A stretch of DNA of 63,917 bases, the filler included, from Octopus bimaculoides (Eukaryota): assembly GCF_001194135.2 (NCBI RefSeq). It is 7 parts of 6 records of this genome, joined end to end, with 100 filler letters (N's around TTAATTAATTAA, not from the genome) between each part and the next. Parts side by side here need not be neighbours in the genome. Positions count along the whole stretch, not along the records: positions 1 to 30,301 come from NC_068988.1; 6 more parts are not named here. One strand, 5' to 3'. The notes beneath the pieces are model-generated. The model did no database searches, was not told the DNA's origin, and worked only from the letters and a program-made list of their open reading frames with translations. This document shows positions 1-63,917 of the stretch, piece by piece; position 1 is the stretch's first letter; every line of letters starts with the position of its first letter. The translations under genes were made by a program, and so were the position numbers.

Positions 1-13227: not shown

Positions 13228-15386
13228 CAAGAGTTGTCACTGTTTCACAGTATCTCGGAATTCTCATTCTGCGATTTTCATATCTATCTCCAAGAAATTC
13301 CTGAGGATCCTGGAAATTATGTTCTAATTAATATTTAAACCTAACACGCCCTTTACAAATTCCATACATCCTCATACCTCATACTTCAATTTTATCGTAT
13401 GTTTCGTTTTTATTTTCAGATGAATGTAAATACATTATTAACTAGAATGTCAGATAATATTGAAGAATACTATTGTATGTGTGAGTTATAAATTTAAATA
13501 TCCTTCTCTGCGTTCCGTAAACAGTTGATCACAATGCCGCACATGGTAGTAGAGATACAAGATGGTGTCTTTAAGTCGCAAAACATTGAATATTTCTCTT
13601 TAATCACAGGTAGCTGCACTGGGCTGAATGCTTGTACCAGAGTTTAATCAATGACCATCCCTACTTTAGAGAATATGAATCCGCTACGCTATATGTCAAA
13701 GTAAATCTAATAGCTAAAATAACAACGCTTATTCTAAGTGCACATCTTGTAAGAGAATGCGCAAAGCGAGTAAGTTACTTTCCAAATGACTAGTGACATC
13801 GTTCACATTACAGAGCCGCTGCAGATAAACTATTTTCTGTAAATTCCGTACCCGGAGATGTCATATGTTATTAACTGATAGACATATTAATAGACTGATT
13901 TAATACTGTTTGGAAACTCATAATGATCAACACACGTAAATCACCAAGATTTAATTTGGGCTAGAATATATGAGATACAGACTAGGTGACAGATGGTCAA
14001 TATATACCATACTTTCTGATGGAAAGAATAAACTCAGAATAAGGGAAGAACACAATAGTAAAGTTGAAGGGGCGCTTAAATGCAAAACAAGGAATTAATT
14101 AGTGTACTAGATTAATTCATGGTCATTAATTAGGATTCATGTAATTCCATTGCACTTATTTCTTGGGAAACGCATGAAGTCTATCGCTTAGATTTCCTTT
14201 ATATGAAGAGCTTTGAATATATCTCTGAAACTAAGAGAACGTCCTTTAACAGGACGATAGTGATCATTTTCTTCGCCTGATGTTAGAAAAACATTGTAAA
14301 TCTATGGACATAAGTTTAAGGTGGGTATTTAAAATGTATATCTTAATAAATTCTTAATCCAGTAGTAATACGTTTTAGTATAAAATATTTGAATATTACT
14401 CCATTTAAATTCAGTTTCACTCTTAATCATGAACATGATATACTACATACATGTAAAAGGAAATTTCTATCAAATAATTAACATTTATTTTCACTTTAAT
14501 TTATATTAACTAAAATTTAGTAAAATTAGATAATAACTACCTTTAGCAGAAGTATTCTACTGAAAAATTTGCAAAATCTTTTATGCAGAAAATTACCCAA
14601 ATTATAGATATATCATATCACCCTTCTCTCTCTCTATCTCTCTATATATGGACACACACACACAAACACACGCATGCACATACGCACACGCACACATACA
14701 TGCACACCCATACATATGAATGCATGTATTTACATGTGCGTACATATATATAATATACACCTGTGATTGTATCTATACATTCACATATTTATAAATATGA
14801 ATGTATCTCTGTCTACAATTCTCTCTCACTGTACACACACACACACACACAAATATATATATATATATAGATGCAGGTGTGTGTATATATACATGTTTAA
14901 TTGATCTCTTTATCTATGAATTGGAAGTGTAAATGTCTACCTACAGCTCAGAGTGATTTTCGAATTTTAGGATAGGCGAAATCTATGGAAATAAATTACT
15001 TAAATTAAATTAAATAGATAAATATATTTCTGTCGCTGATACATGTGAATATATTTTAAATGGATATGAATGAGGAAAACTTTAAAGCCTTCATGTTAAT
15101 AACCATTTTTACGTTTAGATTGATCATTTTTGCATTACTTGTATAGTGATTATATATAATTAATAATGTATGTGGAATAATTGCAGAAATTAGACTGAAA
15201 TATTGTTTGAAGTATAATGCATTGCTATTTTGGTGAATAACGTTGTTTTACGAAATATATTTTGTATCTCGATCATATAATCAAATATTGCACAGATCTA
15301 CAGAATATTCAAAACGCATATTCATATTATGCATATCATATGCGACTAAAGCTATGATATTAATAATCATTACAAGCAGCACTTAC

Positions 15387-15436
15387 CTGAGACCTCTCGT
15401 TCACTCATAATGTTGGACATTATTGTTAGAGAGGAT
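15387..15436 (-). CDS. Candidate host-gene exon, possibly first coding (MSNIMSEREVS)
   Basis: Acceptor ttttcttctaaatag| and donor cag|gtaagt; one open frame. No homology recognised. Confidence 0.3.
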
Positions 15437-15885
15437 CTATTTAGAAGAAAACGATATTCACTTCATAGTAATGAACGCATCCCACCCCTGCACCTTCGCT
15501 TCAGAACCAAAAGATATTTTAAATCCCAACTCTATTGACACTCTCAAAATCTCACGTGAGGCTTACAATTTAGTATTGTTTTCACATCTGGGATGGTAAT
15601 GCAGGTAACTCCATTCAATATTACACACAGAAAAGGTGACGCAGTTAATTGGCAGAAAATCATTAATGGATAAGATTTAGCTTCTGGCCCACAAGCTTAC
15701 TGTTTCTTTTCTCCGCTTTTCCAATCGCTACTATAATGGTTTCTGGTCCTTCGTACTAGCTGGGCATATGCAACCTCTACTCATGCATTCCCAAGCCGAC
15801 CTAAGTAGCATCTCTCTTTCTTTCATTAATCCAACCCTGCTGCGTCCAGCCCTCCCAGCCCTGTACTCAATAATATGCTAAGTCT

Positions 15886-15950
15886 GTTTTACCTGTAAAT
15901 GTTTTACCTGTTTTACCTGTTTTACCTGTTTTACCTATTTTACCTGTAAA
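15886..15950. repeat. 9-bp tandem repeat (TTTTACCTG)n, about 6 copies
   Basis: Read directly from the sequence. Confidence 0.95.
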
Positions 15951-17866
15951 CGTCAGTATTCTGGAATTTACTCTTTACCCAAATCCTGCGTATGAGTATT
16001 GATTTTTAGTGCTTCAAGGAAAGCATCGGTCTCACAGGCGTCGGAGAATCTGCATAGACCAATGACACAACCCCTTTCTCTAGAACTAAGATGGATGAAT
16101 TGGTACAACCACTAGAATCGTTCATAGTTAGTAAATGAAATAATCTTTAGCAGAGTCGAAATTAGAACGTAGTAATATCTTATGCAAATATTGCAATATC
16201 ATAATAAAGACTGGTTTGGGATTTCCGATAACTGGTGAAATTCTATAAGAAATAAAAGCCAGAGACAAAGAATTCCTTCCACGACCACAAGAGGATCCCA
16301 TTAAAAATCAGTTTCATTCTATTTCCAAAAATGTCTTTGCTTGAGACAGCGGGATTTTCATCTCTCACATAATACGAATTTAGCTCATGTTCTATGGTCT
16401 TACTTGATCGATATTTTTATACCTCGGTGAAAGTGACAAGTTGTAATCATACACTAATGAAAATCATACATTGATATAACTCTGTAAAATTGCTGCAAAA
16501 TGGTTGGATCAACGCAAGGAGTTGATGCTCTCTTTTTATTAGAATGTTGATTTATTACCTCGGCTCCGTCACCTTTGTATACACTATTATTACACAATAT
16601 TTGAGGCAGCAAAATATTCTAGTCAGCATCCGTATGCTATGTTTACCGATGTCCATACATCTTAAGAAAACTGTAATAATTCACTGTAGGAAATAATTTA
16701 TATTGCAACTCACTAAATAAACCTACATGTGGTGAAGTCCGAAGTCATCTATAGCACAGTAAACATAATGAGACCTTGTTAATAGCCAGATGGAAATATT
16801 TGGATAAAGATCTGATAATTCTCTATTGTAATTAATCCTTTTATTGTGTTGTGTAAATAGCACTTGTATTAGATTGCCTTTTACCTGCAATTATATTGAC
16901 TAGCTTCAGAATGATTCAGTATATAATTAAAAAGGAATATAGCAAATTTTCATAGACATACATGCACACTCTCACTGTGTCGCTCTCTCTCTCTTACACA
17001 CACTCACACACACACGCACGCGCGTACGCATACATGTATATCTTTGTATGTATATAGTACTCTCTCACTAACTCTTCGAGACTCTCCGTATGTTATATGA
17101 TTGTGCAGCAATATGATCGCAGTCAGGTATGACTCCATTCAACAGAAGATGCAGGTCACATCAATGCATTCGAACCACGCATCTCTCACTGTCATGTTAT
17201 TAAGCATAGAAGTGGCTTATGAACAGTTTAATTATCAAAATAAGAAACATAAGCGTCTCCTTTTTACTTCCTGAATAACTGAAAATTTACTCAGCTCTCT
17301 ATTCCCACGATGATTGGTGATAAGTTAGCTGCAACTTCAACACCATACGCTGTACTAATCGGCAGTTAACATTTTCTGCAATTATACTGTTTACGTTTTA
17401 GTTAAGTATAATTCGTATAACAGAGTGGTTATAATCATTAATATTAAATAATTTCAGTAACTATAGGACTATTAAACGCATCTCTGTTGGTATTTATGTA
17501 TTTACCACAATGTGTATAATGCTCATGTGAGTTGAGATAAGACAAACTTGTCAAGCTTATACGTCAAAAACGTATTGTAGATATTTGCTATTTTGACAGT
17601 GTAGTCAGCAGAATTCACTTAATGTATTGGGTACAGCACGACCACGAACACCTGTTTCAGCGGTAGTTTTCTAGGCTTCTCTAATCCTACAAAAGAGAGA
17701 TGTCTTCATCTCATATATAAATACATATGTTTATATATNNNNNNNNNNNNNNNNNNNNNNNNNNNNNNNNNNNNNNNNNNNNNNNNNNNNNNNNNNNNNN
17801 NNNNNNNNNNNNNNNNNNNNNNNNNNNNNNNNNNNNNNNNNNNNNNNNNNNNNNNNNNNNNNNNNN

Positions 17867-17917
<51 letters not shown>

Positions 17918-19876
17918 ATTATGCATACATACATACATACATACATACTTATGCATGTATATATACATACATGTAAAAAAATTTACTGTATACTTTATTT
18001 CCAATTAAATTCCACTGACAAGTCAACAATAAACACAAGGCAAATATGAGACACTTGCCCAGCTATTGCGCAGTGTCATTATAGCATTTTACATTTGTTA
18101 GCACGTTTGCATTAGTTATAACTCAGATTTATGTTTAGCTCATAAGTCCCAGCTGCCAATATATCCCGCTAATATTCTCCATTCCAATTAAATGCTGATT
18201 CTTCAGTTATTTATCCATTATATTTATTTCTTCTTAAATATTTCATTTGTTGCTGACTGTATTTATTATTTAATACCTGTTGCTATCCGACACCTTAAAC
18301 ATTTATTTGTAGCCTCAAAGCATTATCAGCTAAGAAGAATCTATAGACGCCACAATTGTTGTAATGTCCAATATATAATAACATCATATTGCCTGCAGAA
18401 GAGAGAACAGTCTTTTGAAAATCATCTGCAGAATCACAATGTGCAATTCGCATCTCTGAGACCATATGTTATTAATTATTCAAGAGGACCTGTGTAGGAA
18501 ATATTTACCCCTAATTAATAGAATTCAATTAATCGAGATCCATCACATAGCAGAGAATTTAATAGCATAATTCAACATTGTAATTATACAAGCGAGTGTA
18601 GTTATCCAACCGTCTTGAAGAATCATAATTCGGAATTAAGAAATGGGTCGAGATAATATACATAAACTACATCAGCTTGAAAACTGATACTTAATCTGAT
18701 TATAAATATGACGTTGATGTTGATAACCAGCCGTTGTTATCTCCTATTTTGGCAAAGTAATTAAAATAATGCTATTCATTAAATAATATCGTTTACGTTT
18801 CACCATTTTACATAGACATTCCATATCTCGTTTGTCGCTAAACTCTAGTCATATGAACACAAAATAGCTTGCTGTTTAAGCTTATATTGAGCAAAAATAT
18901 ATCTATGTCGTTTCTTTTTATCCAATTTCTTTTTATATTTTTCTGTGCCATTGTATTATTCCGTCCAAACCTACCACCATTAATTTCAAAATCTTCACTT
19001 GTATACGTGCATATATATATATATATATATANNNNNNNNNNNNNNNNNNNNNNNNNNNNNNNNNNNNNNNNNNNNNNNNNNNNNNNNNNNNNNNNNNNNN
19101 NNNNNNNNNNNNNNNNNNNNNNNNNNNNNNNNNNNNNTTATATACATCTGTATCTCTTTATATATATATATATTACACACACACAAATACACACACATAT
19201 AGTGATAAATTAAATTTACAATTTTCGATATAGATGCTTTTGTATGTTACATTTACATTGATAATAAATCGGTTTGTGAGTGTCTGTAACATATCAATTG
19301 AAGATAAATATTTGAAAGTTTATAGTTTCCGTTTAAATACAATGAATGATCGGTCAGTGTACCTTTAAATGATCCGCAAAGTTGTGATGTAAATCATTCT
19401 GTACAATTTCTTAATCTGTTTACAACCATTATACAAATCGTACATTGTTTTGCTAATAAATTTTTCTCTTTAAAACCAAATTGATCGTCTTTGGTTTTAA
19501 CTGAAGTATGCTATTTTGAGTACATTCGCTTTCAACTGGGAAGTTATAAACAACATAACGTTCTTTTTTTTTTTATGAAGAGCTCACCAAGAGAGATTAT
19601 AGCGTAACGGCTGATGCACGAAATAAAATTTCATGTGATATAAGCAGTCTATTTATAAGGATCATGTCTAGACACCTGAGGCTGTTTACAAGCCGAGTAA
19701 AAAGACTTCCACTAACGCACTGGTTCACTAAACTGATTTCATTTGATATAGAAGCAAACAGAAACAAGGGAATTGCAACATTGCAATAACAAATAAACAG
19801 GCGCGATAAAAACAATGGTATATGTATATATTGAGGAAATATCTAATATAATTGAAATGTCGCAATATATTCTTAC

Positions 19877-19975
19877 CTCACATATTTATTTACTTCCCCA
19901 CTTCCTTGTCTCGTAAAATTTCAGTTCTTGTAAAAATAAAATTCTCACTTACCTGCAGAAAAAAGTAGAAAAACA
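19877..19975 (-). promoter_or_regulatory. Recursive splice site (AG|GT at 19953/19952) with a 76-nt cryptic RS-exon and downstream donor
   Basis: Minus strand TTTTTCTACTTTTTTCTGCAG|GTAAGTGAG, then after 76 nt GAG|GTAAGA (GT at 19876-19875). Confidence 0.6.
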
Positions 19976-20258
19976 TGTGTAAATATAAGTGAAAACATCG
20001 GGTATATTTAATTAAAAAGACAAAACATTGATGTCTTGAACCAAAAATCGATTATTACTAACACTATGCAGGAATAGGATTATGACTAATACTTCTTATT
20101 TGTTAGAATGTATTGTTGGTCATCGAAATATATCGATGAAACACACGCATCTCCACACAAAAAAGAACTAGTTGAAATAGGTTTGTATATTCTAAATTTA
20201 CTTTTAGTCTTTAAAAAATTGAAAGATATGTATTTACATATGAGTGTGTGCGTGCATA

Positions 20259-20328
<70 letters not shown>

Positions 20329-20939
20329 NNNNNNNNNNNNNNNNNNNNNNNNNNNNNNNNNNNNNNNNNNNNNNNNNNNNNNNNNNNNNNNNNNNNNNNN
20401 NNNNNNNNNNNNNNNNNNNNNNNNNNNNNNNNNNNNNNNNNNNNNNNNNNNNNNNNNNNNNNNNNNNNNNNNNNNNNNNNNNNNNNNNNNNNNNNNNNNN
20501 NNNNNNNNNNNNNNNNNNNNNNNNNNNNNNNNNNNNNNNNNNNNNNNNNNNNNNNNNNNNNNNNNNNNNNNNNNNNNNNNNNNNNNNNNNNNNNNNNNNN
20601 NNNNNNNNNNNNNNNNNNNNNNNNNNNNNNNNNNNNNNNNNNNNNNNNNNNNNNNNNNNNNNNNNNNNNNNNNNNNNNNNNNNNNNNNNNNNNNNNNNNN
20701 NNNNNNNNNNNNNNNNNNNNNNNNNNNNNNNNNNNNNNNNNNNNNNNNNNNNNNNNNNNNNNNNNNNNNNNNNNNNNNNNNNNNNNNNNNNNNNNNNNNN
20801 NNNNNNNNNNNNNNNNNNNNNNNNNNNNGAATGGGGTAAATAGAAATGATATAAAATTCAGCGCAACGAAATTTTAGTTTCGTCAGGATAAAGGCACTAG
20901 ATATAATAATAGTTCAAAGTTCTACTAAACACGGAACTC

Positions 20940-22770
20940 ATAGATTTGATCTTGAGAACACTGATAACAATAGTGCCCTGTTTTCAGTTGACCAGGAAGC
21001 TGTTCGCTATTTGGGATTCCAAACACAACCAGTTTCAGACAAGAAATAGCAGGGTGACAATGAATATTCACAATTAAAATAACTTAACGACAGGGAATGT
21101 CTGAAAGCATTTAGTTTCTACTAATTTCAATGACGCGGACAGAGTAGATATATTGATTTCTCTATCTAGACGATCCTGGAAAGTCATACTTAGTACTTTC
21201 GGCATTAAACGGTAGAGTGTTGGTAGAGAGTGAAAGAATTCTAAATTTAAGGCACGACACAGAGAAAATTGGACATAAAGATTGCTTCACAGTGAATCAA
21301 GTGCCAAACAGGCAGAATAGAAATCAAGTATGTACTAAAATACAGTACAAACAGGAAACACACCCATATTTTGCATGTGGATGTCTACTGAAAGAAAAAG
21401 AAAAAAGCTGCCCATTTAAAGTGGAATGTTTCCATTGTGGAAAAATTGGACACGTAAAAGCGCTCTATAAAACCAAGATGACAAAACGTTGGAACAAAGA
21501 AAAAAAGAATAAACAAGATGTTGTCGAAAGAAAATAGTTAGTGACAAAGAGGAGATTCATAAATGTAAAAATTGTAAATATAAGAATAAAAACGCAGTTA
21601 GATATTGGAAGTGATATTACCATTGTGAATGAAGAAACTTGGAAGTATATCGGTAAGCCAAAATTAAGTAAATCTACAAAAGTAGCACACTGTAAAAGAT
21701 TGTATTTTGTAGGTGAATTTGTGTGTAATGCGACATTAAGTGACAAAATGAAAACGGCAAAAGTACAGGTGTTAAAATATTCAGTTAATCTATTCGGCAG
21801 AGTGGATGGAATTGTTGAAATTGTAGTATACACCTGTAAGTGTTTTGTGCGGGAATATAGTCGGTTCATTCGAAGCTTCGAATGTGACTGAGGGATTGAA
21901 ACGAAATATAAACCATTTATTTCCAGATGTTTTTTCGGATGAACTGGGCTGCTGCACGAAAACGAAGGCAAAAAATGTAGTAAAATAAGTGCTTAAGACA
22001 AAACGTAATGTATCACTCGCGGCACTGGAAGAGGTAAATAAGAAATTTGAAAGACTTGAAAGCCTACGAATAATCAAGAAGACGGACCACTCAGATTGGG
22101 CAGCACCTACAATCTACATAAAAAAGAAAAACAAGTTAAGAGTTTGTGCAGATTTTTCAACGGGGTTAACGATTGCTTAAAGAAGGTTGGAGAGGATGTG
22201 CTCCAGCAGCAAAACTACCGACGAGGAAAAGTGAACATTGGCCAAAAGTAGATGTTCCTTAGTCGAGATTATACATTGATTTTTGCATGAGCTGCATGAG
22301 ACGATAGTGTCCGATTATAGTGTCTGATGATGAAACGTAATTTGTAACTTTTGAGTTTAAAATGTTTCGTAAAATGTTCGCTGTTGAACATGTAACTACT
22401 GCGCTATACCTTCCCAGACCTAACGGACAAGCAGAACGCTTTGTCGATACATTCAAGAGAGCCCTAATAAAGTCGAATAAGAAAGTTACAGATGAGGTAG
22501 CTCTACAACAATTCCTAGGAGTATACCGAGTGACACCAAATCCAAACACATCAGCAGGTATATCACCAGCGGGCCCGGTGTGTGCGTGGAAAATAAAATA
22601 AGTCATTGACAAATTGCTACCCGGTACGAAAGGAAAAATTGAAATGAACAGTACAGCAAGCTATTTAAAATGTTGGTTAACATGTATATAAGAACGGAAA
22701 ACACAGTTGGGAAGATGGCGTGTTAACGAAACGCATTGGAAAAATGCTATACTTGTTAAAGGTAAGAAAA
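20940..22770 (+). mobile_element. Ty3/Gypsy LTR retrotransposon remnant (K02A2.6-like), internally deleted
   Basis: Gag knuckle CFHCGKIGHVKALY; protease LDIGSDITIV; RT start IIKKTDHSDWAAPTIYIKKKNKLRVCADFSTGL; integrase YLPRPNGQAERFVDTFKRAL..FLGVYRVTPNPNT; C-terminal YKNGKHSWEDGVLTKRIGKMLY. Many stops and frameshifts; no LTR visible. Confidence 0.92.
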
Positions 22771-22823
22771 GGAGTATACAAGAGAGATATGCATATATAC
22801 ATACAATACTACATACAAACGTA

Positions 22824-22975
22824 AGGCAGCGAGCTGGCAGAAATATTAGCACGCTGGGCAGAATGTTAACATTCAGGTTCCGAGGTCGACTTTGCCTTTC
22901 ATCCTTTCGCAGTCGATAAAATAAGTACCAGTCGGGTACTGATGTCGATGGGAACAAATAACACTTTCCCCGAAC
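22824..22975 (+). mobile_element. Deu/Nin-domain tRNA-SINE
   Basis: ggcagcgagctggcagaa..ttagcacgctgggc head and core gaggtcgactttgcctttcatcctttcgcagtcgataaaataagtaccag. Confidence 0.85.
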
Positions 22976-23019
22976 ATTATATATATATATATATATATNN
23001 NNNNNNNNATATGGGAGAA

Positions 23020-23161
23020 TGTACGAAAAAACAACAACAGACGAGGACAGGTGGTGTAAATAACAAAAGGATGTATTAGTATGACGCTCAGGAATACGGA
23101 AAGTCTTTGACGTTTCGAGCTACGCTCTTCAACAGAAAGAATACGGAGACAAGGAGAAAAA

Positions 23162-23165
<4 letters not shown>
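23020..23165 (-). mobile_element. PLE-type pseudo-LTR or non-autonomous fragment next to (GA)n
   Basis: Contains a hammerhead fold and abuts a microsatellite, as PLE termini typically do. Confidence 0.55.
23104..23140 (-). ncRNA. Minimal type I hammerhead ribozyme with variant core
   Basis: Minus strand: tcttt-CTGTTGA-A-GAGC-gta-GCTC-GAAA-CGTC/aaaga. Stems I and II pair perfectly, stem III is the palindrome ACGU, and the cleavage triplet is GUC. The only deviation is U at conserved core position A6. Confidence 0.75.
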
Positions 23166-23219
<54 letters not shown>

Positions 23220-23986
23220 TAGATGAGTAGATAGATAGACATTGGTTGAGTAAGGTATACCAAAAGAATACAATCCTTAGGCATTTATTTCCGCATGTAC
23301 TTTTCAATTGAAATTGTTGCAACCATTCTCTAATTGACATATATATGCAGGTTTACATGCTCAGTCGTACATTCATGCTTGCATGCAACCCTTCCATACA
23401 TATTTGTATGCAGGTACCTGCACGCATGAGTGGATTTACGCCCTAGATATATAAACAGAAATATATGTAAAATTATATTGATATAATCAAATCGACTTGG
23501 TCAATAATAAAACATTTTAGACAGACACCATTACCCCACCACAATAATTGCTACACTACTAACGTTTTAACTTCTGCACCAGCGCAACCACAGTTTACCA
23601 CCATCACTACTGTTACAGTTAAGAGTTAAAACTACAACATTGACAACAACAACTAAATATTGCATTTGTAATGTAAGAACAGATTTGTTTCGGAAATTTA
23701 TTTTCTTTGATAATCATTCCCAGATCGATAATTATGTACAAGCATTAACATTTGAACAGATTATTATTGTTGTTGCTGCTGTTTTCAGTATTCCCTTTTT
23801 TGCTTTTGTTCCTGCTGTAGCTGTTGCTACTAATTTTTATCCTTTATCATTTTAAAATTTTAATAATAATAGTAAACATAACAACATCAACAATAACAAT
23901 ATTTTTTTCCAAAAAATTTGGAAGAATTATTATTTATATTCCTCCTCCTGAACATCATAATTATCATCCTCCCCCTCCTCCTCCTC

Positions 23987-23989
<3 letters not shown>

Positions 23990-24081
<92 letters not shown>

Positions 24082-24469
24082 CATCATTATTATTATTATA
24101 GTTATGGAAAAATCTAGCCCTTAGCCAAATAGAATTAGAATAGTGTTTTTAAAGTGTCCGTTATTAATTGGATGTGATAATCAAACGTTTATCATTATTT
24201 TTTTTTGCTTTTCGAAATAAAAAAAAATATAAAATATAAATATCAATGGCGTTAAGATTCTGCGGAGTAAAACGAACTACTTCGGAACGCTTATGAATTT
24301 ATTTTTTTGCATTTTCTAATCTCAATTGTAAAATACAGAATTTCATCATTGCCACACATTATAAGGGAATATGTAGTACAAAGAAGTTCCATTACTTCTC
24401 TACATCCATAACAATCAAATTACCATGATAAATAATTGTTGTTGCTAGTACTACCACCACAAGTAATAT

Positions 24470-24534
<65 letters not shown>

Positions 24535-24540
24535 TAATAA
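23990..24540. repeat. (TTA)n tract (23990-24100) and (TAA)n tract (24472-24540)
   Basis: Read directly. These explain the poly-Y, poly-I and poly-L ORFs. Confidence 0.97.
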
Positions 24541-25434
24541 TGCCGTTGATGCTCTTACTGGCCATTGGGCATATAATGCTGTTTTTAAAATGTTCAAAAG
24601 CTATAATGAGATGAATTCAAGCAATGGTGTTCAGTTACGATTTTGCTCAGAAAGACAATTGAAAGTTAATGGGATTCATCATTAAAATACAAACGCATAA
24701 CTGTTGGAGCAGAAATAAATTATTCGCCCCGGAAGACAAACAGGCACATTTGTGATGTAAACCATACCAGGAGGCTTCTAGAAAGTAATGAAATTTTTTT
24801 CACGTGGCGTGCTTTACTTTAGATGCGGCTTGAGCAGAAATTTTAGGTGTAGGCAGATAAAAGATCATGAGGAAGACCTTCTGCACTTTCTCACAAAAGG
24901 AATTATCACAGTTAAGAGTGGAAGGTACAGTTGGACACACTCTCCTATCGATGTTACATCCAGGTTGGTAATGACTCGAATGTAGAAAGAAATATATAAA
25001 GAGAAAGGGAAGAAAGGTATACAAAGATGGAAACAGAAGTAGTGGAATCGGTGTAAATGTTGAAAGAGAAAAGACAAGAGAGAGAGGATGCGAGAGAAAT
25101 TGAAGAAGGTCTATACTATTCTGCATTTGTGTGTTCAAGTCTCAGAAACAATGTCACAAAGATCTATAAATTTATGCATTAAAAAATATATCGAGAGAGA
25201 CATTAAAGCAACGTGACAAAACCTTTGCAAATAAATGTGGCTGTTACACTTTTATCTTTAAATGGCAGCATTTCAAAAAGTAAATTTTCGAGATTCCCTG
25301 CATGTGTACAATGTATTAACAGTCTCTATGCTGCCTTAGACCGTGGAATTTTCCAAAGGTCCCAAACGTTTTCCTTTTCTTCCTCCTCCTCTTCCTCCTC
25401 ATCATCATCCTTTTATCACGAAAAATAGCTACCA

Positions 25435-25700
25435 ACTGAAGGTTGGGGTCGATGTCATCGAATTACTACCTTCCCGCAAACATTCTGGCCTTGTGCCAAA
25501 ATATTAAATCGCCCTTATTAAGGCGGCGAGCTGGCAGAATCGTTAGCATGCTAAGTTCTGAGTTCAGGTACCACCGAGGTCGATTTCACCTTTCATTCTT
25601 TCAGGGTCGATAAAATTTGTACCATTTACGCACTAGTTTCGATGTAATCGGTTTAATCCTTTCCCCCAAATATCCGACCTTGTGCTTCCAGTAGAAATAA
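25435..25700 (+). mobile_element. Tandem Deu/Nin-SINEs (3' fragment plus near-full copy from 25521)
   Basis: Same head and core (gaggtcgatttcacctttcattctttcagggtcgataaa) and ggccttgtgc tail. Confidence 0.85.
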
Positions 25701-25704
25701 TAAT

Positions 25705-26340
25705 TATTATTATTGAGTGAGAGAGCAGTGCAAGCCATCAAAGTGACATGGGGTAAAATATACGAAGCCCATTATATAAATCATGACTACCCATATGATA
25801 AGGGTACACCAGGCACATGCATCATAACCATATGTGCGCGAGTTGGTGATCTCATATCAAAATAAACAGCGCATGACCTAGCAGGTGGGGCCCAGTTAGA
25901 ATTTTTTTCAGGTCGAGTAGCCCATCCCGCTCAAAAGTTCCCTGAATAAGGTTTGTTTAAGGATGTTGAGCAAAACACCCATGTTTCCAAAGGTGAATTA
26001 TTCAAACCCCAAAGAATTACTCTCAACACATGGCTATGATGCTCCCCTACTACTTCTGTTCATGATCAGAAATGCACATATCGGCAGTCACCAAGGGACA
26101 TGCTCAACTGGTTAAGGTCAAACAACTAACAAGCAAATATGTGGTATTAAGCAGAATATTTGCTGTAGCCCATCATTTTATACCAAGACAAAAGAATGTA
26201 CATGATAACACTTCCAATCAGTTAAGCTCAGAAACCATGAGTATTATTATTATTATTATTGTTCAGTAGTTTTATTTTAATAACGTGCTTTCACTTCACT
26301 ACCGAGCGCAGCTCTGTGTGCCTTGGATATGTGCTATTAT
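25705..26340 (-). mobile_element. Two (AAT)n-tailed retroposon 3' fragments (possibly R4/Dong-related) stacked in a (TTA)n tract
   Basis: Minus strand ends ...gcactgctctctcactc(aat)n and ...gtgaagtgaaagcacgttattaaaataaaactactgaac(aat)n, each flanked by TTA repeats. The family assignment is inference. Confidence 0.45.
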
Positions 26341-26388
26341 TATTATTATTACTATTTTTTTTTCTTTCGCTATTGCTTCATAATTTTA

Positions 26389-28640
26389 TCATTTGACACT
26401 GCTATAATTTCTGTTATTTCTGTTATGATTTCTGAGGGAATTCACTTTACTCATGTTGTTGCACAATGAACAGTGCTTACCTCTATTGCGGCTGTTCTTT
26501 AAGGTACAGCGTGCAGATACTCCAATGTTCGTTTTCTTGGAGTCAGAAATAGAGGTCAATAATTCTCTTATATTCTTATTCCGTGTAAAGGCTACAATAG
26601 GCTGCTGAGGAAACAACTGTTTGAAACGAGGATATTTTTTCGCCATATGCTGGTAACTTTGATGCAGCACTTTTGAAATGCCAGCAAAATGTCGGTGCCA
26701 GCTAATCACTAAAAGAATTGTGTCATATTTTGCATTGTGTTTGCTAAAATTATGTGTGAAGGTTTGACTATTTTTGCTAATCTTAGCTATTTCGTTTGCT
26801 ATTTCCATTAATCGTAATCCACTGTAACCGTGTTTGACATAATGATATACAAAAGCATTTGCATGTTTCCAGTAATCCCCTATATCAGTACAAATCCGTT
26901 TTACCTTCAAAAATTGGGATTTCGAATTTGACCGAATAAGATGATATGGATGATCGGAGCGGCGGTGGAGATAAATGTGGTATGACGTGGGCTTGCAAAA
27001 TAACTCTGTCATTATTCTGCCTCCAGAAAATTTGAATTTTGTGTCCAAAGATTCAACGCTAGTTTTGAAAAACTAGACGTAAATTTTGTTTAACTTAAAG
27101 CCATAGTTTCTAGCATAACAGTAAGAGAAATACAAGAAGTTCATTAAACTATTCTGTGATCCTTCCCAAACAAAAAATACGTCATTAATGAACCGTAACC
27201 AAAGTATTGGTTCATGACCATGAAGGGATTTGAATGACTTCAGTAACTGTGTCTCGAATTTCGTCATGAAGACATTAGCGAAATTAACTGCCATGGGGGT
27301 ACCCATGGGGCAACCCTTCGTCTGGTGGCAAAATCTTTGTCTAAACTTCATTGTGTTACTAACACAAACCTCAATAATCTACAGAGAAAATGTGATGGAA
27401 TACTTTTATTTGACCGCTTTTCGAAGGCATCCATGTATGCTTCTACCCCTTCATTGTGGTCAGTATTGGGATATTAGGAAGAAACATCCATGGTTACCCC
27501 AAAACAGTTCTCGACACGGCCTCGGTGCTTAAAAAAGTTGTATATTTTAGATACACAATCAAAGGTATCCCGAATATAGGAACATGATCGATTTACGACG
27601 GGAAGTAAAAAGACACCCAACCATTCCGAAATTATGTCCGTGCAACATTCATATTCGCTGCAAATTGGGCGCATTGGAGGAACTCTTTAAACTTTTTCGG
27701 TATTTTAGGGAGACCATAGAATGCAGGTGTTCTTTCTCACCGTAAAATATTAGATTCGGCCTTATTAACGAAATTGTTTTCTCCATTTCTAGAATTATTT
27801 TGTCAAGTTCCTCTCTATAATTGAGGTTTGGATCGACAGGTAATTCTTCCTATGAAGTTTTGTCATTTAAAACTTCTGCAAAAGCCGAAATATATTCACT
27901 TTTCTCCATAATTACGATAGCGCCTCCCGTATCCGCCATCTTAATAACATTAGAATCATTATTTGCTAGACGCCGGATTGCATAACGTTGGGAATTCTTT
28001 CCAGGACTTCTTTCCATAACTTCTTTCCACTTGTTTTAAGGCTTTCTCTAATGCCTGCCCGACAAGATTCATGAAATTCCAGTAGTGCTTGTGAACGTCC
28101 ATCCCGAATTTTATCTGGATGCCGATTGCGATTCTTTTCAATCCAATTATGCCTGATTCGATCATCATTTTTATTTTCGGTAAGCGTAGGGTTCTTTGAC
28201 TCTTCGTTACCAGTTTTTTCAAAAAATTCTTTCAGCTTCTGACGGCGGACAAACTGAAATAACCCTTGAGCTAGTTTATTCTGATCGAAATTCTTAGCGC
28301 CTGGGCAAAAAAAAACTCAGTCCAAGATCTAAGACTGAGACATCATCGGGCGAAAGTTTTAGTTTAGATAAATTTATGACCGACGTATTCTCTAGTGTGA
28401 TGGTTTCTCTCGGGGAAGTGGTTTTCAGAGTCTTATTCTGATTAGATTCATGACTACATTTTGGGCTTTGCTCGAAATTTTCACTTAAAACGCGGAACCT
28501 ATTGGGCAATAAAATTTTATTCTGAATGTTTATATGAGAAGTTATAAATTTTAATCGTCTTTCTAGGGGTAATCTATTTCTGGGTGGGTGATAGAAAGTG
28601 AGTGACTTCTGTTTTTGTAGACATTTAAGAAATCTTTACT
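26389..28640 (-). mobile_element. Penelope-like element (C-terminal GIY-YIG type, probably Neptune-like): decayed N-terminus, RT, thumb and Cys linker
   Basis: Frameshifted fragments in the correct order: VINLSKLKLSPDDVSVLDLGLSF (PLE N-terminal motif); VIKMADTGGAIVIME; PAFYGLPKIP..PPMRPICS; VTMDVSS*YPN; QTKGCPMGTPMAVNFANVFM; WLRFINDVFFVW (IDD motif, one D>N); thumb PYHLIRSNSKSQFLKVKRIC; linker RGKHCSLC. Confidence 0.93.
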
Positions 28641-29135
28641 TTCAGGAAAGAAACTAATTTATTGTTTTCGAGGCAAAATCTTAAATGTGCTCGCATTTTT
28701 GATTGATCATATAAAAACTTCTCTGGAGCGTTTCCAATGACCAGTTCAAATGCATACGCCAGGGCAAAAAGGCCCCGATCATATGCGCCAACTTGGAGAT
28801 TAATTATATGAACTTGTTGAATTGTAGGAATAATGTTTGTTTGTGGTGAATACAACGTTGTTATTTGTGCCATTAGTTCCTGCGAAACTGATAAGTTCAA
28901 ACTGTCATGAATATAAACATCTTCGAAACAATTGGTTGACAAAACAAAAGGATTGTTCCTGGTATGATGAATGAACAGTGTGTAGTGCGGATTGTATGTT
29001 AGAAATTCCGTGTGAAAAAAAAGGGTTGGTTGTATTGGAATTTCTGGAAAATTTTAAGCCGGACGTCAATGAGATTATCACATAACATTTGTCCTGAAAG
29101 TAAAAAGTTTTCTCATATTTCAAACCAAATCTTCT
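28625..29135 (-). pseudogene. Decayed Ulp1/SENP-like (peptidase C48 fold) domain at the 5' end of the PLE
   Basis: LLSGQMLCDNLID...(frameshift)...FIHHTRNNPFVLSTNCFEDVYIHDSLN...IQQVHIINLQVGAYDRGLFALAYAFELVIGNAPEKFLYDQSKMRAHLRFCLENNKL. This follows the H.G..HW(F)V / IYDSL / Q.G..DCGLFA.A / YDQ..MR.HL..C pattern. The catalytic His and Cys positions read P and R. Confidence 0.75.
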
Positions 29136-30037
29136 CAGTTACCAGCATGTGGCGAAAAAATATCCTCGTTTCAAACAGTTATTTCCTCAGCCGCCTATTT
29201 TAGCCTTTACACGAAATAAGAATATAAGAGAATTATTGACCTCTATTTTGGACTTCAAGAAAACGAACATTGGAGTATCTGCACTCTCTACCTTAAAGAA
29301 CACCCGCAATAGAGGTAAGCCCTGTTCATTATGCAACAACATGAGTGAAGTGAATTCCATCAGAAATCATAATAGAAATGTTAAGATTTATACAGAAGGT
29401 GTAACATGTAAAGATTCCCATTTGGTGTACGCTACAGAATGCACGAAACACAACTTGATTTTTTGTTGGTTGTACAACAGAAAACTTAGACAGAAGGTTT
29501 AATGGGCACAGATTCGACGTCAAACGCAATAACAGTAGTTCAACAGAACTTGCTGAACATTTCGTTTCAAGCGGCTGCAATTTTGAAGAAGACTTGAAAG
29601 TGCATATTCTCAGAAAATATTCTGAATCTGCTTTACTTTCACTTCTCAGAATGTATGAGGAGAAATATGTTTTTGTGGGTTACTAACATTACGCCCTGGC
29701 GGAATGAATAAGATGACAGGAGAATATCATCAAATTTAAACAAAACTGTCTGATTAAATATTCTTCTTTTTCTCGTTTTTCTTTCCTTTTTTCTGTCGTC
29801 TTCATTTTTCTGTATGTTCCTGTCTCTTTCTTTTCGCCTATTATAAAATTGTAACTTAAAAACTGATGTCATTCCATCAACGCGTGGACGCTAGTTGCTC
29901 TCATTCATACTTTACGTTAAAATTTCTATAATTTTGAATTTTAATTTTTATCACTTATTTTGAACCTGACAAAGACAGACTTATTGTTGAAATATCATTC
30001 TACCAATAAAATATCTATTGAAATCAAATCGCACTCT
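29136..30037 (+). mobile_element. PLE 3' end (linker, GIY-YIG endonuclease, pseudo-LTR), inverted relative to 26389-29135
   Basis: AKKYPRFKQLFPQPPILAFTRNKNIRELL...RGKPCSLC...LVYATECTKHNLIF(fs)VGCTTENLDRRFNGHRFDVK...ELAEHF. The first ~240 nt match 26415-26660 on the opposite strand (about 16 mismatches, manual count). It ends at aataaa followed by (TTC)n(TTA)n. Confidence 0.92.
29962..30000 (+). ncRNA. Decayed minimal type I hammerhead ribozyme in the PLE pseudo-LTR
   Basis: gaac-CTGACAA-a-gaca-gacttat-tgtt-GAAA-tatc-attc. Three CpG-type back-mutations give gaac-CUGACGA-a-gaca...uguc-GAAA-uAUC/guuc. PLE pseudo-LTRs are known to carry such motifs. Confidence 0.7.
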
Positions 30038-30204
<167 letters not shown>

Positions 30205-30301
30205 TATGTTTGACTTTTGTTCTTCCTTTGTACAAGTTGGATCCAAGTCTCACCCATAGACCTCAAGAGACAACAAGTTAGAAGTTCATGTAGGTGTTAT
30301 G

Positions 30302-30401
30302 NNNNNNNNNNNNNNNNNNNNNNNNNNNNNNNNNNNNNNNNNNNNTTAATTAATTAANNNNNNNNNNNNNNNNNNNNNNNNNNNNNNNNNNNNNNNNNNN
30401 N
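30302..30401. other. Artificial scaffold linker: 44 N + TTAATTAATTAA + 44 N
   Basis: Exactly 100 bp. The palindromic 12-mer at 30346-30357 has stops in all six frames. An identical cassette occurs six times in the window. Confidence 0.97.
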
Positions 30402-30459
30402 AATACTATTTGTCAGATGTATTAACTTCAGTTCACCTCTTTCTAGATTTTTAATTCAG

Positions 30460-30551
30460 ACGTGTTCGGTGTATACAGACGCGATTTAAATGCCTGGATT
30501 GCCGAGAAATTAAAATGGTTTCAATTCTTCGCTGAATTGAATAGAATTTCC
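30460..30551 (+). CDS. Candidate exon (DVFGVYRRDLNAWIAEKLKWFQFFAELNRIS)
   Basis: Acceptor ctctttctagatttttaattcag| and donor tcc|gtatga; open, phase 1 to phase 0. No homology recognised. Confidence 0.3.
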
Positions 30552-31796
30552 GTATGAAAAACTGTGTTTAGGAAAATTATAATTTATCAGCAAGCGAATA
30601 TTTGGCAGCTCACCAGCAGGAGATAGCAGAAACAATTTCTTAGCATTATACGGTATAGTGGTGAAGATGGAATTATTATATTAGGTTATGATGTGATGTC
30701 TGACTCTACAGAGACAGAATGGCAATGGTAGAATTCATTCCATTGATGATGAAACAACTTCAAAAATCTACATAAATATACCTACTTACATGCATATATC
30801 TATAAAGTAATCTGTTTGTTCGTTCGTCCGTTATACTTTAGTTGGTGAGAGTGGTGGAGGCGGAGTGAGTGGCAGGTGGAGTAAAGTGAGAGAGAGTGTT
30901 GGGGAGGAATGTGAATAGAAAAGAAAGAAAGGAATGCAATAATACACTGAGGCTAAATGCATCACGTGGTTATGTGAAGGGAGGGGCGAAGAGAGAGAGA
31001 CAGAAAAAGACAGTGGCAGAAATGAAGGAGACACAAAAGAGGGCGACAGACGTGTTAGCGACGTCGGTAGTGTGTGGAGGGAAAGGTAATGTGAAAGAGA
31101 TATGTTTAGGATAAAATATTCAACAGCGGTTCATGTTCTAGTGGTGAGATTAAAGAAAGGCAGATAGACAGAGATGGTCAGAGGAGGCAGTTACACTGAG
31201 AAAAAGAGAAAGAGAAATAGAGAGTTTGAATTGACAGATTAGATATACATCGATAGCAACAAAAATAGATACAAGCAAAGGGCTGAACGAAAATGAAATG
31301 AGCTTTGTAACTGAAAACTCTAGTGGTAGTGGTGGTGGTTGTGGTGGTGGTGACGGGGACGGTGTTGGTGGTGTCTTGATATCGGACAGTATTTTTATGG
31401 AACTAAATTTATAATATATTTTTTCTACCTGTTCGTAGAATAATAATAATAATATAGTTTGTGAAACAAGAGGAGGAGGTGGCGTGAGGGAGGAAGAGGG
31501 AATGTGAGACTGAGTGAAAGAGCAGATAGCCAGTGGATACATTATGCTGTCACTCATGTGGTTAGTGGATGTGAGAGGTGAAGAGAAAGGGATGAATGCT
31601 AAAGACAAGAAGAAGGGAATTCCAGGTGAAAAAATTTGATGAGGACCGAAGGGAACGACTGAAATGTTACAGACATGAAAATGGGTTTTCGATGGTTAAA
31701 TCGTTTGTGAAAAGGCGTTCGATCATATAATAATATAGATAATATATAAATATATGCATATCTCCATACATATATGTTCATGCCTACATATATATG

Positions 31797-31830
<34 letters not shown>

Positions 31831-32485
31831 NNNNNNNNNNNNNNNNNNNNNNNNNNNNNNNNNNNNNNNNNNNNNNNNNNNNNNNNNNNNNNNNNNNNNN
31901 NNNNNNNNNNNNNNNNNNNNNNNNNNNNNNNNNNNNNNNNNNNNNNNNNNNNNNNNNNNNNNNNNNNNNNNNNNNNNNNNNNNNNNNNNNNNNNNNNNNN
32001 NNNNNNNNNNNNNNNNNNNNNNNNNNNNNNNNNNNNNNNNNNNNNNNNNNNNNNNNNNNNNNNNNNNNNNNNNNNNNNNNNNNNNNNNNNNNNNNNNNNN
32101 NNNNNNNNNNNNNNNNNNNNNNNNNNNNNNNNNNNNNNNNNNNNNNNNNNNNNNNNNNNNNNNNNNNNNNNNNNNNNNNNNNNNNNNNNNNNNNNNNNNN
32201 NNNNNNNNNNNNNNNNNNNNNNNNNNNNNNNNNNNNNNNNNNNNNNNNNNNNNNNNNNNNNNNNNNNNNNNNNNNNNNNNNNNNNNNNNNNNNNNNNNNN
32301 NNNNNNNNNNNNNNNNNNNNNNNNNNNNNNNNNNNNNNNNNNNNNNNNNNNNNNNNNNNNNNNNNNNNNNNNNNNNNNNNNNNNNNNNNNNNNNNNNNNN
32401 NNNNNNNNNNNNNNNNNNNATATATATATATATGTACATACCTACATATATATTTATATATACATGCATATATGGGTACAGGACA

Positions 32486-32705
32486 TTAAAAAAACGTTAA
32501 ACACAATGAGAAACGAAAACATAGAAAACGAACTTTTTTTCGAACAACGAAAAAAACAGAGAAGTGAGACAAGCAACATAAAGTGTATACCCCTTCGTCA
32601 GATGTCCCTGTTTCATCTACTCCGCATTTCGAAAGCAAAGACAATACGCGACTTCGTTGAACCAGTCCTTCCCGCAAAGCAAATTAAATAAAAATTTGGA
32701 ATAAC
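32486..32705 (-). mobile_element. Probable PLE-derived 3' or pseudo-LTR-like repeat fragment
   Basis: Minus strand has ctgacgaag and tttcgaaatgc hammerhead-like half motifs followed by a T-rich 3'UTR-like stretch. No complete fold is present. Confidence 0.35.
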
Positions 32706-35114
32706 AAAGCTTTATATTTTCCATGCCATCCGTAGAAGAACAATAGCCGAAACGTTAGATGTCGATGCTTCCTCATGATATAAAATATATTGTATTCTTT
32801 CTCCCGATTTTGTTATCATTGGTAAACAAAGGACGTTGTCAGTTTCCCAGTTTTCTTTAGCTGTATTCATAAGCCAATAGTCTGTCTCCATATTCACGTA
32901 CGTACATGTATTCTGTTGATAAAGATATGTCGAGATATAGAATTCGAAGAAGTATTCATATAAAAGATATAAATAAATACATTATATTTATTGCTTTTAT
33001 CCAGTGAATGCTCAGGGCCACGTCGCTATATTGAATGTATTTAGGAAGTTAGTGATAAATTTCTGTAAACTTTCTCGTGACAAGCCAAGCAGTTATATTC
33101 TTGAAATGAAAAGTTAAAAAAAGGAATATATCAGATTCCTTTACATTCCTTAGAGAAAATTCTAATAGAAATAGCAAACCTAAGACAAATATTATTACAA
33201 CCCACTCTAATGAGGCTGTGCCAATTCTACAGATCACTGAATAGCAAACATTATTATTTTGAATGTATGAAAATAGAGAAAAATAGAAAAGGAAACAAGT
33301 GCCTGGACGCATATCTGCTTAGTTATTGGAGTATGGTGAAACAAGATGAAATAAAACCCTCAAAGGAAATATAAATGATAAATTCGTTTCTTAGAAGGGT
33401 AAGATGGAGATTCAAGAAATTCAAGAATGAAATAAATAGAAAAGAACTGACACCAAATAACATATATTTTATATCTTGTATTTCCCAAGAAAATATTCTC
33501 TAAAATTTGCTGCTGTAAAAGAATATTAGAAATTGAACAAAAATAATAACGGGATCAGGTTACATTCACGCTAAAATCGACTCAACTATTTGAGATGCGT
33601 TTTTCTTCAGTTTTCTATATATATTCTCAATTATTTTTTTCTAGTTGCTGTTGTACTATTCCATCAATTTTTTGTTATATAGCCTGGGTCAGGTGTGATC
33701 ATTCAGTCTTATGACAGGAGTGATACACTGGTTGTTTATTGGTGGTTTTCTATATGCTGAACATGTGCTATAGCAGTCAGTCAATTACTCAATGCTGTTG
33801 TTCGTTGTAATATCTATAATATTCTTTATTTCCGTAAACATCGCGACTATTACGTGGTTAAAGTATATTCCATCCATTTTCTTCTATAACATCGCTACAT
33901 TCAGCTGCCAGGTATCTTCTTTTATGCATATGCAAACCCTTCCATTGCTGTTGAGGTATGATTAAACATATCTGTCATACTCCCTTTTGTGTACAATTAC
34001 GCTTGCGTATATTTGAGTTACGTTGCTATAGAAATGTGTAACGTGGTACTTGCTTATGCCTACCATCTTTCTCTCTCAAAGAAAATACTTTTGCCTGGAA
34101 TAGCAGTGAACTTCACTCCACGCGTGAGCTAATTTCTAGTTGCATTTGAATAATTTATCATCCTGGAATCCGGAAACAATTGTGATGACGTTATCCATTC
34201 CTCTGTGTTAATATTTATTAAAGGTGAATTCATCGAATTATTTAATCATAACACTCGAATATCATGGTATTTCCATCTGAACAAATGTAATAGTTAAACT
34301 ACAATATACTATGATCTATAAGGTTCGAGTGAATAAGGATATGTTAAAACTGTAACAGACATTTCAAATTCTAATAATATTATGTTTAACTCTCAAATAT
34401 ATTTTACGAACAATTCAGAAAAATTACTTGTTTTGTTATTTTATTTATTTATTTAACAAATATCACTTCTTTTCATACGAGGTGCATCTTGACTGTGCAA
34501 ATAATAAATAGAGCCACTTTCGTTGTAAGTACATCTAATTTTCTCTAATGTTTCCATCGACTTCTCATACATATTTTGGCACCCAAAATATAAGTATGAC
34601 ATATTGTTTGCCGACTGGATCACGTTGAGAAATGCTATTTTTTATGCTATTCGATTTCTTGTTGCCTTTTTCTGTGGTTGTTTTTTTTTATTTATTGAAA
34701 CTATTTTCTAATGTTGAGTTTTTATGCTACTTTACATACATTTAGGCCTTGGATTAACTTTTCTCTGTAATTATATCCAACACCGTTTACGCATTGGAGG
34801 CATTCAGTTCTCTTCTTGTCAGTGCTTTTTCCGTTTCCAGGATATATGTATGCAATGAGAGTTATTGTGTGAATAAATGTGTAGACACACATATTTATTT
34901 TATCATATCTATGTTCTTCACGCTAATTCGTTCCCACAGTGTGAAACATATATTACATATTTGTAGATTTTAAACGTAATTTGGATGTGGTCAGCTTTTA
35001 TATCGTTTCAATTTATTACATAGTTCATACTTAACTGTGTTTGAGCAAAATTTCACAACTGCAGTATTCCAAAATAAATCTACATCGTTTCAGGAAGTAT
35101 TTCATCAATTCAGC

Positions 35115-35323
35115 TATAAGAGGAGTGCTAAAAATTTCAAAGGTATCACGAAAGGCCAGGCTGGAGGCCCAACCTTCCGAGTTCTTTTACAGGGGTAGAA
35201 AAACTGAAGGAGCGCTGCAATAATTTTGTGGATATGAAAGGGGAATATTTTGAATATAATAATTAACTATTCCTCTTGTATTTTCTTTTACCCAAAGCCA
35301 AGAATTTAGTAGCATCCCTCGTA
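35115..35323 (+). mobile_element. Internally deleted mariner-type element (MITE-like)
   Basis: Imperfect TIRs (tataagaggagtgctaaaaatt versus reverse complement tacgagggatgctactaaatt). The internal FYRG...ERC.....KGEY remnant resembles a mariner transposase C-terminus. Confidence 0.6.
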
Positions 35324-35903
35324 TATCTACGTTTAGAAACAGCACAATATTTTACGAATAGAGCAATGTTAACATATTTTCAGTGTAATCTAATGTATTT
35401 ATGAGACTTTCAAAACTCATTGTAAGCATTTAACATTATAAGTTACAGGCTTGTAATTTGTTTATGCTGACTACAGATAAATGGGATTGGCGTACCTGTC
35501 ATATATTTCGCCAGCATACAATTGTCAATTATCTTTTTTTCACTTCATTCAAAATTTAATGAAATTGCATTTCGTGGAATTCATCTAAATTATTGCGCAG
35601 AAAAAACAATAATTCTATGTCAGACCATATTAGTAGTGTTTTCAGGAGTAATTAAATAGAGATGTTGGAGGCAAGTTATCAAAATTTAATAGATAACAAG
35701 AAAGCAAACGTACATAGCTTATGACATTCTCATTTACATTAATGCTGAAAGTTAGGATAATGAACGTCTACCAAAAATTGTATTTAGTGTGACGGCATTT
35801 AATACTAGGATATACATATAATATACTTCACTCGTAATAGAACCTTTCTTACAGAGGAATATACATAATATAACTTTTCATCGGGTAATATATAATGGAT
35901 ATA

Positions 35904-36105
35904 AGACAGCAAGCTGGCAGAAACGTTAGCACGCCGGGCGAAATGCTAGCAGTTGTCTTTACGTTCTGATTTCAAATTCCACCGTGACTTTGCCTTTCAT
36001 CCTTTCAGGGTCGAAAACTTAAGTACGAGTTGCGTACTGTGGTCGATATAATCGACTGACCCTCTCCCCCCAAATTTCGTGCCTTGTGCCTAGAGTAGAA
36101 AGAAT
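35904..36105 (+). mobile_element. Deu/Nin-SINE, near full length
   Basis: agctggcagaaacgttagcacgccgggcgaaatgc...gactttgcctttcatcctttcagggtcg...ccttgtgcctagagtagaaag. Confidence 0.9.
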
Positions 36106-36804
36106 GTATATTGGATAAGAATGAACAGCTTTCCAACACTATATTTTTATCAAATAAACGGATTTGTGTTAACATTATTTATATGATGGTTTAGATAACG
36201 CCTGTGATGCCATCATCTTGGCAGGTGAAATTAATAGTTCCGAATTTGCAACACTATAATGTATTTTTTCATTCCTTCGGTGCAATTGAATTTCTTTTTT
36301 TTTATGCAAAATAGAGTCAGGGAAATGAGTAACAACTCCACCTGATTATTTCAGTCTCGAAAGCTCCCACAGATTCAGATTCCCTTATATAGTATCAGAA
36401 AGGATGCTATATGTAGATATGTGCAATGCAATTTGGATTTGATATTACATATATATAATTTGTGATATCATATATTACAGTTATTATGTATTAGTGATAT
36501 AAAATGCAGATATATATTTTCTTGCTAAGACTTAAATGAAAAACGATGTTTTTTTCTTCATGGTAAATGCAATTACTAAGTTAGATTCTACCTTTGATTT
36601 GCAAGAAAGCTTTCTAAATGAAGAGAGGTAGTAGGGCGTTTTCTAACTTAACAATCAACCACTTCAACCGTGGTCTCCTGATTCGGAAGAGCGAAGATTG
36701 ATTTCAAAAGTTTTTTTTCAACTGATATCTTACCATATAGTCATCCGTTACATGTTTCTATGAGTGAAAGCGACGAATTCTTTTGGCAAGTCCATGTCAA
36801 GATA

Positions 36805-36932
36805 TACGCGGGGTGTATGACAAATTTTGAGCTTTCAAGGCTTTTGAGCCTTGAAGTCTTGTACCTTCATCAGAAATCTTGTAACATGTTTTGCTTTTTT
36901 TGAAGCTCAAGTCTTTAGGTACACCCCTCGTA
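36805..36932. mobile_element. ~128-bp Tc1/mariner MITE
   Basis: TA-flanked TIRs: TAcgcggggtgtatgacaaattttgagc and gctcaagtctttaggtacacccctcgTA. Confidence 0.8.
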
Positions 36933-38631
36933 CATCAACACCAGTGTCATGATAGTGGCTTCAATAATTTTTACCCAACGCTGTTTAATTTACACAGAGA
37001 ACCATTGTAGAATTATATATTGCAAAGCATTTATTAACACTTAGTTGTCCTTGATACGAATTACACATTAATTTTAATAGAAAATATATTTTCTATATTC
37101 CCCTCAAAGGTAACTAAACACCACCAGTCTTCTCAGTTTTCTTTCATTACATTTTTCTTTAACTCATCAACACCTGCTTTGCCTCCGTTATATATCGCTG
37201 GCAGCAAATAATAATTATAATAAATTAAGTGTAATTGCTTAAGATATTTATAAAATAAGACATGTCAATTTATATTTCTTTATTATTTATTTCATATATT
37301 TTTAACGGTTTTCTAATTAAACAAAATTATGATTCCTCAAGCTAGTTTTCCAATTATTAAATGATGTTGAAAAATAACACAATATAAAAATCGGTATTAT
37401 TCAAGAACTGTGCACTGTTTATAAATTGTTCGTAAGTTTATAAATTATAAACGAATAGTTTTGATATTTCTTGTGACTGTACCGATTGTGAAATCTGAGT
37501 GCTTATACATTTTCTAAAACAGAGGAATTAAAAGTTACTAAAGGAAAAAAAAAAAAAACCAAAACGTATGTAATGTTATATGTTGTCAAATTTACCTACA
37601 CCACTCTGAGACTGCCTGGAAACATGTCCCCCTTGAAGAATTCATATAACACGTGTTTCTCAAGCATAAATTATTATTTCTACAAGTTCGTTGTAAACCT
37701 TATTGAATGACTGTGATTTAAACGAAGTCTACCACTGTTTTAGCCAATGCAAATGTCTTCCTCAGAACAATATGAAGTGGGATGCAATTTTTGTAGCCTT
37801 TGACATTTCGTCGTTAGATTGCTGTGTAAATAGTGTTCGGTTTCAATATATAGACGCTTTAGAAAATATGGTTTTCTGTAAGTTCGTGCCAAGTATGTAC
37901 TTAGGAAACTTACACCCGATTTGAAGGACAGAAAGGGGGGATATTTTATAACTTCTGGATGCCAAATAAAGGTACATATTTTAATTTATTTTACCTAATG
38001 ACATGGACTGAAATTTAGACATATATTTATGACCTAGCCGTAGCCTATAGAACGTTATGATATTGAGTAAAGTATTAGCGCTCATTAATAAAATGTGACG
38101 GTGAATTAATTTGATTATGACAAAGGCAAATTTTGTATCTATTCTGAGTTTTAAAATTCTTACAGGAACAGTTAGACTGAACAGGAATCTGAAACGATAC
38201 CCTGACAATACACTACAACATCCATTTTGGTAGTTTATTAGGTATTCAATATGTTGATCTGCTTGATGCTCTGCCATTTAGCAAACAGTCTCTCTATATA
38301 GCCCTCCTATTTCTATATGTGCTGTGCATTGAAAGATAATCCTTAGAAACAAAGATTTATATCACAGTGGAAGGGAATCTGCTGTGAAAACATAGGTACA
38401 ACAGTGCAGATGGGAAACATAATGAATAGCCATTATTTAAATTCAAGATAAGGAGCATGCATCGCTGGTAATGGAAATTGTGTTATGTAGTAAAGGAAGA
38501 TTACGTTATGTATATAGGAAGCAATATATTTTCTGTATATGCAATTTGAAACCATCTATCTCGATTCTTCCATTCGTTCTCGTCTATTTTGCATTTCTTG
38601 CGAGACATGCCTTTTAACTAAAAGTTTTAAT

Positions 38632-38689
38632 ATCTTCCTGTTCAAAAAGGACGAAACTAAATCTTCCTGTTCAAAAAGGACAAAACTAA
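38632..38689. repeat. 29-bp tandem duplication
   Basis: atcttcctgttcaaaaaggacRaaactaa x2. Confidence 0.95.
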
Positions 38690-41085
38690 TTTTTTGTATT
38701 GTATTGTGGATGCATATCTTTATTTCAATTTCATAATATTTGTTAGTACAGTTTTATTTACGAAATTGAAATCCATTCATCTATAGGTTTTGCGATTGTC
38801 CTTTTTTTTTATGTCACCTCAAACGTTAACAGTTGAGACTCAAGAGTCTTTAAAGTGTAGTCATGTTTGCACGTAAGTGATCCTAGGAGTCGCCCTCTAG
38901 AGAATTCGTTCTCAATAAATAATACTCTCCGGCAACAATACACCTTTTGAGCGACAGTGTTTGATCTATTAGGAATCCATGAGTATGCGTCTGTTTTATA
39001 TATTGCAAGTATGAATGTGTGGGTAGTCGAAAGTGTATAGAAAGGCGAGAAACAATGGGCAAGACGTTGAATTCATGAACAATGTTGCCTGAGTCTGAAT
39101 GCAATTTAATATTATTTGAAGTTTGGTTAATCCAATTAGCTGCAGAAATACCACAAATATTATAATACGTTCGAATTGACGCCCTTCTTTCACTCATTTT
39201 ATAACCATTCCGTTTGGAATATTATCTTATTTACGTAGTTTCGCAAATCTACTTTTCTAAAACTGGATCTCTGAATGAATAGACAGATTTAGCAAGAATA
39301 ATTCTATAATAATAAATGCAGAGAAAGACCATTATATATTTAACGGAATCGATTTACTATTCCAAATATGCACAAGGCATATCGGAGGTATACAGACATA
39401 TTATAACGCATCTAGGTTGATTCCATCGGTTATGGAAACATATGAGGCTAACACGATAATGCGTCTTGTTTAAGAAGTTTGATTCAAAATGACTATTATT
39501 CAGTGATTTATGATATACAGAAGATAACATTAAACATGTCTCCTAAAGTATCGCATATTCTATTGCTAATGAATATTTGGGTCAACGTGGAAATGACATA
39601 ACCAACCACAACACCAATCTAACAACAGTCCAGAGCAGTAATAGAAACTAATGCTGCAGAAGAAGACATCTCTCCAAGAATAGAATACAATAAGTAGTCA
39701 TGAAAGGCATGATTATTTTGCAAAAGTACTATACCTCTCGTAGGATTGAGTACCAAACATTTCAGATAATTAATGTCATTGTATTTCCCATGTCAACATG
39801 TATTAAACTGATGTAAACTACAAGACGTCGTCTACTACTTTCTCATTGAAAGACATATATTTCACCTCAGTAGCAGTTCAAGTAAAACAGCTATCATTAA
39901 AATGTAATTTTCTTTCAACATGTTCTCAGCATTTAATCGCATTAAATGTCTATTCTGATATACGTTCCTTTCAGTTGATGCAACACTTATTGTTCAGCTA
40001 ACGTCTTAATTCATTTAAGCACACTTTATATCCTATATATACAATTTACATATAAAGTTTCGCATCGCATTTCGTTTCAATATTCAGCTGACATCAAATT
40101 ATTTTCTAAGCGAATTTCGTAAAACATCGCACACACTTTTAACAAACATAACACAGCAAGAATTACATTATCTTAAACCGTTTTCTATCAATATTGAACT
40201 GCACTTTTCCAACGCCCAACACATCTTCAAATTTCTGGTCATTTTCATCCATGCCTACTAACAAATTCTTACCACTAACCTAATCATTTCTTTCAAAAAA
40301 AGTAGACGAAAATCCTTGGATTTGGAACGATAGATAAAACTGTAGTGAAGTTGTCTGATATATTTCAAAGCGTAGCTATATGCATCACGTGAATTATTTT
40401 GAAATACTTTCCACAATAGATTTGTTTTCCTTTTATATGTTTCCTTCATAATTTTATGGTAGTCGGTGAAGTATGTAGGATATCTACATCATTTATTATC
40501 ATTTCACTCTTATATAATATCATATATTGCTCGAAAGACATAACATTTTAAATCCGTTTAGTGGTTTGCTAGCTCTAATTAACAGCGAAAGAGCTGCGTC
40601 CGTCATACACAAGACATGCTATTTTACATACTAAAGTTTTACCTTCATTCACATTTATATTGATAAGTGTCAAATATATAATTCACATTGAAAAGATAAA
40701 ACATATCCATGGAAGAGATATCATTATCATCTACTTACGTAAGTCGAATCGTTACTCACTAGATATCTTGTGGCCTCAGCGCTGGAGGTTGCGGGTGTGT
40801 AATCTCATGTCTACCGATATAAACAGGAGTTAATTTTTACACGAAAATCCAATGTGGGAGTTTATCATGTAAATACGGCAGTATAGGTTGTTCTAAGAGA
40901 ATAGCCACGTTTAGCTGGGGATGAACATTACAATAATGAAATTAAGACAAGCACAATATTTAAATCATGTATTGAGTACATTAATTACCACTATGCCAGA
41001 GATTTTATAGTGGTCTGTTCCAAAGAAACTCTCTCTTTCTCTGTATCTACATATGTATCTATGTGTGTATATATATATGTATATA

Positions 41086-41185
41086 NNNNNNNNNNNNNNN
41101 NNNNNNNNNNNNNNNNNNNNNNNNNNNNNTTAATTAATTAANNNNNNNNNNNNNNNNNNNNNNNNNNNNNNNNNNNNNNNNNNNN
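41086..41185. other. Artificial scaffold linker
   Basis: 44 N + TTAATTAATTAA (41130-41141) + 44 N. Confidence 0.97.
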
Positions 41186-41567
41186 TATATATATATAGTC
41201 TGCTACTGATATATCTTTGTGTTTTTTAAACATTGTACGTCCATAAGTGATTCTGCCACAAGACGAATACTGTAATTAATTAGGCTCACCATGATGTATT
41301 TGGATTAACCCTTGTTACACAGATTACTATAATTAATTAATATACGATCATTACGCTATGCTACATCATACTGTACACTAGGTTACGCCCCCTTCTGCAA
41401 CACCACTGTATACTGTAATACTTTTGTCATTCCATGCTTCTATGCTACACAGCGAGAAGGCCATGTGTGGTCACACAGTTCGCTTGAAACACCAGCCGTG
41501 TCCTCCTGAAATCATATCTTACCGTCTTAAGAGAAGGAAGCAAATTTCGGATAATGTGGTCCTAGAC

Positions 41568-41768
41568 CAGCCGTTCTCAACTGTGGCCCTCGAGCATCCT
41601 TCCGGCGGCCCTTAAGCATCCTTCCGGCGGCCCTCGATATTCTTCCTTCTATGAATATAATAAATTTTTCATTAATTTGCTTGGGTTTTACAATTTTGGG
41701 GTGCGGCTCCCTAAAAGCATTCCAAGATTGGGATCAGGCCCGGATATTAAAAAGGCTGAGAACCTTTG
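41568..41768. mobile_element. 201-bp hAT (Charlie-like) MITE
   Basis: TIRs CAgccgTTCTCAaC and (reverse complement) CAaaggTTCTCAgC. The 8-bp TSD is tcctagac (41560-41567) and tcctaggc (41769-41776). It contains about 2.5 copies of a 22-bp GGCCC-rich unit. Confidence 0.85.
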
Positions 41769-41789
41769 TCCTAGGCATACTATGTTTGA

Positions 41790-42200
41790 ATAAAAAGTGA
41801 GATGGTCACGGTTGGAACGATTTTGAACATAGGCGTGTGTACCTGATCAATTAGATAGTCTAAGATACTACTTGTTTGAGAAAGGAATTGAAGATTGAAC
41901 GCATTTGAAGATAGATGTGCTGGATGAGGGCTGACCTAGGGCTAAACAATGACTCACAACAACAACAACAACAGCAGCAGCAACAAGCGAGATTTCTTGT
42001 GACTGCTCGATCTGCTATAAATAACAGCCAAATCTCCTTTACATCTCTCACATAGCTATTTTAAAAATTGGAACGACATATTGAATAATGTTAAGGTCGG
42101 TATATAGATGAGGTGGTCACGGTCGGAATGTAATATGTTTGATAATAGGTTTGCTCAATCAGATCTGGCCTGGGGCTAAGCAACAACAACAACAACAAAG
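41790..42200 (+). mobile_element. Two tandem 3' portions of an (AAC)n-tailed SINE
   Basis: Repeated gRtggtcacggtYggaa ... ctgRcctRgggctaa(a/g)caa followed by (CAA)n, at about 41800-41985 and 41995-42200. Confidence 0.6.
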
Positions 42201-42809
42201 ACAATAACGACAATAACAACAACAGCAACGAATCCCTCGGAATACAACGCCATTACTATTTCGTCGTGTCATCTGATAAACGATTATTTCAAATGACGTT
42301 TTTATTGCATGCCACTCTTCCATAGCCTTCCTTCCCAGAATTCCAATGGACGAGAAATAAAACAGCAATAAATATTACTATTTAGTTCATAAAAATAATA
42401 AAAAGAGGCAAACGGAATTAAAAAAAAATAAATAGAATAAAGTAAAAACACTAAAAAATAGATATAAAGAAAAACGATATTTTAAATGAAATAATATTGG
42501 TTTGGTAAGGAAGAGATTTTGAGAATATTCTGTGTATGTGTGTATGGGGGGAGTGGGGGAAGTATGGGGAGCTGTGGGTACTGATGGCGCTACTATAGCT
42601 ACGTGGTTAAGAAGTTTGCTTCATAGCTGAATGTGCTGGGTTCGATATCCCTGTGCAGCCTTAAGGATGAATCACGAAGAATCATTTAGGTTATCTTTTA
42701 AAGAATCTATTAAAGACTCACGTGAGTTATCAATATTCTGTGAGTGGAGTTTTATTGACGGAAACTATTCGGAATCTCATAGCAACTATCTTGCTCTCCC
42801 TCTCTCCCC

Positions 42810-42844
<35 letters not shown>

Positions 42845-43132
42845 TCCCTCTCCCTCTCTGTATCTCTCTCTCTCCCTCTCTCTCTCTCTCTCTCCCTCTC
42901 TCTCTCCCCCTCTTTAAACGTATATATTTCTTGCGATTCTTTCTTTTTATTTCCGTTTTTTTTTTCACCCTTTGTTTTCTCGTTTCATCTTTTCCTTTCT
43001 TATTCTGAAAATTGGGGGAGGGGACTAGTCGAATACATCGACCCAAGTGTATCACTTGTACTTAATTTATCGACCCGCCTAATGCTGAACCAAGTGTTGT
43101 ACGGTCTGCTTCCCGAGAAATGTTACTCATGC

Positions 43133-43182
<50 letters not shown>

Positions 43183-43746
43183 AAGAAATGAGCACAGTAC
43201 GTTACTGTTCTTGTAAAATGAAAGCAAAAGTCTGGCCTAGTCAAGATTTGAACTCACATCACAAAGGGCTCTGGAACGAATACGACAAAAAGTACTCAAA
43301 GCGAAGTTCTAACGATTCCGCCATTTCACTGCTTTCACCACACAGATTATCTTTTAAACTCGAATCACATGATACACATGATCACATGATCTGTATGAGA
43401 GGGAAAGTAACTGGGAAATCATGACGTCATTAACCTCATTAAATTAATTAACACCGAAATGAGAAAGATTTCGTTCCTACTGGAAACAATTATTTTTCTC
43501 CTCAGCTCTATGCACCTGCGTTTCCGATAACAGCTTTTTGCTTTCTCGTAATTACATTTCACATAGGCACAAGGCCCATTTGACCCCGTCACGACGGTCA
43601 TATTGTTCTTTGGGTTGTTTTCACAACGAATGCTTTTTTTCAGAAATGAATGAACACCAACAAATCACAATGTTACTGTTCAACATAGATAAAATTACTT
43701 TTACTTTTGTGAGAAATCAGTCTATTACGACGAAATATGCGGGCGC

Positions 43747-43814
43747 AGGCATGTTAATATTCTTAAGTTCTTACACCTGGAGGCATGTTAATATTCTTAA
43801 GTTCTTACACCTGA
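43747..43814. repeat. 34-bp tandem duplication
   Basis: aggcatgttaatattcttaagttcttacacctgR x2. Confidence 0.95.
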
Positions 43815-44080
43815 AAAAACAGAGAACAAGGCTGAAAATGTAGCGTAGGATGTGACCAATCTAAAATTAGAAACTCAGGTTTTAACCAAATTAGATGATG
43901 TTCTACCAACGAGGCCAAAACTAAGCATATTGTTATCAAATATAGGATCGTCACCCACTTTACATTAAGACTCTTATTTACGCTGTGTCACTACTCTATA
44001 TGAACAATAACACAGAGCGAGTCCACTGCAGCTGTTTCAGACGTCTTCTTTATTTATATATATAAATATATAATGATTTC

Positions 44081-44278
44081 AAATTTTGGTACAAGGCCAG
44101 CAAGTTCGGGGGTGGGGTTGAGTCGATTACTTCGACCACAATGTTCAACTGGTACTTAGGTTATCGACCTCAAAAGGTAAAGGCGATGTCGGCAGGATTT
44201 GAACTCAGAACGTAAAGAGAGACGAAATACCGCTGAGCATGTCGATCGGTTTGGTAACGATTCTGCCAGCTCGCCCCC
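44081..44278 (-). mobile_element. Deu/Nin-SINE
   Basis: Reverse complement of the same head, core and tail (ctgccagctcgcc; atttgaactcagaacgt; tggtact; acaaggccagc). Confidence 0.85.
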
Positions 44279-44286
44279 TCTACCTA

Positions 44287-44369
<83 letters not shown>

Positions 44370-44438
44370 CTATCTGTCTGTCTAAGTTTATATGCGTACA
44401 TAAAAATAGGAGGACATATCTATACATGCGTATATACT

Positions 44439-44487
<49 letters not shown>

Positions 44488-45169
44488 CTACCCATATACA
44501 CGCACATGTAAGAGTGTATACGATCAGAATCTCAATTTTTCTCTTTCTTTCTCTCTTCATTTTCATGGTGTGACTTCATTTGTAAGAATAAACTAAAAAG
44601 GAAAGCAAAGCAAACAAATAAAAGACAAACATAATGAAGAATACAATACCAAAACATAAAACAACAGCAAAAAAAAAAAAAGATTTTGGTAATTTTCAAA
44701 CTAAGATATCAACAAAATCCTATATTACCAAAACGGAAGATACAAAAACAACAACAGAAATAAAATACAAAAACTAAACAAGGCAAAGACAAAACAAGAA
44801 GTGCAAGAAAATGATTGGAGAGCGTATTAGAGGGAGAGCATGAGAAAATATAAGAGAGATGGTAAAAGAACATGAAACGTTAAGAAAGAAAGAATATGGC
44901 GGAAAAGGAAAATCTGGCGCGAAGTGAGACTGGACTAATGTGAAATAATCAGCTATTTATTGGATGTTAATGGCGTTCAAAGCAATCGTATTTGGCAGTT
45001 ATTTCGCATCTAAATTTCTCCGTTCATTATTACTATGTTGAACGTAATAAATATAATACAACATGCGACGTGTGATAGATTTGTCAATGATACTTTTCCC
45101 AATTCAGTGATATATAATTCTCACACTCGCGCCGTGCTTCGCTCGTCTTCTCCATTCGTTCGTTCATCT

Positions 45170-45380
45170 ATCTTTCCCTTTCTCTTTCTCTCTGGTACTC
45201 TGTCTCTCTGATACTCTGTCTCTCTGATACTCCGTCTCTCTCTCTCTGATACTCTGTTTCTCTCTCTCTCTCCCCTTCTCTCTCTCTCCCCTTCTCTCTC
45301 TCTCCCCTTCTCTCTCTCTCCCCTTCTCTCTCTCTCCCCTTCTCTCTCTCTCCCCTTCTCTCTCTCCCCCTCTCTCTCCC
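45170..45380. repeat. CT-rich higher-order repeats (ctctgtctctctgata and ctctctctctcccctt units)
   Basis: Read directly from the sequence. Confidence 0.9.
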
Positions 45381-45575
45381 TATTTCTCCATTTTCCTCTG
45401 AAGAATCTTGTCACGATTGAGTTAAATTGTTGCATGCCTTCATCCTCTCCTAGTACTTCTCTCATCCTCATCAACATAATATATATATATGTTTGTGTGT
45501 GTTAGCGCGCGCATGTGCGTGTGTGTGCATGTGTTTATATATATATATATATATATATAACATAATATATATAGC

Positions 45576-45629
<54 letters not shown>

Positions 45630-45729
45630 NNNNNNNNNNNNNNNNNNNNNNNNNNNNNNNNNNNNNNNNNNNNTTAATTAATTAANNNNNNNNNNNNNNN
45701 NNNNNNNNNNNNNNNNNNNNNNNNNNNNN
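45630..45729. other. Artificial scaffold linker
   Basis: 44 N + TTAATTAATTAA (45674-45685) + 44 N. Confidence 0.97.
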
Positions 45730-45766
<37 letters not shown>

Positions 45767-46689
45767 AACACACACGCGCACGCGTGCGAAATAGGCTGAG
45801 TCGGGGACATGAATGAAAATGTGTGAAGGTGATAATTTTCTTGTTGAACTTCAGTATTTGATGAACAGTTCAGGTTTATATCTTATACTCTAGAGAAAAC
45901 ATTTACACTTAATAACCTACTCGTTAAACATTAAACGAGGAAATACATATAGAGAACCAGTACAAATGGACCCCTTTAAGCAGTTCATAGCTAACGATTC
46001 TGAAATTTTCACCATGCATCTGTGCAGCGATATTCGTGCCTGGATAAATCCTTCTGGGTCACAGAATAATGTTTTATAGTTACAACAGCTTTGACATCAA
46101 ACCTAGAAGCTAGTGTTATTCCGCCACTGCATGTCATATGCAATTAAAACTTGTTCTCAAATTAAATTCACGTCACGCTGATATCCTAGGTGTATATCTT
46201 GCGGACGGCTATGAATTTCAAACAGGCAAACACTCATTGCAAATCTTTCAGACGTATGTATTTGTGTAAATAGCGGGGTATATAACAATCACTTCTGAAC
46301 TTTTGTATTTACTCTCAAGGATATTTTATTTCTTTTGAGTTATTGATCGATACCGAGGTGAATTTCCTCAGTGTTTAAACATAGCAACCTGTATGATGCG
46401 TTATATTATTTCATCGAAAAGATGCGACGTAATACGTGTGTATATCACGTGTGTGTGTGTATATATANNNNNNNNNNNNNNNNNNNNNNNNNNNNNNNNN
46501 NNNNNNNNNATATATATATATATATAATACGCCAAGTACAGGGCATCACCAACGAGTGAAAATTACGTAGACACACGAGCGTTGAGTACAGGTCAAATTA
46601 CCAAAAAATATATACAATAAGAACAGGACAACACCGACGTGTGAAAAATAAGTAATCATATGAGAGACAAGTACGCGACAAATTACCAA

Positions 46690-46985
46690 AAGAAGTACCA
46701 GTCGAGCATGGAGGCTGATGTCATTAACTAACCTACAAGCCCTAAAATGTCTGGCCTTGTGCTAACATTTCAAAACATTAAGGCAGCGAGTTGGCGGAAA
46801 CATTAACACGTCGGTCAAAATGCTTAGCGGCATTTTTCCGGCGTTACGTTCTGAGTTCAAACTTCACCAAAGTCAACACTAGTTTTCTTCTCTTCTGGGT
46901 CAATGAAATAAGAGCCAGATAATCACTGGGGTCGATATAATCAACTAAGAACCTCTCTAAAAATTTCAGGCCTTGTATCCATTAG
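46690..46985 (+). mobile_element. Tandem Deu/Nin-SINEs (3' fragment plus copy from 46781)
   Basis: ggcagcgagttggcggaaacattaacacgtcgg...cgttctgagttcaaa...ggggtcgatataatc...ggccttgt. Confidence 0.8.
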
Positions 46986-47738
46986 CTAAAGTAATATTAA
47001 TGCAAACATATTTTCTAAATATTCGGGGCTTCTTATTACACGTATCGGACAAAGAAATTAATTCTCCAACAGCCTCTATAATTACAGTTGGGGTTTGTCA
47101 CTTAGCAGAATATTATCCATACATTAAAAGTAAAAGTCATCAAACGTCTCAAACACCCTTTCCGCTTTTATTGCAATTTCTATATTTAATTTTCTGTTCA
47201 TTAGGAGAATGGGAAAATTAGGTGTAAACAAAGTTAGAAAACCAATACGAAATATGATTTATTGAAATGTCTTACAAACTGTTACAAACTAGAATTGGTG
47301 AAGCAATAGAATCCTTTATTACAATGCATCATAAACAAAAGGAGAAAATATAGTGGTACGACTAAAATATTCGATCGATGTTTTCGCCGCAATGCACCGC
47401 AAGAAAATTGTGGTGGATTATGCTTAAGGGATATAAAATCGCTGATAAATATAAGTTTGCATTAATTGTTGTAGTTAAGAAATAAAAGATATTCAGATAC
47501 AAAAGTCCATACATGCATACACACGCATTTCCACATATACATATATGTTTATTTACACACATACACACGCACACTTACCGATCTTTGCATACATATAAGT
47601 AATATGAAGGAATATAAATGTGTAACTCTCAATCCTAATAGATTGTTGTCTCTTATGGTACATTGTCCGCCTTTACTTCTCTGTATCTATCATTCATTGC
47701 TTGAGGCTTACCAAATTCCTAGTCTCGGATCCCGGACA

Positions 47739-47777
<39 letters not shown>

Positions 47778-48543
47778 TGTGTGTCTGTGTATGTCTGTAT
47801 GAATATATTTTTTCATATCTGAGAATGTGTCGTTTGTTCTTTCGTTTCGTTTCTGTTCAAACTTTGGAACTTATATACAAACATACATACATGCATACAT
47901 ACCGTCCAAGTTCTTTTACAGAGCTTTGAAAAACTAAACGGCTACTGCAATAAGTATGAGAATCTGAGAGGACAATATTTTGAATAAAAACATAATTAAC
48001 TGCTCCACCTGTGTTTTCTTTTGCCCAAAGCCTGGAACTGTTCAGCACTAACTGGAGCTGTCCAGCACCAACTCGAACATTCCCCGAACTGCTGTTCTGT
48101 GTAATTCATTGTGATGATCTTATCTTCTAGTATATGATATTCTTTCCTTTACGCATTCTGTCCTTTAAGCATTCTGTCAACCAGCAACCTTTTTTGTAGG
48201 CCACTTCTTTCTCGTCATTGTAGTCCCTTTCGCTAGAGTGGATTGAAGTCTTGTTTCGAACAAAATCGTCAGAAAAGAAAATGATAATTTATTATTTGTC
48301 TTTCGAAATTTCATAGAATATTCCAACGATCAATATGGTCTTGTGGTCTTTTTTTGCACATTTCCCTAATCGTTCTTAATCTCTTTCCAGCTTTATGTAT
48401 TTATACAACTTTCTCACTTTGTCCAACACATAATCTCACTATCTGTTGTGTTCAATTGATACACCCACACACATACACACGCGGCATGGCCGCAGCTCTA
48501 AGCTGAAACTATAAAAAACAAATATATGTGAGTGTGTATGAAA

Positions 48544-48579
<36 letters not shown>

Positions 48580-48944
48580 NNNNNNNNNNNNNNNNNNNNN
48601 NNNNNNNNNNNNNNNNNNNNNNNNNNNNNNNNNNNNNNNNNNNNNNNNNNNNNNNNNNNNNNNNNNNNNNNNNNNNNNNNNNNNNNNNNNNNNNNNNNNN
48701 NNNNNNNNNNNNNNNNNNNNNNNNNNNNNNNNNNNNNNNNNNNNNNNNNNNNNNNNNNNNNNNNNNNNNNNNNNNNNNNNNNNNNNNNNNNNNNNNNNNN
48801 NNNNNNNNNNNNNNNNNNNNNNNNNNNNNNNNNNNNNNNNNNNNNNNNNNNNNNNNNNNNNNNNNNNNNNNNNNNNNNNNNNNNNNNNNNNNNNNNNNNN
48901 NNNNNNNNNNNNNNNNNNNNNNNNNNNNNNNNNNNNNNNNNNNN

Positions 48945-49016
<72 letters not shown>

Positions 49017-50074
49017 CGCGAGAGGGCCATAGAATACAACAGATTGAGATACTTTCAAAAAGAGAAACAATGAAAGAAGCAGAAAAAAACTTCGCCTTTC
49101 TGTTTCTCTACAAGAGAGAATGATACTAAAAGAGAGTTAGTGAGAAGAAGAGGAAGACAGCAGCTGAAAAAGAAGAAACAATGAAACATTGGAAGGGAAA
49201 ACGGTGCCGAAAAAGCAAAAACAAAGGTATTAGATGATACAGGAAAGATGAATAAAATGCGAGATATATAGGTTTATATATACTAACACAAAAAGAGACA
49301 GAAGAAAAAAAGAACAGTATACAAAAAAAAAAAGAAGCAGAAAGTGTTGTTAGTAGGATGGAGATATAGAAAGTGGAGGATAATGGAGAAGTGAGATAAA
49401 AAAAAGAAAAAGATAGATGCAAGAACTGAGAAAACGAAAACAAATGGGAAAATGGTTGTGGTAAACAGTTAGATATGACTAATATCTGATAAATAATAAA
49501 TAATTGTTCATTTCTGCCCAATTTTCTAAGATTTGGCGTTGTTATCAGAATATATTGTCGAAATAAATCAGTTTTTACTTATTGATTTTTTTTTAATCTA
49601 TTTGTTTTTGTTTTCACTCTTTTTGGTGTCATTCCAACAATAATGTCGATATCACGTCAGGGAAAGTAGGTTTTATCTTGGAAGCAACAAGCTACATGCA
49701 AGTTTATCAGCTGCGGTCATTACAAAACGCAATATGTCAGGTCTTCCAAATATGCATTTGAGGCTGTTGATATAGGCACAGAGCCAAAACAATGTATAAA
49801 TATGTATATCAGCAACATTTATTAAAATATTTATTCGCATTTGTTGGTTGATTTGAACCAGTATTTATGGTTTATATCATAACCTCACACGAAATAATAT
49901 TAGTTCAAATGAACACATTGTGTTTCATCGTAGTCCTCGACAAATAGACATTTGCTGTTTGTATGTTTAAGAGCCCTTCAAAACAAGGATTCCCACGAAA
50001 TAGTAGATAACCCTTCAAGACACATACATTGTAAATTATAAAAATAGTTTTAAAATTTATCTACACTTTCTTTC

Positions 50075-50454
50075 GGAGGCGCAATGGCCCAGTGGTTAGG
50101 GCAGCGGACTCGCAGACGTTGGATCGCGGTTTCGATTCCCAGACCGGGCGCTGTGAGTGTTTATTGATTGAAAACACCTAAAGCTCCACGAGGCTCCGGC
50201 AGGGGATGGTGGCGAACCCTGCTGTGCTCTTTCACCACAACTTTCTCTCACTCTTACTTCCTGTTTCTGTTGTGCCTGTAATTCAAAGGGTCAGCCTTGT
50301 CATACTGTGTCACGCTGAATATCCCCGAGAACTACGTTAAGGGTACACGTGTCTGTGGAGTGCTTAGCCACTTGCACGTTAATTTCGCGAGCAGGCTGTT
50401 CCGTTGATCGGATCAACTGGAACCCTCGACGTCGTAAGCGACGGAGTGCCAACA
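50075..50454 (+). mobile_element. Full-length tRNA-derived SINE with 12-bp TSD
   Basis: A-box TGGCCCAGTGG, B-box GGTTTCGATTCCC, (AAC)n tail. TSD acactttctttc at 50063-50074 and 50455-50466. Confidence 0.92.
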
Positions 50455-51076
50455 ACACTTTCTTTCATTCAGTGGACTGCTGCTCATACTGTAGCACTAC
50501 CTCGAAGGGTTTAGTCAAAACAAATCGGTGCCTGAACTTATTTTTTCAGGTTTGTTGTATATTAAATCGGGTACTATGCCGAACCGCTTCGTTGCACGGA
50601 GGTAAACGAACTAATACCAGTTGCTAAGCTATATCTTCAAGGCTGGTGCTGACAGACACAGATATAAAGACACACGCGCACAAATACGTACGTACATACA
50701 CACACATCTACGCACAGAGCTGCACACACACAGAGACCCGCACGCACATACACATACATGCATATGCACACAAGCGCGCGCATACACATATACACACAAG
50801 TGTAAATACGCTATCTTTAAGACTGCATGCTTTGCACTGGTATGTTTTACATTGGTTATGATATCACAATATTATATTCCTCTAGTTCATGTGAGTAAGT
50901 ATACATATGGTATGGATGAGGGAAGAATGCTGGCAAGAATCGCAACATAAATGATGCTCGAAAATGAATAATAGAAAAGGTAAATTAGTGCAATACGATG
51001 GAATGCAATTATGCTCAAAGAACGGCCATTTATAAAGAAAAGAAAAATTAGTACTGCATATTACGAATGAATTTGA

Positions 51077-51109
<33 letters not shown>

Positions 51110-51111
<2 letters not shown>

Positions 51112-51392
51112 GAGGTCGACGGAACACGGGCTCGAATCTCAGACCGGGTGATATGTGTGTGTGTGTGTGTGTGTTTATGAGCGAAACAACTAAGCTAAAC
51201 GCGACTCCGGCAGAGGGTAATGGCGAACTTCTGCTGACACTTTCGCTACAACTTTCTCTCACTCTCTCCAGCATCTAGCAGCTCACTTGAGACGGACCGG
51301 CGTCCCGTCCTAGTGAGGAACCTATTCGTCAATAAAATCAGGAAACCGGCCCTTCTGAGCCAAGCTTGGCTCAAGAAGGTACAAAAAGCAAC
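51110..51392 (+). mobile_element. Related tRNA-SINE sharing the 5' body of 50075-50454 but with a different 3' tail
   Basis: Shared blocks cagaccggg, ctccggcag..gg..tggcgaac..ctgctg and acaactttctctcactct, then diverges to ggaaaccggcccttctgagccaagcttggctcaagaagg. Confidence 0.7.
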
Positions 51393-51551
51393 ATGCATAA
51401 ATGAGTAACAGTAGAAATTCAATCCATTACGGTCGTTTCTAACGACACTTTTAACTGATTAATGTAAACATTACATCATTATAAAGAAAACGTTTTCAAA
51501 TCAATTCATGAACTTCAAACTAAAGGACATTCAAAATGATTTAACATAGAT

Positions 51552-51651
51552 NNNNNNNNNNNNNNNNNNNNNNNNNNNNNNNNNNNNNNNNNNNNTTAAT
51601 TAATTAANNNNNNNNNNNNNNNNNNNNNNNNNNNNNNNNNNNNNNNNNNNN
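51552..51651. other. Artificial scaffold linker
   Basis: 44 N + TTAATTAATTAA (51596-51607) + 44 N. Confidence 0.97.

Positions 51652-63917: not shown

What the first reader, a model, noticed from the sequence alone, without database searches (positions are those of the whole stretch)
19877..19975. Consensus recursive splice site with a poison RS-exon on the minus strand
Seen: a long pyrimidine tract plus CAG runs directly into a perfect donor (TTTTTCTACTTTTTTCTGCAG|GTAAGT). A second strong donor (GAG|GTAAGA) lies 76 nt downstream. The 76-nt interval is purine-rich in its 3' half, is not a multiple of 3, and has stops in all three frames. Established: this is the architecture of Drosophila ratchet points and vertebrate RS-exons in very long introns, where a cryptic exon defines the site and is then skipped. 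Inference: a long minus-strand intron here is spliced recursively. I am not aware of a described cephalopod case.
Basis: partly seen in the sequence, partly recalled or inferred. Interest (0 to 1): 0.7.

Follow-up and report, generated by a model that had tools for sequence, protein, structure and literature searches.

The report
Candidate recursive splice site, octopus-like DNA
A near-perfect "acceptor joined to donor" splice motif, followed by a short stop-filled pseudo-exon, really is present on the minus strand and looks like the recursive splice sites of flies and vertebrates, but nothing available here shows that the site is transcribed, intronic, conserved or used.

Summary
On the minus strand, a pyrimidine tract plus CAG (ending at 19953) abuts a perfect donor GTAAGT (19952-19947). 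A second donor, GAG|GTAAGA, lies 76 nt downstream (GT at 19876). The 76-nt interval has stops in all three frames, and its 3' half is 79% purine.

This is the only such site in the window. Null models expect 0.001-0.003 core motifs per window, but 120-270 per 2.7-Gb genome. Requiring the second donor leaves roughly 4-8 per genome.

Every sequence-level feature of a ratchet point with a cryptic RS-exon is met, except the fly-specific TT at -5/-6 (here C, T).

The features that decide the matter could not be tested: location in a long sense-strand intron, conservation of the core, and junction, lariat or saw-tooth RNA evidence. The window holds no recognisable host exon, and the tools gave no annotation, RNA-seq data or orthologous DNA. 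The site also lies in a 1.19-kb contig between two assembly gaps.

A transposon ORF's closest named relative is from Octopus bimaculoides. The paper library holds no report of recursive splicing in a cephalopod or mollusc.

My estimates are about 0.4 that it is a used recursive site, about 0.4 that it is a chance or unused motif, and about 0.15 that it is an ordinary non-coding exon boundary. If real, it is a new member of a known kind.

The parts
19955..20034 (-). 80-nt AG-free zone upstream of the candidate 3' splice site. It contains branch-point-like yTnAy motifs: CTTAT (A at 19986, -34), TTCAC (A at 19990, -38) and TTTAC (A at 19980, -28).
   Evidence: The previous AG is at 20036-20035. 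An 80-nt AG-free gap is in the top 2.1% of AG-to-AG gaps in the window. It is partly explained by the T-rich composition and a weak 23-nt tandem repeat at 19970-20018.
19953..19973 (-). Pyrimidine tract plus CAG (candidate recursive 3' splice site): TTTTTCTACTTTTTTCTGCAG.
   Evidence: There are 15/16 pyrimidines at -20..-5, and the acceptor ranks 2nd of 1480 minus-strand AGs. Positions -6/-5 are C,T, not the TT found in 99.5% of fly ratchet points.
19947..19955 (-). Candidate regenerated 5' splice site CAG|GTAAGT. All 9 positions are complementary to the canonical U1 snRNA 5' end (established knowledge).
   Evidence: It ties for the best donor score (8.8 bits) of 1577 minus-strand GTs.
19877..19952 (-). 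76-nt candidate cryptic RS-exon: not a multiple of 3, with stops in all three frames.
   Evidence: The stops are uninformative on their own. No stronger donor lies between the two.
19877..19914 (-). Purine-rich 3' half of the candidate exon (30/38 purines; ACAAGGAAGTGGGGAAG), resembling GAA/GGAAG-type exonic splicing enhancers.
   Evidence: top 1.9% of 38-nt windows. The enhancer function is inference from general knowledge of purine-rich ESEs.
19871..19879 (-). Downstream donor GAG|GTAAGA, which would define the RS-exon. It is weaker than the upstream donor.
   Evidence: It scores 6.3 bits, 8th of 1577 GTs. It is the only donor above 2.4 bits within 76 nt, and the next above 3 bits is 365 nt downstream.

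Best explanation
This is a recursive splice site (ratchet point) with a cryptic 76-nt RS-exon, lying in a long intron transcribed from the window's minus strand.

Proposed mechanism (inferred, not shown):
1. U2AF/U2 recognise the branch point, pyrimidine tract and CAG ending at 19953. U1 binds the downstream donor at 19876. Helped by the purine-rich 3' half, these define the 76-nt unit as an exon.
2. The upstream exon is spliced to 19952. This recreates a perfect 5' splice site (exon-end|GTAAGT).
3. That site out-competes the weaker GAG|GTAAGA donor, so the 76 nt are removed with the rest of the intron and leave no trace in mRNA.
4. If the weaker donor is used instead, the out-of-frame, stop-containing exon is included. 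In a coding host that would lead to nonsense-mediated decay.

Shown here: the sequence architecture and its rarity. Inferred: transcription, intron context, use by the spliceosome and any selective value.
For: - All the sequence elements are present at the stated positions.
- The donor ties for best and the acceptor is second-best on the strand. The downstream donor is 8th of 1577 and weaker than the upstream one, the relation that predicts exon skipping in flies (PMC8605326).
- There is an 80-nt AG-free zone with yTnAy motifs at -28 to -38, and a purine-rich 3' half.
- The core is expected 0.001-0.003 times per window, and the full architecture about 3% of that.
- In every invertebrate tested, ratchet-point motifs are 4-22 times enriched on the sense strand of large introns, so such motifs there are mostly selected (PMC2773006).
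- Octopus has long neuronal genes (PMC7222433).
- The window is exon-free over 30 kb, which is compatible with a long intron.
Against: - There is no evidence of any kind that the minus strand is transcribed or that the site is intronic. An exon-free 30 kb fits intergenic DNA equally well.
- A 2.7-Gb genome should hold 120-270 chance cores and a few full architectures. Real genomes are more heterogeneous than my null models.
- Vertebrates with similarly large genomes show no sense-strand enrichment of such motifs, and no mollusc has been tested.
- C at -6 departs from the near-invariant TT of fly ratchet points.
- Conservation, the strongest published discriminator, could not be examined.
- Base composition of the window shows no consistent strand skew.
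- The site lies in a 1.19-kb contig between two gaps, so its orientation relative to its neighbours is only as good as the scaffolding.
- My weight matrices are approximate and not trained on octopus.
Confidence: 0.42

Rival explanations
1. It is a chance juxtaposition of splice-like motifs in AT-rich, repeat-rich non-coding DNA (intergenic, antisense to a gene, or intronic but silenced). It is not used by the spliceosome, or used only sporadically as a pseudo-exon, and has no selected function.
For: - Null models predict 120-270 equally good cores and about 4-8 full architectures per 2.7-Gb genome. A scan that reads many windows will meet some.
- No host exon, no coding signal and no consistent strand skew are seen in the window.
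- CAGGTAAGT occurs a second time in the window (15389) without any acceptor context, which shows the 9-mer arises by chance here.
- Part of the upstream T-rich tract belongs to a weak local 23-nt tandem repeat.
- Stops in all frames are the default in this DNA.
- Large vertebrate genomes carry such motifs at equal density on both strands of long introns.
Against: - Four independent rare features coincide: the perfect 9-nt donor, 15/16 pyrimidines, a second strong donor at an exon-like distance, and a purine-rich exon end. The joint chance rate is about 7e-10 to 1.5e-9 per nt.
- The relative donor strengths are those a working ratchet point needs.
- If the site is transcribed in sense, a unit this strong would probably be spliced whether or not it was selected.
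Confidence: 0.4
2. The site is an ordinary exon boundary of an unannotated or non-coding transcript. There are two versions. In one, the 76 nt are a conventionally included cassette, UTR or lncRNA exon that merely begins with GTAAGT. In the other, a T-rich non-coding exon ends at 19953 and CAG|GTAAGT is simply its donor.
For: - Both splice sites flanking the 76 nt are strong, and the exon end is purine-rich.
- Mammals have thousands of expressed exons that begin with a donor-like sequence (cited in PMC8605326).
Against: - It is not a coding exon. The ORF across the site (19893-20051) shares no three 5-residue words with any of 5.8 billion proteins. That database does hold Octopus bimaculoides RefSeq proteins.
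- The other two frames close within 18-19 codons upstream, and all frames of the 76 nt have stops.
- If an exon ended at 19953, the second donor at +76 would be a 3% coincidence.
- A perfect donor at the first base of an included exon should normally be re-spliced, unless repressed.
Confidence: 0.15

Closest known systems
Drosophila intronic ratchet points with cryptic RS-exons (Ubx, kuz, Bx and others; Hatton 1998, Burnette 2005, Duff 2015, Joseph 2018, Joseph & Lai 2021)
   Same: It has the (Y)nNCAG|GTAAGT core. A short downstream exon is closed by a second donor weaker than the regenerated one. The exon content is out of frame and stop-containing, and the pyrimidine tract is prominent.
   Different: Position -6 is C rather than the TT at -5/-6 seen in 196 of 197 fly sites. 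The exon is 76 nt against about 50 nt. Location in a long intron, ultraconservation of the core and constitutive use are all unknown here. The organism is a mollusc, not an insect.
Vertebrate RS-sites and RS-exons in long neuronal genes (Sibley 2015; Blazquez 2018)
   Same: It shows the exon-definition architecture, with competition between the regenerated 5' splice site and the RS-exon donor. Inclusion of the exon would introduce premature stops. The genome is large, with long neuronal genes.
   Different: Vertebrate sites were defined from junction reads, saw-tooth RNA profiles and conservation, none of which is available here. Vertebrates show no sense-strand enrichment of the motif, so the motif alone is weak evidence in that setting.
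Intronic pseudo-exons and 'zero-length exons' (e.g. rat tropomyosin, Grellscheid & Smith 2006, as cited in PMC2773006)
   Same: A sequence flanked by good 3' and 5' splice sites, with a donor directly after the acceptor, can exist without serving stepwise removal of a long intron.
   Different: Typical pseudo-exons have weaker sites or silencers. This unit has near-consensus signals and an enhancer-like purine tract.

Membership tests
Recursive splice site (ratchet point) with cryptic RS-exon | [quoted passage not shown] | tested here: met
   TTTTTCTACTTTTTTCTGCAG|GTAAGT at 19973-19947, minus strand. It is the only such site in 55.7 kb of both strands.
Recursive splice site (ratchet point) with cryptic RS-exon | Downstream splice donor delimiting a short RS-exon (exon definition) | tested here: met
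   GAG|GTAAGA lies 76 nt downstream, scores 6.3 bits and is 8th of 1577 GTs. No competing donor lies in between. The published length is 'short, variable, ~50 nt'.
Recursive splice site (ratchet point) with cryptic RS-exon | The regenerated donor is stronger than the RS-exon donor, so the exon is skipped | tested here: met
   8.8 against 6.3 bits with an approximate matrix, and 9/9 against 7/9 consensus positions. The matrix was not trained on octopus.
Recursive splice site (ratchet point) with cryptic RS-exon | RS-exon out of frame and/or carrying premature stops | tested here: met
   76 nt with stops in all 3 frames. This is weakly informative, because 39% of random 76-nt windows here do the same.
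Recursive splice site (ratchet point) with cryptic RS-exon | TT at -5/-6 of the acceptor (99.5% of Drosophila ratchet points) | tested here: not met
   -6 is C and -5 is T (criterion). This is a fly-specific preference, not shown to apply outside insects.
Recursive splice site (ratchet point) with cryptic RS-exon | Location on the sense strand inside a long intron (tens of kb or more) | not testable with these tools
   I recognised no host exon in the window. Protein and contig look-ups gave no annotation.
Recursive splice site (ratchet point) with cryptic RS-exon | Evolutionary conservation of the SA|SD core above that of the flanking intron | not testable with these tools
   No cephalopod genomic DNA collection is available. 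An exact 22-mer scan of metagenome contigs found nothing.
Recursive splice site (ratchet point) with cryptic RS-exon | Splicing intermediates: upstream-exon-to-site junction reads, lariats from the regenerated donor, and a saw-tooth profile in total or nascent RNA | not testable with these tools
   No RNA-seq access.
Ordinary coding exon boundary | An open reading frame across the boundary that matches a known or predicted protein | tested here: not met
   No protein shares three 5-mers with the 53-aa ORF across the site. The other frames close within 18-19 codons.
U1 snRNA gene or pseudogene on the plus strand (ACTTACCTG) | Match to the U1 covariance model | tested here: not met
   Rfam found no match at gathering score in the whole piece. 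At E<=1 in 19138-20328 it found only sub-threshold hits on microsatellites.

The most novel reading that the evidence does not exclude
This is a functional ratchet point with a cryptic RS-exon in a cephalopod. It would be the first recursive splice site described in a mollusc or lophotrochozoan. It would imply that exon-definition-based recursive splicing of long introns is pan-bilaterian and operates in the long neuronal genes of octopus.
Probability: 0.4. Interest if true: 0.5.

Novelty: new member of a known kind. Interest (0 to 1): 0.3.

Why it matters
Recursive splicing has been shown experimentally only in flies and vertebrates. Motif enrichment suggests it also operates in other insects and in sea urchin (PMC2773006).

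Cephalopods combine an invertebrate lineage with a vertebrate-sized genome and very long neuronal genes. They are therefore a natural test of whether ratchet points scale with intron length or are replaced by other mechanisms.

A validated site would extend the mechanism to Lophotrochozoa and give a concrete locus for RT-PCR. By itself, though, a single motif-level prediction adds little. The informative experiment is the genome-wide sense/antisense comparison plus total RNA-seq.

Tried and rejected
1. Finding the host gene.
- An exon scan on both strands (acceptor + open frame + donor) returned only transposon pieces and trivial hits.
- A concatenated query of 30 ORFs against the 5.8-billion-protein index gave no hits. 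I treat that negative as unreliable, because the same 227-aa ORF searched alone found P0061.
- Five exact-product look-ups of window ORFs found nothing on record ([mistyped start], 45, 49, 50).

2. Orthologous or paralogous DNA.
- An exact 22-mer scan of metagenome contigs gave 0 hits.
- No cephalopod genome collection is available.
- Self-BLAST shows that the 1.19-kb contig holding the site is unique within the window.

3. Is the motif carried by a transposon?
- There are no terminal inverted repeats of note, no repeat copies and no Pfam hit on the one neighbouring ORF scanned (19600-19842).
- This could not be tested genome-wide.

4. Is it a U1 pseudogene or other RNA gene on the plus strand? 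Rejected.

5. Is it the end of a coding exon at 19953? Rejected for coding exons, but not excludable for non-coding exons.

6. Transcription-associated strand skew. The whole piece shows none. The 13.3-21.1 kb stretch has G>C by 9% on the minus strand, but skews in the window track local repeats and transposons, so I give this no weight.

7. Sibley 2015 (PMC4471124) is not held, so I used the review PMC5126111 instead.

Full report
**What is in the sequence**

Read on the minus strand, the region is ...CACTTATATTTACACATGTTTTTCTACTTTTTTCTGCAG|GTAAGTGAGAATTTTATTTTTACAAGAACTGAAATTTTACGAGACAAGGAAGTGGGGAAGTAAATAAATATGTGAG|GTAAGAATA...

- The acceptor AG is at 19954-19953, and the abutting donor GT at 19952-19951.
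- The second donor GT is at 19876-19875, so the interval 19952..19877 is 76 nt.
- Positions -20..-5 hold 15 of 16 pyrimidines.
- All three frames of the 76 nt contain stops. Its 3' half has 30/38 purines against 20/38 in the 5' half.

The only correction is that the T-run begins at 19973.

**Is it more than chance?**

Within the 27.8 kb of non-N sequence, AGGTAAGT occurs twice, both times on the minus strand. Only this copy has a pyrimidine tract.

I scored all sites with an approximate metazoan splice-site matrix written from general knowledge, not trained on this organism:
- The donor ties for best of 1577 GTs on the strand.
- The acceptor is 2nd of 1480 AGs.
- The downstream donor is 8th of 1577 GTs.

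A third-order Markov model trained on the window produced the core (Y at -3, at least 14/16 Y, AGGTAAGT) 9 times in 400 Mb, or 2.25e-8 per nt. An empirical estimate uses the 8 of 1315 YAG sites that have such a tract, multiplied by the composition probability of GTAAGT. It gives about 5e-8 per nt.

That means 0.001-0.003 cores expected in the window, but 120-270 in a 2.7-Gb genome counted on both strands. Donors of 6 bits or more occur 14 times in 55.7 kb, so one falls 30-150 nt downstream about 3% of the time. This leaves roughly 4-8 full architectures per genome by chance. Real genomes are lumpier than these null models, so the true number is probably somewhat higher.

Two further features point the same way but are partly correlated with the T-rich tract. 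One is an 80-nt AG-free zone upstream (top 2.1% of gaps) containing yTnAy motifs at -28, -34 and -38. The other is the purine-rich exon end (top 1.9% of windows). Stops in all frames carry no weight, because 39% of 76-nt windows here have them.

**Surroundings**

The piece looks like a draft scaffold. It is 33% GC, has seven N gaps and is dense in microsatellites. The site lies in a 1,191-bp contig (19138-20328) with a gap on each side, so its orientation relative to its neighbours depends on the scaffolding.

The recognisable content is transposon debris:
- A retrovirus-like fragment on the plus strand at about 21157-22600, with weak zf-CCHC, integrase and protease matches.
- A reverse-transcriptase-bearing element on the minus strand at 26392-29053, with an inverted partial copy at 29137-29379.
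- A mariner-like remnant with 91-nt inverted ends at 11992-12645.

No tRNA or Rfam family reaches threshold. Relaxed Rfam hits near the site fall only on microsatellites, which also disposes of a U1-pseudogene reading of ACTTACCTG on the plus strand. The contig with the site has no copy elsewhere in the window.

A splice-aware scan for open exons on both strands returned only transposon pieces. The window therefore contains no host exon that I can recognise. It is either deep intronic or intergenic.

**Organism**

The 227-aa ORF of the reverse-transcriptase element has 2357 relatives in an exhaustive HMMER search. The closest named cluster is from Octopus bimaculoides, at 66% identity over the best-matching stretch (query residues 3-111): XP_014768538.1, plus a 'cadherin-23' gene model that has absorbed a copy of the element. 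This fits an octopod origin but does not prove the species.

**Gene context and external evidence**

This is where the analysis stops.
- The word-indexed protein search found nothing for a concatenated ORF query. That negative is unreliable, because the same ORF searched alone did find a hit.
- The 53-aa ORF across the site shares no three 5-mers with any of 5.8 billion proteins. The other two frames close within 18-19 codons upstream of 19953.
- Exact-product look-ups and a metagenome 22-mer scan found nothing.
- I had no access to a cephalopod genome annotation, RNA-seq data or orthologous DNA.

**Comparison with what is known**

Joseph & Lai 2021 (PMC8605326) describe Drosophila intronic ratchet points as follows:
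- They are tandem acceptor|donor motifs, ultraconserved, and lie in long introns.
- Each encompasses a cryptic RS-exon that is short (~50 nt, variable), poorly conserved, generally out of frame, and closed by a downstream donor.
- That downstream donor normally loses to the stronger regenerated donor.

Duff et al. (bioRxiv 10.1101/006163) found 197 such sites. They have a prominent pyrimidine tract, TT at -5/-6 in 99.5% of cases, and higher conservation than other AG|GT sites. Pai et al. (PMC6110457) confirm the strong motifs and the conservation. The vertebrate model adds that RS-exon inclusion introduces premature stops (PMC5126111).

The present site meets every sequence-level criterion except the fly-specific TT (here C, T). 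Intron context, conservation and splicing intermediates remain untested.

**Prior**

Shepard et al. 2009 (PMC2773006) counted ratchet-point motifs on the sense and antisense strands of introns longer than 50 kb:

| Species | Sense/antisense ratio |
|---|---|
| Fruit fly | 21.7 |
| Sea urchin | 8.2 |
| Beetle | 8.0 |
| Bee | 4.0 |
| Eight vertebrates | 0.9-1.5 |

No mollusc was included. Octopus is an invertebrate, but it has a vertebrate-sized genome and long neuronal genes (PMC7222433). If it behaves like the other invertebrates, a full-architecture site is more likely selected than accidental. If it behaves like vertebrates, chance is the better bet. Even then, a unit this strong would probably be spliced if it lies in sense inside an intron.

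Weighing these, I put about 0.42 on a used recursive site, about 0.40 on a chance or unused motif, and about 0.15 on an ordinary non-coding exon boundary.

**Novelty**

The paper library holds no report of recursive splicing in octopus, cephalopods or molluscs. The only co-occurrences of the terms are incidental. If validated, this would be a new member of a known kind in a new phylum. As it stands, it is a well-formed but unvalidated motif-level prediction.

Noticed in passing
window 26392-29053 (-) and 29104-29683 (+): A degenerate retroelement with a reverse-transcriptase ORF (RVT_1, E=2.7e-5) lies on the minus strand. A 243-nt inverted partial copy (29137-29379 against 26658-26416, 93% identical) sits head-to-head with it. 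I suspect a Penelope-like element, but no GIY-YIG domain was detected by Pfam. The closest named relative is an Octopus bimaculoides 'uncharacterized protein'. A 'cadherin-23' gene model in the same 90% cluster appears to have absorbed a copy.
   Followed up: partly
window 20855-22600 (+): A fragmented retrovirus-like (LTR-type) element with weak zinc-knuckle, aspartyl-protease and integrase matches, broken by frameshifts. It starts right after the assembly gap that lies 375 nt upstream (minus-strand sense) of the candidate site. No LTR copies were found in the window.
   Followed up: partly
window 11992-12645: A mariner-like remnant: a sub-threshold HTH_48 (Mos1 transposase) match at 12127-12279 (+), flanked by 91-nt inverted ends (11992-12081 against 12556-12645, 86% identical). 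It looks like an internally deleted, MITE-like copy.
   Followed up: partly
window 15381-15389 (-): A second perfect CAG|GTAAGT 9-mer on the minus strand, with no pyrimidine tract (7/20) and no open frame upstream. It is probably a chance donor-like site. Two copies against 0.26 expected under the Markov null is mildly unusual.
   Followed up: partly
window 6300-7130 and 25200-26100: Two GC-richer islands (about 40% GC against 33%) with several strong acceptor-like sites and short ORFs but no protein, tRNA or Rfam match. They may be SINE-like or other unclassified repeats, and are not similar to each other by BLASTN.
   Followed up: no
window 19138-20328: The candidate site sits in a 1,191-bp contig bounded by N gaps (19032-19137 and 20329-20828). 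The contig edges are microsatellites: (AC)n at 20258-20328 and TA/CA-rich sequence at 19151-19199. Placement and orientation in the scaffold therefore rest on scaffolding information only.
   Followed up: no
window 19970-20018: A weak 23-nt tandem repeat (2.2 copies, 77% matches; unit CACTTATATTTACCCATGTTTT on the minus strand) runs into the pyrimidine tract. It supplies the branch-point-like motifs and part of the AG-free zone, which hints that the acceptor context may have arisen by a local duplication.
   Followed up: no
window 23990-24099, 24464-24541, 30048-30207: Long trinucleotide microsatellites, (ATT)n/(TAA)n and (CTT)n-(TTA)n, are prominent in this piece alongside many dinucleotide arrays.
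   Followed up: no
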